This document shows positions 1 to 64,000 of a stretch of DNA of 64,000 nucleotides, piece after piece. Position 1 is the stretch's first letter; each line of letters opens with the position of its first letter. A program made the position numbers and the translations under genes. The notes below the pieces were generated by a model, which was not told where the DNA came from, made no database searches, and saw only the letters and a program-made list of their open reading frames with translations. This stretch comes from Candidatus Bathyarchaeota archaeon (GTDB lineage: Archaea > Thermoproteota > Bathyarchaeia > TCS64), in the NCBI GenBank assembly GCA_963771885.1, contig CAVYVF010000007.1, positions 109,089 through 173,088 on the forward strand. Reading direction: 5' to 3'.

Positions 1-890
1 CTCTTGAGCTGCAGTTTAATGCCGCCTCGCATAAGCGGGTCGAGGACTTTGAAGTGGACGACCTTCGTCCTCTCCTCGCGTAGCAGTTCGGATGCCTCGA
101 CGTAACTCATGTAGGGAATTAGGCTTGGCCTCGGCACCGCGCCGATGCGGTTTTTGACCTCCGGCTTCTCCAACTCGGAGACGAACTTTGGGTCGAGGCT
201 CATTATGCCCCCCTCGTCCACGAACTTGACGAGCTTCTTGACCCCTAGGCAGTAGGCGAGGCAGGCAGCCGTGTCGTCGGTGCCGCCTCGCCCGAAGATG
301 GTAATAAGGCCAGAGCCGCTGCGCCCCGCGAAGCCGGCGATGACAGGCACGACGCCCTCCTCGATGCAGGGCATTAGCTGCTCCTCCACCCTGAGCCTCG
401 TGCGCTCAAGGTTCACGGCGGCCTCCCTGCTGTTCTCGTCGGTAACCAGCAGGTCCTCCCCGTAGAAGCATCTGCTCCTGATGCCGCGCGCCTCGAGTTG
501 CGCTGAGATGAGGCGCATCACGAAGTTCTCGCCTCTGCTCACCGTGTAGGCGTAGACTGAGTCGCCCAACTCGCCAGAGCTGCGCACGTAGCTGAGCACG
601 TGCTCCAGCTTCTCGAATTCCCTACGCAGGGGCTCCGCATCCACACCGGCTGGGAGGGATGAGACATGCTCCTTAAGGAGCGACTCTGTGAAGGCGTGCG
701 GCTCGAATCCCTCAACCCTGACCTGGCTGAGGGCCTGGATGATCCTGTCGGTGACGCCTTTCATGGCGGAGACGACGCATACGGGGACCTTACCCGCGTC
801 CAGCTCGGATTGTGCGACGTCGACTATCCTGCCGAGGTCCTCGCTGCCGCGAAGTATGGAGCCGCCTAGCTTGTATACGACGATGTCCAT
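1..890 (-). CDS. lysC: Aspartate kinase (runs off window start)
   Basis: Manual minus-strand translation from ATG 890: MDIVVYKLGGSIL...VVSAMKGVTD...SRGE...GFAG...IFGRGGTDDTA. Downstream of thrC; not in the ORF track. Confidence 0.85.
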   Translation of the reverse strand, partial: MDIVVYKLGGSILRGSEDLGRIVDVAQSELDAGKVPVCVVSAMKGVTDRIIQALSQVRVEGFEPHAFTESLLKEHVSSLPAGVDAEPLRREFEKLEHVLSYVRSSGELGDSVYAYTVSRGENFVMRLISAQLEARGIRSRCFYGEDLLVTDENSREAAVNLERTRLRVEEQLMPCIEEGVVPVIAGFAGRSGSGLITIFGRGGTDDTAACLAYCLGVKKLVKFVDEGGIMSLDPKFVSELEKPEVKNRIGAVPRPSLIPYMSYVEASELLREERTKVVHFKVLDPLMRGGIKLQLK

Positions 891-905
891 CAAATCAGCT
901 CCGGG

Positions 906-2171
906 TTACTTTAGTATCCTCCGGAGGGAGGTGGACACCGCCCCGTCCTCGAGGCGTGTCGGCGCGTTCGGGTGCTTCCCCGAGACGCCCTTCAGCTTGC
1001 CCGTGTGGTACCCGATAGTCGCGTCCGAGTCCTTCAATAGGTTCCCCGTAAGGATGCAGACGACATCATCGTCGGGTTTTATCACGCCCTTGGAGGCGAG
1101 CTTTCTTACGCCAGCAACGGAGGCGGCGGAGGCGGGCTCGCAGCCCACGCCACTCGCGTCGACGACGGCCTTCGCCTCCATTATCTCGGAGTCGGAGACG
1201 TAGTCGACGACACCCTCGGTCTCCCTGATGACCCTGATCGCCTTCTCCCAGCTGACGGGGTTGCCTATCTTTATCGCGGTTGCTACGGTCTCGGGCTTCA
1301 CCGACTCTAGGCTCGATGCGCCGCTCTCCCACATCTTGTAGAAAGGCGATGCACCTTCAGCCTGTATCGAAGCGATGCGCGGCACCTTCTCTATCCAGCC
1401 GAGCTCGACGAGCTCTAGTAGCGCCTTGCCGAAGGCCGAGGTATTGCCGAGATTCCCCGCGGGGACGACCACCCAGTCGGGTGACTCCCAGCCGCGCTGG
1501 TGGAGGAGCTCAAACATTATGCTCTTCTGCCCCTCGACGCGCCACGGGTTTATCGAGTTGAGTAGGTAGAGGCCGAGCTCCCGGCTCGCCTCCTGAACGA
1601 TCCTCATCGCGTCGTCGAAGCTGCCGGGGACCTGCACGACCTTCGAGCCGTAAGCCATCGCCTGGCTGAGCTTTCCGTAGCTTATCTCCCCCTCGGGAAT
1701 GAAGACGACTCCCTTAAGCCCCGCCTGCGCGGCGTAGGCTGCCATGGAGGCGCTCGTGTTGCCCGTAGAGGCGCAGGCGACCGCCTTTGCTCCTTGTCTG
1801 ACGGCCTCGGAGACTGCAACGGTCATCCCCCTGTCCTTGAAGCTGCCGGTGGGATTCTCCCCCTCGTGTTTCATGGCGAGGTTAGCCACACCGGCGAACT
1901 CGGACACTGATTTGCGGGTGTAGACGTTCGTGTTTCCCTCGGGGCGGGTGACTATCATGTTCTGGGCCAGCCCTGGGTGTATGAGCTCCTTGTAGCGCCA
2001 TACGCCGCTGCTGTAGGGCACGCCCATCGGGCAGAGGCGGCTATCAACTACGCTCCTGTCCCACTTGATCGGCTCGTGGACGACCTCGAGGAGGCCGCCA
2101 CACTCGCACCTGAAGACGCTACCGGGCTCGTATTCCCTGCTGCAACGTATGCATCTGAACTTGGAGGGCAT
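906..2171 (-). CDS. thrC: Threonine synthase
   Basis: N-terminal Cys zinc ribbon, NPTGSFKDRG (PLP lysine), ASTGNT, CEPASAA; operon with thrB and lysC. Confidence 0.95.
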   Translation of the reverse strand: MPSKFRCIRCSREYEPGSVFRCECGGLLEVVHEPIKWDRSVVDSRLCPMGVPYSSGVWRYKELIHPGLAQNMIVTRPEGNTNVYTRKSVSEFAGVANLAMKHEGENPTGSFKDRGMTVAVSEAVRQGAKAVACASTGNTSASMAAYAAQAGLKGVVFIPEGEISYGKLSQAMAYGSKVVQVPGSFDDAMRIVQEASRELGLYLLNSINPWRVEGQKSIMFELLHQRGWESPDWVVVPAGNLGNTSAFGKALLELVELGWIEKVPRIASIQAEGASPFYKMWESGASSLESVKPETVATAIKIGNPVSWEKAIRVIRETEGVVDYVSDSEIMEAKAVVDASGVGCEPASAASVAGVRKLASKGVIKPDDDVVCILTGNLLKDSDATIGYHTGKLKGVSGKHPNAPTRLEDGAVSTSLRRILK

Positions 2172-3085
2172 TAGACCAGCCTCGCGCCGAAGTTGCTTGG
2201 TTTGGTAAGGTAGACCTGGGACTTGGTGTCACCGAAGGCCTCGACCATAGCTTTGCCTATCTCCACCGGGTTCTCCCCGACGGCGAAGACGCTAGGCCCG
2301 CCCCCTGAGATCGAGCAACCGTAGGCACCGGCTTGAAGTGCCGCCAGCTTCACGAGGTGGAAGTTGGGTATCATGCTCGCTCTGTGTGGCTCGATCATGC
2401 TGTCGCATATGCTTTTACCAAAGAGAATTGGGTCCTTCATCGCGACTGCGGCAGCCATGCGAGCCGCGAAGCCGATGTTGCGCACCGCGTCCTTAAGGAC
2501 GACCGTCTTCGGCAGGAGCTCGCGGGCCATCTTCGTCTTGTTTGCGTACTTCACTTCCGGTACGACGACGACGAAGCCGATCTCCGGGGTCTCCATCCTG
2601 ACGATGTCGTATCCGTCGCCGACGAGTATGAAGCCGCCGAAGAGGCTAGCCGAGACGTTGTCGGCGTGCGCACTGCCTGCGACAGCCGCCTCGCCTTGGG
2701 CCGCTAGCTTCACAAGCTCCCTCTGGGGGAGCATATAACCCATCAGCTTCTGAGCGGCTACTGCAGCCGCGGCGGCGGATGCCCCGGAGGAACCCATACC
2801 CGTGCCGGGGGGTATCCCCTTCTCGATCTCCATCTCGACGCCCACGGAGTCGCCGATCCTGTCGAGCGCCGCGTTCATAACGGCTCCGGCGCTGTTGAGC
2901 TGCGCCTTTACTGGAATCTGGTCCGCCTCGAATCCCTTAACCTTCACACGGACACCCGGCTCAGAGACCCTTCTGACCTTGACATAGTCGCCTAGGCCAT
3001 CGAGGGCGATTCCGAAAACATCGAATCCGGGTCCGAGGTTAGCGATAGAAGCGGGAGCGTAAACTTTAATCTGTTTGATGGTCAC
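2171..3085 (-). CDS. thrB: Homoserine kinase
   Basis: PASIANLGPGFD, GHMP motif PPGTGMGSSGASA, HADNV, ISGGGPS. Confidence 0.93.
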   Translation of the reverse strand: MTIKQIKVYAPASIANLGPGFDVFGIALDGLGDYVKVRRVSEPGVRVKVKGFEADQIPVKAQLNSAGAVMNAALDRIGDSVGVEMEIEKGIPPGTGMGSSGASAAAAAVAAQKLMGYMLPQRELVKLAAQGEAAVAGSAHADNVSASLFGGFILVGDGYDIVRMETPEIGFVVVVPEVKYANKTKMARELLPKTVVLKDAVRNIGFAARMAAAVAMKDPILFGKSICDSMIEPHRASMIPNFHLVKLAALQAGAYGCSISGGGPSVFAVGENPVEIGKAMVEAFGDTKSQVYLTKPSNFGARLV

Positions 3086-3244
3086 CCATCACTCTTACAC
3101 CTGGACAGCACATTGGACGTGGCTCACCCTTTTTAACCTTTACGGGATATGCTCGGGTTACACACTGACGCGCCTTGGCCCGGGTGACCTGCCCACCAAC
3201 GTTTTTAAGCCCCCTCGTACCCACACAGATGAAGGTGCAAGATT

Positions 3245-3466
3245 TTGGAGAAGGCAGAAGTACAGAAGGCACTCAACGATGTGCGCCCACAGCTCCAGAT
3301 GGACGGCGGAGACGTAGAGCTAGTAGACATAGTTGACGGCGTCGTCAAGGTTAAGCTCAAGGGCCACTGCGCAGGCTGCCCCATGAGCCAGATGACTATC
3401 AAGTGGGGCGTAGAGCAGTACCTAAAGAAGAAGGTCCCCGGCGTCAAGGCCGTCGAATCCGTATAG
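3245..3466 (+). CDS. NifU/NfuA-type Fe-S cluster carrier domain protein
   Basis: VRPQLQMDGGDVELV...LKGHCAGCPMS (CxxC). Confidence 0.88.
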   Translation: MEKAEVQKALNDVRPQLQMDGGDVELVDIVDGVVKVKLKGHCAGCPMSQMTIKWGVEQYLKKKVPGVKAVESV

Positions 3467-3485
3467 AAGGGAGTAAACCAAAACG

Positions 3486-3947
3486 ATAGCAAGTGACCTG
3501 GAATCCTGCAAGGACTACGGGGACATCTTCGCCCTCGTGAAGCGGAGCGTAAAGAAGACCCTAGGTCTGCATAGAGTCGGTTTGATGTTGCTTCTCGGTA
3601 ACCTACCCATGAACGTTGGGGCTTTTCACCCGATGGGGACAAACGAGATTGTTCTCAACAGGCGCCTCATCAAGGGGAAGACCGGTATGAGCGAGCGCAG
3701 TCACGTCTATGCTATACTGCTGCACGAGTACCTGCACAGCCTAGGGTACGAGGACGAGGCGCACGTCAGGAAGATGACCTACAAGGTATGCCTCGAGACC
3801 TTCGGCAGGGGCAGTCCGGTAGTCGATGCCGCCCTTACGGGGCCGTGGGCTGATCTTACAGAGGAAGATTTTGAGCAGATCGAGCCCGAGCTTAACCTCG
3901 AGTTAGTAAGAAACTTCGAGAGACCCGATAGCGGCTACATCATCTAG
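3486..3947 (+). CDS. Hypothetical HEXXH zinc-metallopeptidase-like protein
   Basis: LLHEYLHSLGY motif. The frame is open upstream of the called GTG 3537 back to ATA 3486; start uncertain. Confidence 0.6.
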   Translation: MASDLESCKDYGDIFALVKRSVKKTLGLHRVGLMLLLGNLPMNVGAFHPMGTNEIVLNRRLIKGKTGMSERSHVYAILLHEYLHSLGYEDEAHVRKMTYKVCLETFGRGSPVVDAALTGPWADLTEEDFEQIEPELNLELVRNFERPDSGYII

Positions 3948-4095
3948 CCGTCTAAACCTCTTTTATAGGCACTTTAAGCGTTTCAGCTTTTGTCGAATCC
4001 CATAGGGTAGTTGAAGACCGTGTCGTGTGCGCTGACACGGTTACTCGGATACAAATTATATACCAAAAAGCGATTTTCGGAATCTTAAATTTTGA

Positions 4096-4545
4096 TCAAA
4101 CCGGCACACTTACAACTTTCGAGTCTATCACCCACACGCCCTCATCATGCAATAATTCATATGTTACAAACATATTCCAACCCTTATAATGACTGTTTAA
4201 AGATGTAGAAATACTAACGCGACAGCCTTCACCCCAGCCTCTGATTGATGCATAATCGAATTGAATCGCATAAATCGAGACCGATGTATCCCACGAACTA
4301 AGCTCATCCATAGTAATAAGCACCAGCGGAACACCGCTTACTGATTGAGGCAGGGTTAAACCAGTTATCTGCGGAGAGGATACAACCAGAAGACTTCCCT
4401 CAACTGGGTCGTCCCTCATCCTGTCTTCAAGTACAACCCTGATAGCTTCTGATTTGTTCACAATATTCAAATTATAGTCGAAAATAGCGATAGCGATAAT
4501 TATGATGGCGAGGATGGCGGCTATGGACAGAATTGCCCGCCTCAT
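4096..4545 (-). CDS. Hypothetical membrane-anchored protein
   Basis: 149 aa ORF with N-terminal hydrophobic segment. Confidence 0.6.
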   Translation of the reverse strand: MRRAILSIAAILAIIIIAIAIFDYNLNIVNKSEAIRVVLEDRMRDDPVEGSLLVVSSPQITGLTLPQSVSGVPLVLITMDELSSWDTSVSIYAIQFDYASIRGWGEGCRVSISTSLNSHYKGWNMFVTYELLHDEGVWVIDSKVVSVPV

Positions 4546-4618
4546 GTATCAGAATGAACTGAAGCCGGTGTATAATACTTCCCCTCATAGTTTAGCCAAA
4601 AAAACCAACGCATTTCCT

Positions 4619-5203
4619 TCATCTTACCATGTTACGCACTCGTATTAGGAAAGGTGTCAGTGGCTCGCTCCTAATCGACAACTCAGACGAGTTCTGAGGA
4701 TTCAAAGACGCAACCGTGTAGACTCTTTCCTCATAGACCACGTATCTCGTATACTCGCCCCCGAGGCTGTAAACCACACCCGGACCCGGCTTCTGCTCAT
4801 AATGCAGAGTTACGAAGAACACACACTCATCCCCCGGCTGAACCACGGGGTTCCCCGCCTCACCTACTATTTGCAGGATAAGGATGAACTCGGAGCTAGT
4901 ATCAACCGCCTTCAGGTAAGAGTGGACTTTAACCTCAAACACCGCACCATCAAGCAGGAGCCCTGACGGGGGCTCGGTCCGCCGAGTTACGATCCCATGT
5001 ATTATTACGTCGGAATAATCGACGAGGTTGGGGAGGTCGCGTGGAATTGCCCACCATATTTGCTTTGAGTTGCTTTCTTTAAATCTGTCCGAGTAGGATG
5101 CGATTAGGGAAGAAGGATCAACATTCGGAGTAGCGTTAAGGGTGGCAATGATTGATATCACGATTAGAGCTACGGCTGATATGAGGTAGAGACGTCTTGG
5201 CAT
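4619..5203 (-). CDS. Hypothetical membrane-anchored/secreted protein
   Basis: 194 aa ORF with N-terminal hydrophobic segment. Confidence 0.6.
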   Translation of the reverse strand: MPRRLYLISAVALIVISIIATLNATPNVDPSSLIASYSDRFKESNSKQIWWAIPRDLPNLVDYSDVIIHGIVTRRTEPPSGLLLDGAVFEVKVHSYLKAVDTSSEFILILQIVGEAGNPVVQPGDECVFFVTLHYEQKPGPGVVYSLGGEYTRYVVYEERVYTVASLNPQNSSELSIRSEPLTPFLIRVRNMVR

Positions 5204-5296
5204 CTAATCGGTTGTAGGGGGATGTTGGTTAAGGTATTTGCCATACTGAGAAATGGCGCCATTTCTATTAGGGACCTAGCAAAGTAGGTGTGTGTT

Positions 5297-6625
5297 TTAC
5301 TTCACGATATTCCAGTTCATCCTATCTGTATCGGGCTCATAGAAACCCGCATAGTGCCTAGAGTCCTCAGAGTAGAACCAGACATCCATCGGAAGCGAAG
5401 CTCTATCACCATTCCGATCAAGCCTACACCAACCACTAGCCCCATAGAGCCTACCACACACATCCGAAAATACGCCGTTAACCACCGAGGCGTTACCTGA
5501 CCGAGTCTCCAACACCGAGACAGCTATCGCCCAAGCGCTATCATACAGGAAGGCATCCTGTTCATCAATGGAGGTATACCTAGCTTTCAGACCCTCATAA
5601 TGCGACGACCTGAAGGGCCTGGCAGCCGGAGTGAAAATCTTCAAGTGGTTTGCTTGGGGATTACCGAGGAACCCATCCATCTTTAGCCCAACGTGACTGT
5701 ATCCGCTGAACAACACGCAGTCGTAGAGAGGCAGGTAGTTCGCCATCTCTGTGACAATCGCCACATCCTCACCATAGGCTAGGAGCAGGATAGCTACTTG
5801 GTCGCCATCCGGATTCAGCAGCTTGGCTGCCTCTGCCTGACGATTTGCGGATTGAAGGTAGCCGGAGAAGTCCGTCTCTTCGGCGGGGTAGCGGATCGCT
5901 TGCCCTGCGAGTGCGCCGCCCTTCGCATTCCAAGCGGTCTCAAACTGCTGAGCGACTCCGTCGCCCCACGAGTCGCCGCGTTGAATGATTATTACGGTCT
6001 TTACGCCGTAGCTCCACATGATACTGGCGAGTTGGCTTGGCAGCGTCGAGTCGGGTGGGTTCATGCGGTAAAGGCGATCATTCGGGATCGCTAGCCCATA
6101 TGGGCTTGTGGATGTTGTGCCAACTAGGAGCATGTTACGATCGTCGACATAGTTCTGGATTGTGCTCAGCATCGAGGACCAGCCCCCGCTTATGACGAGG
6201 TCTACTCCCTCCTTCTTCAACTCCTGAATCTTCGTCAGGTGTTCGCCGGGTTGTGTGCTTACTACGTCCGGGATTACGAATTGGAATGTGACGTTGTATC
6301 CCAGTTTACTCGCGTATGCGTTCAAGTCGGGTTGAACTATTTCGTTGATGAATGGTGTCGTTAGTTCTCTATCGGTCAGGGATGAGGCTAGGTATCCTAT
6401 CTTTACTGTGCCTAGGTTGGAGGCGTTATGGAGGGCTCTGTCAAGTATCTGGTTCTGTCGTGTGACGTTGGCGTTGAGGTTGATCTGTTCCTGAAGTTGG
6501 GGTTCTAATGTTTTTCGTGAGTTGTCGTAGCCCGTCTGATATCCGAAGTATAGACCTCCTGCTATTGATACGGCTATTAGGATGATTATTACTCCGAATA
6601 CAGTCGTTTTTACTTGATTCATCAA
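5297..6625 (-). CDS. Type I substrate-binding protein (branched-chain amino acid/LivJ-like) with TM anchor and coiled coil
   Basis: TM helix, Gln-rich coil, VKIGYL, STSP, LYRMNPPD, GDSWGDG, YDSAW, GASG...LDRNGDR. Confidence 0.75.
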   Translation of the reverse strand: MMNQVKTTVFGVIIILIAVSIAGGLYFGYQTGYDNSRKTLEPQLQEQINLNANVTRQNQILDRALHNASNLGTVKIGYLASSLTDRELTTPFINEIVQPDLNAYASKLGYNVTFQFVIPDVVSTQPGEHLTKIQELKKEGVDLVISGGWSSMLSTIQNYVDDRNMLLVGTTSTSPYGLAIPNDRLYRMNPPDSTLPSQLASIMWSYGVKTVIIIQRGDSWGDGVAQQFETAWNAKGGALAGQAIRYPAEETDFSGYLQSANRQAEAAKLLNPDGDQVAILLLAYGEDVAIVTEMANYLPLYDCVLFSGYSHVGLKMDGFLGNPQANHLKIFTPAARPFRSSHYEGLKARYTSIDEQDAFLYDSAWAIAVSVLETRSGNASVVNGVFSDVCGRLYGASGWCRLDRNGDRASLPMDVWFYSEDSRHYAGFYEPDTDRMNWNIVK

Positions 6626-7018
6626 CTCACCAATGGGATCAAGTTTAACCGGGAAGGGGTATAACGTTTTTTGAAAAAGAAATTATACAAACGGGTAAAA
6701 CATTGTCATTGGTTTGGCTTGATAGTTGTCGGCGCGTATGCGTCTAGTTCATTTTATATCAAGAAATGCCCCCATATGTGTTTGGGGTTATTGAATATTT
6801 AATGAAGAGAGTGTCAACATAGAAGTCATGGGTGTGAGGGAACTGGTCTTCAGGTCAGATTCCCGTTGGGAAAATTTACTGAAAAAGGGTAGCTTTGAGG
6901 GCGGCATCTTTCTAAGGCTAGACGTGAATCCAGTCAATGTCAGGGAGTATCCATTTTATTCCCGATAAAGTAGACAAGTAAATCTAACCTTTTTAACAGC
7001 AGCAACGTAGGGATACCT

Positions 7019-7558
7019 ATGGTTGACAGAGTCAAGGTTGACACGTTCAAGTATGTACGCGAGATGAACATGCTCCTAAAGGACGGTGGATTACTCCTCG
7101 TCGCCGAGGGAAAGGATGGAAAGCCGAACGCGATGACGATCGGCTGGGGATTCCTCGGCACCATGTGGTCAAAGCCCGTCTTCATCACAGCCGTGCGCCA
7201 CAGCAGGCACACTTACAAGCTGATGGAGGAGGCGAAGAGCTGGACCATCTGTATACCCGCTAAGGGGATGGAGGCGGCGCTTACATTCTGCGGGACCAAG
7301 TCGGGCAGAGACGTCGACAAGTTCAAGGAGTGCAAGTTCACCGCCAAGAAGGGAGATGTAGGCGCCCCCTACATCGAGGAGTGCCCCATACACATCGAGT
7401 GCACAACCGTCTTCAAGACGGACATGAAGCCCGGTCAGCTCGAGGGCGGCATGGAGAAGGAGCTCTATAAGACGAAGGACTTCCACATGCTCTACTTCGG
7501 CGAGGTCAAGGGCGTCTACGCCGTCAAGGACGCCGAAAAGAAGCTCAAGGTGGCGTAG
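7019..7558 (+). CDS. Flavin reductase family protein
   Basis: NAMTIGWG, CGTKSGRDVDK, PYIEECP, H..YFGEV. Confidence 0.88.
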   Translation: MVDRVKVDTFKYVREMNMLLKDGGLLLVAEGKDGKPNAMTIGWGFLGTMWSKPVFITAVRHSRHTYKLMEEAKSWTICIPAKGMEAALTFCGTKSGRDVDKFKECKFTAKKGDVGAPYIEECPIHIECTTVFKTDMKPGQLEGGMEKELYKTKDFHMLYFGEVKGVYAVKDAEKKLKVA

Positions 7559-8032
7559 ATGAAGGTCCTCATAGTATACGACACTAGCACAGGCAACACG
7601 GAGAAGATGGCGCACGCCGTCGAGGACGGCGTAAAGAAGGCGGGTGTAGAGGTCGTTTTCAAGCACGTCGACGATGCCTCGGTAGACGAGATACCCCAGT
7701 GCCAGGGCCTCATACTCGGCTCACCGGTATATTATGGACTACCCTCGGGCAAGATCAAGAAGTTCATCGATGAGTCGATAAAATACCACGGCAAGCTCGA
7801 CGGCACCGTTGGCGGGGCATTCGCCAGCGCCGGTGGCACGCACACAGGCGCAGAGACCACGATCATCGCCATCAACGAGATGCTCCTCGTCCACGGCATG
7901 ATTATTCAAGGCAGCTCCGCAGGCAGCCACTACGGCGCATCATCCGTCGGCTCACCAAATGATGCCTCTCTCGAGGCGTGCAGGAAGCTAGGCGAACGCG
8001 TAGGAAAACTCGTCAAGCGGCTGAACAATTAG
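7559..8032 (+). CDS. Flavodoxin/WrbA-like NAD(P)H oxidoreductase
   Basis: YDTSTGNTEKMA, GSPVYYG, GAFASAGG..GAETT. Confidence 0.88.
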   Translation: MKVLIVYDTSTGNTEKMAHAVEDGVKKAGVEVVFKHVDDASVDEIPQCQGLILGSPVYYGLPSGKIKKFIDESIKYHGKLDGTVGGAFASAGGTHTGAETTIIAINEMLLVHGMIIQGSSAGSHYGASSVGSPNDASLEACRKLGERVGKLVKRLNN

Positions 8033-8060
8033 AGCCAAACTCCGAGAATTAGGAGTGTCC

Positions 8061-8726
8061 ATGTTGAGTAGCCAAATGAAGTTACACCGCCTCGACGACA
8101 ACTACTCCCGGGAAATACTCACGAAGATCCGGAATAAGGAGACGGGACGCGAGGAGTTCCGTTGGGGCCTGAGGAGACTCGGCATGCTTACTGGGATAAG
8201 GATCGCGGCTACTATGGGGTACAGCGACGTGGAGGTCGAGACTCCGCTCGGGGCTAAGGCGAGGGGCGTATCACTCACCGAGGCACGCGATGTCGTGATT
8301 ATAAACGTCCTCCGGGCCGCCACCCCGCTCGTTGAGGGCCTACTCGAGGTCTTCACCGACGCGAGGATCGGCATCGTCAACGCCAAGCGCGTCGAAACGG
8401 GCAACCTCTTCCCGGAATTCGACTTCAAGATAGATGTGCCCTACTTCAATACCCCGAAGTTAACCAGCGGCGACACCCTGATCGTGGCGGACCCCATGAT
8501 TGCCTCCGGGAGCACAAGCGTTGCTGTGCTTGACAAGTTACTGGAAAACGGGCGGCCCAAGCGCATTATCTTGGCGTCGGTCATCTCAGCGCCACTGGGG
8601 CTTGAGAGGGTGCACGCCCACTACCCCGGCGCGGATATATACACCGTGGCGGTGGATGAGGGGCTGAACGAGCACGGTTACATAGTGCCGGGTCTCGGCG
8701 ACGCCGGCGACAGGGTCTGCGGATAA
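8061..8726 (+). CDS. upp: Uracil phosphoribosyltransferase
   Basis: VLRAA, PRPP-binding DPMIASGST, GYIVPGLGDAGDR. Confidence 0.93.
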   Translation: MLSSQMKLHRLDDNYSREILTKIRNKETGREEFRWGLRRLGMLTGIRIAATMGYSDVEVETPLGAKARGVSLTEARDVVIINVLRAATPLVEGLLEVFTDARIGIVNAKRVETGNLFPEFDFKIDVPYFNTPKLTSGDTLIVADPMIASGSTSVAVLDKLLENGRPKRIILASVISAPLGLERVHAHYPGADIYTVAVDEGLNEHGYIVPGLGDAGDRVCG

Positions 8727-8783
8727 AACAGCCGGCAAACTCCTCCAAACAGCCTTATTTCCAATGCACCCTACAACTGGTGT

Positions 8784-9122
8784 ATGAAGAACAGTACATG
8801 GGACAATGTGCCAAGGGCAACCATCGCCCCCGGAGTCGACCTCCGACTGATCAACGGCGACAATTGTATGCTGACCTATGTGATCATGCAGCCTGGGGCG
8901 GTTGTGCCGGATCATAAGCACCCGCACGAGCAGGTTGGAACCTGCATCAAAGGCGAAGGGGTCATGACGTGTGGTGGCAAACAGTTCAAGACGGTCCCCG
9001 GTGCCTGTTGGCTCATCCTAGGCGGGGAAAACCACAGCTGGCGCAACACGAGCGAGGGCGAGACTATCCTCCTCGAGGCTTTCAGCCCGCCGCGCGAGGA
9101 TTATATTGCCAAGGCGAAGTAG
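8784..9122 (+). CDS. Cupin domain protein
   Basis: HKHPHEQ...H...FSPPREDY. Confidence 0.85.
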   Translation: MKNSTWDNVPRATIAPGVDLRLINGDNCMLTYVIMQPGAVVPDHKHPHEQVGTCIKGEGVMTCGGKQFKTVPGACWLILGGENHSWRNTSEGETILLEAFSPPREDYIAKAK

Positions 9123-9220
9123 CGCCACCATTGGCTCGAGGGGAAACCATATTCCCCAACCACACACAAAATTTTCGTGTTCGTGAATGATTAAATATTT
9201 ATAATAAAATATCATTACCG

Positions 9221-9686
9221 ATGCATCAAATCCGACGTGCAGTACTCGACGACGTTCCAGAGATAACTGCCTGCATTAAAGATGCGTATGCCCCTTACAT
9301 TCAGAGAATAGGAAAGGCACCCGCACCAATGCTTGAAGATTATGCTGAAGCTGTTACCCAGAAGAACATCTGGGTCCTTGAAGGTCATAGGGTCTGAGTT
9401 GCTGGGAGTCCTAATTCTTGTACCTGAGACAGAATATTTGCTGATTGAAAACATTGCTATTAAACGGAGGTATCAGGGTCGAGGATTTGGCGGAAAGTTG
9501 ATGGATTTCGCCGAGTCTGAGGCTTTGAAGTTAGGATATAAGGTAATGCGTCTTTACACCAATGTTAAGATGTTTGAGAATCAGATTATTTACGAGCATC
9601 TAGGTTGGAAGAATATTGGACTTGTATCTGAAGAGGGATACGATAGAGTCTACATGGAAAAACGGATACTGGTTAGTGCTAATTAG
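9221..9686 (+). CDS. GNAT N-acetyltransferase (one frameshift near 9385)
   Basis: ATG 9221 gives MHQIRRAVLDDVPEITACIKDAYAPYIQRIGKAPAPMLEDY to TGA 9395; the +1 frame continues ENIAI..YQGRGFGG..LYTN. Confidence 0.8.
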
Positions 9687-9752
9687 TTGTGATCGTAAGC
9701 AAGTGTGTGTGGAGGGAAAGCATTTTCTCCCCAACCCGTGTCTTCTATCAGC

Positions 9753-10715
9753 ATGGCTCCAAAGGCCGTCGACAGCATACTAGACGTCATCGGGAACACG
9801 CCTCTTGTCAAGCTACAGAAGCTCGCGCCCAAGAACGGCGCTGACATATTCGTGAAGGCCGAGTACCTCAATCCAAGCGGCAGCTACAAAGACCGCATCG
9901 CCGTCGAGATGATACGCACTGCTGAGAAGGAGGGCAAGCTCAAGCCCGGATACACGATCGTCGAGGCATCCACGGGCAACACGGGTACCGCCCTCAGCTT
10001 CGTCGGTACACGCCTTGGTTACAACGTCGAGATATACATGCCCGAGGGCATGACTCGCGAACGCATCAAGATCATGGAGAGCTACGGCGCCAAGGTCCAC
10101 GAGATGAAGATCGCGGGCCTCGACGCCAAGGGCAGCGTCGCAGGAGCCGAGGTCGAGTTTATCCCCCGGCAAAAGTGCCTCGACCTGGAGAGGAGTAACC
10201 CCAAGGTATGGTGGGCGCGCCAGTTCAGCAACCCCGCAAACTGGAGGGCACACCTCACAACGGGCAACGAGATATATGAACAGATGAACGGAAAAGTCGA
10301 CGCCTTCGTAGCCAGCATCGGCGTCGGAGGCACGCTCTACGGCGTCGCCAAGGCACTGAAGGCTAAGCTGCCGAAATGTCGGGTCATCGGGCTCGAGCCC
10401 GCCTCGGCAAAGCTCGCCATAAGCGACGGCATCATCTCCCCTCCCGGGATAAGCAAGGACATCGCCGGAGGAATAATCGAGGAGATGATGGAGAGTGGCC
10501 TCATCGACGAGGTCGTCAAGGTCAAGAACGAGGACGCCATCGCTACCTCGGATCGCCTCGTGAAGGAGGAGGGACTATTCTGCGGCATCTCCGCCGGAGC
10601 TAACGTCTACCACTCGATCAAGATCGCGACTGAGTTGGGCAGAGGTAAGCGCGTAGCCACCGTCCTCCCCGACCACAGGGACCGATACCTTAGCGAGAAG
10701 AAGTACACCACTTAG
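9753..10715 (+). CDS. cysK: PLP-dependent cysteine synthase family protein
   Basis: IGNTPLVKL, NPSGSYKDR, EASTGNTG, QFSNPAN, GISAGAN. Confidence 0.85.
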   Translation: MAPKAVDSILDVIGNTPLVKLQKLAPKNGADIFVKAEYLNPSGSYKDRIAVEMIRTAEKEGKLKPGYTIVEASTGNTGTALSFVGTRLGYNVEIYMPEGMTRERIKIMESYGAKVHEMKIAGLDAKGSVAGAEVEFIPRQKCLDLERSNPKVWWARQFSNPANWRAHLTTGNEIYEQMNGKVDAFVASIGVGGTLYGVAKALKAKLPKCRVIGLEPASAKLAISDGIISPPGISKDIAGGIIEEMMESGLIDEVVKVKNEDAIATSDRLVKEEGLFCGISAGANVYHSIKIATELGRGKRVATVLPDHRDRYLSEKKYTT

Positions 10716-10804
10716 CTCCGCTCAACATTTACTCGGTCGCGTTTCTTCGCCCGCAAGCGCTATTTTCTTGGAAATCGGGAATTGTTTGTTATTAATTTAT
10801 AAAT

Positions 10805-11353
10805 TTAAGAATTAATCTTGGCTAACCTCGCACCCGCCTTCTCGAGCATCTCGAGTTTGTGCCCTTTAGATACCTGGGTCACGGTCACAAGGTCGAATAC
10901 TGTGAATCCGACGCGGCGCAGATAGTCCTCGAGGTGGAGGAGCGCCTTTACACATCCGTTGCCTGTTCCCCCTGCGGAGGCTATGCCCAGCGCGTACCTC
11001 CCGTTCAGCGCCTTGAACTCACTCTTCACCTCGGTCCTGCGTAGCCTGTCGAGGAAGAGCTTGGCCGACTCGCTCAGGTCGCCCCAATAGACGGGGGTTG
11101 CGAAGACGAGCGCGTCTGCCGCGTGTATCTTGTCCCTCAGGGACTGGAACTCGTCGTCGATGACGCACGTTCCCTCCCTTCGGCACTGGCCCCAGCCACC
11201 ATCGCAGGCCATGCATGGCTTCACAATGACCTCGTTAAGGTTCACAAGCTCTACTGATGCGCCTTCCGTCTTCGCCCCCTCGATTACCGCCTTGGCAGTT
11301 TTCGCCGTCAGGCCGTCATCGTTCGGGCTGGACTGTATAGCAATTATCTTCAA
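10805..11353 (-). CDS. Flavodoxin family / iron-sulfur flavoprotein-like
   Basis: SSPN..G.T, CMAC..C..C..DD, ATPVYWG. Confidence 0.85.
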   Translation of the reverse strand: MKIIAIQSSPNDDGLTAKTAKAVIEGAKTEGASVELVNLNEVIVKPCMACDGGWGQCRREGTCVIDDEFQSLRDKIHAADALVFATPVYWGDLSESAKLFLDRLRRTEVKSEFKALNGRYALGIASAGGTGNGCVKALLHLEDYLRRVGFTVFDLVTVTQVSKGHKLEMLEKAGARLAKINS

Positions 11354-11433
11354 TAAACTGCACCCGTGTAGAGGGATGCGGTTCGGATGGCTTTAAATCT
11401 CGCCATCCTGTTCGAAAGGCACGTTTATATTAT

Positions 11434-11465
11434 AGTTATATGTTTTAACTGTTTATTCGGTGAAC
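11434..11465. promoter_or_regulatory. Candidate tandem MarR operator just downstream of a TATA-like box
   Basis: AGTTA-N7-TAACT (11434-11450) and GTTTA-N5-TGAAC (11451-11465) follow TTTATAT at ~11424. Confidence 0.35.
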
Positions 11466-11936
11466 GAAAAAATGGTTGACGCCTCGCCCCGGGGGAAGAT
11501 GGATCAGATGCTCGACGACATCTATAACGTGATTCCCCTCTTCCACCGCACATTCCTGAGGCCCGACGACCTCTCCCACAACCCAATGGGATCCGACTTC
11601 AAGGTCATGGGTATACTCAGGAAGCATGGGCCCCTCCCCATGTCACGCATCGGGTTCTGGCTTGGAATCTCGAAGCCCAACATGACCGCCATAATAAACA
11701 AGCTGATAACTGATGGAAGGGTCGAGAGGCGAGAGGATCCGAAAGATAGACGCATAGTCGAGGTCGCCCTAACCACCGAGGGCACGAAGTACATAGAGGA
11801 GTGCTGGAAAGAAGGACGGGAGACCGTGAGGGCGAAACTCTCGACACTATCCGACGAAGAGAAAGACACCCTCTACAAGGCGCTCGAAGACATCCGAATA
11901 ACCATATCAAAACTCAACGAGATGAAGAAGCAGTGA
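11460..11936 (+). CDS. MarR family regulator
   Basis: ISKPNMTAIINKL..VERREDPKDRR..LT.EG. Confidence 0.9.
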   Translation: MNEKMVDASPRGKMDQMLDDIYNVIPLFHRTFLRPDDLSHNPMGSDFKVMGILRKHGPLPMSRIGFWLGISKPNMTAIINKLITDGRVERREDPKDRRIVEVALTTEGTKYIEECWKEGRETVRAKLSTLSDEEKDTLYKALEDIRITISKLNEMKKQ

Positions 11937-11958
11937 AGATTACCCAAACATTGAGCCA

Positions 11959-13713
11959 GTGGGAGGCACATCTTTGACTAACTCCCTGATCAGGATACTA
12001 TCCTACCTCAGGCCCTACTGGAAACCAGCGGTCCTGTCGATACTGATGCTCTCCGTCTCCGTCATAGCGGAACTGCAGATACCTCGGCTCCTACAGAGCA
12101 TCATCGACACGGGCATACCGAACAAGGATCTTGCTTTCATCGCAGGAACCGCGGTCCTCATGGTGGTCATCGCCTTCATGGACGCGGGCATGGCGATCGG
12201 TAACACGTTTCTATCCGTCCGCGCCGCGCAGGGGTTCGCCGCCGACGTGAGGAGCGCCATCTTCCGCCGCATACAGAGTTTCAGCTTCGGAAACCTCGAC
12301 AAGTTCCAGACCGGCCAGCTCATCATCAGGATGACGAGCGACGTCAACATCATCCAGATGATGGTGATGATGGGGCTTCGCATGTTCATCAGGGCACCCC
12401 TAATGATTGTTGGCAGCGTCGCCCTCATGTACTCGATAAACACTGAACTCGCAAACATCATACTGCTCATCATGCCGCTTACACTCGTCTTCGCCGGCAT
12501 TTTCGTCTGGAAGGGGCAGCCCATGTTCATGAAAGTCCAGACCAAACTCGACAGGCTCAACTCAGTACTGCAGGAGAACCTCTCTGGCGTGCGCGTCGTC
12601 AAGGCTTTCGTGCGCCAGAAGCACGAGTCAGAGAGGTTCGACGCCGCCAACACCGACCTGATGAACCAGGCCATAAGCGTCAACCGTTTCATGATGTTTC
12701 TAATGCCCGCCCTCTTCGTCCTTATCAACCTCGGTGTGCTAGCCGTACTCTACTTCGGCGGCTTGCAGGTCATCGCGGGGACGTTCACTGTGGGTGAGAT
12801 ACTGGCCTTCTCAAACTATCTCCTCTCAAGCATGTTCCCTCTCATCTTCCTCTCGATCATGGCGAGCCAAGCATCCGCCGCAATAGCCTCAGGGAACAGG
12901 ATATACGAGGTCATAGACTCGGAGCCGATGGTTCAGAATAAGCCCAACGCAACAGTGCTAAGCGACGTAACCGGACAGGTAGCGTTCGAAGACGTATCCT
13001 TCAGTTATGCTAAGGGTGGTGAACCAGTCTTAAATAATGTCAGTTTTACAGCCACCCCTGGACAGGTCGTCGCCTTACTCGGCGCAACGGGCAGCGGCAA
13101 GTCGACACTCATCAACCTCATCCCCCGATTCTATGACGCAAACTCCGGCAGAGTGACGGTCGATGGTGTCGATGTAAAAGACGTGACCCTTGAGTCACTC
13201 CGCACACACATAGGAATCGCCCTGCAGGAGCCCGTGCTCTTCAGTGGGTTGATCCGTGACAACATAAAATATGGGAGACCAGACGCAACCGACGAAGACG
13301 TCGTCGAGGCTGCCAAGGCAGCTCAGGCACACGAGTTCATCTTGAGCCTTCCCAAGGGCTACGACACCGAAGTCGGCGAACGAGGCGTCGGCCTCAGCGG
13401 AGGCCAGAAGCAGCGCATAAGCATCGCCCGTGCCATACTCGTTAAGCCAAAGATACTCATACTCGACGACTCGACCAGCAGCGTTGACATCGAAACCGAG
13501 GCACTCATACAGCAGGCGCTAGAGACCGTGATGAAGGGACGCACAAGTTTCATCATCGCCCAGAGAATAAGCAGTGTGCTCAAGGCTGACAAGATACTCG
13601 TCCTAGACCGTGGCAAGATCGTGGCCGAGGGCCACCACAAGGAGCTGATGGAGAAGAGCCCGATATATCGTGAAATATTCAACTCCCAGCTCGGTGGAGG
13701 CATCAGGCAATGA
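11959..13713 (+). CDS. Heterodimeric ABC exporter subunit (TM287-like; Walker B Asp instead of Glu)
   Basis: 6 TM + NBD, GATGSGKS, LSGGQ, ILDDSTS. Confidence 0.92.
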   Translation: MGGTSLTNSLIRILSYLRPYWKPAVLSILMLSVSVIAELQIPRLLQSIIDTGIPNKDLAFIAGTAVLMVVIAFMDAGMAIGNTFLSVRAAQGFAADVRSAIFRRIQSFSFGNLDKFQTGQLIIRMTSDVNIIQMMVMMGLRMFIRAPLMIVGSVALMYSINTELANIILLIMPLTLVFAGIFVWKGQPMFMKVQTKLDRLNSVLQENLSGVRVVKAFVRQKHESERFDAANTDLMNQAISVNRFMMFLMPALFVLINLGVLAVLYFGGLQVIAGTFTVGEILAFSNYLLSSMFPLIFLSIMASQASAAIASGNRIYEVIDSEPMVQNKPNATVLSDVTGQVAFEDVSFSYAKGGEPVLNNVSFTATPGQVVALLGATGSGKSTLINLIPRFYDANSGRVTVDGVDVKDVTLESLRTHIGIALQEPVLFSGLIRDNIKYGRPDATDEDVVEAAKAAQAHEFILSLPKGYDTEVGERGVGLSGGQKQRISIARAILVKPKILILDDSTSSVDIETEALIQQALETVMKGRTSFIIAQRISSVLKADKILVLDRGKIVAEGHHKELMEKSPIYREIFNSQLGGGIRQ

Positions 13714-15560
13714 GCCACGGACCGATGGGCGGTGGCCCACGTGGCCCAGGCCCGGGTGGACCCGGCGGCGGCATGGGCAGGGGAATGGATCGCGCCAAGA
13801 AGCCAAGGGAGACAATAGCCCGCCTCGCGAGTTACCTACTCGTCTACAAGCTGCAGCTTGTGCTGGTAGTGTTCAGTATAATCGCCGCTGGCGTGCTCCA
13901 GTTGCTCGGCCCCTACCTCATAGGCGTGACTATTGACCAGTATATTCTCAAGGGAGACGTCCCTGGGCTCGTCAGGATGGCGCTGTTACTTCTCGGCGTT
14001 TACCTCGCGGGGTGGGCGATGCAGGCGGCTCAGGGCTGGATCATGGCGACGATAAGCCAACGTGCTCTTCGCCAGATACGCAAGGACCTCTTCGAGCACA
14101 TGCAGACACTCAGCCTCAGCTTCTTCGACAAGAGGAGCCAAGGCGACCTGATGAGTAGACTGACTAACGACATCGACGCCGTAAACCAGGCGATGACGAT
14201 GAACGTCACCCAGATCATCAGCAGTGTACTCAGCCTCGTCGGGATACTCATCGCAATGTTTGCGCTCAACCTCTGGATGGCTCTTGGCAACCTCGCCGTC
14301 ATCCCCTTCATGCTCTTCGTGACGCTCGTCATCGGCAAGCGGACGATGAGTGGGTTCCGCGGGCTTCAGTTCTCGATGGGGCGGCTCAACGGCAGGATTG
14401 AGGAGATAATCAGCGGCGAGCGCGTCGTGCAGGCCTTCAGCAGGCAAGACGCCATACTCGCAGACTTCGACAAGGACAACGAGGGGCTGCGCGTAGCCGC
14501 GACAAAGGCGATGAGTTGGGGCTTCATAATCATGCCCCTAGTCAATGTCATGAGTTACATCGGCATCGCCGTCGTCTCCGGCCTCGGCGGATGGCTCGTC
14601 GTCATCGGGGCGGTCTCAGTTGGCCTCGTAGTCACCTTCATCAACTACGCCAGGAACTTCGTCCAGCCACTCCGCCAACTCGCCGACCTCTACAATAGTA
14701 TACAGACCGCACTCGCAGGCGCGGAGCGCGTATTCGAGATAATCGACACCAAGCCAGAGATCAACGATAAGCCCAATGCTGAGTCACTCCATGAGATACA
14801 GGGTGATATTGTCTTCGACCACGTCGGCTTCACGTACGACGGCAAGACCCCTATACTGACGGATGTGAGCTTCCACGCGGAGCCAGGCCAGACCATCGCC
14901 CTAGTCGGGCCAACTGGCGCAGGAAAGACTACTATGGTTAACATCCTTAGCAGGTTTTACGACATCTGCTGCGGTGACATACTCATAGACGGCACGAGTA
15001 TACGCGACGTAACGAGGGAGAGCCTTCGCAGGCAGATCGGCACGGTGCTTCAGGACAACTTCCTCTTTGCTGACACGGTGATGGAGAACATACGCTACGG
15101 CAACCTCGAGGCAACCGACGAGGACTGCATAGCAGCAGCGAAACTCGCCAATGCGGACCAATTCATAGTACGCCTCCCAGATGGCTACAAGACGAAGCTG
15201 ACAGAGAGGGGGAGCAACCTGAGCCAGGGGCAGAGGCAACTCCTCGCCATCGCGCGCGCCGTCGTAGCCGACCCGAAGATACTCATCCTCGACGAGGCAA
15301 CAAGTAACGTAGACACTAGAACCGAGATCCGGATACAGGAGGCGCTGCTTCGACTCATGGAGGGGAGGACGAGCTTCGTCATCGCCCACCGCCTCAGCAC
15401 CATCAGGAACGCGGACCAAGTACTCGTGATAAACAACGGGCAGATAATCGAAAGGGGCACCCACGACACCCTGCTGGCTCAGAGGGGCTTCTACTTCAAC
15501 CTCTACAACAGCCAGTTCAGGGGAACTAGCCCCTCCGCTGCGCCGGGTAAATCCCTATAA
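13710..15560 (+). CDS. Heterodimeric ABC exporter subunit (TM288-like)
   Basis: GPTGAGKT, LSQGQ, ILDEATS, IAHRL; ATGA overlap with partner. Confidence 0.92.
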   Translation: MSHGPMGGGPRGPGPGGPGGGMGRGMDRAKKPRETIARLASYLLVYKLQLVLVVFSIIAAGVLQLLGPYLIGVTIDQYILKGDVPGLVRMALLLLGVYLAGWAMQAAQGWIMATISQRALRQIRKDLFEHMQTLSLSFFDKRSQGDLMSRLTNDIDAVNQAMTMNVTQIISSVLSLVGILIAMFALNLWMALGNLAVIPFMLFVTLVIGKRTMSGFRGLQFSMGRLNGRIEEIISGERVVQAFSRQDAILADFDKDNEGLRVAATKAMSWGFIIMPLVNVMSYIGIAVVSGLGGWLVVIGAVSVGLVVTFINYARNFVQPLRQLADLYNSIQTALAGAERVFEIIDTKPEINDKPNAESLHEIQGDIVFDHVGFTYDGKTPILTDVSFHAEPGQTIALVGPTGAGKTTMVNILSRFYDICCGDILIDGTSIRDVTRESLRRQIGTVLQDNFLFADTVMENIRYGNLEATDEDCIAAAKLANADQFIVRLPDGYKTKLTERGSNLSQGQRQLLAIARAVVADPKILILDEATSNVDTRTEIRIQEALLRLMEGRTSFVIAHRLSTIRNADQVLVINNGQIIERGTHDTLLAQRGFYFNLYNSQFRGTSPSAAPGKSL

Positions 15561-15583
15561 CCGGGTAACCAACTTCTCTTCTG

Positions 15584-15901
15584 ATGCCCGCAGAGTACCT
15601 CTTCCTCCTCCTCTTCATACTGGGGTGCCTTCTATTCGCCCACTTCGTAGGCAACAGTCCCGTGAGCAAGGTAGTGGAAACCCGCTTGACGGGGAAGAGG
15701 GTGAAGTACCAACAAAGCATCACCGCCTCCGGGAACACATACGTCCCGATAAAGCATGAGGTTTTCACCATCGACACCGAGGTAACCTTCGACGTCCCTG
15801 TCCGCAAGTCGCTCTGGGACAAGCTCGACACGAATGATAAAGTGCTCCTCAACAAGCACCTGAACGGTGAGTACAGCTTCAAGAAGCGGGTCACGGAATG
15901 A
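15584..15901 (+). CDS. Hypothetical single-TM protein
   Basis: 105 aa with N-terminal hydrophobic helix. Confidence 0.55.
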   Translation: MPAEYLFLLLFILGCLLFAHFVGNSPVSKVVETRLTGKRVKYQQSITASGNTYVPIKHEVFTIDTEVTFDVPVRKSLWDKLDTNDKVLLNKHLNGEYSFKKRVTE

Positions 15902-16977
15902 TCTCGCAGCCGTTGTTTATTCTCGGGTAGTCGAGCGCGTCCCCAGGTAGCGTTCCGTCCTTCATGAGTTTCCTCGTCGGTTCCACGAGTGTGCCAAGCT
16001 CCCTAATCATGTGGCGAGTCGAGGCGCAGACCCTGTCGAACCACCTCTGCCCCCAGAACATAGTCTTGTTTGAGAAGAGGCACCTGCCACCACAGACCCA
16101 CTTGTCGGGGCAGAGACTACACGGTTCGCCGACAGGCATGATGTTACGCAGCGACTCTGGTGTGCTGTTCCTAATGTCCCCGACTGAGGAGTAGGGCATC
16201 TCTGGCGCGATGGGGCAGACATCTATCCTTCCGCTTGTCATGACGGCGAAACTATCCCTTCCAGAGCCACACCAGATGTGTGGCGTGGGCTTCACCGGTG
16301 ATGAGGGTACGGAGGATGGGAATGAACGGCACAATACCGGGGACGAAGCCTTTTTGGAGGGAGTCGCCGAAGTCTCTCACAAGCTTCGTGATCCCCTCGT
16401 CGTATCTAGATAGCCACTCCTCCACCTCATGCTCGAACTTTATCTCGCTCCAGAAGACGTCGAGCTGCCAGTGTATGTGGTCGAAGGCGGGGTCTGTTAG
16501 TGAGACGAGGTGCGATACGTCTCTGTATATGTCACCCCTACGGCTGAATGCTATCCTCGCGACGAGATCGCCCTCGTAGCCCTTACGGCGGATGCTCTGG
16601 CAGTTTTTGATGACCGTGTCGTAGACGCCTTCGTATCTATTTGCGTCGGTGACCTCCCTCCCACCGTCGATACTGACGAGAATGGCGTCGAGGCGCCTAA
16701 GGTATGAAGGATTTACCTCGTCTAGGTGTGTGGCGTTTGTCTGTAGAGTAAATGCTTTAGCGGGAACACTGTCCATGATCTCGTACATCTTGTCTAAGGC
16801 GAGAAGCGGTTCACCACCATAGAATCCAATGATCGCCTCATGGTCGCGACGAATAAAATGCTTCAACTCTCCCACGTCGTAAGCGACCTCAAGGGGTATT
16901 CCCTCTACGTGCCTCGTGCCCCCGCAGTAGCCGCAGCGCAGGTTACACCTCTCCGTGAGGACGACGTGGTACTGCAA
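15891..16977 (-). CDS. Radical SAM/SPASM protein, AF0577 (TIGR04084)-like; frameshift near 16290
   Basis: CNLRCGYC, FYGGEP, SIDG; second frame CGSG..CP..C..C...CGGRC, ending NGCEIIP. Confidence 0.8.
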
Positions 16978-17092
16978 TTCAGGAAAGCGCGTCGAGGACC
17001 GATAAAAGGATGTGGGATGCGCAACCCGCGTTGCTCATTCCGCTTATTAACGATGGATAGCCTCATACCACAACCAAAAAGCCGGTGCGACT

Positions 17093-18634
17093 ATGCCAAG
17101 CAACGAGTTCTATCTGAGCCAGTTCCAGGCAAGGAGCAAGATCAACCCCCCGAAGCGAGTAATCATCTTCGACACGTCGATGAGGGATGGAGAGCAGACC
17201 CCAGGCGTGACATACACGAATGACGAGAAGATCGAGATAGCGCGCAAGCTCGACGAGCTCGGAGTGCCCAAGATCGAGGCGAGCTTCGCCATCTCGAGCG
17301 AGGGCGAGGCCGAGGCGACTAAGAAGATACAGAAGCTCGGCTTAACCAGCTTGATAACTACGCTCGCAAGACCCCTAAAGGAGGATATCGACAAAGCTCT
17401 CTGGTGTGACGTACCTTATGTTCACATATTCATCAGCACGAGTGACTTGCACATCCAGACGATGATGAAGACGACCCGGGAGGAGGTTCTTAGACAGAGC
17501 GTCGAGGGCATCGAATACGCCCGAGACCACGGGCTTCGAGTCGAGTACAGTCCACAGGACGCGACGCGCACGGACATGGATTACTTGATCGAGATATGCA
17601 AGGCTGCGGAGGACGCCGGAGCGGAGATGCTGAACATTCCCGACACAGTCGGCGTCATGACGCCCCGCATGACATTCGAATTCTTCAGCGAGCTGAAGAA
17701 GCACGTGAAGACTCCCCTAAGCGCTCACGCTCACAACGACCTCGGGCAGGCGGTTGCGAACACACTCGCCGCCATCGAGGCGGGTGCCGAGCAGGCTCAT
17801 GTCACAATCAACGGTCTCGGCGAGCGCGCGGGCAACGCGAGTCTGGAGCAGGTCGCGGTCTGCCTTGAGAGCCAGTACAGGATACCCACGGGCATAAACT
17901 TCGGCAAGATCGCCGAGGTATCCGAGATGATACAGCACTACAGCGGCATCTACCTCCCGCCAACGACGCCCATCGTCGGCGACAACGCCTTCGCCCACGA
18001 GTCCGGCATCCACGTCCACGGCCTCCTAGCACACAGCGGCAACTACGAGATACTGAGCCCCGAGTTTGTGGGCAAGAAGCGCCGTATCGTGGCTGGTAAG
18101 CACGCTGGGCGCCACGGTATCGGCAGCATGGTCGAGGGCATGGGCTTCCGCCCGAGCAAGGATCAGTTAAAGCTCATCGCGGAGGCTGTGAAGGCACTGG
18201 GTGACTCGGGTAAGAGTGTAACAGACACCGACCTCTACGCCATAACGAAGAATATCATGAACATCAAGGGCGAGGAACGCGTAAAGCTCAAGGAGCTAGT
18301 CGTGGTGACAGGAAACACGGTCACGCCGACCGCCTCGGCAATCCTAATCATCGACGGCAAGGAATACGCAGGCGCCAGTATTGGAAACGGCCCCATAGAC
18401 GCCGCCGTAAAAGCCCTCACAAACGTCGAGAAGGGCTTCCGCGACATGAGCCTCGAGAAGTTCAACATGAAAGCCATCACGGGAGGCACAAACGCAGTTG
18501 CCGACGTCACTGTGAGCATGCGCCGCAACGGGCGCCACGTCACCGCGAGCAGCGTCAGCGGAGACACCGTCATGGCGAGCGTCGAAGCAATCCTCAAAGG
18601 CATGAACAGGCTGCTGGAGACCGAAGAAGAATGA
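17093..18634 (+). CDS. leuA: 2-isopropylmalate synthase (or citramalate synthase paralog)
   Basis: DTSMRDGEQ, HAHND, GLGERAGN, HESGIH, C-terminal regulatory GNGPIDA. Confidence 0.85.
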   Translation: MPSNEFYLSQFQARSKINPPKRVIIFDTSMRDGEQTPGVTYTNDEKIEIARKLDELGVPKIEASFAISSEGEAEATKKIQKLGLTSLITTLARPLKEDIDKALWCDVPYVHIFISTSDLHIQTMMKTTREEVLRQSVEGIEYARDHGLRVEYSPQDATRTDMDYLIEICKAAEDAGAEMLNIPDTVGVMTPRMTFEFFSELKKHVKTPLSAHAHNDLGQAVANTLAAIEAGAEQAHVTINGLGERAGNASLEQVAVCLESQYRIPTGINFGKIAEVSEMIQHYSGIYLPPTTPIVGDNAFAHESGIHVHGLLAHSGNYEILSPEFVGKKRRIVAGKHAGRHGIGSMVEGMGFRPSKDQLKLIAEAVKALGDSGKSVTDTDLYAITKNIMNIKGEERVKLKELVVVTGNTVTPTASAILIIDGKEYAGASIGNGPIDAAVKALTNVEKGFRDMSLEKFNMKAITGGTNAVADVTVSMRRNGRHVTASSVSGDTVMASVEAILKGMNRLLETEEE

Positions 18635-19893
18635 GCCAGACAGTAAGCCAAAAGATACTTGCTGACCACGCTGGATTGAAGAGCGTCGAACCCGGCGAGA
18701 TAGTAAAAGCGAAGATAGATATTGCGATGGCCCCCGACCTCACCGCCGTCATCGCGTACCATGCGATGAAGGAGATGGGCCTCAAGAAGGTCTGGGATAA
18801 GAACAAGGTCGTCTTCCTTAACGACCATATCTCCCCCGCTACGAACGTGCAGAACGCGACGCTTCACAAGCAGTGCAGGGAGATAGCCAAAACGGAGGAC
18901 TTTACATTCTTCTACGACATCAATGCCGGGGTCTGCCATCAGGTACTCCCGGAGAAGGGGCACGTCTGGCCCGGGATGCTCCTCGTAGGTGCTGACAGCC
19001 ACACATGCACACACGGCGCATTCGGCGCCTTCGCCACGGGCATAGGCTCCACGGATATGGGCGCGGCGCTCGGCACTGGGAAACTGTGGTTCAAGGTCCC
19101 AGAGACAATCCGGGTCGAGGTGAATGGACAGCTGGCTCAACACGTAGCCCCCAAGGATGTTGTCCTAAAGACCGCGAAGGAAATCGGCGCGGATGGCGCC
19201 ACATACATGGCGATCGAGTTCGGCGGCGAAACCATCCGAGCCATGAGCATGGCGGGCAGAATGACCCTATGCAACATGGCAATAGAGATGGGCGGAAAGA
19301 CAGGCATCGTCGAGCCAGACCGGATCACAGACGCCTTCCTCAGGGACCGCGTCAGGAACAAGTACAAGATAATCAAGTCCGACCCCAACGCCGAGTATGT
19401 AAAGAGGGTCGAGATCGACGCCTCTGCGCTCGAACCACAGGTCGCGTGTCCCCACGCCGTCGACAACGTCAAGGACGTCACAAAGGTCGCTGGTACGAAG
19501 GTCGACCAGGTCTTCATAGGCTCGTGTACGAACGGACGCGTCGAGGACCTTGAAGAGGCAGCGAAGATACTCAGGGGCAAGAGAATAAGCAGGGACGTGC
19601 GCCTCATGGTCACACCCAGCAGTTACGAGGTATACGACGAAGCCAACTCAAAGGGCATCATAAAGACCCTGATGGACGCTGGCGGGGTCGTCTGCAACCC
19701 GAGCTGCGGCGCATGCTTCGGAGGCAACAATGGCGTCATCGCACCTGGTGAGGTCAGCCTCTCCACCAGCAACCGCAACTTCAGGGGCCGCCAGGGTAGC
19801 ACGGAGGGATTCGTCTACCTCTGCAGCCCCGCAACAGCCGCTGCGTCGGCGATTACTGGGGTCATCAGCGACCCAAGGGAGGTCAAACAATGA
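18631..19893 (+). CDS. leuC: 3-isopropylmalate dehydratase large subunit (archaeal type)
   Basis: DSHTCTHGA, GSCTNGR, CGAC, STSNRNF. Confidence 0.9.
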   Translation: MSQTVSQKILADHAGLKSVEPGEIVKAKIDIAMAPDLTAVIAYHAMKEMGLKKVWDKNKVVFLNDHISPATNVQNATLHKQCREIAKTEDFTFFYDINAGVCHQVLPEKGHVWPGMLLVGADSHTCTHGAFGAFATGIGSTDMGAALGTGKLWFKVPETIRVEVNGQLAQHVAPKDVVLKTAKEIGADGATYMAIEFGGETIRAMSMAGRMTLCNMAIEMGGKTGIVEPDRITDAFLRDRVRNKYKIIKSDPNAEYVKRVEIDASALEPQVACPHAVDNVKDVTKVAGTKVDQVFIGSCTNGRVEDLEEAAKILRGKRISRDVRLMVTPSSYEVYDEANSKGIIKTLMDAGGVVCNPSCGACFGGNNGVIAPGEVSLSTSNRNFRGRQGSTEGFVYLCSPATAAASAITGVISDPREVKQ

Positions 19894-20381
19894 AGATAAA
19901 CGGCAAGGCTTGGAACTACGGCGACAATATTAACACCGACTTCATGCTCCCCGGCAAGTACCTCGAGTACACAGATCCGAAGGAACTAGCTAAGCACGCC
20001 ATGGAGGGTATAGACCCCTCCTTCGCGAAGAAGGTGCAGAAGGGCGACATCGTCGTAGGGGGCAAGAATATGGGCCTCGGCTCTAGCCGGGAGCATGCGC
20101 CAATCGCGTTGAAGCATGCCGGCGTCGGCGCAGTCGTCGCGGAGAACTTTGCTAGGATCTTCTACCGTAACTCCTTCAACGTTGGGCTCGCAGCCATCGA
20201 GTGCCCCGGAATCTCGAAGGTGAAAACAGGCGACGATGTCGAGATCGACACAGCAGCCGGCACTGTAACCATCAACGGGAAGGAGAAGCTGGCGATCAAA
20301 CCGCTCCCCGACTTCATGGTGCAACTACTAGCCGAGGGCGGGCTTGTACCATACCTTAAAGCGCACATGAAGGAGTGGTAG
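19890..20381 (+). CDS. leuD: 3-isopropylmalate dehydratase small subunit
   Basis: DNINTD, GSSREHA, FARIFYRN. Confidence 0.9.
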   Translation: MKINGKAWNYGDNINTDFMLPGKYLEYTDPKELAKHAMEGIDPSFAKKVQKGDIVVGGKNMGLGSSREHAPIALKHAGVGAVVAENFARIFYRNSFNVGLAAIECPGISKVKTGDDVEIDTAAGTVTINGKEKLAIKPLPDFMVQLLAEGGLVPYLKAHMKEW

Positions 20382-20385
20382 CTGC

Positions 20386-21402
20386 ATGGCGAAGTATAGG
20401 GTCGCGGTCATACCCGGCGATGGCATCGGCCCCGAGGTCATGTCCGCCGCAGTCTCCGTGTTGACGGAGATGCAGGACAAATCAGGCAGGTTCGGCTTCG
20501 AGTTCAAGGAGTACCTAGCGGGGGACGATTACAAGGCGAAGACCGGCTGCGCTATGACCGAGGAGACTTTTGAGGCAGTGAAGGCTTCGGATGTTTGCTT
20601 ATTCGCGGCCGTTGGCGCGACGGCAAAGGAGGTTATTATACCTCTCCGCCAGCGACTCAACCTCTACGCGAACATACGCCCCGCCAAAGTGTACCCTAAT
20701 GTCCCCAACGTCAAGGGTCAGATGGACATGATCATGGTCCGCGAGAATACAGAGTGCCTCTACAAGAGGATACAGGACGGTGGACCCGATTGGGGCGTGG
20801 CAATGAGGGTGATCACGCGCCAGGCTTCTGAGAGGATCGCAAAGTACGCCTTCGAGCTAGCCCGAAGAGAGGGGCGCAAGAAGGTCACATGCGTCCACAA
20901 GTCAAACATGATGGAGACTACATGTGGCCTCTTCCAAGACAGCTGCCAGAAGGTCGCCGCCAACTACAAAGACGTCACCTACAACGAAGAGATAGTCGAC
21001 GCCTGCGCCATGAAGATGGTCATGTACCCAGAGAAGTTCGACGTAGTCGTGACGACGAACCTCTTCGGCGACATACTTAGCGACCTCGCCGCGGGCGTCG
21101 TCGGCGGGCTGGGAATGGCCCCCTCTGCGAACATCGGGGACAAGATGGCGATCTTCGAGCCCGTCCACGGCAGCGCACCCGACATCGCGGGAAAAGGCAT
21201 AGCTAACCCCATCGCCCAGATGCTCAGCGCGGGCATGATGCTCGACTGGCTCGGCGAGAAGAAGGCTGCGAAGGCACTCGAGGCCTCTATCGTTGAGGTC
21301 CTCATGGAGGGCAAGACGCTGACCCCAGACCTCAAGGGCAATGCGAAGACAGCAGACATCGCCACTGCAGTAATAAAGCGCCTCGGCGACAAATCCTACT
21401 AA
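20386..21402 (+). CDS. leuB: 3-isopropylmalate dehydrogenase family
   Basis: GDGIGPEV, RENTE, NLFGDILSD, EPVHGSAPDIAG. Confidence 0.85.
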   Translation: MAKYRVAVIPGDGIGPEVMSAAVSVLTEMQDKSGRFGFEFKEYLAGDDYKAKTGCAMTEETFEAVKASDVCLFAAVGATAKEVIIPLRQRLNLYANIRPAKVYPNVPNVKGQMDMIMVRENTECLYKRIQDGGPDWGVAMRVITRQASERIAKYAFELARREGRKKVTCVHKSNMMETTCGLFQDSCQKVAANYKDVTYNEEIVDACAMKMVMYPEKFDVVVTTNLFGDILSDLAAGVVGGLGMAPSANIGDKMAIFEPVHGSAPDIAGKGIANPIAQMLSAGMMLDWLGEKKAAKALEASIVEVLMEGKTLTPDLKGNAKTADIATAVIKRLGDKSY

Positions 21403-21511
21403 CTCGGCTTTCAGGATGAAGTCCGTCCCGAACCTTAATTCGACTTGTACGTTAAAACGCCGCCGTGCGCTTCGACTGCTTTATTGTTGATGAATAACCC
21501 AAGACCCGCGT

Positions 21512-22063
21512 GTGCATGCCAGCAAACCCCAAAACCTTTTAAACGAAGCTCGACGCATACCGAGACGGGAGCAAGAATGTCCGGTGAACGTTTCCTCCAG
21601 CGCTAAGGCTGGATTCTACCCGACTCCCGAATCAAAGAACCTAGTGCAATCCCTCAACGACTTGAAGAGGGAGTTATCCAGATTCGGGAAGACAAACCCA
21701 GATAGGATTGGCTACAACCGATTGGTGAAGAACGTCGACTCTCTGGAGGAGTCGCTTAAGGAGCATTACCGCGAGCTCTACGCGATGGAAGGCGCCCTAG
21801 AGGCAGCTTCCACCCGCAGGCTCACGGAAAAGCAGCGGATGATGCTCCGAATAGTGGCAGAAGTCCAGGGTGACACCCTCTACACGACCCTCATAGACAG
21901 GGTCTCGGAGGAGCTCAACATACCCAAGTCGACGGTAAGATGGAACCTTAAAGGGCTTCGCGACGCGGGGCTAATCGCCGCGGGTGACCGAGACAATAAG
22001 GGCATCCCAGTCAGACTCACCGAGTCGGGGAGAGTCATGACCGGCTTCGTCACCCCCGGATAG
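21512..22063 (+). CDS. Winged-helix DNA-binding protein with N-terminal coiled coil (start uncertain)
   Basis: LTEKQ..IPKSTVRWNLKGLRDAGLI...VRLTESG. Confidence 0.7.
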   Translation: MHASKPQNLLNEARRIPRREQECPVNVSSSAKAGFYPTPESKNLVQSLNDLKRELSRFGKTNPDRIGYNRLVKNVDSLEESLKEHYRELYAMEGALEAASTRRLTEKQRMMLRIVAEVQGDTLYTTLIDRVSEELNIPKSTVRWNLKGLRDAGLIAAGDRDNKGIPVRLTESGRVMTGFVTPG

Positions 22064-22169
22064 GCTACAGCCCTAAAGACTCAAATTCGCCCAACCTCCA
22101 TCTATTTTAGGCTCCGCCGTCTGGGACGGGAGAGCCGATTCGAAGTCCGGGTAAGGAGAATTTCACAGA

Positions 22170-22412
22170 ATGTCCGTCAAAGCATACATCATGATAAACG
22201 TCAAGACCGGAACCGAGGACGCTGTCTGCGAGAAGGTCCTCAAGTTCAATGAGGTAGAGGAGGCGGCCGCCATCTACGGCGAGTTCGACCTCGTAATCAA
22301 GGTGAAGGCGAAGGACATGAACCATCTCGACAAACTTATTGTTGATAAGCTGAGGGGGATCCCCGACATTCTCCTCACGGCGACGATGCTGATCGCCAAG
22401 GAGTATAAGTAG
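22170..22412 (+). CDS. Stand-alone Lrp/AsnC ligand-binding (RAM) domain protein
   Basis: AYIMINV..G, YGEFDLVIKV, T.TMLI; 80 aa, no HTH. Confidence 0.88.
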   Translation: MSVKAYIMINVKTGTEDAVCEKVLKFNEVEEAAAIYGEFDLVIKVKAKDMNHLDKLIVDKLRGIPDILLTATMLIAKEYK

Positions 22413-22420
22413 CTCCCGTA

Positions 22421-22432
22421 AAGTTTAATATA
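22421..22432 (+). promoter_or_regulatory. Archaeal BRE/TATA promoter of tRNA-Asp
   Basis: AAGTTTAATATA ~28-39 nt upstream of the tRNA 5' end. Confidence 0.6.
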
Positions 22433-22459
22433 GAAACCCCCTTCATTTGCTTGGCGCGT

Positions 22460-22538
22460 GCCCTGGTAGTATAGTCCGGCCTAGTATGTTCGGCTGTCAC
22501 CCGAAAGATCCCGGGTCCAAATCCCGGCCAGGGCGCCA
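22460..22538 (+). tRNA. tRNA-Asp(GTC), encoded CCA
   Basis: Acceptor GCCCTGG/CCAGGGC, anticodon arm TTCGG-CTGTCAC-CCGAA, T arm CCGGG-TCCAAAT-CCCGG, G73, CCA. Confidence 0.93.
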
Positions 22539-22645
22539 CTCCTCTAGAGTCTTGTTGTCTCATTTATTGGCACAATATTTTCCGACCGGCGTTGATTACT
22601 TGTTCTTACGAATTTGCTTTGGTTTTTCGGTATAACCCCTTCCCT

Positions 22646-24425
22646 TTAGAGTGTGGCTTCGAGCTGGTCAGCGAACTCGTCAAACTGCTGTATACCCTTA
22701 CGCCAGAACTCCTCTTTCGTCACGTCAAAGCCGAGCTCCTCGGCGAGATCGATGGGGCTCCTGCTGGAGCCAGCGGATAGCAGGGCGTTCATCTTTGGGA
22801 CGAACTTCTTGCCCTGCTCCTTGAATAGGCGGTAGAGGGCGAAGACGAAGAGCTGGGCGTAGACGTATGGGTAGTTGTAGAAGCGGTAGTTGGGTATGTA
22901 ATAGTGGAGCTTCATGGTCCACTCCCACTTCATCTCGGGGAGCCACTCGACGGCGTCCCCGTAAATCTTGTCACGGCCCGCAGTCCAGAGGCTGGAGACC
23001 GTTTCCCCGTCTAGGAACTTTCCTGCCTTTATGGCGTCGTACATGCTTTGTTCGAAGAAGACGCGTGCGCTCACCTGATAGGCGGCCATGCCGAACTCGT
23101 CGAGGACATTTGCGAGGATAGCCTGCTTCTCCTCCCTCGTCTTGGCTTCGGCGAGTAGCCTGTCTGTGAGCAGGAGCTCTCCGAATACGCTCGCCGTCTC
23201 CGCGATACAGCTGCCTATCTCGTAATTGCTGGGCTTCTGGTGACGTGAGCCGAGGTAAGCGTGGACGGCGTGACCTAGTTCGTGTGCCTGGGTATAGACG
23301 TCCCCCATCTGGCCGTTGAAGCTTTGGAGAACGTATGCACTCTTACCCGCGAGCCATGTGGAGCAGAATGCACCACTGCGCTTACCCGTGCGTACCTCGC
23401 CGTCTATGTGGCGGCGCCCGTACATCTCGTCGACGTATTCCGCCCAGACTGGGTCGAAGCTCCTGTAGGCGGAGACTACCTCTTTCCTCGACTCTTCCCA
23501 AGTATACTTCTTCTCGGGCGCCTTGGGGAGGGGGGCGACTATGTCCCAGTTGCCAAGCTTCTCCAGACCCATGAGCCTCGCCTTGAGGCGGAGGTACCGA
23601 CGGTATGATTCTACGCTGTCCTCCATAGTCTTCATAAGGGCGTCGATCGCACCCTGCTCGACGTCGTTGTCTATTAGGCTCTGCGTCATCGGAGAGGGCC
23701 ATTTCCTCCACTCGCACATCTGGATATGGTCGCCGCAGACGCTGCGTATGGCGCTCGCCCAGACAATATCATCCTTCCCGAGGCCGTCGTAGACGACCCT
23801 GTTCGCCTCCTGTCTGAGCGCTCTGTCCCTGCTCTGGTAGAGAGCTATGATCTCTCCATAAGGCATCGTCTTCTCGACGCCATCGACCAATATCTTGAAC
23901 TTGCGGGTGCTAAGCCAGTCCCCCTGAAGCTGTGACCATGCGCTGACGCCGTTCTGGTCCTTTGATATGGTAGAGCTTCTCTAGTTCCTCAGTCATCACG
24001 TGGGGTATGCGGAGGACAACGCGTTCGAGGAGGTGGCTGTACTCCTTTAGCTTGGAATCCTTGACAAGGGCAGGTTTTGCCTTGAGTAGGGCACCTAGCT
24101 CTATCTCCAAGAAGGCGAGTGCCTGCCCCGCCTTGTTGCCCGCCTTGCGCACTGCTTCATAGAGCCTCTTCGAGATCGGGTCGACGGAGTTGGCGCTGTA
24201 TCGGAGCCCGCAGTACTCCATTGCGCCCTCGTATCTGAGCGTAAAGGCGTCCCGGGCCTCAAGCAGTTCAAGTAGCCTCTCGGCGTCTAGCCCTGTTATC
24301 TTCCCCCTATACCTCTCGGCGAGCCTATTCGCCTCGCCGACCATCTCCTCCAGCCTCGCCTCTATCCATTCGGGTTCGGTGCTCTCAACGAGCTGTGCCA
24401 GGTCCCATCGCATAGCCTCAGACAA
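22646..24425 (-). CDS. pepF: M3 family oligoendopeptidase F (frameshift near 23970)
   Basis: N-terminal WDL, GKRSGAFC, AHELGH, AETAS, HYY...FYNYPY; split over two ORFs. Confidence 0.88.
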
Positions 24426-24515
24426 TCAGATCCCTCTGCACCTTGTTTGCTCGCCTACCGTTTAATCGTTGCCCGCAGGAGATGGGTTTAAGCGCCGTCT
24501 TGCGGTTTTCGATTC

Positions 24516-25004
24516 GTGGTCGATACTCGGCTGCTCAGCCGCTGCGGCATCTACTGCGGCGCATGCTACGTCTACAGGGCGCAGAGGGACGGCGGCGCCC
24601 TTCTCGAAGAGGTGTCTAAGCGGTTCGGAGTTCCGTCAGAGAAGATAAAGTGTAACGGCTGCTCCGGCCCCTACGAAGAACAGTGGCCGAACTGCCAAAA
24701 GTGTGCCTTCAAGGTCTGCCAAAGGCGACGCGGCGTCGATAACTGCACCCAATGCGCCGACTTTGACTTCTGCTCCGATTACCGGCAGTTCGCCGACTTC
24801 ACCGCCTACAGGGGTGAGAACGTTAGAGCGAGTCTCAGGAGGATTGAATCCGGTGAGGGTGAGGAGTGGCTTAGGGAGCAGGAGGAACGCTGGACATGCC
24901 CGAGATGCAACTACCCGCTGATGTGGTACGATAACGTTTGCCGCAAGTGTAACTGGAAGATACGGGAGAAGCCGATCACAATGGACGGCAACTCTGAGAA
25001 GTGA
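24516..25004 (+). CDS. DUF3795-like Cys-rich protein with C-terminal zinc ribbon
   Basis: CGIYCGAC, CNGC, C..C..C, WTCPRC...CRKC. Confidence 0.75.
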   Translation: MVDTRLLSRCGIYCGACYVYRAQRDGGALLEEVSKRFGVPSEKIKCNGCSGPYEEQWPNCQKCAFKVCQRRRGVDNCTQCADFDFCSDYRQFADFTAYRGENVRASLRRIESGEGEEWLREQEERWTCPRCNYPLMWYDNVCRKCNWKIREKPITMDGNSEK

Positions 25005-25556
25005 TTAAGCTTTCAGGGTCTTGACAGCGTCGAAACCCGTAGCGTGTGCCTCCTTCATGAGCTCGGCGTCCATCATAGCCGCCATCTTCGAGCCGGCGCC
25101 GCCCGTCTGCAGGACCTTGTACTTCTCCATGTTTAGGTAGTCGAGCATCTCCTCGAAGGTCTTAACCATGAGGTCGGCGTAGATGGGTCCCCCTCCCGAG
25201 GAGACTGCTAGTATGATCCTCTTCCCCGCGAAGACGTCTCTCGGCACGGAGTACCACCTGTCGATGAATGCCTTCATCTGCGCTGTCGCGCCCCACCAGT
25301 AGACGGGCGTCGCGAGGACCCAAACCCTTGACGCCTTCATCGACTCAATCATTGGCGCCATGTCGTCCTTCTGGATGCATACGTGTGTCCGGGAGCAGGC
25401 GTTGCAGGCTCTGCAGGGGTTGACCTCCTTTTCGGCGAGGACGAATTTCTCAGTCTGCGCCCCCGCCTCAGCCGCGCCTCTTAAAACCTCGTCAAGTATC
25501 GTCTCGGTGTTGCCGCCCCTACGCGGGCTGCCCGCTATCCCGAGTACCTTCGTCAT
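25005..25556 (-). CDS. Iron-sulfur flavoprotein / flavodoxin family
   Basis: GSPRRGGNT, CxxCxxCx5C, ATPVYW, KAFIDR. Confidence 0.88.
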   Translation of the reverse strand: MTKVLGIAGSPRRGGNTETILDEVLRGAAEAGAQTEKFVLAEKEVNPCRACNACSRTHVCIQKDDMAPMIESMKASRVWVLATPVYWWGATAQMKAFIDRWYSVPRDVFAGKRIILAVSSGGGPIYADLMVKTFEEMLDYLNMEKYKVLQTGGAGSKMAAMMDAELMKEAHATGFDAVKTLKA

Positions 25557-26386
25557 TTCTTCTCAAGCGCCTCCCTGAGGACGTTCGAGCCCTTCTGGTA
25601 GTCCCTCCAGAGCTTGCCGCCCGTCACGCCACCGTCCACGAAGAGGTTCTGCCCAGTGACGAACATTGAGTCGTCGCTGGCTAGGAAGAGCGCCGCTTTT
25701 GCGACCTCCTCGGGCATTATGGGGCCGCGGAGTGGCTGGGCGTCCCTGAAGGCGTCCTCGATTATGTGCAGCTTCGCCTCGGCTTGGTCACGTGTAAGGC
25801 TCCTTGCGATACCGATCATAGGCGTCGGTATGTAGCCGGGGCTAATGCAGTTGACGCGTATACCCACCTCGCCGAGCTCCATGGCTACGCTCTTCGTGAG
25901 CTGCATTATCCCCGCCTTAGAGGCGCTGTAGATGTGGTTGCCGAAGCCCGCGAGGATGGCTGCCGTGCTAGCCGTGTTGATTATGCTACCCGAGCCCTGC
26001 CTACGCATGACCGGCGCAGCGTGCTTGATGCCGAGGAAACAGCCGCGCAAGTTAACCCTGATCGTCTTATCAAAGTCCTCGACCTTGACGCCCTCGATAG
26101 GGCCGACGGCGCCGACGATGCCAGCGTTGTTGAACATAACGTCGAGGTGCCTCCATTTATCCACAGCAGCCTTGACAGTGTCCCGTATATCGTCCTCACT
26201 CGTTACATCAGTGTGGCGGTAGACCACGTTCCCCTCGAAACTCGCGGCGAGTCTTCTCCCTCTCTCGTCTTCGACGTCCGCAACGATTACACTCGCGCCT
26301 TCAGATGCGAAGAGGCGGACAGTCGCCTCGCCTATACCGCTGGCGCCACCTGTGACTATCGCTACCTTATCCTCTAGCCTACCCAT
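25553..26386 (-). CDS. Short-chain dehydrogenase/reductase
   Basis: TGGASGIG, NNAG, YSASK. Confidence 0.92.
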   Translation of the reverse strand: MGRLEDKVAIVTGGASGIGEATVRLFASEGASVIVADVEDERGRRLAASFEGNVVYRHTDVTSEDDIRDTVKAAVDKWRHLDVMFNNAGIVGAVGPIEGVKVEDFDKTIRVNLRGCFLGIKHAAPVMRRQGSGSIINTASTAAILAGFGNHIYSASKAGIMQLTKSVAMELGEVGIRVNCISPGYIPTPMIGIARSLTRDQAEAKLHIIEDAFRDAQPLRGPIMPEEVAKAALFLASDDSMFVTGQNLFVDGGVTGGKLWRDYQKGSNVLREALEKK

Positions 26387-26526
26387 AGACAATCAGGGAA
26401 AATAATGGTGGGTGTGTATTTCACGCTATCCCGCGCAACATCATCTCCATGACCTGCCCCATGTATGCAATGTAAACATGGAATACCTTATCTCGAAGCA
26501 CCGATTCCCTGTTTTTAGTGCTCGCC

Positions 26527-26754
26527 ATGCCCCTCTACAAGATGCTCGACAAGGCCGAGCGGCTCCTCAAGGCCGGAAGAATCGAGCGACTCGACAGTGG
26601 GCACTACAATGTAATAGGAGACCATGGGACGTACACTCTCGTCGTAAAGGAGGGACGCGTTTACTGCAGCTGTCCTGGCTTCCAAGAAAAGGGCGTTTGT
26701 AGTCACAGCCTCGCCGTCATGAAGATGACTCAAGGTCCCCGGAACAAATACTAG
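26527..26754 (+). CDS. Small SWIM zinc-finger protein
   Basis: CSC...CSH motif. Confidence 0.75.
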   Translation: MPLYKMLDKAERLLKAGRIERLDSGHYNVIGDHGTYTLVVKEGRVYCSCPGFQEKGVCSHSLAVMKMTQGPRNKY

Positions 26755-26797
26755 CCTACTCGCGCGCGGTCCTCCGGGGTGAGTGGTGTCTTCTTCA

Positions 26798-27253
26798 TCA
26801 CTTAGCCTTCTTGGCAAGTGCTGCACCCAGTTCGCGGCACCTCACGAGTATCTCCTTCGTTGGCTCACCAGAGCATCCGAGTGGCTCGCCGACGAGTGTG
26901 CCAACATACTTGAATAGGTTGAGCATGGCGTCCCTTACCTTGCCTCCACCTCCGTGACTGTAGAAGAGGACGTAGGGTTTCTCCTTCATCCCCTTGACGC
27001 CCTTTCGAGTGTGGAGAATATAATGGTCGTCCATGAATGTTTTGAGACCGCCGGCGACGTAGCTGTAGTAGTCGGGGCTACCGAAGGCGACGCAGGTGTA
27101 CTCTGGGAAGGTTGAGGCGTCGAACCTGTCCTCGTTTGTGTTGTAGAGTGTGACTTCGCACCCCGATGAGCGCAGTCCCTCCGCCACGGCCTCAGCCATC
27201 TTACCCGTGTTCCCATACTCCTGAGAGTGATATAGAACGAGTGCTTTTACCAA
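26798..27253 (-). CDS. Flavodoxin domain protein
   Basis: YHSQEYGNTGKMA, GSPDYY, SHGGGG. Confidence 0.82.
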   Translation of the reverse strand: MVKALVLYHSQEYGNTGKMAEAVAEGLRSSGCEVTLYNTNEDRFDASTFPEYTCVAFGSPDYYSYVAGGLKTFMDDHYILHTRKGVKGMKEKPYVLFYSHGGGGKVRDAMLNLFKYVGTLVGEPLGCSGEPTKEILVRCRELGAALAKKAK

Positions 27254-27356
27254 GATTAACACCTGAATAGGATCTTTGCGCGTGCCTTTAATAGGGTTTG
27301 AGGTTGGAACTGAGGCGATACTCTTTTCACGGCACCGGCTGGATCAGGTAGAGACC

Positions 27357-28538
27357 TTGGCACACGAAGTCGGCTTCGTCTGGAGGGTGGCGGGCTACAT
27401 GGCGGCACTATTCGCCACCTTCGTCGGCTACGGCATGATCCAGCCGCTGCTCTCGCTGCATACGAGCACCTTCGTCGGGACCTCATACATGCTCGTGGGT
27501 CTCCTGATCTCAATGATAGGTCTCATAAAGGCGGGCTTTGGTCCTGTGAGCGGTTTTCTCTCCGATGTATATGGTCGTAAGAAGCTGGCCACCATCGGTG
27601 CCTGCGCCATCGCCGGCAGCATGGGGATCGTCTGGCTCTCAAGCTCCTCGACGATACTCGTCGCGGGTTTCCTCCTCTACGGCGTCGGGCAGGCGATGTT
27701 CTTCCTCGCCATGATGACGTCGATGGTCGAGGCGGCTGGTGCAGAGAAGCGGGCCGTAGCTATGGGGCTCTACGAGGGGGGTAACGGCATCGCCATCATG
27801 GTTGGATTTGCGTCGTCTAGCTTCCTCGTGGGCATTCTCGGCGTCTCGGGGGTCTTCGGGGTCGCCGCAGCTTTCTCAGCCGTCTCCGCCCTTGTCTGCG
27901 TCTTCATACTGAGTGAGACCTCGCCGCCGAACGGGGCAAGGGGGCCGATGCTCGACATCAAGGGGATCAGGGCACTGATCACGCCAACGTACGTCTGCGC
28001 GATGTACTCCGCCTTCCTCTTCATGTACTACCAGAGCGCCTTCGGCGCCATTATCCCCCTCTACACGACACAGACGGGGCTCCTAACTGTTGGTGAGCTC
28101 TCGATGCTCTTCGTCTCCGTCGCCGGGGCAACGGCGCTGGGGTCTCTCCTCTCAGGGCCCGTCTCCGACCGCATGGGCAGAAGACTCCCCATCGTGGTTG
28201 GGATGGTCTTCACCGCCCTCAGCTTCGCCGGACTCTATGTCGCAACATCGCCGGTGCTACTCGTCGCCTCCAGCCTAGCACTCGGCTTCGGCACCGGCTT
28301 CTTCCACCCCGTCGCGAGTGCCCTAGTCGCCGACATATCATCATCGGAGAACAGGGGAAAGGCCTTCGGCTTCTACCGCCTGATGAGGGACTTCGGCATG
28401 TTCGCCGGGCCAGCAGTCGCTGGATTCATCTCCGCCTTACTCGGGGTCGGTGCGCTGTTCCTACTAAACATCGCCCTCGCGGCGCTAGGCTGCCTTGTCG
28501 CCTTGATGGTCATCAAAGAGACTCGTACTAAGCGGTAG
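27357..28538 (+). CDS. MFS transporter (start uncertain; ORF open from 27276)
   Basis: ~12 TM; motif A twice (GFLSDVYGRK, GPVSDRMGRR). Confidence 0.88.
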   Translation: MAHEVGFVWRVAGYMAALFATFVGYGMIQPLLSLHTSTFVGTSYMLVGLLISMIGLIKAGFGPVSGFLSDVYGRKKLATIGACAIAGSMGIVWLSSSSTILVAGFLLYGVGQAMFFLAMMTSMVEAAGAEKRAVAMGLYEGGNGIAIMVGFASSSFLVGILGVSGVFGVAAAFSAVSALVCVFILSETSPPNGARGPMLDIKGIRALITPTYVCAMYSAFLFMYYQSAFGAIIPLYTTQTGLLTVGELSMLFVSVAGATALGSLLSGPVSDRMGRRLPIVVGMVFTALSFAGLYVATSPVLLVASSLALGFGTGFFHPVASALVADISSSENRGKAFGFYRLMRDFGMFAGPAVAGFISALLGVGALFLLNIALAALGCLVALMVIKETRTKR

Positions 28539-28605
28539 ATACGTTCACCCGTATCCGGATGCGTCGCAGGTAAACGATATATCCTCCTTAACCTAACGCG
28601 AAACC

Positions 28606-28956
28606 ATGAAGCGGCAGAAGTACCGCGTAGTAAATGAGCACAAGGCTTCCTTCCCATACTCTATGGTCGCCGTAGAAGGCGACTATGTATCCATTGGTAA
28701 GGAGGACCCCGAGATGCCGGGATGGTATTGGTGCAAGGACAAGAAAGGCGTCGAGATGTGGGTGCCCTCAACCTACCTCAAGATCGAAGGCGCGAAAGGC
28801 ACATTCACACAGGACTATAATTCTAGAGAGCTAGACACCGCTGTCGGCGACGTGATCCAATACCTCAGTGAGACTCTTGGCTGGGTAGAGTGCCTAAACT
28901 CTGAGTGGAAATACGGCTGGATACCTGCGAACAAGCTCACCCACGTAACTCCTTAA
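28606..28956 (+). CDS. Tandem SH3-like domain protein
   Basis: GD.V...GWYWC...WVP..YL and DY..EL...GD.I...GWVEC...GWIP..L. Confidence 0.75.
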   Translation: MKRQKYRVVNEHKASFPYSMVAVEGDYVSIGKEDPEMPGWYWCKDKKGVEMWVPSTYLKIEGAKGTFTQDYNSRELDTAVGDVIQYLSETLGWVECLNSEWKYGWIPANKLTHVTP

Positions 28957-29189
28957 ACTCCTCTTGAATGTGTAATGATATCTACACCGATGAAATGTTT
29001 ACATTATACTCGGTGAAAGTCGATGTGGAACCAAACTAGGGTAGATGGCGTATTGGTGACTCTGAATCTTCCGAAGGTTAGCCACACGTATATCCCTATG
29101 ATCACTTCGGGTTATCCCATAGCTGCATTGGCCGCATTGTGTTCCGTTAGGATGCCCCGTAGAGGAACAGATGCGAGAGGTTACGATGT

Positions 29190-30212
29190 ATGAACTCCCC
29201 TGCGAAGATGATAGTAATCGTGGTATTCGTTATCGTGGCGATGGCAACGATAGGCTACGGGGCTTGGCTTTACATGAATTCGTCAGGTGACTATCAGGGG
29301 AATATCGAGTCGATAACCGTCTCCCACCCAATGTTCGAGTCCATGACCCTGTTCTGGGTTGCTGAGGAGCAGGGTTTCTTCTTGAGAAACGGCTTGAACG
29401 TCACCTCCCAAGTGTATGCCAGCGGGGTGGAGGCGCTTGCCGCCGTCGAGACTGGGGATGCTGATATTTCTATAGGCGTAGCTGAGTTCCCACTGGCCGT
29501 GAGGGCTCTTCGAGGAGAGAATCTTTGTACGTTCGCGGTTGTCGATAAAGCTGAGTTCGTCTACCTCGTAGGGCGCGCTGACCGAGATATTATATCTGTA
29601 TCCGACTTGGCGGGTAAGAAGATCGGCATTGTATCCGGGACAATAGCCGAGTTTTACCTCGGAAGAACCCTCGAACTACAAGGTATGAGCATCCGAAACG
29701 TGACCCTTGTCGACTTAAAGACACCTGAGGAGTGGGTCAGCGCGATCGTAGAGGGGAATGTCGATGCGGTTTCGATAGCCCAACCTTCCGTGAACATAAT
29801 AATCGAAGGCCTGGGCGGAGACGCTGTCATCCTGCCAGTGCAGAGCAGCCAGCTCATGTACGTGTTGGCGATCTCAACCGACGACTGGGTGAGGAGTAAC
29901 CCCGAGATCATCGACAGGTTCCTGAAAGCACTAAATCAGGCCGAAAAATACACACTCAACAATCCCTCACAGGCAAAGGCACTGGTAAAGGAAAAGATGG
30001 ACTTCACGGATAAGTACATTGAGACCGTGTGGAACCAGAATCAGTACACACTCTCGCTCGACCAGACGCTTGTCCTCGCCATGGAGGACGAGGCTCGATG
30101 GATGATCGTAAACGGCCTCACAGACGAGACGGAGATACCCAACTTTCTTAATAACGTCTACGAGGACGCGCTCAAGGCCTTGAAACCTGAGTCAGTCAAC
30201 ATCATTCGATGA
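29190..30212 (+). CDS. NrtA/SsuA/THI5-like substrate-binding protein
   Basis: N-terminal TM, VAEEQGFF..NGL, DLAGKKIG...GT, GNVDA, FLKAL. Confidence 0.8.
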   Translation: MNSPAKMIVIVVFVIVAMATIGYGAWLYMNSSGDYQGNIESITVSHPMFESMTLFWVAEEQGFFLRNGLNVTSQVYASGVEALAAVETGDADISIGVAEFPLAVRALRGENLCTFAVVDKAEFVYLVGRADRDIISVSDLAGKKIGIVSGTIAEFYLGRTLELQGMSIRNVTLVDLKTPEEWVSAIVEGNVDAVSIAQPSVNIIIEGLGGDAVILPVQSSQLMYVLAISTDDWVRSNPEIIDRFLKALNQAEKYTLNNPSQAKALVKEKMDFTDKYIETVWNQNQYTLSLDQTLVLAMEDEARWMIVNGLTDETEIPNFLNNVYEDALKALKPESVNIIR

Positions 30213-30216
30213 GGTA

Positions 30217-32205
30217 GTGAGTATGAAGCTCAAGATACAGTTCATCGCTGGTATGGCGGTCTTCGGCACGATCGTGTTGATTGTTGCCGCCTCAGTGGCC
30301 TACACGAACAGCCAGATAGCACAGCTCAACGGGCAGGTTGAGATCGCGAGGAGGATCGAGCGGGGAACAGCGGATCTAAGCTACCTCTCAAACGACTACT
30401 TCCTCTACCAGGAGAGCCAACAGCTTGACCGCTGGCAGTCAAAGTTTATGACACTCAATAGCGACATCGCTAGTTTGGATCCGACGAGTGATAGGGGACT
30501 GACGCTAGCTGCAAATTTGGAGGAGGATATCCTGAGGCTGGAAACCGTCTTCGGCGATGTCGTAACGTATCTCGACAACGCGCCGAGAAACGTAAGTGTT
30601 AGAGTCGACCCAGAGTTCCAGGTAGCATGGAGGCGGATGGCGGTCCAGACCCAGACTCTGTCCTTCGACGCGTCACAGTTATCCCAGATTCTACTTTTAC
30701 AGGTCGACCAAGCACAACAAACCAACATACTCCTCATCCTCACGCTATTCGGCGTCTTCGGGGTCTACTTCCTCACAAACTACATGTTCATGTATCGTCG
30801 GACACTGCGATCAATCTCAGAGCTTCAGGCTGGGGTGGGCATAATCGGCTCCGGTAACTTCGACTACATCATTCCACCTAAATCCGATGACGAGATCGGG
30901 GAACTCTCTCAATCCTTCAACAAGATGACGACCAACCTTAAGCTTGTGACCGCCTCAAAAACCGAGCTGGAGAGGGAGGTCACTGTTAGAAAGAAGGCCG
31001 AGGAGCAGCTCCGTAAAAGCAACGATGAACTGGTCGTGAAAGAGGAAGCTCTCAGGGCGTCCTATGATGAGCTCTCCGCCATCAACGAGGAGCTCGCTGC
31101 TACCGAGGAGGAGCTGAGAACCGCTAACGAGCGGGTGCAGGAACATGCCGGCAAGCTTGAAGTGCTCGTTGAGGAGCGGACTGCGAAGCTCCATGAAAGT
31201 GAGGAGCGCCTACGAGGTTTCATGAACTCGGCGACTGAGGGATTCGCCATCTACGACGGGGCGATGAACCTCGTCGAGGTGAACAAGCTCGTCATCGACA
31301 GATTTCTACCCGGAACTCGTCGAGAGGATGTCATCGGAAGGAACATTAACGAGCTCTACCCTGGCATCGTGGAGACCGAGTGGTACAGCGTTTACCTAGA
31401 TGTGATTGAAACTAGTGAACCGAGGCGCATCGAGAGGATGATGGGCGCAGGGGCTCTCAGCGATAGGATACTGGAGGCTTCTGTTTTCAAGGTGGGCGAT
31501 GGTATCGGCGTCATTTCAAGAGACGTCACTGATGTAGTTAATCTTGAGGATCGGCTGAGGAAATCCGAGAGCATCGAGGCGGTCGGGAAGCTGACTGCGA
31601 TGCTCGCCCACGACCTCCGAAATCCGTTGAACTTCATAAGCCAGGCCTCTGAGCTGGCGAGGAATCAACCGGAGAAGGCTGACAGGATGCTCAAGCTCAT
31701 CGGTGAGAGCGCCGCTAGGTCGCTGAGTATGATTGAAAACCTGCGCGCCAGCACCAGGGAGATAAGCATTCAGAAGGTCAGTACCGACCTCGTCAAACTT
31801 ATTGAGAAGATTGTCGAGGAGACCCGCGTCCCAGAGAACATCCGCCTTGAGATACTCGTCGGCAAGGGGCTGGGGAGGGTCAACCTCGATGCTGGGTTAG
31901 TGAGGAGAGTGCTCGACAACCTCATCAGCAACGCCGTCGAGGTCATGCCAGATGGCGGCGTGATAAAAATAAGGGCATCCTCGGAGGGTGGAAGCGTACG
32001 GATCGACGTCGTCGACACGGGCGCGGGTATCACAGACGAGGCTATGCCCCACATCTTCGAGTCCTTTTACACGACGAAGGCGAAGGGGCTGGGTCTCGGC
32101 CTTCCCTTCAGCAGAAGGGCGGTGGAGGCACACGGGGGGACCCTGTCGTTCACCACGCGACATGAGGTGGGGACAACGTTCACTGTGGTCCTCCCGATGC
32201 GTTGA
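30217..32205 (+). CDS. Membrane sensor histidine kinase (TM-sensor-TM-HAMP-coil-PAS-HisKA-HATPase)
   Basis: DEIGELSQSFNKM, AHDLRNPL, NLISNA, DTGAGI, FYTTK, GLGLGL. Confidence 0.92.
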   Translation: MSMKLKIQFIAGMAVFGTIVLIVAASVAYTNSQIAQLNGQVEIARRIERGTADLSYLSNDYFLYQESQQLDRWQSKFMTLNSDIASLDPTSDRGLTLAANLEEDILRLETVFGDVVTYLDNAPRNVSVRVDPEFQVAWRRMAVQTQTLSFDASQLSQILLLQVDQAQQTNILLILTLFGVFGVYFLTNYMFMYRRTLRSISELQAGVGIIGSGNFDYIIPPKSDDEIGELSQSFNKMTTNLKLVTASKTELEREVTVRKKAEEQLRKSNDELVVKEEALRASYDELSAINEELAATEEELRTANERVQEHAGKLEVLVEERTAKLHESEERLRGFMNSATEGFAIYDGAMNLVEVNKLVIDRFLPGTRREDVIGRNINELYPGIVETEWYSVYLDVIETSEPRRIERMMGAGALSDRILEASVFKVGDGIGVISRDVTDVVNLEDRLRKSESIEAVGKLTAMLAHDLRNPLNFISQASELARNQPEKADRMLKLIGESAARSLSMIENLRASTREISIQKVSTDLVKLIEKIVEETRVPENIRLEILVGKGLGRVNLDAGLVRRVLDNLISNAVEVMPDGGVIKIRASSEGGSVRIDVVDTGAGITDEAMPHIFESFYTTKAKGLGLGLPFSRRAVEAHGGTLSFTTRHEVGTTFTVVLPMR

Positions 32206-32298
32206 CGAAGCGCGCGCGTGGAGACGGTTTAACTAGTGCGAATGCGTCGATGCGCGGTTTTAAAAGCATTATCCAGGTATCCTTTCAACGGTGCTGTT

Positions 32299-33141
32299 AT
32301 GCCGATAGTTTTACCGAAGGGAAAGAAGTGCGCCGTCGTCCTCAGCTGGGACTTTGATGCAATGTCAGCGTTCGTCCTACGCGGCGAGACGACTCCCACA
32401 TTGATAAGTCAGGGCGAGTTCGGCCCGAGGGTCGGCGTCCCGAGGGTGCTCGACCTCTGCGACAAGTACAACTTCAAGACTACCTTCTTCGTCCCCGCGT
32501 GGACCATTGAGGTCTACCCAGAGTTGACGAAGAAGATATTTGATAAGGGCCACGAGATCGGCCACCACATGTGGTGCCACGAGGACGCGCCGCAGCTCAG
32601 CTACGAGAAGGAGCTGGAGCTGATGGAGAAGGCGAACGAAGTGATAAAGAGGGTCACCGGCAAGTACCCCGTCGGTAACCGCAGCGGCGGCTTCGCCAAC
32701 AGCAATAATACGATAAAGCTGATGGAGGACCACGGTTTCCTCTACGACAGCACTCAGATGGGTGACGATTTCCACCCCTACAAGTGCAGGGTTGGTGACC
32801 ACGGCTCACCACAGGAGCCATGGGTCTTTGGCAAGCAGTCCAACATCATCGAGCTGCCAATCAGTTGGTACATGGACGACTATCCCCACTTCGAGTACCG
32901 CAGGGCTCCCCTTAACCCGGGTCTGCATTCTCCAAGCGATGTCTTCGAGGTTTGGAGCCAAGAGTTCGACTATATGTACGAAAACGAGGAGAACGGCGTC
33001 TACGTGCTGACGCTGCACCCCTATATCAGCGGCAGGGCTCACAGGATAATGATGATTGAAAGACTTATCCAGCACATGATGAGGAAGCCCGGTGTCTGGT
33101 TCACCCGCTGCGAGGACGTCGCCCGCTGCTGGAAGGATTAG
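32299..33141 (+). CDS. Polysaccharide deacetylase (PuuE/HpPgdA-like) family
   Basis: SWDFD, TTFFVP, HEIGHH..H, YDST, LHPYISGR. Confidence 0.85.
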   Translation: MPIVLPKGKKCAVVLSWDFDAMSAFVLRGETTPTLISQGEFGPRVGVPRVLDLCDKYNFKTTFFVPAWTIEVYPELTKKIFDKGHEIGHHMWCHEDAPQLSYEKELELMEKANEVIKRVTGKYPVGNRSGGFANSNNTIKLMEDHGFLYDSTQMGDDFHPYKCRVGDHGSPQEPWVFGKQSNIIELPISWYMDDYPHFEYRRAPLNPGLHSPSDVFEVWSQEFDYMYENEENGVYVLTLHPYISGRAHRIMMIERLIQHMMRKPGVWFTRCEDVARCWKD

Positions 33142-33209
33142 ACTCATCACGTGAATCGAGTTTTACTTGTTTTTTCGCAGCTCCTGAATCGGTTTAGCTG
33201 CTCTCTAGC

Positions 33210-33881
33210 TTACTGTAGCGGGATGAGTCTAATTGCCTTCGTCGGGCAGATGTCGACGCATAGGCCACAACCGAAGCAGATGTCCTTATTGAACTCGAGC
33301 TTGCCGTCGACGATCTTGCGAGCACCGAACTGGCACCGTGTAATACAAGCACCACAGTCGGTGCACGCCTCCGGGTTCGTTAGTGTTGTGGCTATTGACT
33401 TGACGAGGTGAGTGTTCTTACCAACTTTGAGGGTGGCGCCCCAGACGCTGCAGGCGCATGAGCAGCAATTGCATATGTAGTTGACTCCCTCGGGCTTCGG
33501 CGTGTCCGTCCTCGTGTAAGCCATTGGGACGAGGCCCGCCTCGTGTGCCATCTCAACGACCTTGATGGCCTGCTCCTTCGTTATCTCCCTCGCTTTGCCC
33601 CTGCTGATCTGGAGCTCCGCGGCGTCGTTTAGTTGGAGGCAGGTCTCCAGTGGGTGGTCGCACACCTTCCGCTTTGTCCTGCATACGCAGTCCTTGACCG
33701 AGATCCTCCTAGCCTTGTCTATGTAGCCCCTGACGCTGTCGAGGTTGAGTACCGTGTTGCTCAGCTTGATCTCCTCGAAGATAGGGAGGGCTATTCCCGC
33801 GGCTATGTTGTACGAGTCGGCTATCGCCGACTCTTGGTCGGCCTCGTCGAGGAACGGTGGGACGTGCTTCTTCTGCGGCAT
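33210..33881 (-). CDS. 4Fe-4S dicluster protein with Cys-rich domain
   Basis: CVCR..C..C, ICNCCSCAC, two CxxCxxCxxxC motifs. Confidence 0.82.
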   Translation of the reverse strand: MPQKKHVPPFLDEADQESAIADSYNIAAGIALPIFEEIKLSNTVLNLDSVRGYIDKARRISVKDCVCRTKRKVCDHPLETCLQLNDAAELQISRGKAREITKEQAIKVVEMAHEAGLVPMAYTRTDTPKPEGVNYICNCCSCACSVWGATLKVGKNTHLVKSIATTLTNPEACTDCGACITRCQFGARKIVDGKLEFNKDICFGCGLCVDICPTKAIRLIPLQ

Positions 33882-33990
33882 ACTGCTTCAACTACCCCGA
33901 AGATAGCAACTCACTTAACCGCGATGGTTAAAAAATTAACCATGGAGGCTTCGGACTCTTTTTACTCCGCGGTCCAATCCTTCTCAGGGT

Positions 33991-35232
33991 ATGAGGCTCG
34001 CGATAGTGGGCGCCGGCATCAGGGGGTGCAGCTCTGCCTACTTCGCTCACAGGCTCATGCCGTCGCTCGATATTACCATCTACGAGCGATCGGACCGGGT
34101 CGGCGGCCGCGTCTACGGTGTGAACATCGACGACGAGTGGGTCGAGGTGGGAGCCTCATTCTTCAAGGGCGGTCACAGGCTGCTCATCGGGCTCCTCACT
34201 GAACTCGGCATAAAGGTGAGCCCGGTCACCCGCCCAAGGTCGATCGGAGTCTGGGACGGCGAGAAATTCACACTCAAAATAGACAACTCAGTCGTAGCTG
34301 CCATACGTTTACTCACGCGTCACCCCTGCGACATCCTGAGGCTATATTTGATGCTCCGTGAGCTGGGTAGTAGAAACCGAGCCCTCTACAGCGAAGTGGA
34401 GAGCCACCCTAGGGAGTGGGACGAGCTCTACGCAACCGCAGGGATCAACGAGTGGCTTGAAAAGACGTTGGAGGAGACACTGCTCGAACGAGGAATCCAC
34501 CCACGTTTCATCCATGACGTGGTGGAGCCGGTAATCCGCGTCATCTACAATCAGGCGAGCTCGATGAACGCCTACGCTGGGCTCTTCACGGTGGACATCT
34601 TGAATGGACGGACATACAAGGTCGTCTCCGGCAACGAGGTCATCCCACGGAGGCTTGCAGAGGTTTCGGGTGCCACAGTGAGGCTGGGCACAGAGGTCAA
34701 AGGCATCACAAAGGGTAACGATGGTAAATACGCAGTCTCTGGAGAGGGCTTCTCAGACGAGTACGACGCGGTCATCATAGCAAATCCCGACGCCTGCCAT
34801 CTGATACCTGGATGCCTACCTGTGAAGTATCAGCGTGTATACGTACGGATCATACGTGGCACGTTGAGGGATTCTTATTTCAAACTCCGCTCCGGGCAAA
34901 ATCTCCCTGAAACCATTGCGTCGACCCGTGAGGTCCCCTGGACCCACATCATTAAGCTCCCATCTGCAGAGGTCAAGTCTTTATACAGTATCGCCTCCCC
35001 GACTCCTATAGACTACCTCGAAGACATCTTCGCTGAGCACGAGGTGGTCTTCGAGCACGACTGGGAAAAGGCATATCCCGTCCTTGAGCCTGTAAGGGAG
35101 TTGCCCAGATGCAATGTTGGGCGTCTCCTCTACTACCCGAGCTACTCCGAGTCCGCCGTATCTGCAATGGAGTCGTCGGTTCTCTCCGCCCTCAACTGCG
35201 TGAACAAGCTGAAACGCGACTTGGAACGCTGA
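33991..35232 (+). CDS. FAD-dependent oxidoreductase, prenylcysteine oxidase/lyase-like
   Basis: GAGIRG, VGGR, EVGAS, RVIYNQ, MNAYAG, SGN, W.KAYP, LYY...ESAVSAMESS.LSA.N. Confidence 0.72.
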   Translation: MRLAIVGAGIRGCSSAYFAHRLMPSLDITIYERSDRVGGRVYGVNIDDEWVEVGASFFKGGHRLLIGLLTELGIKVSPVTRPRSIGVWDGEKFTLKIDNSVVAAIRLLTRHPCDILRLYLMLRELGSRNRALYSEVESHPREWDELYATAGINEWLEKTLEETLLERGIHPRFIHDVVEPVIRVIYNQASSMNAYAGLFTVDILNGRTYKVVSGNEVIPRRLAEVSGATVRLGTEVKGITKGNDGKYAVSGEGFSDEYDAVIIANPDACHLIPGCLPVKYQRVYVRIIRGTLRDSYFKLRSGQNLPETIASTREVPWTHIIKLPSAEVKSLYSIASPTPIDYLEDIFAEHEVVFEHDWEKAYPVLEPVRELPRCNVGRLLYYPSYSESAVSAMESSVLSALNCVNKLKRDLER

Positions 35233-35284
35233 TGTTTTTAACGCATTGGCGGCTCAGTGAAGTGGAGCAATCGGAGGAGTCTGA

Positions 35285-36269
35285 GTGAAGGTCATCGACG
35301 TCCATAACCACATCAACCCACGGCCCTTCCTCGATGCCGTGAAGGCCGGCCGCAGCTGGCACGGCTTCACAGCCAAGCAGGGTGAGCTAGAGAACCCGAG
35401 GAACAGCTGGGACTCTCGAGGAACGCATCAGAGAGATGGATGAACTCGGCGTGGGAATGCAGGTGCTCACCGTCTACGGCGACTTCAACAAGTATGATCT
35501 CGCGCCTGCCAAGGCGAAAGCGGTCTTCGAGGCATGCAACGATGAGGTGGCGGCGATGGTCGACGACCACTCAGACCGTTTCGTGGGGATGGGTATACTC
35601 CCTATGCAGGACCCTGATGCCGCCGTGGTTGAACTCGAGCGCGTCGTCAAGAACCTCGGCTTCAAGGGCGTGACGATAAAAGACCACATACTCGGGCACA
35701 CTCTCGATGAGCCACAGTTCATCCCCTTCTGGGAGACGGCCGAGCGGCTCGGCGCCGTCGTCGAGTTCCACCAGGGTAGCACAATCGTCTTCGAGCGGAT
35801 CCCACGCTACTTCCTCGAGAACACCGTTGGCAACCTCGTCGAGAGGACGCTCACGTACGGCGCACTCGTGCAGGGAGGCGTAATGGACCGCTTCCCCGAG
35901 CTGAAGGTCTGCCTCCTCCACGGAGGCGGCTACGTCGCCTTCGCCATAGCCCGCATGGACAAGGGCTGGGAGGCGGCAAAGCTCGACTACATGGTCAAAT
36001 ACTCTGCCGAAGAGAGCCGCCAATCCCTCCCGAAGCCCCCTAGCAGTTATGTTGGACGCTTCTACTACGACTGCGCCACCTTCAGCGAACCTACACTCCG
36101 CTTCCTGATAGACGCCGTGGGAATAGATAGAGTCGTCTTCGGCACCGACTATCCTTGCCCAATGGAGATGATAGACTCCGTCAACTGGATCAACGGCTTA
36201 AAGAGCCTCACGGAGTCAGAGAAAAAAGCGATTCTCGTGGATAACCCCGCCAAAATGCTAAGCATGTAA
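35285..36269 (+). CDS. Amidohydrolase_2 (ACMSD-like decarboxylase/hydrolase); frameshift near 35410
   Basis: GTG 35285 gives IDVHNH; an extra G in TGGGACT joins it to the 35436 ORF (HGGG, FGTDYP). Confidence 0.83.
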
Positions 36270-36387
36270 CTCGTCAATCATAGCCAACCTTCTTTCTTCA
36301 CAAGCCTTTAACAAGATCTTATCTTGGTTGATGCTTAGCCTCAACCAATCTGGACCATTATCTTATCCTATACGGGCCTTACATTAA

Positions 36388-36687
36388 ATGATCAATATGT
36401 TGTACCTTCTATTCTGGGAGCAGAAGGAGATGCCCCCGGGTGAACGCGAAAAATTCTCCCAAAAAGCCAGAGAGGAACGTGGAAAAGAAGAGAAATATGG
36501 TAAAGAGATCCTACCTCCACACTTCTACGAAACTGGAAAAGGCATCACAATTATAGAAATAGATGAACCTAAGCAACTAGCGAATAGAATGGCCCTAATA
36601 GCGCCGTATACGACCATCAAGGCTCTTCCCCTCATCAGGACAACGACTTTCAGCGAATCCGTAAAAGAAATCCATCACATGAAATAA
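36388..36687 (+). CDS. Hypothetical protein (DUF3303-like)
   Basis: 99 aa; GKGITIIE pattern. Confidence 0.5.
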   Translation: MINMLYLLFWEQKEMPPGEREKFSQKAREERGKEEKYGKEILPPHFYETGKGITIIEIDEPKQLANRMALIAPYTTIKALPLIRTTTFSESVKEIHHMK

Positions 36688-36848
36688 CTATTCCCCTGTG
36701 CCTGATCGATTTTACCCGAGTTAATAGAAATATTAGATAACATATTGGTAGACCGTTAACGACGCCGTAGTTGCCACTTCTGTCCGAAATATCGGGTGTT
36801 AATAAAAATCATATTATTTATGTACAATTTCACTAGTGCACACATAGT

Positions 36849-36864
36849 TAAATAATATTATTTA
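36849..36864. promoter_or_regulatory. Perfect 16 bp palindrome upstream of katG (candidate operator)
   Basis: TAAATAATATTATTTA, 38 nt before the ATG. Confidence 0.4.
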
Positions 36865-36895
36865 CAATTAAAATGTGAACTCTTGTTTAATGTGA

Positions 36896-39079
<2,184 letters not shown>

Positions 39080-39186
39080 TCATAAGCGCATAAAACTCCC
39101 TCCTCTTTGATCTGTGCGCTAAAATGAACACCTTCAAATTATTTGCTCAACTACAATTATCGTGATTAGGCAGAGGAGAATTCTCA

Positions 39187-40188
39187 GTGTCGTCCATGGG
39201 CATTTTTAACGGCTTCGTGCTTGACGGGTTGATACTACTAGGCGCTCTTCTAGTCCTCAACAAGGCGAGTGGCTGGGCGATCGAAAACGTTGTCAAGGTC
39301 GCTGATATTAGTGGATTCGGAAAAACCACCGTTGGCTTCCTAATTATTGGCCTCTCAACTAGTCTACCCGAGTTGAGTGTGGCCTTCTTCTCCGTCGGCG
39401 ACCCAGAAGCGGTTGGAATATCGATCGGGAACATACTAGGCTCAAACATTGTGAACGTCTGCCTGATCCTCGGCGTCTGCATCCTCTATGCTACTTTTAA
39501 GCATAAACAGTGCATTCAGTTCCTGCCTTTACTTACAGGAGACGAGTTGAAGGACCTCCTATTTGGCCTCTTTATGGCGTCTGTGATACCTCTCGTTCTT
39601 ATCTACATTGGGTATGCTAGCAGGATCGTAGGTATCGGGCTTCTACTGTTCTTTGCCTGGAATACTTACAAGATGATTAGGAAGAAAACAGTCGTCGAGG
39701 AAGCAGGACAAGGCCCCGAGAAGACCAAGCTTCCACGATATCTGGCGTTAACACTTATTGGGCTGATTGGAGTGGTAGGTTCTAGTTACTTCATCGTTGA
39801 ATCGGCGACAAACATCGCCGTTGGGATCGGTTTATCGAAGTTGGTCATTGGCGCTACGGTTATTGCGATTGGCACTAGTCTTCCTGAACTAGCAACGAGT
39901 TTAATCGCCACGAAGCACGACGAGATTAACATTGCCCTTTCGAATATCATTGGGAGTGGGATTATCAACCTCACACTTATCCTAGGTGCAACTTTGGCTC
40001 TCACGGAATTTACGGTAAATATTTCAACCTATACTGAACTTGTGGTCTTTAGTCTCATCGCCAACATGTTTCTCTGGTATAGTCTTAGCGGAGATAGGAT
40101 TTGCGAGAGGGAAGGCTACGTGCTCGTTGCTCTTTACGCAATTTTCTTGTTTGTTACACTGAGTGGCTATCGTAGTATCGTAATATAA
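39187..40188 (+). CDS. Na+/Ca2+ antiporter (CaCA/YrbG family)
   Basis: Two alpha repeats: TSLPE...GNILGSN and GTSLPE...NIIGS. Confidence 0.9.
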   Translation: MSSMGIFNGFVLDGLILLGALLVLNKASGWAIENVVKVADISGFGKTTVGFLIIGLSTSLPELSVAFFSVGDPEAVGISIGNILGSNIVNVCLILGVCILYATFKHKQCIQFLPLLTGDELKDLLFGLFMASVIPLVLIYIGYASRIVGIGLLLFFAWNTYKMIRKKTVVEEAGQGPEKTKLPRYLALTLIGLIGVVGSSYFIVESATNIAVGIGLSKLVIGATVIAIGTSLPELATSLIATKHDEINIALSNIIGSGIINLTLILGATLALTEFTVNISTYTELVVFSLIANMFLWYSLSGDRICEREGYVLVALYAIFLFVTLSGYRSIVI

Positions 40189-40339
40189 TATGCAATATGA
40201 GTAATAGCAAAGATCTAAAATTTGCAGAATTTATTTGAAGCGTGTGCGATTTGGAGGTGCGACGGCACGGCCACTCTAGTCGACTGCTGAACCGCACGCG
40301 CATTGCTAAAACCATCAATATTGAACAGATGCCTTTTTT

Positions 40340-41536
40340 TCAGCTGTAAAGATCGCTGATCCGCTTATTCTCTCCAAATACCTGATGCACTTTTTTGAGC
40401 TCCGTAGGTATCTGGATACGCTGGGGGCACTTCTCCAGACACTTGCCACAATTTACGCATGTTGAGGCGTTACCATTAGACTTCACAGCATCAATATTCT
40501 TAGCAGACTTTTCCATTTCCCCATATCTCCTCTTCACCATCATGCGTCGAAGCCAGCTGCTCTCAGTCGACATATTATTAAGCAACGCGAAGTTGCCGGG
40601 AATATTCACACCCACCGGACAAGGCATACAGTAATTGCATGCAGTGCAGGGAACAAGTATCTTCTCACGATAAATATCAGCAACCTTAGAGATTACTTTC
40701 TGGTCATCATCGCTTAGGGTATTGATCCCAGACCTGTCGGCGCTTGCACAGTTCTCCTCGACCATACTCATAGATCCCATGCCACTCAGTACAGTGGAAA
40801 CCTCCGGACGATTCCAAAGGAACTGGAAGGCCCAGTCGACGGGAGATCTCTTAGTCCCCGAAGCATTCATGATCTCCAAGGCCTCCTTTGGCGGATTCGC
40901 GAGTCGTCCCCCTTTCAGGGGCTCCATCACCACGACGGCTACTCCCTTGCTGTGAGCATACTTGAGCCCCTCAGTAGTCGCTTGAACCCCTGTATCCATG
41001 TAGTTATACTGAATTTGCGCCATATCCCATTGATAATAGTCGATGACCTCCTTGAATACGGGGAGATTATCATGAAAGCTGAAACCAATGTGATGAATCA
41101 GACCCTTCTCCTTCGCCTCTTTCATCTTATCCAATAAACCGAGTTTCTTTACCTTCTCAAAGCTACCCTTCTCCAGGTTATGGAACATGTAGAAGTCGAT
41201 GTATTCGGTCTGAAGCCTCTCTAGGCTATTCTTCAGATAATGGTCAAAGTCCCCGCTGTTTCGAACCAGAAAGGTCGGGAGTTTGGTGGCGATCTTAACC
41301 CGATCCCTATACCCATCCTTCAACGCGAGCCCAATTACCTTCTCACTGTCGCCGAGATGATACACATAGGCCGAGTCAAGATAATTAATGCCGAGATCTA
41401 TTCCGCGTCGTATTATTTTCACGGATTCATCCGTCTTCGCTCTCAGCCGATTGATCCTCCTAGGGGGGAGCCTCATACAACCAAAGCCCAGAGCAGATAC
41501 CTCCCAACCTAAGGAGCCCATCTTTCGAAACTTCAT
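40340..41536 (-). CDS. Aldo/keto reductase with C-terminal 4Fe-4S domain
   Basis: LGFGCMRLP, GINYLDSA..Y, IATK, GFSFH, CTACNYCMPC, CVNCGKC...C. Confidence 0.9.
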   Translation of the reverse strand: MKFRKMGSLGWEVSALGFGCMRLPPRRINRLRAKTDESVKIIRRGIDLGINYLDSAYVYHLGDSEKVIGLALKDGYRDRVKIATKLPTFLVRNSGDFDHYLKNSLERLQTEYIDFYMFHNLEKGSFEKVKKLGLLDKMKEAKEKGLIHHIGFSFHDNLPVFKEVIDYYQWDMAQIQYNYMDTGVQATTEGLKYAHSKGVAVVVMEPLKGGRLANPPKEALEIMNASGTKRSPVDWAFQFLWNRPEVSTVLSGMGSMSMVEENCASADRSGINTLSDDDQKVISKVADIYREKILVPCTACNYCMPCPVGVNIPGNFALLNNMSTESSWLRRMMVKRRYGEMEKSAKNIDAVKSNGNASTCVNCGKCLEKCPQRIQIPTELKKVHQVFGENKRISDLYS

Positions 41537-41640
41537 TGCAGACTCCTTTCCGGTCGAAGAATAAAACCCATTACTTTTGTAATCGTTACAGTACGATGCA
41601 CGCGCATACAATAAGTGGATAGAAAGATATGTGTCCAGAG

Positions 41641-42027
41641 TTATTTCCCGTAGGGTTTCGTTAACCATTGGAGTATCTCAAGAGTATAGCCTTCAGTGTC
41701 TTTGAATAGCATCGTCTTCATATGTAGATAATTGACCTGCTTTGGGGGTAGCTCAATAGCAACTCCGGCAGCCACCAGTTTTCGATGCCATGCCTCGACA
41801 TCGTCTGTGAACCAGGTAAGCATAACTGGTTTGTTCTCAGCGGTTTGGAGGTGCCCCTTCTCGGAGTCGACTATTCCTACGAGGATGTTATCTGTTACTC
41901 TAAAGGCCTTGGCGAATCCAACATCTATGACCTTCTCGAACCCTAGTGTGTCATGATAGAAGGCTTCTGCGCGGCCTATGTCTTTGTAATAGAAGAACGT
42001 GATCGTACCGTAAATCGGGGGATTCAT
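41641..42027 (-). CDS. VOC/glyoxalase family protein
   Basis: FY.DTLGF, FKDTEGY.LEI. Confidence 0.82.
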   Translation of the reverse strand: MNPPIYGTITFFYYKDIGRAEAFYHDTLGFEKVIDVGFAKAFRVTDNILVGIVDSEKGHLQTAENKPVMLTWFTDDVEAWHRKLVAAGVAIELPPKQVNYLHMKTMLFKDTEGYTLEILQWLTKPYGK

Positions 42028-42297
42028 TGAACTTTGTTAAGCTGTTACTAGTTATGAGGTTTAGGTTCAGGCGCTCGACGATGATAGAAATCTAAGACAT
42101 TCAAAGTTAGTCTAGATTCGGGACAGCGTCTACGATGGGTGTGCCATTATCATATTCGTAGACAGAGTACTACTGCATCGTGCATGCCGACGCCAGCATC
42201 CCCGATTACCCCCACTCGCCTGCTCGGGTGCTCGCCTTGTTTTTCCCCTCGGGAAATAGTTGTAAATTATTAAGCGATGCTGATTTGGGAGCCGTTT

Positions 42298-43230
42298 CTA
42301 CTCCATGTACAGCCGTTTCGCGTTCTCCCAGTACAACTTTTTGAGAATGGATTGAGGCAGATTAAGGCCATTAATCACCGTTCCCCCCGTGTCCTTGGTA
42401 TCTGCATCGGGGAAGGGCAGCGGAGTATCTCGTTCACTGGTTTCCCAGAGAATTCGCTGCGCAACGTATCTGCCTGAAAAGTAATCCCGGTCTTTTTCAC
42501 TGGAGGAGACGTCGGTTCCGAATAGAACCCTATCCGAGTACTTCAGCATGAATTCTCGTGCTTTCTCCGTGTCTTTACTAAGCTCGCGGGCCATCCACCT
42601 CGATGAAGCGGTGTCTACTACGAAGTTGGGGTACTCGTCCATCCACCTCGTTAACTCAGGTAATCTTTGTATCTCTGGCTGTGCCCCGAGATGAGGGATC
42701 TGGAATTTTAGCTTAGAATGTCTAGATAATAGATCCTCTAACTCTCTTAGGTGCGCCTCCTTTGTTCCATACTTCTCCGAATTATTGTATTGAGACGCAT
42801 AGTAGGTGTCAGGATCACCGATGTGGATGATGAGTGGGATTTCGTTGTCCTCTAAGGCTTGAAAGATTGGCTCTAGTCTGCGGTTACTAATCTGGAAATC
42901 CTTCGGAACCGTAATCCAGTCACGCCAGCGGGGTCCAAACCAAGTCTTAGCGAGAGCGTATCCTTGGTCCCTGATTTTTGATATCTCATTAAGGACAGCT
43001 TCGACATTGTACTGAGCTATGTCTTTCAGTGAGAGGTACTTTGCGAAGATGAATCGATTAGGATATTTTTCCTTGGCGGCTTGAAATCCTTCTTCGTTAT
43101 GGACGATCCCTATCTGTTTCGAGACCCCGAAGTCATCTTCGATTTCTATCATCCGGGATATGTCATCAATTTTTCCGATGTGTGTATGTGAATCTATTAT
43201 TGGGCCAGTGTACTTCCAGGAATTTCTCAA
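42298..43230 (-). CDS. Amidohydrolase family protein
   Basis: IDSHTH, IHIGD, PHLG, RVLFGTD, YWENA. Confidence 0.85.
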   Translation of the reverse strand: MRNSWKYTGPIIDSHTHIGKIDDISRMIEIEDDFGVSKQIGIVHNEEGFQAAKEKYPNRFIFAKYLSLKDIAQYNVEAVLNEISKIRDQGYALAKTWFGPRWRDWITVPKDFQISNRRLEPIFQALEDNEIPLIIHIGDPDTYYASQYNNSEKYGTKEAHLRELEDLLSRHSKLKFQIPHLGAQPEIQRLPELTRWMDEYPNFVVDTASSRWMARELSKDTEKAREFMLKYSDRVLFGTDVSSSEKDRDYFSGRYVAQRILWETSERDTPLPFPDADTKDTGGTVINGLNLPQSILKKLYWENAKRLYME

Positions 43231-43541
43231 GTTGAACGTCTAGTGGGTTGAACTCACTCAAAAGCCATTCCTCTAGATGTATGCCTTGATCTCGGGTATG
43301 TGTTGCGCACTTTTAACAAAAATGTATGTGGACTGGACAGAATGAAGACTAATTAAAATGCTTGAATAGTGAAAATTGGGGAGGATTTGGAGTATTTGTT
43401 CAACTATTTGACTTTAAATCTTCTAAATCAATCCCAATAATTTGCGCGCGGTGTGACTTCATTTCGAAGGATTGGGCTGGTTCTGTCTCTTTGTAGAAAA
43501 AGACCTTTATCAGATAATAGACGCTGAATATCGAGAGGCAT

Positions 43542-44826
43542 ATGAGCCAAGAAATTCCAACGAGCTCCGACGCCATTTTTGATGAGAACACGCGCGGATA
43601 CTGTGGCATCCTCAAACTGAGGGGAACAGCAAGCATGTTCTCCTCCAAACTCGACGAACTCCTAGCGCAGCTCGATCACGCACAGATCGCGTGGATTGAC
43701 TATATAGTCGACGACTTCGAGAAAGACGCAGTAGAGTACACTAATAAAGCGGGTTTCTCACAGCAATCGTAAAGAAACCCTCGTCAATGTCAATGGAAGC
43801 TACGAGGACCACGACACCGAGTTAGGCCTCCTACTACCCGCTATACATGTCGAAGGCTACGACGTCAACATAGAGCCTGCTCATCCTGATACGGGACAAT
43901 CTCATTATGACCATGCACACACATAAGCGGTCCCGCTTCTACCAGATGCGCCGCTATGGCGAGACCTACCTCAGAAAGCTCCCGAAGAAAGCCAATACAG
44001 TCGACATGGTATCCCTCATACTCGTAAGGATAATCGATGAGAACAACTCCTGGAGCTTCAAGCAGCTTCAAGAAATGAATGAGCGAACCGAGACTCACGA
44101 TGGATCTCAAGGACCCAAACTCCGTTGATGCTCATGTAGGGAACCAGGTTTTTCAGCTGAAGAGGGGGCTACTCCGCTACCTTTCCGCTCTTTGGGGATT
44201 ATCCGACACGTTATCCAGTCTTCTCTAGGAGACGCTGATTTGCTCTCAGATACGCCGGAGATCGCGCAGCGAATCGTCTTCTTACAAAACGAGGTCCATC
44301 AACAATTGACACTCTCCGAGCACCTATCAGGGGTTCTTGCCTCTAAGCCTGGAGAGTCTGAAATCAATCTACAACAATCAGCTTCAGGATAGAAATAACA
44401 TGCTTCAGGATCTCAATAACAATATGACAGGAAAGGAATAATCTGCTGCAGGAGAAGAACAACCAGCTTCAAGACACCAATAATGCTCTCTCAGTTAAGA
44501 ATAACCAGCTCTCTGAGAGGAACAACGACCTGGCGGAGCTTACAATTACGTTAACCAAGAGGAATAATCAGTTGACGTCGCAGAATAATCGACTTACGAT
44601 GCTGGGTGCGTTTTTAGCGATTCTCGGCGCAGGCTTCATAGTCCCTAATACGATTGCAACTGTGATGTCGCAGACTAATATTTTCATGTTTGGACCGGGA
44701 GATATGATTTGGTATCTCGCCCTCATCGTCGGTTCTACACTTGTAACGCTTTACGCTGTCTTCTGGTGGGTGAAGAAGATTGGGTTGCTTCCAGCATCGA
44801 GGATGCCGAGACAGGTGGCCCCGTGA
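43542..44826 (+). CDS. CorA/2-TM-GxN-like transporter paralog A, multiply frameshifted
   Basis: Fragments 43542-43772, 43907-44128, 44192-44392 and 44572-44826 align collinearly with the intact paralog at 48284-49774. Confidence 0.72.
44373..44604 (+). repeat. 11 x 21 bp coding heptad repeat (NNxLxxx)
   Basis: NNQLQDR NNMLQDL NNNMQER NNLLQEK NNQLQDT NNALSVK NNQLSER NNDLAEL TITLTKR NNQLTSQ NNRLTML, after removing one extra A near 44427. Confidence 0.85.
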
Positions 44827-45136
44827 ATCCCTCTTAATTTTTTTACATTCATTACGTACGGCGACAAGTTAAAGTTTTTTTAAAAATGGTTGTACGCACG
44901 CAGATCATAACAATTTGATGAACTTTGCAGAACTGGGTTGGTAGTTGTTTGGTAGCAGCGAGTAGAGGTCATATAAGTTAATTTAGTGGTTTATGTAGTA
45001 TTTTATAATACAAAATATTAACTATCGTTTATGGTTTTTGTATGTGTATGACTAGGGTACGCTATGTGGTCTATTTAGGAAAGCCCTTAATCTTAGTTTA
45101 GTAATCATTGCAGTAACCTTTTGAGGTCTGCATAGT

Positions 45137-47858
<2,722 letters not shown>

Positions 47859-48283
47859 CTGCCTGTACATGTATGCTCGCGAGCGCCATCATACAAGGGA
47901 CTAAGCAAAGCATTTTTTACATGTCGAGGCGAGTGGCGTAATCCTTCTCTAATTCTTTCAAGAAGTGTGCGTTTGATCGTCATGCACGCGCATGATAAAT
48001 TAATCTAATCGCCTCTTTAAAACGAAGGTAATATTCTCTTGATGGTTTGTGTCAGAATAATAATCTTGAGGGACTAAAACAGTAACTAATTCCCAGCCTT
48101 CATTACCAAGTTTATTCAAACCTGACTCTATACCAGAAGAAGCTGCCCATGTCTTATATTCCCACTTCATCAGATCACCAATGAAAACTATTCTTAAGTA
48201 TAATTTGACATTTTCTATAAACGGATTTTCGTATTTAGTATGAAACTCACTATTCGCTATATGTGTGACCTATCCAAGTCAAG

Positions 48284-49774
48284 CTAATGGATGTTTTTTT
48301 CTAAAACCACATGCTCTACGTTACTAATCACTACACCCAACTTCGATAGTTGCTTTATAATACTTTCAAAATCGGCATCATTTCCTTCTATTATAATTTT
48401 CAAACCAGTTGTTCTTTTATTTAATTCAATACTTTCTACATCGACTTTTGTTACTTCTGCCAAATTACCAATATTTAATGCCAAATCTGGAATCGACTGT
48501 TGATTCAAGGTGAATATTTTTAACGTAAGCCTACTTAGCTCCAAATAATATCCCTCTAATTCTTTTTTTTGTGGTTTATCATCATCGGACATATTCGGTA
48601 ATAGTCCAACTCTTCGAACCCACCAATATACTACCCCCGTCGTAACCACCGTTGATAAAAGTATCAGAGCAATATACCAACCCGAATCACTCGGAGAGAA
48701 CAAGAAAATATTCGTCTGAGAAAGCACAGTCGCGATAGTATTTGGCACAAAGAATCCGGCTCCAATTATCGCGAGAAACGCCCCGAGCAAAGTGATCCTA
48801 TTATTAGTCGCCGTTAGCTCGTTATTTCTCTCCGATAAGGTGTTGTTGATACTCTGAAGCTGATTATTCCGGTCCTGTAACTGGTTGTTACGATCCTGTA
48901 ACTGATTATTCCGGTCCTGAAGCTGATTATTGTAGATGGACTGCATACATTCAAGACCAGAGGCGAGAACCTCAGAGAGGTGCTCCGCCAAACCCAGTTG
49001 CTGGTGAACCTCGTTCTGAAGCATAGCTATCTTATCTAGAACCACGGGAGCATCGGAGACTAGGTCCGCGTCACCATACCTCAGAGAGGATAGAGTATCA
49101 GCCGTCCCCCAGAGAGCTGAGAGGTACCCTAATAGCGCGTGCTTCTGCTGATAGATCTGGTCACCGATGTGAGCCCGGATCATGCTCTCATCTTTCAAAT
49201 CCATAGTCAGGTCGTCGCTTCGCTCATCCATCTCCTGCAGCTGCTTGAAGTTCCACGAGTTATTCTCGTCGATTATCCTCACCATTAGGAGGGTTAGCAG
49301 GTCGTTTGGCTTCATCTTCTTGGGCATTTTTCTGAAGTAGCTCTCGGCGTATCGACGCATCTGGTAGAATCGATGTCTTTTCCTCGTGTGTATGGTTAGG
49401 AGTATGTTTCCTCTGAGGAGTAGGAGTAGGGGCTCTATGTTGACGTCGAAGCCTTCTGCGTGGATTGCGGGGAGTAGTAAGCCCATCTCGGTGTCGAAGT
49501 CTTCGTAGCTTCCTCTTACGTCCATTAGCAGTCTCTTTACGAGTTGATCGCTGAAGCCGATTTTTTTCGCGGAGTCTGCTGCTTCTTTTTCGAAGTCTTC
49601 GATTATGTAGTCTATCCAGGCGATTTGGGCGTGGTCTAGGAGGTTTGTGAAGCCGTCGATCTTTGGGTTGTATTGGCTTTGTGTTCCTTTTTCTGTGAGG
49701 ATGGCGCAGTATCCTCGGTTGTTTTCGTCTAGTATTGGGTCAGTTTTTATGTGGTTTTGGTGGTTGGTGGACAT
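48284..49774 (-). CDS. CorA/2-TM-GxN-like transporter paralog B with heptad-extended stalk and C-terminal DUF211-like domain
   Basis: alpha/beta N-domain (IAWID, LLTIH), long helices, two C-terminal TMs, tail ...LKIIIEGNDADFE.I...L..LGVVI. Confidence 0.72.
   Translation of the reverse strand: MSTNHQNHIKTDPILDENNRGYCAILTEKGTQSQYNPKIDGFTNLLDHAQIAWIDYIIEDFEKEAADSAKKIGFSDQLVKRLLMDVRGSYEDFDTEMGLLLPAIHAEGFDVNIEPLLLLLRGNILLTIHTRKRHRFYQMRRYAESYFRKMPKKMKPNDLLTLLMVRIIDENNSWNFKQLQEMDERSDDLTMDLKDESMIRAHIGDQIYQQKHALLGYLSALWGTADTLSSLRYGDADLVSDAPVVLDKIAMLQNEVHQQLGLAEHLSEVLASGLECMQSIYNNQLQDRNNQLQDRNNQLQDRNNQLQSINNTLSERNNELTATNNRITLLGAFLAIIGAGFFVPNTIATVLSQTNIFLFSPSDSGWYIALILLSTVVTTGVVYWWVRRVGLLPNMSDDDKPQKKELEGYYLELSRLTLKIFTLNQQSIPDLALNIGNLAEVTKVDVESIELNKRTTGLKIIIEGNDADFESIIKQLSKLGVVISNVEHVVLEKNIH
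48785..48931 (-). repeat. 7 x 21 bp coding heptad repeat
   Basis: (NNQLQDR)x3 NNQLQSI NNTLSER NNELTAT NNRITLL, with synonymous differences between copies. Confidence 0.9.
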
Positions 49775-49854
49775 TCACTAGCCTGCGAAGTCGGGTGCCC
49801 GATTTAGGCTTTGCGTGTGTGCATCTATCAAATGAGGTGAATGCCCGCTTGGTT

Positions 49855-50055
49855 TTAGATCCTTCTTGGGGGTCCACGCGGGGGGGCGTGAGGTGGGAGG
49901 GAGGGTGGCGGTGGATTTGGATGTTGTGATATCTTGGGTGAATCATTGGAAGGGACATCGGTTGTTCCATGAACGATTTGCATGTGGTGTTTGAGTTTCT
50001 CCTCTGATTTGAAGGGAATTCCACATATCACACATTTATGCTCTTTCTTCGGCAT
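49855..50055 (-). CDS. Small C2H2 zinc-finger protein with proline-rich tail
   Basis: CVIC...F.....L..H....H; TATA-like TTTATAAA ~35 nt upstream. Confidence 0.7.
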   Translation of the reverse strand: MPKKEHKCVICGIPFKSEEKLKHHMQIVHGTTDVPSNDSPKISQHPNPPPPSLPPHAPPRGPPRRI

Positions 50056-50501
50056 TACTCGTCGCCTGTTGATCTCTGGGAAAAATAGTTTATAAACACA
50101 TTCTATGCCTCATATAATTCACTATTTCCCTGATTTTCTCCATCAATACAAAAATACACCTCTGGATTTCTATGTATCACCTTTAAAGATAAACACTTTT
50201 TTCCTACACCCAATAAGCCTCACTCGTTATCAACTAAGTTACCCATTGATTTTTTACCGAGTCCCATCTGCCCGCGGTCAAGCCACAATCTGAGATAAAC
50301 GAATCTTACCCGTGTTCTGTTGTCCACTCCTCATTATTCGAGTCCCAGCGTCCCGCCTTGCGCGCCTGAGAGAGCGCCTCAATCTCCGGTTTTTCCATTG
50401 CCAACGTATAGACAAATTCAGCCATTTGAACAGTTCCCTAGATAATACAAGGAGATATTAAACGCCCTTCTCCACTCGCATTACAGGATAATCGAGTTCC
50501 T

Positions 50502-51896
50502 CTACTGCACGAAGCAGGGCTGGCTCGAGTCTGCGATGGCGAAGAAAGAGTGCGACGACTGGGAGTGGATCGAAGAGTAGATGTTAGTTCGCCTGCGGGC
50601 CTTCTTTCTCTTAAGGAAGCTGAAGCTGCTGAACCGCGCCGTGATGATCCTCTCCGTCGAGAATATCTTCGCTGCGATCCAGAGCACAAGGACCGTGAAG
50701 ACGCTGATGTAGGCGATGCTCCTGAAATAAGCCAGTAGTTGCCTAGAAAGGCAGCTTTAGTGGCGAGCATCGTGTGTGTGTAGGGGATCGCGAGCATGAT
50801 CCACTGGATCGCCGGTGGTAGCATCTCGATGTCGCTGAACATGAGTATCATCGCCGGGATGATCAGCGGCACAATGAGGACACCTGTGAGGCTCTGGGCG
50901 CTGCGGACGCTGTCCGTGAAGACTGCGAGGCTTATCGCGAGGGCGAGCGCGAGATGAGGGTCACGAACATCACCACACCGAGCAGCGCGTAGCCGATAGG
51001 CTGTATGCCTATTCCCACACCGGTTAGGTCGACACTGGTCAGCTCTGGGGCAAAGCTGAAGGCGAGCTGGTATAGTAGCCGAAGCCGATCATGTAGCTGA
51101 TAGAGCCCGCGATAGCGATCACGACTGAGCCCGCTAGTTTACCCCGAGGATCGTGAACCTGCCGACGGGTAGCGTCATCAGCGTCTCAAGCGTCTTCTGC
51201 TCCTTCTCGAGGGCGATGCTCGTCGCAGCCATCTGGATCGCGAATATTATCATCATCATCACCATGATTGGGAGCATGATGCTCTGGCTCACGATGAGAC
51301 TCGTGATTTGGCTCGGGGCGACCTCGATGACGTTACCCTTGATTATCGACGCGTAGCTAACTGAGACGGGGTCGTGGACGATCGCAGGGCTTCCGAGTTC
51401 ACCGGTGACGTCCATCAGTTGCTGGATTATGGCGAGGGAGTAGTAGTAGTTGTAAATGCTCACGAGGCTACCCGCAACATCGGTGCCCGATGCCTCGGCG
51501 ATGTTCAGGTTCTTCAGGTTCCCGTATATCTTCACGCGACCCCGAAGCCCATCCGTCATGTTCTGCGAGTAGCCATCAGGAACGTAGACGAGGGCGACGG
51601 AGTCCGAGTCCTTAAAGTTGACAAGGGCATCCCCGAGACTCGACGCTTGAATTGTTGTAATCGTATTATTCGTCGTTATGTACTGTACTAAGATACCCGC
51701 TAGGGCACCTGCATCGTCGCTGTAAACTGAGAATTGGCCCCTTGATAGCGGTCTGGACGACTGCTTGGCTGATCTGTAGTCCTTGCCCCATGAGGGGGTA
51801 GAGGAGGAGGGGAAGCAGGACGACGCCGAAGAGGATCTTCGGGTCCCTGATCAACTCCTTAATCTCCTTATAGACTATGCTAGTGAAGCTACCCAA
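50502..51896 (-). CDS. ABC-2 type permease (NatB-like), multiply frameshifted; 3' end uncertain
   Basis: KEIKELIRDPK, IALEKEQKTLETL.TLPV, AIPYTH. Confidence 0.8.
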
Positions 51897-52618
51897 GTTG
51901 CGTCGCCTCCATGAACGCCTGTTCGAGGTTGACGGCGTTGTACTGCGCCTTCAGCTCCTCTGGTGTGCCCTCCGAGATATCTTTCCCTCGTTAATGAGGG
52001 CGACCCTGTGACAGAGGTACTCGACCTCAAGCATGTTATGGCTTGATACGAGAATGGTGACGCCCATCTTCTCGGCGTAGTCCTTGATCATGCCCCGGAC
52101 ATGGTAAGCCTGGATGACGTCGAGGCCTGAGGTTGGCTCGTCGAGTATGGCGAGCTTAGGCTTGATCATCAGGGCTCTGGCGATCAGAAGGCGCCTCTTC
52201 ATACCCCTGCTGTAGCCGTTGACCCTGTCCTTGAGGCGGTCCCCGAGGCCACTGATCTCTTTCCCTGCTTGGACCATCTCCTCTTGGCTGCCTTGTCGTG
52301 CGCGTAGAAGCCCGCCATGAAATCGAGGTACTCCTCGCCATTGAGGTACTGGTATGCCCCGGCGTCCTCGGGCAGGTAGCTTAGTATCTTACGAATATCG
52401 TCAGCTCCCTTCACGACATCATTTCCGAAGACCTGCGCAGAGCCCGAGCTTGGGCTTATGAGCGTCCCGAGTATCCTGAGCGTCGTGGTCTTCCCCGCGC
52501 CGTTGGGTCCTATAAGCCCGAATATCTCGTTCTCCTCGACGTAGAAACTCATGCCCTTCAGGGCCTCGAAGTCTCCGAAGCTCTTCTTGAGGTCACGAAC
52601 ATCGATGGCGGGTCCCAT
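51889..52618 (-). CDS. ABC transporter ATP-binding protein (NatA-like), frameshifted
   Basis: GPNGAGKTT, YSRGMKRR, LDEPTSGLD, SSHN, ending NLEQAFMEATQLG. Confidence 0.88.
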
Positions 52619-52912
52619 TAAATCCCTCTCTCAGAGCCCAGAGCAGGGCAGCCGATTTAAAGTTACCTTGAACGAGTCCCAAACGGATTTTCTCGCTAAA
52701 ATTCTATGAAAACAGGGAAAACCGGAAATTGGAGGTGAGGGCTATAAACCTCTTTTTCTTCATGAAATGATTAGACTCCTAACCATCGACGAGATCCTGC
52801 CCTCGGGAGTTAGGGTCGTATATTGGATACAATTCTTCTACTTTGGCTGTAGGCGTTTTATGGGTGCCTGTTTTAAACGGTGTGGGCGTAGCCTTTACGG
52901 AGTGTGTCCTGA

Positions 52913-53050
52913 TTGAAGGTAGATCTCGTCGTTAAGAACGCGAGGATCGTTTCGCCTCGCGGGATCGTGGAGGGCGGGATGGCGGTCGAAAACGGCGTGG
53001 TCGTCGCTGTAGCTAAAGACTCGCATCTCCCCGAGGGTGAACGGTACTAA
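52913..53050 (+). pseudogene. Truncated N-terminus of a dihydroorotase/allantoinase-like amidohydrolase
   Basis: TTG start, MKVDLVVKNARIVSPRGIVEGGMAVENGVVVAVAKDSHLPEGERY*; TATA-like TTTTAAA at ~52871; no continuation found. Confidence 0.75.
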
Positions 53051-53060
53051 GAGAGGCATC
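53040..53060. other. Archaeal-to-alphaproteobacterial sequence junction
   Basis: Gene truncation coincides with an abrupt switch in gene families and repeat content. Confidence 0.8.
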
Positions 53061-53200
53061 GCGCGCTGGACAGCCGATCGCGCGGTTGAAAAAATCCGCG
53101 ACCATTTGGATGGGAGGCGGTCGAAGATGGTCGACGCTAGGGCGCTCCCTTTCCGTCCCTGACGAATTTCGTGAGCTCGCCGAAAAGGACCTTTAGCTAT

Positions 53201-53253
53201 AGCGGACATTCCAACCAAACCGAGGAATGTCCGCTCTGGTCATAAGCGGACAT
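53201..53253. repeat. Palindromic repeat family copy 1
   Basis: AGCGGACATT-N15-AATGTCCGCT-ctggtcata-AGCGGACAT. Confidence 0.8.
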
Positions 53254-53274
53254 AGTGACCTGTCGCGGTGAAGG

Positions 53275-54833
53275 TTACACCTGAGCTATTCCCGCGTGGC
53301 GCGATCTAAGATCATCGGCCATTGCCATAGCCGTTGCGAGTGATGTTGCTGGGAAGGCCGCACCCGTCTCATAAGATTTTGCAAAGTCGATGTGAGTGCG
53401 AAGTGTGTCAGGTCGGTATGGCTTCCAGGTGTCGTATTCAAAAGCTTGAGGCAGATCAAAACGCTCGTACACCGACTTGTGCATTGTTGCATCGTCCGAT
53501 GGAAGTTTTCGATGCTGCTCTGTCCACGTTCGTCCCGTGAGGCGGGTTATCAACCCCCACCCGCTTCTTACCTCGTCGTGCCGTCTGCCTTCAGGTGATG
53601 GGTGAGTGATCAGCAAGGCCTCATCGTACCTGATGGGTTTTGGGATAACTGTTGCCTGCTTTTAGCAGCCAGCGCAATGTTGCGTCGGATAATCGGGATT
53701 TGTTTTCCTCGTAACCGCCTCCTATGTCGGCGTGATTGCCGGGAAACCAAACCTGTTCAAAAAAGATATTTCCGTTTTGATCGCGCACTCCCAGTGTAGT
53801 TTCGCCTCGATACCAAGGGACGCGGTCGAAATCTTTGCGGTTCTCATCGATTGAGATAGCGTGCTTGGCGTAGAGAACGTTGGGATTAAGCGTGTAATCG
53901 TAAAACTTCAGGTACAGGTCTGTTAGATGGATGGTGCGAAGTTTCTGCTTCCAGTCGTACTCATCGATATCAAAATCAAATTTCAAGTGTGTGTAGATGT
54001 AGGCCACGATGGCGGCAATGAAGGTCGCTCCCACAACGCCGATGAAGTTCCACCAGAACGAGCCAAGAAAAGGTACAAGCTTGCCTAGCAAAGGTAAGTC
54101 GGGGGCGAACAAAAGACCCCAACTTGCTACTGCGTCCATGATTAGGAACAACACGATGAGCGACAGCAACATCGTGGGGTTAAGCAGCGCCGCAACAGTG
54201 TCGAATATGCCGATGAAATATGGGTATACATTTGCCGGGGTAGTAGTACCAACCGAGTGATGTTGTTGTCGAAATCGTTGTGCAATCAAGTCACGCGTTT
54301 GCAGAAGAAACCGTTGCCGCGGTGTGGCGGAATGCCAAGGCCGTGACGACGTAAACTGATACACATGTTTGACCGCGTGTGATGCGAGCTGCCGGCTAGA
54401 GGCAGTATCTAACTTTAGTGGTTTGCCGTCTGGAAGTCGGGTGGGGATACCACAATTGGCAATGACGCCTGCCAAGCAGCGGACGGTGTAAGCGCCACGG
54501 CTAAAGCCGAATAGGAAGATTCGGTCACCCGGGGCGCCAAAGCCGGATAATTGCAGCGTAACAATCGACGATGTTTGCCGTAATTCCAAAACCGGTGGCT
54601 TGGCTAATCAGATTGTAAATCTTTCTTCCGACCCATCCAAAAGCGAAGCGATTGTCTCGCGGCGATCCAAGGCCAGGATCGTAAAAGGCTACTTGCTCTG
54701 CTGGATCGATTGGCGAATTTGGGCCACAACGTGTGGCGCGGAATAACTTGTAAATATTGGTTCGATCTTCGTCGAACGTGACACCCCCGGCTTGCCCTGT
54801 GCCATCTGAAAAGATCAGGATATTCTTTGCCAT
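53275..54833 (-). CDS. DUF2235 (Tle1-like alpha/beta hydrolase) with internal TM segment; ~2 frameshifts
   Basis: KNILIFSDGTG, FYDPGLG, GFSRGAY, GIFDTV, HAISIDENR, VWFPGNHADIGGG. Confidence 0.85.
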
Positions 54834-54999
54834 GCGCTCCCTGCCAACACCAGGTCGAGGTACGGCGATTGTCGCATCCGGACCTGATAGTCGAAATAGA
54901 GGCGGGCCCGCGTGATTAAGAGCACCAGCGGCTAATGACTATTTGCAAACTTGCCCGGTGTCGAGACGAGTGAATAGTTCACGCGCGCCCGGAGATGAT

Positions 55000-55047
55000 C
55001 CGACATTGATTGAGCAAGCTGCGTGATGTCCGCTTATTGCTAAGCGA
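55000..55047. repeat. Palindromic repeat family copy 2 (degenerate)
   Basis: CCGACATT...ATGTCCGCTTATTGCTAAGCGAC. Confidence 0.6.
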
Positions 55048-55071
55048 CGAACGAGACGGGCGTCTTTGAAC

Positions 55072-55260
55072 CTAACGTGATCCAGTTGTCGCGGCTGGAG
55101 TGCGCAGGTGCGCCGAATTGCTGCTGGTGTCGCGGTTTTGGCTGTTCATGAGCCATCCGCCCACAATGATGAAAAGGAGCCCGATTACAAGACCAAGCGC
55201 CACAAAGACCTGCACACCTTGGACGTCGCGCCCACTCCTTTTTGTATTTCGCTCCAACAT
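55072..55260 (-). CDS. Small single-TM hypothetical protein
   Basis: ATG 55260 with GGA-rich upstream sequence; hydrophobic VFVALGLVIGLLFIIVGGW. Confidence 0.45.
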   Translation of the reverse strand: MLERNTKRSGRDVQGVQVFVALGLVIGLLFIIVGGWLMNSQNRDTSSNSAHLRTPAATTGSR

Positions 55261-55425
55261 AGCGTGTGTCCTCTTAGAGAGGGGAGAACGACCGTCTCCA
55301 ATGTGAGTTCCCAAGGCGACGTTTGTCGGCAGACCACATGTCTAGCTTGCCCCCGAGTTCCCAAAGGACCGGCAGCCCGTGCTGGCGGCGCATCTGGATC
55401 GCTCGTTATTTCTTAAAAGTCGCGT

Positions 55426-55500
55426 ATGTCGGCTGCTGGATGTAAAGCAAACATCTTGCTGACTTGGTCGCAATGTCCGCTTATGACCCAAAGCGACATT
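55426..55500. repeat. Palindromic repeat family copy 3 (doublet)
   Basis: ATGTCGGCT..GTAAAGCAAACAT, spacer, ATGTCCGCTTATGACCCAAAGCGACAT. Confidence 0.8.
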
Positions 55501-55719
55501 AGCCGGGCCGTTCAGCGACCTGTGCCTGACCTATCCAGTCTCCCCATGAGATGAGATTTCGGCTCCACGCCAGCGGCTATTTAGAACCGCTTAACTTTAA
55601 TGCCTGCATAGTCATTTTGTGACCGCATCTTTCACGCGATCAAGGTCGGTCCACGCGCTTCAACCGGCGCGATCGATCATGCCGTCAATGTAAGCAAACA
55701 AGTTCGAGTAGCGTTGATT

Positions 55720-56900
55720 ATGACGGATGCGACCGCGGCGTTCTATAACGTCCCTTCTTTAGACGGTCGTGGTCTCCCCTCGGCAACTATCGACGGGTTC
55801 TGAACGGTGTGGTGGTCGGCCTCGGGACCGTGGCCGCCGTGTGCATCCTCGTCACCACGGTCACGGTGGCGGCTGCATGGATTATCAATACCGCTCTCGC
55901 CACCAATCCCTATATCCGTGTGCGCGCGCCGTCGGGGACGCTGGCCCTCGCCAAACACGGGCCGACTCTGGCTAGCGCCGTGGATGTGTCCGGGTCGACG
56001 CAGGTTTCGACCGCTCCCGTCGACGCTCCGGATGTTGTGACCTTTGAGGCAAGATGGGCTCGCACGACGGCTTCCGCACCAACCAGAGCAGAGCCGCTTG
56101 TATCGGAGCGTCCTCTCGAACGCGCGAACAATGTGTCTTCGCCGCCGCCGCATCCACTGGACCTTCCACAGAGTCAGGCGAAGCCTGAAATCGCCCATGC
56201 CCTCGATTTAACGCATACCGCCAAATTGACTCCCGCTGCGGCCCCCTCTTCTCCACCCTTCAGAACCCTTCCGCTACCGCCGAAGCGCCCGGCCGAATGG
56301 GCCAATAACGTGCCGCTGCCGCAACCAAATCCAGCGAAGCATGAACTAGTTCGTTCGCTCGTCGGCCAAACCGCTTCGCCGGTCGCAGCGGCTACGCCGC
56401 CGCCAGCATCCACCTCTGAGAAGCAGGTTATTCCGCCGCAAGTTCACGACAAGTCGATGTCGCCGCTCGATCCCGACAACCGCGCCGCGGTTTATGACAT
56501 CTCCGCGCGCACGGTCTATTTGCCCAACGGTGAAAAGCTGGAGGCACATTCGGGGTTGGGTGACAAAATCGATGATCCTCAATACGTGCACGTCAGGATG
56601 CGCGGGCCGACTCCGCCGAATGTCTACGACCTCACATTGCGAGAAAAGCTATTCCACGGCGTTCGGGCCATCCGCCTCAATCCAGTCGACGACAGCAAAA
56701 TGTTCGGACGCGATGGCATTCTGGCACATTCTTACATGCTGGGTTCCAACGGTCAGTCGAATGGATGCGTGTCTTTCAAGAATTATCAGAAATTCCTGCA
56801 AGCCTTTTTAAGCGGTGAGGTCGACCGACTTGTCGTGGTGCCCAATCTTGGGAGCGAGCCTTCGCGTATCGCCCGCGCTCGGCTTGCGGCGGTGCCGTAG
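55720..56900 (+). CDS. DUF2778/Tlde1-domain (L,D-transpeptidase-like) membrane-anchored protein; 5' frameshift(s)
   Basis: AVYDISARTVYLPNGEKLEAHSGLG, GPTPPNVY, AHSYML...SNGCVSF; Pro-rich linker. Confidence 0.85.
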
Positions 56901-56964
56901 CCGCGCCGTTGATTCGTCTTACCGCCTGATCCTATTATCGCCCCTACGCAAATGGGCCGACGCA

Positions 56965-57315
56965 ATGGGCTACAACGCACGCAACGATGAAATCCGCGAC
57001 AACGTCACGCGGATGCGGCGTGAGTGGGAAGCGCAGCGGGACGCGCTGGCAACCGTCCGCCGCTTCAATGCGCGGCTCTCGGCCAAAAGCTATGCGTGGT
57101 TCTGGCCCAAGATCGCCGCCGCGCTAACTTCAAAGCATCATTGGTTGGTCATCAACTGCGACAGTTGTGGGACCGTGGTGGATTTAGACTTGCGCGTGAA
57201 GCCGCGCGATCCGGAAGCCTCCATCCGTATGGCGCTACGCGACGTGCGCTGCCCTCGGTGTAATGGGTATGGCAGGCCGCGCATCATTGCGCTGGCGCAG
57301 CATCCGTCCATCTAA
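56965..57315 (+). CDS. Hypothetical zinc-ribbon protein
   Basis: CDSC...CPRC. Confidence 0.6.
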   Translation: MGYNARNDEIRDNVTRMRREWEAQRDALATVRRFNARLSAKSYAWFWPKIAAALTSKHHWLVINCDSCGTVVDLDLRVKPRDPEASIRMALRDVRCPRCNGYGRPRIIALAQHPSI

Positions 57316-57439
57316 AGACTTGCTAGGCAAGCGAGTTCCAGATGCCACCGCGCCGCCGGAATACCACCATCAAAATACCCTGTGCGCGAGTCGAGATTTA
57401 GACGAACGCCCCACGGATCATGATCCTATAATCCTGCCC

Positions 57440-57958
57440 ATGCGAGGGAGAGCCACGCCGCTACTGATAGCGTTTTCGCTTATAGCGCCCGACGTTCAGG
57501 CGTCGGCACAATGTATGACGAAGCAGGAGGCGCGCGCGAAATGGTCCACGAAGCCCATCTACTCGCACGGTTCGAGCCGCTGCTGGGATGACCAACCGCT
57601 GAGCAGACGCGCTACGACTACGCCGCCAGCAAAAACGTCGGATAGCGCCACTAAGGCGCGCGCGCTCGACGTCTCCGCGCCTCGCCCGAAGGCGACAAAA
57701 ACCGAGGTCTTTTCCCCATCGATCATCGTCAATGACAACACCGATCTGTTCAACGGCGCGCCAATGACCGGCTGGCGGGTGTTGATTGACATCGATGGCC
57801 ACCAAGCGCCTGACCCGAACAACGGCGTCGACGGTTGCTGCTGGCCATCACTAGATGCGCTGAAAGCATTGATAGCGGGCGGTGAAATGACCCCTCGGGT
57901 GGCACGCCCTTCAAAAGTTACCCCGATGGTTACCCCGACGAGCGCTGGAAATCCTTAA
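57440..57958 (+). CDS. Hypothetical secreted protein
   Basis: Signal-peptide-like N-terminus, then CMTKQEAR..W...Y.HG...CW. Confidence 0.45.
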   Translation: MRGRATPLLIAFSLIAPDVQASAQCMTKQEARAKWSTKPIYSHGSSRCWDDQPLSRRATTTPPAKTSDSATKARALDVSAPRPKATKTEVFSPSIIVNDNTDLFNGAPMTGWRVLIDIDGHQAPDPNNGVDGCCWPSLDALKALIAGGEMTPRVARPSKVTPMVTPTSAGNP

Positions 57959-58051
57959 GCCCATTACGGCATCCAGATCCCGTTAAAGTGACAGTGCCCC
58001 CGATGCTCGCTAAGTTTCCGCTCCTGCCCCCCAGCAAAGGAACCGCATTCC

Positions 58052-58567
58052 ATGACAATCTCCATGTACAAGACTTCCGTGCCCATTTTCGTGCAATTCC
58101 TCACCAGCATGTCCGCGGTGCTCGACAAGGCGGCCGCGCATTGCGAGGCGAAGAAGATCGAGCCGGCAACGCTCCTCAACATGCGGCTTTATCCCGACAT
58201 GTTTCCGCTGGTGCGGCAGCTGCGCGCGGTAACCGATCATGCCATCAGCGGCACCGCTCGGCTCGCCGGCGCGGAACTAATCACTTTTCCCAACACTGAA
58301 GCGAGCTTCCCCGAGGTCAAGGACCGCATCGCGAAGACCATTGATTTCGTCAAGAGCTTCAAGCCGGTGCAGATCGACGGCACCGAGGACAAGGAGATCG
58401 TTGTCAAGTTCTCGAGCGGAGAGCGCAAGTTCAAAGGGCAGACGTTCCTGCTAAACTTCTGTTTGCCGAATTTCTATTTCCACGCCACCACCGCCTACGA
58501 TATCCTGCGCCATTGCGGCATCGAGCTCGGCAAGCGCGATTTCATGGGAACGCCGGTAGCACTCTAG
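58052..58567 (+). CDS. DUF1993 family protein
   Basis: RLYPDMFPL, LPNFYFHATTAYDILRH.G..LGKRDF. Confidence 0.9.
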   Translation: MTISMYKTSVPIFVQFLTSMSAVLDKAAAHCEAKKIEPATLLNMRLYPDMFPLVRQLRAVTDHAISGTARLAGAELITFPNTEASFPEVKDRIAKTIDFVKSFKPVQIDGTEDKEIVVKFSSGERKFKGQTFLLNFCLPNFYFHATTAYDILRHCGIELGKRDFMGTPVAL

Positions 58568-58594
58568 GGTAGCGGGTTCGCGCCTAGATCGAAG

Positions 58595-59218
58595 ATGAAA
58601 CTGAATCCGCAAGACCTGGAAAAGATCGCCAGTCTGACGTTAGATCATTACAACCAGCGCGCCGAAGAGTTTTGGCAAGGCACGCGCGATCACGACGTCA
58701 AACAGAACATCGCTGCGCTGTTACAATGGATCGAGGGCAAACCGCCTTTTACGATACTGGATTTTGGCTGCGGGCCCGGTCGCGACCTCAAGGTGTTTTC
58801 TGAACTCGGTCACATAGCTGTAGGTTTGGAGGGTGCCGCTCATTTCGTCATGATGGCGCGCACCCATAGTGGCTGCGAAGTATGGCAGCAAGATTTCCTC
58901 AAGCTCGATCTGCCGGACAATCATTTTGATGGCGTGTACGCCAACGCATCGCTGTTTCATGTACCCAGCCAGGAATTACCGCGCGTGTTGCTGGAACTGC
59001 ACGCTAGCCTGAAACCAGGTGGTGTGCTGTTCTGCTCGAACCCGCGCGGCCATAACGAGGAAGGCTGGAATGGTGGGCGCTACGGCGCGTATCATGATCT
59101 CGATACTTGGCGCGGCTATGTGTCAGCTGCGGGATTTTCTGAGCTTAATCACTATTACCGCCCCGCCGGACTGCCGCGCGAAAAACAGCCTTGGTTAGCG
59201 AGCGCCTGGCGTCGGTGA
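58595..59218 (+). CDS. Class I SAM-dependent methyltransferase
   Basis: ILDFGCGPGRD, FDGVYANASLFH, LKPGG. Confidence 0.9.
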   Translation: MKLNPQDLEKIASLTLDHYNQRAEEFWQGTRDHDVKQNIAALLQWIEGKPPFTILDFGCGPGRDLKVFSELGHIAVGLEGAAHFVMMARTHSGCEVWQQDFLKLDLPDNHFDGVYANASLFHVPSQELPRVLLELHASLKPGGVLFCSNPRGHNEEGWNGGRYGAYHDLDTWRGYVSAAGFSELNHYYRPAGLPREKQPWLASAWRR

Positions 59219-59240
59219 GGTGGAGCAGGCATCACACGGC

Positions 59241-59312
59241 ATGTCCGTTATCGGGGGTAAGCGGATATCGCGCGGACTTGCCGCCATGTCCGCTTTTGAC
59301 CCAAAGCGGATG
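59241..59312. repeat. Palindromic repeat family copy 4 (doublet)
   Basis: ATGTCCGTTATCGGGGGTAAGCGGATAT, spacer, ATGTCCGCTTTTGACCCAAAGCGGATG. Confidence 0.85.
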
Positions 59313-59394
59313 GCCCGACTAACTTAGCGTCGAACCCGCTTGTCTAGCGGATCCGATGTGCAGCGCGCGCACCGGTTTGGCCATGCCATAGAAG

Positions 59395-59422
59395 ATTTCG
59401 CTTTTGGGGTAATAGTCGGCAT
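59395..59422. repeat. Palindromic repeat family copy 5 (GGGGT-loop arm)
   Basis: ATTTCGCTTTTGGGGTAATAGTCGGCAT. Confidence 0.55.
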
Positions 59423-59467
59423 GGAGTGGAAGTGCTGGCGGAATGTTTTATGAGTACTCGCCCTCGC

Positions 59468-59911
59468 CTACCCCGCGACGTTCAACGGGATGGGCAACTC
59501 GTGCTTGATCATATCCACGTCGCGTTCGTTATCGAATATCGTCAGCCGGAAGCGCATCACCTTGTTCTGTTGCTCGTTCTGCGGCGGCTCGATTTCGATC
59601 GCTCTGTAGGTTGGACTTTGATACGGAGCCAGCTTGTACGCGCAGTCGATGGCGTATCGCGCAAACCGCTCGAACCTCGCCTCATGCCCGCGTGCGTTCT
59701 CCGGCTTTTCTGCTAGCGCCGCAGCACGCTCGGTATCGGCAATCTCGGCGAAGACGTGCATGTAGTGGTCAATAACTTCTTTGCCCAGCTTGCGCCCTGA
59801 AGCCTGGGCCTCAGCGATGTCGCGTTCGGCAATAATGGCCTTCTCGATCGTCGCTCTGTTTTTCGAGCCGCGACGACGACCGGCGTTGGGACGCTTTCCA
59901 CCACGTGGCAT
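59468..59911 (-). CDS. Hypothetical protein with terminase-small-subunit-like N-terminus
   Basis: MPRGGKRPNAGRRRGSKN, LAPYQSP. Confidence 0.55.
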   Translation of the reverse strand: MPRGGKRPNAGRRRGSKNRATIEKAIIAERDIAEAQASGRKLGKEVIDHYMHVFAEIADTERAAALAEKPENARGHEARFERFARYAIDCAYKLAPYQSPTYRAIEIEPPQNEQQNKVMRFRLTIFDNERDVDMIKHELPIPLNVAG

Positions 59912-60047
59912 GGCGCGGATATTTGATTAAGAATCAAAAAGAATCAAACACCTTTTGATTTTGGCCGGTCGGGCTTTTGATTATCGGAAACACGTCACTA
60001 GTCCGGAAATCTTGGGTCGCTGTGGGCGGTTTTTCTATCGTGCAAAT

Positions 60048-60074
60048 ATGCCGCTAATGACCCCAACCGGACAT
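60048..60074. repeat. Palindromic repeat family copy 6 (GACCCC-loop arm)
   Basis: ATGCCGCTAATGACCCCAACCGGACAT. Confidence 0.65.
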
Positions 60075-60118
60075 CGAGCTGACCAACAGTGTGCTAGACT
60101 TTGTCAGGCGGCCGATCC

Positions 60119-60562
60119 ATGCAGGCGGAGCAGTCAATCGTCGTTGATCCAAAAAGTCCTGGCAGCATCAGCTCGCCGCACGGCCTGATCCTGTTCGACG
60201 GCGTGTGCGTCCTATGCTCGCGCGGCTGCGGCTTCGTGAACAAACGTGATCGCCGCGGCTATTTTCGCTTCGTTCCGATGCAGTTGGCCGAGGGACGTCC
60301 GCTCGCTGAGCAGCTTGGCATCAATCCTGATCGCCCGGATTCTTTTGCGTTCGTGGAGAACGGCCAGGCCTATGTAAAATCCGAAGCCGTGCTGCGTATT
60401 GCGCGCGAGCTTCCGCGCTGGCAGTGGACGTGGCACTTTCACTTCATGCCACGGGTGATCCGCGACGCGATCTATGACTTGGTCGCGCGCAACCGCTATC
60501 GCTGGTTCGGCCGTCGTGACGCTTGCATGCTGCCGAATTCGGATCGTTCGTGGCCATCGTGA
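60119..60562 (+). CDS. DCC1/YuxK-like thiol-disulfide oxidoreductase
   Basis: [31 protein letters not shown]. Confidence 0.9.
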
Positions 60563-60564
60563 AC

Positions 60565-60654
60565 CACCGCCGAGGCCAGAAACCCGGCTCGATCCACCGC
60601 AAGATTGTGTCAGGCTGAACGACACGAGACAAACCGAACAGGCTTGGCCAGAGC
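60565..60654 (-). pseudogene. Internal fragment of a transposase related to the 61240-62340 IS
   Basis: [20 protein letters not shown] versus LWPSLLGAAQVVQPETILRW. Confidence 0.75.
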
Positions 60655-60757
60655 GGCCGACGAAGTTCGAACTTGCCATCAACCTGAAGACCGCCAGATC
60701 CATCGGGCTCGCAATCCCGCCCACGCTGCTCGCACGCGCCGACGAGGTGATCGATAA
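60651..60757 (+). pseudogene. C-terminal fragment of ABC substrate-binding protein (PF04392-like)
   Basis: [34 protein letters not shown]. Confidence 0.85.
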
Positions 60758-60770
60758 CTGTGCGCGCATA

Positions 60771-60836
60771 AGTCCGCTATCGGCCCTTAGCGGACATTCG
60801 AATGACCGCATTCCGCTTCGGGGGAAAGCGGACATT
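60771..60836. repeat. Palindromic repeat family copy 7 (doublet)
   Basis: GTCCGCTA-tcggccct-TAGCGGAC, spacer, TCCGCTT-cggggga-AAGCGGACAT. Confidence 0.85.
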
Positions 60837-60912
60837 GGTGTTCGGCGGGTTAGGCAAGAGCTACCGAACGCCGAGGCGAGCCGCGCCGAATTGGCGCGGC
60901 TCCAGGCACAAG

Positions 60913-61066
60913 TCACTTTAGGCTGTCAGCCACCTTGGCGATGCCGGCATTGGCGCAAGCCTCGTCCTTCTCGCCGCCGGGGGCGCCGGAGACGCCGACC
61001 GCACCGATCACCTCGGTGCCGGACTTGATCGGTACACCGCCGCCGACCGCAACGACGTTCCCGCGT
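60913..61066 (-). pseudogene. C-terminal fragment of GlcG/HbpS heme-binding protein
   Basis: [35 protein letters not shown]...*. Confidence 0.8.
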
Positions 61067-61069
61067 AAG

Positions 61070-61243
61070 GGGATTATAGAGCAGGCGTTGAAATTTCGTT
61101 TGCCGCTATTCGGACCCAGCCCGCTCCTTGCTCGAGAGGGAGGGCTGATGTCTTACTCACCCAATCAGGTGGACCTGTATCATCGCGCTGCAGACTATGT
61201 TGATCGCATTTTAAAAGGTGCCAAGCCCGCCGATCTACCTGTC
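61070..61243 (+). pseudogene. Internal fragment of PF04392-like substrate-binding protein, cut by the IS
   Basis: EGGLMSY...AADYVDRILKGAKPADLPV, then the IS end. Confidence 0.85.
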
Positions 61244-62340
61244 CTTTCCGAAAATCATATCCGGACGTATTGGTGATGCAGTCCGGCCAAGATCGGAATG
61301 CCGACAATGGCGCCAGATCGCTGGACGGCTCGATGCAAAGGCGCATCTTTCTGTAATGCCAGGTGCGTGCGCGCTTGATTGTAATAGGCCGCATAGGCGG
61401 AAAGAATTCGCCGCAGATGCGCCTCGCCAAAGATCAGCATTTGATCCAGGCACTCGCGACGCAAGGTGCCGATCAGACGTTCCGCAATGCCATTTTGCCA
61501 CGGCGATCCAGGCGAGATCGGCCGGTCGCGGATACCCATGGCTCTCACCCGAGACGTAAAGACATGCCCGTAGGCACGGTCGTTGTCGCGCACCAGATAA
61601 GTCGGCGCTGATGCCCAAGGAAAGGCTTCGGTGATCTGCCGGGCCAGCCACGCCGCCGTCGGATGCCGTGTCACCTCAAACCACAGCAGCTGTCGCCGGC
61701 CGTGGCCTAGAACCAAGAACGCAAATAAGAGATCGAAGCTCACCGTCCGCACCACGCACATATCGATGGCGGCTATCGCCTCAGCGTGATTTCGAAGAAA
61801 CGTCTTCCAGCTCTGCGACGGCGGCTTCCCACCTCGCGCCATGTATTTCGAGACTGTCGACTGGGCGACCTCGAACCCAAGCATCAGGAGCTCACCATGG
61901 ATCCGGGACGCGCCCCACAGCGGGTTTTCCCGGCTCATTCGCCGGATCAGATCACGCAGGCCTCGGTCAATCCTCGGCCGCCCTGCCCTATTTCGCGACT
62001 TCCAGCGCCAGAACATTTAAATCCAGCGCGATGCCACCGCAGGATCGTCTCCGGCTGAACCACCTGGGCCGCACCAAGCAGGCTCGGCCAGAGCCTGGTC
62101 ATCCATATGAGCAGGACGCGATCACTGCCGCGAAGCCGAAGACGAGGTGGCGCCCGCCGCAAGGCGATGTTGAGCTGATGACGAAGAAACAAATTCTCGG
62201 CTTCAAGCCGGCTGCGCGACTTGAACAGGTCGGCGACAAACATTCCGAGCGCGTGCAGGATCGCAAACATCGCTCTCAATGATGCGATGATTCTGCCTTA
62301 CGATGCGAATTTAGGCCGGATGGAATTTTCGGAAAGGACA
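61240..62340 (-). mobile_element. IS element (DDE integrase-core transposase, TGT...ACA ends, IS481-like)
   Basis: Perfect inverted repeats CTGTCCTTTCCGAAAAT (61239-61255) and ATTTTCGGAAAGGACAG (62325-62341). Confidence 0.88.
61255..62279 (-). CDS. Transposase (frameshift near 62016)
   Basis: LEAENLFLRHQL, WGASRIHGEL, AID, RDND, PWQNGIAERLIGTLRRECLD, YYN..R.H. Confidence 0.88.
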
Positions 62341-62426
62341 GCGTCGCGCAACACCCACAGGAGTGGTGTGTCGCCGTCGACATCGACGCTGTAGGTCTTC
62401 CCATTGACTTTAATTGCGAAGTCCAT
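62341..62426 (-). pseudogene. N-terminal fragment of a (2Fe-2S) subunit (IorA/CoxS-like), truncated by the IS
   Basis: AAGGAG SD, then MDFAIKVNGKTYSVDVDGDTPLLWVLRD. Confidence 0.82.
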
Positions 62427-62489
62427 TGCGCTTTCTCCTTCACTTTTAAGTCAGGCCAAGTCGCCAGCGACAATTGTGGGTGACGATAC

Positions 62490-62971
62490 TCAGCTATGAC
62501 GTCGCCCCGAGCGGCGTTCCAAAATCGCTCGCTGGTAGTCAGCGAGCAGCGCCGGCTCATCGATAGACCCATGGTGATGGAGTTGCCGCCACATGCCACG
62601 CATCTTGACGAACCATCGAGACGTACGAATTCGAAGCTCAAGCCGAACGGCGGGAGTTTCACAGTAGCCTTTTTCACGTCCCACGAAGAGATGAAAGTCA
62701 TTGTTACCCTGCGCTACGAAATCGTGGAACGCCACGCGGACAATCGCTGGCCCGCTAAATAGCTTCGCATAACCTTCCCTGATGGCAGGCCATCCTCGCC
62801 GAATACCACCAATCGGATTGTCCATGCTCGGAGCCTCCCCATCGGCCCAGTTGCCAGCGAGTGCGTTCAGATCGGAAGCGTTGAAGGACCGGTAAAAATC
62901 GATCAGTGCATCAAGCGCGCTTCCATCGCCTGCTGGCGATTCTTTCCCGATATTTCGGCAGGAAGGGACAT
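62490..62971 (-). CDS. NTF2/SnoaL-like protein (5' frameshift)
   Basis: FYRSFNASDL, GWPAIREGY, WRQLHHHGS. Confidence 0.7.
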
Positions 62972-63057
62972 AGGATTCTCCCGTCGCAGTTCATCATCTT
63001 TCTTTCGACCACTCCGGGTCTTTGAACTCGCGCTTCACGCTAATTCCGCCGGTTGAC

Positions 63058-64000
63058 CTAATTGCGGCCGCCGTCGACAGCGAGATCGACGCCAGTGACG
63101 TAGGAGTTTCGACGAGGAGAGCGCACACTGCGCGGCGGCCCGAGATAGGGGAATTCGGCAAGCAGATCGCCGTGCGGCCCTACCCTATCCTTGGTCACCT
63201 TCCCGTTGGTGAGCACGGCCACGAAGGCATCACCGGCGTCGTCGGTGAGTGTCCGCCCACTGCTCGGGAAGGATGCGGGGCGGGTGGGATCATAGGACAT
63301 TATCTCCGGCAGCAGCGTGCCTGCCACCTGCCTTGCTTTTCTTGCGTGTACCCACCCGCGTGCTCCAGCGAGTGCGCAAAGACAGGAACGAAACGAGCAT
63401 CGTCGGCCGGCTCACCTGCGAGGTACGCGTCTCTTTCTTCGCCGACAAGGAAGACAGCTTGTGCGGGCAGCGCGCCGCGATCGACCTGGATCCAGCCCCC
63501 GGCCCGCGATCAGTGTGCGGGCCCACAGCCCACCCGTCTGGTCCCAAGATCAGAGTTGGGCACTTCCAGCACGATGCTGCACACGTCCTTGTCGGCGAAA
63601 AAATCGTCGCCGGTGAACTGCTGATTATTCACCATGCCGTGCACGTCAAAGAAGAAGGGATCGCTGCGCCAGCCCGCGAAGAAACGGTAGTCGCCGGCCT
63701 CTGTCACCCGCGCGTCCCGACCCATCGAGACCTGTGCCGATGCGACGATAACTCGGCCGCTATCGTCCGTCCCGGCGGCCTGCGCGCCCTCAACGCGGCG
63801 CAGCGTGGCGCTTTGCGACCCGTCCTCGGACGCCGAAAATCGCACCCGGTAGGCAATATCGGCGATGGCATCGCCGTTCGTGTCGATCTTGAGTTCGTAC
63901 AGTGCCTCGGGCGCGAAGGGCTCGTCTGTGGTGGGACCTGGCGGGGTCACGACAGCAGACGGGTGCACGTTCATCACCAGGATCGACTTGGCCGATGCGT
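63058..64000 (-). CDS. DUF4331 family protein (partial, frameshifted)
   Basis: YELKIDTNGD, FAGWRSDPFFFD, SIVLEVP, GRTLTDD, FPYLGPP. Confidence 0.8.

Follow-up and report, generated by a model that had tools for sequence, protein, structure and literature searches.

A prenylcysteine oxidase-family flavoenzyme in Bathyarchaeia, with accessory isoprenoid genes beside its relatives

An open reading frame in a 64,000-nucleotide stretch of Bathyarchaeia DNA (contig CAVYVF010000007.1; the whole stretch is called the window below) raises the question of whether an archaeon can encode a true relative of prenylcysteine oxidase (PCYOX), which to our knowledge is documented only for clearing up after protein prenylation in eukaryotes, and on what substrate such an enzyme would act. 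The frame is intact, with 413 codons and zero internal stops, and is a genuine member of the PCYOX family (Table 1). An N-terminal Rossmann FAD domain is followed by the PCYOX substrate domain, which scores 107 bits with the Pfam Prenylcys_lyase family PF07156 (cut-off 27) over model positions 6-346 of 363. The top PDB sequence match is the ancestral PCYOX1 9fxq (E 2.3e-25, residues 2-403), and the second is a protoporphyrinogen oxidase (E 1.2e-9, N-terminal 75 residues). With an AlphaFold model built from a 41-row alignment (pLDDT 93.6), Foldseek placed 9fxq at rank 1 (TMq 0.89, the runner-up 0.70), and VIA-align superposed 406 residues of the model on 9fxq with Z 45.7 and an rmsd of 1.9 Å, the next fold having Z 31.2. 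Thus, the PCYOX-like flavoenzyme proposed in the original prediction is borne out by the family match and the fold, and the Pfam search suggested with it gave a score well over the cut-off. The motif order given there was recovered as well, RVIYNQ/RVNYGQ, MNAYAG/INGFVG, SGN/GGN, W-x-AYP and ESAVSAMESS/EWAASAMEMS aligning in order with 9fxq, and the opposite outcome named at that time, best matches to protoporphyrinogen or amine oxidases with Prenylcys_lyase missing, was looked for and not found. The identity of a protoporphyrinogen oxidase (HemY/HemG, TIGR00562) was rejected at 46 bits against 97.85 and over residues 3-81 only, and a protoporphyrinogen or amine oxidase in general by the restriction of the sequence matches to the N-terminus and by structural Z values of at most 31.2; the NCBIfam matches were all N-terminal and below cut-off (protoporphyrinogen oxidases and desaturases, the best at 50 bits against 517). 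Signal peptide and transmembrane helix are absent, with a top 19-residue hydropathy of 1.29 and six residues before the GxGxxG, so the window's protein is taken to be cytoplasmic and may associate with the membrane.

Table 1. Features of the PCYOX-family gene and its surroundings in the window
Feature	Position	Strand	Basis or remark
4Fe-4S ferredoxin-like gene, divergent, 109 bp from PCYOX gene	33210..33881	-	profile match
PCYOX-family FAD enzyme gene	33991..35232	+	413 aa; PF07156, PDB match, model
Rossmann FAD-binding start (GAGIRG, ExSxRxGGR, ExGA)	33991..34176	+	PF13450 residues 5-62
Prenylcys_lyase domain, residues 99-403	34285..35199	+	PF07156, 107 bits
Active-site/tunnel segment, residues 183-203	34537..34599	+	alignment to 9fxq
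W...AYP (Y362 = Tyr433) to ExAxSxME flavin-flanking motif	35062..35172	+	alignment to 9fxq
Amidohydrolase (PF04909), downstream	35285..36269	+	frameshifted near 35409
Catalase-peroxidase, 1.7 kb downstream	36902..39079	+	recognised by eye

The residues of PCYOX1 were mapped on the archaeal protein by sequence alignment with an offset of +20, confirmed by the structural alignment, which places Tyr221, Val234 and Tyr433 at Y186, F199 and Y362, respectively; the equivalents of both the essential Tyr221 and the flavin-side Tyr433 are kept. The PCYOX1 mutants Y221A and V234W were reported to be inactive and Y433A active, and the mechanism was described as hydride removal from the allylic C1 followed by hydration (PMC11530802). 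In the family alignment P363 and E394 are invariant, and the position of Y186 is occupied by Tyr in 164 of the 186 rows. The candidate tunnel positions F199, D202 and I203 are atypical: the counterpart of V234 is Phe, not a small residue, in a column with Val or Ile in 132/186 rows and an aromatic residue (F, W or Y) in only seven, while D202 and I203 stand where Ala/Ile and Gly are usual, position 203 being Gly or Ala in 131/186 rows and Ile in eight. R11 and D202 are confined, among these 186 rows, to the five-sequence subclade of the window's protein, in which the loop near residues 266-280 is also shorter. As judged from the alignments, the window's protein appears to keep the catalytic Tyr on a remodelled tunnel helix, and the chain-length or head-group preference of its subclade has probably shifted.

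The opinion that the family is usually regarded as eukaryotic, also held in the original prediction, stands for the literature that was searched, where no title or abstract on a prokaryotic PCYOX was found (subscription papers lying outside the coverage) and no functional study of prokaryotic Prenylcys_lyase proteins; it fails for the databases, where members from Halosegnis longus, Halobacteriales, Myxococcota and Nocardioides are already annotated, together with a Thermoproteota 'Prenylcys lyase protein'. The archaeal presence of the gene is therefore already public through these annotations, and what is added here is its distribution in Bathyarchaeia, including a cultivated species, its association with UbiA and terpene synthase genes, and the subclade with the altered tunnel. 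PF07156 was found in 17 of 401 genomes of the class, belonging to four families, in 5 of 401 genomes sampled from the phylum, all five within the class, and in none of 14 control genomes, and a search with the family alignment detected the PCYOX gene in 2/71 genomes of the host family; a scan of the genome collection with the single protein gave one weak and unrelated match. The family member WGM89536.1 is labelled by NCBI as Ca. Bathyarchaeum tardum, the cultivated species, and the congener G008 has a 63%-identical fragment of the gene at a contig end. In the relatives L035 (G361), L030 (G185) and L098 a frameshift or stop interrupts the PCYOX-family gene, consistent with frequent loss or with assembly error. 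A viral scan with the family alignment gave weak matches (E 2e-7 to 3e-6) in three viral contigs, two of them labelled GVMAG.

In the family trees, which included ten deep-branching proteins without a taxon label, the 12 rows grouped as Bathyarchaeia (six from genomes of the class and six unlabelled look-alikes) made up, together with two unlabelled rows, a supported set of 14 (SH-aLRT 97), and the window's subclade stood on a long stem of 0.73 substitutions/site beside the other Bathyarchaeia rows. The bacterial and haloarchaeal rows came out as a group of their own (93), surrounded by eukaryote-like rows, where the branches are unstarred. The free tree splits the 39 prokaryote-like rows, but their forced monophyly was not rejected (p-AU 0.141).

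The host genome has 2.46 Mb and is 92% complete and 6.7% contaminated. Proteins from genomes of its class bear the NCBI names Ca. Bathyarchaeum tardum, Bathyarchaeota and Thermoproteota, by which the class is taken to be Bathyarchaeia. A bacterial-looking region with Tle1-like and Tlde1 domains, DUF1993, an rve_3 integrase and DUF4331 occupies positions 53600-64000 of the window and is possibly a chimeric join or contamination. For the PCYOX gene itself contamination or chimerism was rejected, as it lies 19 kb before this end among archaeal neighbours and is accompanied by the congener fragment and syntenic contigs: the contigs of one public run, which may be related to the source sample, span the junctions of the ferredoxin gene with the frame and of the frame with the amidohydrolase at ~95-97% identity. 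An archaeal DUF211 gene stands at 48 kb of the window, and the GC3 of the PCYOX gene is 0.70, compared with 0.75-0.82 in nearby housekeeping genes. At the frameshift of the amidohydrolase gene a related-strain contig has one base fewer, and the split frames at 22646-24425 and 45137-47858, which by eye we take to be peptidase-like and cation-ATPase-like, suggest further indel errors. The product of the ferredoxin-like gene is a possible electron acceptor, but the gene is not a PCYOX neighbour in the congener. The catalase-peroxidase is presumably KatG-like, and a polysaccharide deacetylase is also found among the neighbours. A conserved operon around the window's copy was rejected, since other genes surround it in G008 and in every relative of the class, and no isoprenoid genes were found among the neighbours of this copy.

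The neighbour clustering in relatives covered 74 loci, made up of 17 stretches from genomes and, out of 63 metagenome loci, the 57 left once six short or spurious ones had been omitted. The PCYOX frame was detected in 72 of them, a set in which many loci are short and some nearly identical. Directly upstream in 17 of the 72 is a gene for a UbiA prenyltransferase (PF01040), which belongs to either type A (14 loci, tandem or divergent, 68-100% identical among themselves) or type B (three near-identical loci, ~26% identical to type A), both of which score under every NCBIfam cut-off, DGGGPS included. This adjacency amounts to about two independent links on the tree, the chance of two such events being roughly ~0.4-2% if 20-45 contexts and six UbiA genes per genome are taken. 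Type-A orthologues are present in 46/401 genomes of the class versus 14 of the 16 other PF07156 carriers, and occur without PCYOX in 32 of the 46. In the genus g41, they were found in 5/6 carriers against 17/56 genomes (Fisher p 0.008), and four of the five type-A-bearing carriers have the two genes adjacent and therefore co-inherited; in the family f29, the ratio of 4/5 to 10/18 is not significant (p 0.31). Because the type-A linkage, confined to one subclade, may be one inherited event, the Fisher values are overstated. The congener G008 has a type-A gene, as do only 3 of 17 congeners in all, and among the six UbiA genes of the host genome none is of type A or B, no type-A orthologue being detected at E<=1e-30 and no tblastn match with either type. 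The type-A neighbourhoods of 10 genomes, compared by ORF lists with six neighbours profile-scanned, gave no common partner; an example of this uncharacterised subfamily is L034:5028-5927. Elsewhere in the host genome, at G000:C23 (L121:5290-7124), two divergent UbiA-family genes were seen head to head beside a Mur-ligase-family gene.

In six loci, spread over three parts of the tree, PCYOX adjoins the gene of a small PAP2-like membrane protein. PF01569 was found in 40% of one atlas cluster, which is a lead only, the family itself having no Pfam match; it is widespread (107/401 genomes of the class, 63/70 of the host family, 2/104 in f11), and its co-occurrence with PCYOX across the class is weak. 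Examples of it are L024:3420-4031 and G000:C22:235064-235573. The only plasmid match was that of Actinarchaeum halophilum (NZ_CP071308.1), where the PCYOX copy lies among transposases, 3.3-8 kb from two pairs of polyprenyl synthase and terpene synthase genes. These pairs, in which the terpene synthase is SRPBCC-fused (L126:1-5658), look like an archaeal terpene gene cluster. The gene cysK adjoins PCYOX in 2/74 loci, one in G008 and one in G118, where a serine acetyltransferase-like gene accompanies it. The link to isoprenoid genes thus holds for the relatives and not for the window's copy.

The recycling of lipid-bearing cysteines from the cell's own lipidated proteins, which was also put forward in the original prediction, found no support in the search of the host genome. 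Neither the beta (PF00432) nor the alpha (PF01239) subunit of protein prenyltransferase gave a match there; weak PF00432 matches occur in two of four other carriers, and a PF01239 match below the cut-off in one. DUF63, which we take to be AliA, was absent from all five carriers, the host included, and present in three euryarchaeal controls. AliA was described from Euryarchaeota and DPANN and given as arCOG02177, with few lipoproteins in TACK (PMC12462473), and cysteine S-prenylation is treated as eukaryotic (PMC13290415). No CaaX-type excess was seen in the host genome: of 2216 ORFs, 25 have Cys at -4, as compared with 14-29 at offsets -3 to -7. The lipidated-protein route is therefore left without support, as is a role downstream of CaaX protein prenylation in this genome, the family membership being unaffected. 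Such recycling has in its favour the archaeol-thioether lipoproteins of Haloferax (PMC12462473) and the ICMT-family genes of the host, although the latter occur in 5/14 control genomes as well. The reading is very improbable on these counts, the more so as the thioether carbon of archaeol is not allylic.

Scavenging, in which farnesyl- or geranylgeranyl-cysteine of eukaryotic detritus would be degraded to recover cysteine and isoprenoid, agrees better with a host where no endogenous protein prenylation was found and with a patchy accessory distribution (2/71 in the family, 17/401 in the class), as for a niche gene. However, no conserved transporter or catabolic cluster is found among the neighbours, the enzyme has no signal peptide, and the linked genes consume prenyl diphosphates and do not break them down, so this source of substrate is considered distinctly unlikely. 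The accessory prenyltransferase genes linked to the family in relatives speak instead for an endogenous substrate, and the reading tentatively preferred here, which is quite possible and still short of probable, is a PCYOX-type oxidative cleavage of a small endogenous S-prenyl thioether, connected with accessory enzymes that use prenyl diphosphates. The flavin would take a hydride from the allylic C1 of a polyprenyl chain bound through sulfur, as in PCYOX1, and the thiocarbenium ion formed would hydrate to release a prenyl aldehyde and the free thiol. In Bathyarchaeia the substrate would most likely be made in the cell, as a product or side-product of accessory enzymes, such as the non-DGGGPS UbiA prenyltransferases and terpene synthases, and would not come from the breakdown of prenylated proteins. 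Against this stand the facts that we know of no UbiA enzyme that prenylates sulfur and that F199 sits where V234W abolishes the turnover of PCYOX1 (PMC11530802).

The same residue belongs to the case for another substrate, according to which the long-branch subclade of the window has abandoned isoprenoids for the oxidation of an amine or of a smaller thioether (S-alkyl or S-aryl cysteine). The stem of 0.73, the subclade residues R11, F199, D202 and I203, the shorter loop 266-280, the cysK neighbour in G008 and in G118 (there with the serine acetyltransferase-like gene) and the lack of isoprenoid genes near the window's copy all suit it; the whole PCYOX domain with the Tyr221/Tyr433 equivalents is kept, though, the cysK link is limited to 2/74 loci, and PCYOX1 does not act on geranyl- or allyl-cysteine (PMC11530802), which makes such a departure unlikely, if worth keeping in view. 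The same hydride abstraction might also be directed to an O-linked allylic prenyl group, that of geranylgeranyl glycerol ethers (the unsaturated archaeol precursors) or of prenols from a PAP2-like phosphatase. It would be chemically analogous, the UbiA-family and PAP2-like membrane genes are neighbours in relatives, and PCYOX1 takes salirasib with its non-cysteine head group (PMC11530802), but the cysteine-binding Tyr is conserved and most Bathyarchaeia do without the gene although all of them make ether lipids. This option is doubtful and seems to us improbable; C-H abstraction is less favoured beside an ether oxygen than beside sulfur.

Oxygen complicates the preferred cleavage of an S-prenyl thioether. 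Ca. Bathyarchaeum tardum did not grow with 2% O2 (PMC10477458), and no match to COX1 or cytochrome bd was found in the host genome, which together are awkward for an oxidase. In these hosts a PCYOX-type oxidase would act on transient O2 only or use another acceptor, so its flavin may pass its electrons to O2 when that is briefly present, or to some other acceptor under anoxia. A heme-copper oxidase subunit I (COX1) was observed in another Bathyarchaeia carrier, at G369:C11:54476-55810. The anaerobic life of the hosts would suit a redox-neutral, O2-independent flavoenzyme acting on polyprenyl chains as an isomerase or lyase, like the fatty-acid isomerase of P. acnes, the structure of which (2b9w) comes at structural rank 3 with Z 30.6; at 14% identity it is 15 Z units under PCYOX1 and tied with amine oxidases, and such an activity is the most improbable of those considered.

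That archaea in which protein prenylation is not detectable, a cultivated one among them, have PCYOX means that the family has another physiological substrate, and the UbiA link offers a concrete enzyme pair to assay. If the activity proves positive, it would be a new branch of archaeal isoprenoid metabolism, with a bearing on isoprenoid recycling in sediments and on the origin of the eukaryotic enzyme. A bolder and rather improbable extension is that Bathyarchaeia keep an old archaeal PCYOX branch for their own isoprenoid chemistry, with the orphan UbiA, in a prenylation/deprenylation cycle of a small thiol or in the cleavage of allylic geranylgeranyl ethers. If true, it would be the first enzymatic route by which prenyl linkages of the archaeal lipid type are opened in anoxic sediments, and the branch would be a candidate ancestor of the eukaryotic enzyme, predating protein prenylation; the accessible text of a review of archaeal lipid synthesis (PMC9385802) contains no mention of lipid catabolism, recycling or an etherase.

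Compared with known systems, the archaeal protein shares the FAD fold and N-terminal similarity with protoporphyrinogen oxidase, the monoamine and putrescine oxidases and the fatty-acid isomerase PAI, which differ in that their matches are N-terminal, far under the cut-off and of Z 31.2 at most. The database-annotated prokaryotic Prenylcys_lyase proteins, the Actinarchaeum plasmid copy among them, represent the same family in the same cytoplasmic form, their haloarchaeal and bacterial members lying on a branch separate from the Bathyarchaeia rows, with 26-29% identity to the window's protein. The main Bathyarchaeia clade (including WGM89536.1, the protein P0248) is the sister of the window's subclade and has the same length class and motifs, while its identity to the window's protein is 32-35%, its position 203 is mostly Gly and position 199 Val, Ser or Ala, and it is linked to UbiA and PAP2-like genes, neither link being seen for the window's copy. 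Mammalian PCYOX1 is ~25% identical to the archaeal protein, which is ~60 residues shorter, is devoid of the signal peptide, the ER/lysosomal targeting and the ER-retention tail, has Val234, Ala237 and Gly238 replaced by Phe, Asp and Ile, and belongs to an anaerobic host in which no protein prenyltransferase was found; nevertheless, mammalian PCYOX1 and PCYOX1-like (PDB 9fxq; PMC11530802) have in common with it the two-domain fold, PF07156, the Tyr221/Tyr433 equivalents and the order of the motifs.

Follow-up and report, generated by a model that had tools for sequence, protein, structure and literature searches.

A clade of archaeal CorA-fold proteins with a stalk helix lengthened by tandem Asn-Asn heptads

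Two CorA-fold paralogs, A and B, carry a stalk helix lengthened by 11 and 7 tandem NNxLxxx heptads, respectively; no earlier description of a heptad-expanded CorA stalk was found in the literature searched. Both are encoded in a 64,000-nucleotide stretch of Candidatus Bathyarchaeota archaeon DNA (GCA_963771885.1, contig CAVYVF010000007.1, positions 109,089–173,088, forward strand), hereafter the window (Table 1). In our preferred reading, to which we assign a probability of about one half, long forms of the A/B type would be gated CorA-fold cation channels with a five-helix Asn/Leu neck, in which register, and not exact length, is selected. We favour it because of the fold, the continuous helix, the constant register, the acid at the position of TmCorA D277, the selection on Asn and Leu, and a gene slot shared with canonical CorA.

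Table 1 Features of the two paralogs and their neighbourhood (window coordinates)
Feature	Position	Strand	Basis or remark
Gene of paralog A (CorA-fold, 11 heptads); about ten indels here	43542..44837	+	translation, C21 twin, P0030
A heptad block, 232 bases = 11 x 21 + 1 extra base at 44427	44373..44604	+
A TM1 with PNT motif, then SQTN loop where GMN is expected	44605..44679	+	translation, aligned register
P-type ATPase of the P2A (Ca2+-type) class, with frameshifts here	45137..47858	+
Paralog B ORF, 496 aa, CorA-fold, 7 heptads; relatives stop near residue 405	48284..49774	-
B cytoplasmic domain plus initial stalk portion, residues 1-281	48932..49774	-
B E275, equivalent of TmCorA D277	48950-48952	-
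B heptad block, 7 x NNxLxxx after SIY, residues 282-330	48785..48931	-
B TM1, with Gly for M291 and Ala for T295 and T299	48710..48784	-
B PNT motif inside TM1	48737-48745	-
B SQTN where GMN is expected	48710-48721	-
B TM2	48608..48694	-	helix 361-389 in predicted structure
DUF211 domain, in frame with B	48290..48538	-	E 2.5e-11

The counts of 11 and 7 put forward in an earlier note on this DNA stand. B holds its seven units in frame, and the 11 units of A, where one extra base intervenes, are intact and in frame both in an 87%-identical twin on contig C21 of the same genome and in P0030, an independent relative. Ten of the 11 begin with NN, the remaining unit being TITLTKR. Comparison with the twin shows about ten net indels across the coding sequence of A; the earlier note was silent on this frameshifted state. 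Contigs from related strains lack the indels near 44091, 44093 and 44344 in A and those at 46629, 47022, 47024 and 47213 in the neighbouring ATPase gene (each absence seen on one contig per run), and for this reason the frame breaks in both genes are read as most likely assembly errors. A compensating pair at 45261/45283 also sets these contigs apart from the window.

That the proteins are CorA-like, as had been proposed, is supported by both sequence and structure. B matches PF01544 at 56.3 bits (cut-off 27), Foldseek returns the CorA fold (E 2.1e-13), and VIA aligns 246 residues with MjCorA (4ev6; Z 22.8, r.m.s.d. 3.2) and 320 with TmCorA (5jrw; Z 22.9), the latter with an r.m.s.d. of 21.1 owing to a shifted TM part. 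The ESM Atlas yielded only archaeal clusters annotated CorA. A cytoplasmic α/β domain, a helical hairpin, a stalk–TM1 helix and TM2 are common to the A/B family, TmCorA (8tm*, 5jrw, 3jcf, 4i0u) and MjCorA (4ev6, 4cy4). CmaX (7nh9), ZntB (3ck6, 5n9y) and Mrs2 (8ts1, 8q8q) share the fold (Z 14.7–19.9), and we know of no tandem heptad expansion in any of them. In the AlphaFold monomer, the heptads are predicted to be ordered and to form one unbroken helix running into TM1, where the earlier note had placed them (predicted helices 243–352 and 361–389 in B, 262–400 and 408–436 in P0030). Its estimate of about 1 nm per heptad agrees with helix geometry. Confidence in the monomer models is low in the TM region (53–76; 53–67 for TM1 of B), which counts against the preferred reading. 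A four-copy prediction of the P0030 heptad segment scored 0.00 against a mark of 0.42, its controls did not fold, and it is given no weight either way.

A constant register runs through the family. Heptads were tabulated between two anchors, SIY and PNT, and in all 154 full-length rows having both, the segment from anchor to anchor measures 12+7n residues; length thus changes in whole heptads, as anticipated. Canonical CorA sets the baseline at n=1, not 2; n=2 is typical of a broad archaeal subfamily (41 of the 154 rows, in keeping with the figure of about two heptads that the earlier note gave for archaeal relatives), and n=6–16 of one clade, whose named members are Bathyarchaeia. Small expansions (n=3–4) arose separately from this long clade. 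When the 2.46 Mb genome was translated in six frames and scanned, at least three consecutive NN-heptads were found only in A, B and the C21 twin, and a chance origin of such runs is excluded. An assembly artefact was ruled out as well, by synonymous differences, by about 100 independent long clusters and by an independent contig (run X4, 48565–48955) that spans the B heptads without a gap.

In the heptads, conservation lies in the Asn and Leu residues and not in their codons. Among 420 heptads from 42 genes, Asn occupies position 2 in 418 and position 1 in 389, and Leu occupies position 4 in 369 (the remainder Ile or Met); codons are mixed, and neither of the two Asn codons nor any of the six Leu codons is missing. 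Within B, three NNQLQDR copies differ mutually at 4 of 21 bases, all synonymously. Fixed residues under scrambled codons bear out the claim of protein-level selection, here shown for Asn1, Asn2 and Leu4. Whole-heptad indels were rejected as sufficient proof of selection, since 21-base slippage yields them without selection on length. The two to three membrane-proximal heptads stand apart, having Thr or Ser at position 5 and a net positive charge.

Selection on length itself, with the stalk as a ruler or spacer that fixes how far the cytoplasmic domain stands from the membrane (the 'tunable' stalk of the earlier note) or with length differences that stop paralogs from mixing, strikes us as improbable. 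It would account for a long clade that never falls below six heptads among 101 rows, 63 of which have 9–10, for sub-clades that each hold a typical number (in a quick tree of 81 of the 138 rows) and for paralogs that differ within one genome (7 versus 11 in this one, 8 versus 9 in G014). Such clustering may, however, stem from ancestry and sampling; the close relatives of B range from 6 to 9 heptads, the full span of 6–16 corresponds to 10 nm, and the 67 loci lack a conserved partner gene. Because heptad number varies freely among close kin, we prefer a stalk whose exact length would drift while its register and sequence pattern are held by selection.

By alignment, the repeat unit is a copy of TmCorA S284–V290, the cytoplasmic seam at the pore exit, present once in TmCorA and MjCorA and 7 or 11 times here. 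A profile built from short relatives can be aligned with both structures over its full length, with a 7-residue insert ahead of TM1; 18 residues lead from the conserved Glu to SNRLNEI in the canonical CorA of G003, and 18 from the family's Glu to its first heptad. On this count, an earlier register that set the first heptad at TmCorA 277–283 was dropped. In TmCorA, seam residues S284, N285, S281 and L280 tune Mg2+ block and selectivity, while Mg2+ sites within the pore lie at T287 and D277 (PMC12933068). The D277 position, reached by ungapped count from the conserved Glu with an anchor pattern that permitted E, Q, A, G and T, is Glu in all but one of 100 long forms and in 41 of the 44 short ones, and an acid there is at least 90% conserved in alignment A2 too.

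Set against TmCorA and MjCorA (13–17% identity), the family retains L294 (99 of 100 long forms), the TM1 proline with MjCorA spacing and the acid at 277, and differs in its filter and gate. GxN, considered the selectivity filter (PMC6972854), is absent from all 144 aligned rows, including 44 short forms, which speaks against the preferred reading; CmaX, ZntB and Mrs2 retain it (PMC9276622, PMC6972854). At the aligned GMN positions, 99 of 100 long forms have S-Q-T, and in 93 the next residue is Asn. This register is favoured because P0252, P0263 and P0277, which bear GMN at the same proline spacing, support it together with the MjCorA alignment; they disfavour one that aligns the prolines and places the SQTN Asn on N314. 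That Asn, one place past the N314 position, may substitute for N314. The absence of GMN had escaped the earlier note.

TM1 is remodelled in the long clade. Among 100 long forms, position 291 is always Gly or Ala, 300 always Gly and 288 always Thr; position 292 is Gly or Ala in 96, and Ala occupies 295 in 99 and 299 in 95. The hydrophobic gate M291/L294/M302 and the polar stripe N288/T295/T299, the polar face of the TmCorA rotation model (PMC3629940), are thus not retained as a set in the long forms, and the loss of T295 and T299, which TmCorA requires for Co2+ transport, is a further point against the preferred reading. PNT is invariant and polar, and SQTN is polar and almost so. The positions of the cytoplasmic Mg2+ sensor acids D89 and D253 align with Arg/Gln/Lys/Ser and Lys/Arg, with Asp or Glu one place off, a tentative point against the preferred reading in an alignment that is weak at this identity. 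Neither the α5–α6 tip nor the basic end of TM2 was seen to be relaxed in the long forms; basic residues follow TM2 in both groups. The TIGR00383 score of 28.9 lies below the equivalog cut-off of 200.75. Because the GMN filter is absent and TM1 is remodelled, A and B are, by their sequences, not members of the 2-TM-GxN family, and the long forms would at best function like CorA.

The long clade has its parent group in short archaeal CorA-like proteins with PNT (43–55% identity, shared SIY and PNT anchors, no GxN). These short proteins differ in having n=2 (some 3–4), mostly Met or Val at 291, and T295 and T299 retained; some forms with two to four heptads also have Ala291. They come from Micrarchaeota, Methanomicrobiales, Nanoarchaeia and Bathyarchaeia and are annotated 'magnesium transporter CorA' or 'CorA family divalent cation transporter'; no experimental work on them was found in the literature searched. 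Since the TM1 changes go back to the same origin as the long stalk, the association of the two counts as a single event, which weighs against the preferred reading.

With filter, M291 gate, T295/T299 and apparently M1 sensor all altered, the long forms might instead be sensors, scaffolds or carriers of another solute (an anion or water, say, on the Asn rings). Asn triads reportedly bind chloride in trimeric coiled coils (PMC12933892), and the CorA fold is repurposed in CRISPR-associated effectors, divergent CorA-family membrane proteins that bind SAM-AMP and are pentameric by model (PMC10600005); G000, moreover, has canonical CorA and MgtE too. The CRISPR effectors differ in having an N-terminal domain of another fold and in residing at type III CRISPR loci (PMC10600005), whereas the A/B family retains the CorA cytoplasmic fold in full and showed no linkage of this kind. 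No cas genes were recognisable by eye among the 16 commonest neighbour clusters at 67 loci, and no CorA-type PADLOC model matched B, P0113 or P0034. PADLOC matches of long forms fall on the coiled-coil segment and the short form is unmatched, so that a defence role was rejected as resting on generic coiled-coil matches. Together with the retained acid ring, the polar and almost invariant PNT and SQTN, the slot common with canonical CorA and the lack of a partner gene, these results make a role other than that of a divalent-cation channel improbable in our judgement.

In the channel that we prefer, the ion would most likely be Mg2+ or a similar divalent. From an archaeal subfamily in which the GMN filter had been replaced, 21-base slippage would have multiplied the single pore-exit heptad to 6–16 units, and five subunits, as in CorA, would form a neck 6–16 nm longer than that of CorA, as the fold suggests. 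The lining would alternate Asn rings (position 1, S284/M291 stripe) with Leu rings (position 4, T287/L294 stripe), and another face, made of amides and hydroxyls at positions 2 and 5 (N288/T295/T299 stripe), could turn to the lumen upon helix rotation, as proposed for TmCorA. With M291 replaced by Gly or Ala, the Leu rings would assume part of the gate, and the cytoplasmic domain, out of reach of the α5–α6/TM2 contact, would act only via torsion or bending of the stalk. A tight Leu-ringed five-helix bundle would be narrow for a hydrated divalent ion, which argues against this explanation. We put forward only tentatively, and as rather less probable than otherwise, the bolder version in which the gate has moved from the membrane into a water-soluble five-helix Asn-Asn-x-Leu conduit of 6–16 nm, rotation swaps Leu for amide rings over the entire length, and PNT and SQTN form the cation filter.

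Asn at a and Leu at d form the classic pattern of a closed coiled coil, and pentameric ligand-gated channels have lateral portals beside a helix bundle. The heptads could accordingly be a sealed lever, with ions leaving through side windows at the membrane boundary, where the long forms have small residues (291, 292, 295 and 300) and distinct membrane-proximal heptads. We consider this unlikely: positive charge by the membrane would repel exiting cations, small residues at 291 are not confined to long stalks, and the acid at the D277 end and the near-invariant Asn2 along the full length exceed the needs of a plain rod.

Long forms lie in a slot between RtcB and riboflavin kinase, in the orientation that canonical GMN CorA has in relatives, which suggests that the two may be interchangeable in role. 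This slot stands empty at 21 of the 30 family loci, the genomes concerned are few and related, and G000, G001 and G010 have canonical CorA alongside long forms; all three points weigh against the preferred reading. Neither canonical CorA nor MgtE was found in G008 and G014 (84% complete), which have long forms. The search for a partner gene or operon conserved across 67 loci gave none, the commonest neighbour cluster occurring in five, mostly near-identical loci. Outside the window, the P2A ATPase adjoins a long form on C21 and at 3 of 83 further loci, and a functional tie was rejected as just local synteny among close kin.

Opening mechanisms proposed for CorA include iris-like dilation, helix rotation, asymmetric bending and an α5–α6/TM2 contact (PMC8865849, PMC8154316, PMC12933068). 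The natural series of n=1, 2, 3–4 and 6–16 discriminates among such models: rotation can be transmitted along a longer in-register helix, but a loop–TM2 contact cannot span 6–16 nm. The family also offers a test of the GxN requirement for divalent selectivity and, if the neck conducts, a natural template for long α-helical nanopores.

Finally, the DUF211 part of B is probably outside the channel. A true fusion is unsupported, as none of 120 homologs covers more than 81% of B, GC falls to 0.31 in this part from 0.48, and a GAGGG element precedes a TTG; DUF211 is probably a separate gene joined through an indel in a poly-A run, or else a strain-specific fusion.

Both CorA-like paralogs in the window, A and B, carry a run of NNxLxxx heptads between SIY and TM1; this variable stalk is the new part of these proteins, and the observation is real. 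In the translation of B, seven heptads follow SIY directly. The block in A measures 232 bases, that is, 11 × 21 plus one extra base. The same 11 units, including the odd unit TITLTKR, are in frame in an 87%-identical twin of A on a second contig of the source genome (C21), and the homologous protein P0030 also has 11 in-frame units. A six-frame scan of the whole genome found runs of at least three NN-heptads only in A, B and the C21 twin. Several indels of A, and of the ATPase between A and B, are absent from contigs of related strains (which cover only some of the breaks, with one contig per run), so we read the frame breaks in both genes as assembly errors.

Features of the window discussed in the text
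Feature	Position	Strand	Remark
Cation-handling cluster	39187-47858		Ca/Na antiporter-like gene, A, P2A ATPase, B
Ca/Na antiporter-like gene	39187-40188		
Paralog A	43542-44837	plus	reading split across three frames
ATPase gene	45137-47858		apparently frameshift-split
Paralog B	48284-49774	minus	intact ORF
DUF211 (COG1888) domain	48290-48538	minus	in frame with B
Small ORF	49855-50055	minus	C2H2 zinc-finger match; just upstream of B
ABC transporter genes	50438-52618		apparently frameshift-split
ORF pair	53621-54833		apparently frameshift-split

The proteins have the CorA fold and the heptads are predicted to be ordered, as the earlier note had supposed. PF01544 matches residues 49-291 of B, which lies far under the TIGR00383 cut-off. 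A profile built from 34 short relatives gives end-to-end alignments with the CorA proteins of Methanocaldococcus jannaschii (MjCorA) and Thermotoga maritima (TmCorA), with E values of 6e-8 to 1e-5. TmCorA is also the best Foldseek match for B (2.1e-13), and VIA Z scores are 22.9 for TmCorA, 22.8 for MjCorA (rmsd 3.2, residues 17-285), 19.9 for CmaX and 19.2 for ZntB. The AlphaFold monomer of B has a single helix at 243-352, with pLDDT 76-94 on the heptads and 53-67 in TM1; in P0030, a single helix is predicted at 262-400 (heptad pLDDT 63-95). Database labels of these proteins are only 'magnesium transporter' or hypothetical. Full-text searches, largely outside subscription journals and limited to main texts, found no paper on a heptad-expanded CorA or on this PNT subfamily; surveys of the family may mention them.

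The unit that was copied can be identified by spacing. A conserved Glu (E264 in B) is followed at +18 residues by SNRLNEI-MKFLTII in the canonical CorA of a related genome (G003) and, at the same distance, by the first NNxL unit in the long and short forms of the PNT subfamily. By this equal spacing, canonical CorA has a heptad number (n) of 1 and every heptad is a copy of TmCorA S284-V290. On the TmCorA stripes, heptad position 1 falls at S284/M291, position 2 at N285/T299, position 4 at T287/L294 and position 5 at N288/T295. Published work on TmCorA assigns L280, S281, S284 and N285 to a cytosolic seam tuning Mg2+ block and selectivity, and places pore ion sites at T287 and D277 and the narrowest gate at M291 (PMC12933068); another proposal has N288, T295 and T299 turning into the pore, with T305 pore-facing throughout (PMC3629940). 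The D277 position is Glu in 99/100 long forms.

The filter and TM1 are changed as well, and the loss of GxN is a point that the earlier note missed. GxN, described as signature and filter of the CorA family (PMC6972854, PMC9276622), is absent at the aligned positions of 100 long and 44 short rows. Where 2-TM-GxN channels have GxN, the long rows have S (100), Q (100), T (99) and then N (93), and the short rows have S/G, Q/N and then varied residues. The Asn of PNT, at the T305 position, is invariant (144/144). In the long forms, residue 291 is Gly/Ala (100), residues 295 and 299 are Ala (99 and 95), residue 300 is Gly (100) and residue 301 is Phe (100). Most short forms have Met/Val, Thr and Thr at 291, 295 and 299; a few short forms share Ala291 or Ala295. 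Because GxN is the family signature, we file these proteins as CorA-fold proteins outside 2-TM-GxN that probably work like CorA; a non-cation role is improbable.

The best explanation, to which we give about even odds, is a CorA-fold pentamer conducting like CorA, whose repeats would make up an Asn/Leu-layered neck that ends in an acidic ring on the cytoplasmic side. Taking 0.149 nm per residue, this neck would exceed that of CorA by 6.3 nm in B, 10.4 nm in A and 15.6 nm at n=16. The gate would be shifted in part from M291 to Leu rings. Coupling of sensor to pore would run through the stalk alone, because the α5-α6/TM2 contact described for TmCorA (PMC12933068, PMC8154316) would be unable to span the added length. 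That the same stalk is instead a sealed lever with side exits is unlikely.

Heptad number varies in whole steps. Among the first 120 homologs, the SIY-to-PNT distance is 12+7n in all 106 rows matched by a first pattern and in 116/116 matched by a looser one (4 unmatched). A larger count kept 154 of 298 given rows (at least 330 aa, both anchors; those dropped were mostly fragments, and a few kept rows are one gene under two ids). Here n is 2 (41), 3 (6), 4 (6), 6 (1), 7 (5), 8 (11), 9 (28), 10 (35), 11 (4), 12 (11), 13 (2), 14 (2), 15 (1) or 16 (1), and never fractional. At the DNA level, 48/83 loci have both anchors, all with integer n; among 16 loci of family f11 missed by the anchors, 14 have n=3-4. 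The whole-heptad register proposed earlier is thus borne out; that the array, suggested in the same place as a tunable spacer, gate or ruler, is a tuned ruler we consider unlikely.

A search with the repeat region added one long protein before scores dropped to short forms, so the long set comprises about 100 clusters among 2161 hits. In a quick tree without bootstrap (cytoplasmic domain alone, 64 rows, heptads and TM left out, GMN outgroup), the 20 long rows included, out of 101, group as a single clade (SH-aLRT 97) that lies within the n=2 forms; a separate tree agrees (support 99). Given this common single origin, the TM1 changes and the long stalk count as one event. Forms with n=3-4 occur in at least three other places. 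One separate Bathyarchaeia-class family (L104-L119) has expanded independently to n=3-4; its unit is another one, NNQLTIA/S, and its loop is GN or SN. The named close relatives are Bathyarchaeia. With 23/401 genomes matched at class level, long forms were found in five genomes of the same genus and one other family; one same-genus genome carries an n=2 form. By eye, four distant CorA-like proteins (P0263, P0265, P0275, P0239), three of them with GMN, appear to have a single additional copy of the heptad found in CorA, so duplication seems to come easily at this site. The genus also has other divergent CorA-like genes (L137-L142, 320-340 aa), which include two with GVN or GMN after TM1.

Codon usage argues for selection on the protein, as the earlier note held. 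In 420 heptads from 42 distinct long genes, Asn occupies position 2 in 418 cases and position 1 in 389, and Leu occupies position 4 in 369 (otherwise Ile or Met). The two Asn codons are about equally frequent, and each of the six Leu codons occurs 53-82 times. Across 1961 within-gene heptad pairs, position 2 shows a synonymous difference in 51% and a different residue in 1%; at positions 3, 6 and 7 the residue differs in 78-82%. The three NNQLQDR copies of B differ pairwise at 4/21 bases, always synonymously. Since slippage in 21-base steps by itself produces whole-heptad indels, protein-level constraint rests on this codon pattern rather than on the indels. Of 13 identical-peptide pairs, 4 are also identical in DNA, which points to continuing slippage and an array that is not purely old.

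No conserved partner gene was found in 67 loci. A Ca-type P-type ATPase adjoins the long form in the window, on C21 and in 3/83 other loci, all close kin. More informative is the place between the RtcB and riboflavin kinase genes. In 30 family loci this slot is empty in 21, holds canonical GMN CorA in 4 (one with its far flank beyond the contig) and a long form in 1, with 4 unassigned. Eight extra loci, chosen for carrying a CorA-like gene, have a long form between both flanks (3) or beside the kinase only (1), GMN CorA (2, the source genome's own included), a divergent CorA (1, GMN status aside) or the kinase alone (1). Between RtcB and the HTH-riboflavin kinase (L038:5943-6992 against L031:3197-4414), the slot genes share orientation, and flanking sequence aligns between G003 and G008 at 76-79%. 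Slot, orientation and alignable flanks suggest, on the evidence of few, related events, that canonical CorA and the long form, in a like role, were exchanged in place. GMN CorA is also retained in the source genome, G001 and G010, and MgtE in the source genome; G008 and G014, each 84% complete, yielded neither.

The 5144-base contig C21 has a P-type ATPase that shares 96.6% identity with the one in the window, followed by the twin of A, in gene order opposite to the window; the pair is a strain variant or a duplication. In G014, an n=8 long form (L036:998-1795) has stop codons and has lost its N-terminal part; it is convergent with an ATPase, as in the window, and an intact second copy (n=9) lies elsewhere. 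The apparent splits of ordinary genes in the window are what a long-read assembly without polishing should show. GC in the cation-handling cluster is 0.44-0.51 versus about 0.56. The DUF211 stretch behind B is AT-rich (GC 0.31), preceded by a poly-A run and then a GAGGG element before TTG, and is probably a separate gene; solved DUF211 relatives have 7-14 chains per entry, and another DUF211 of the genome lies on contig C22.
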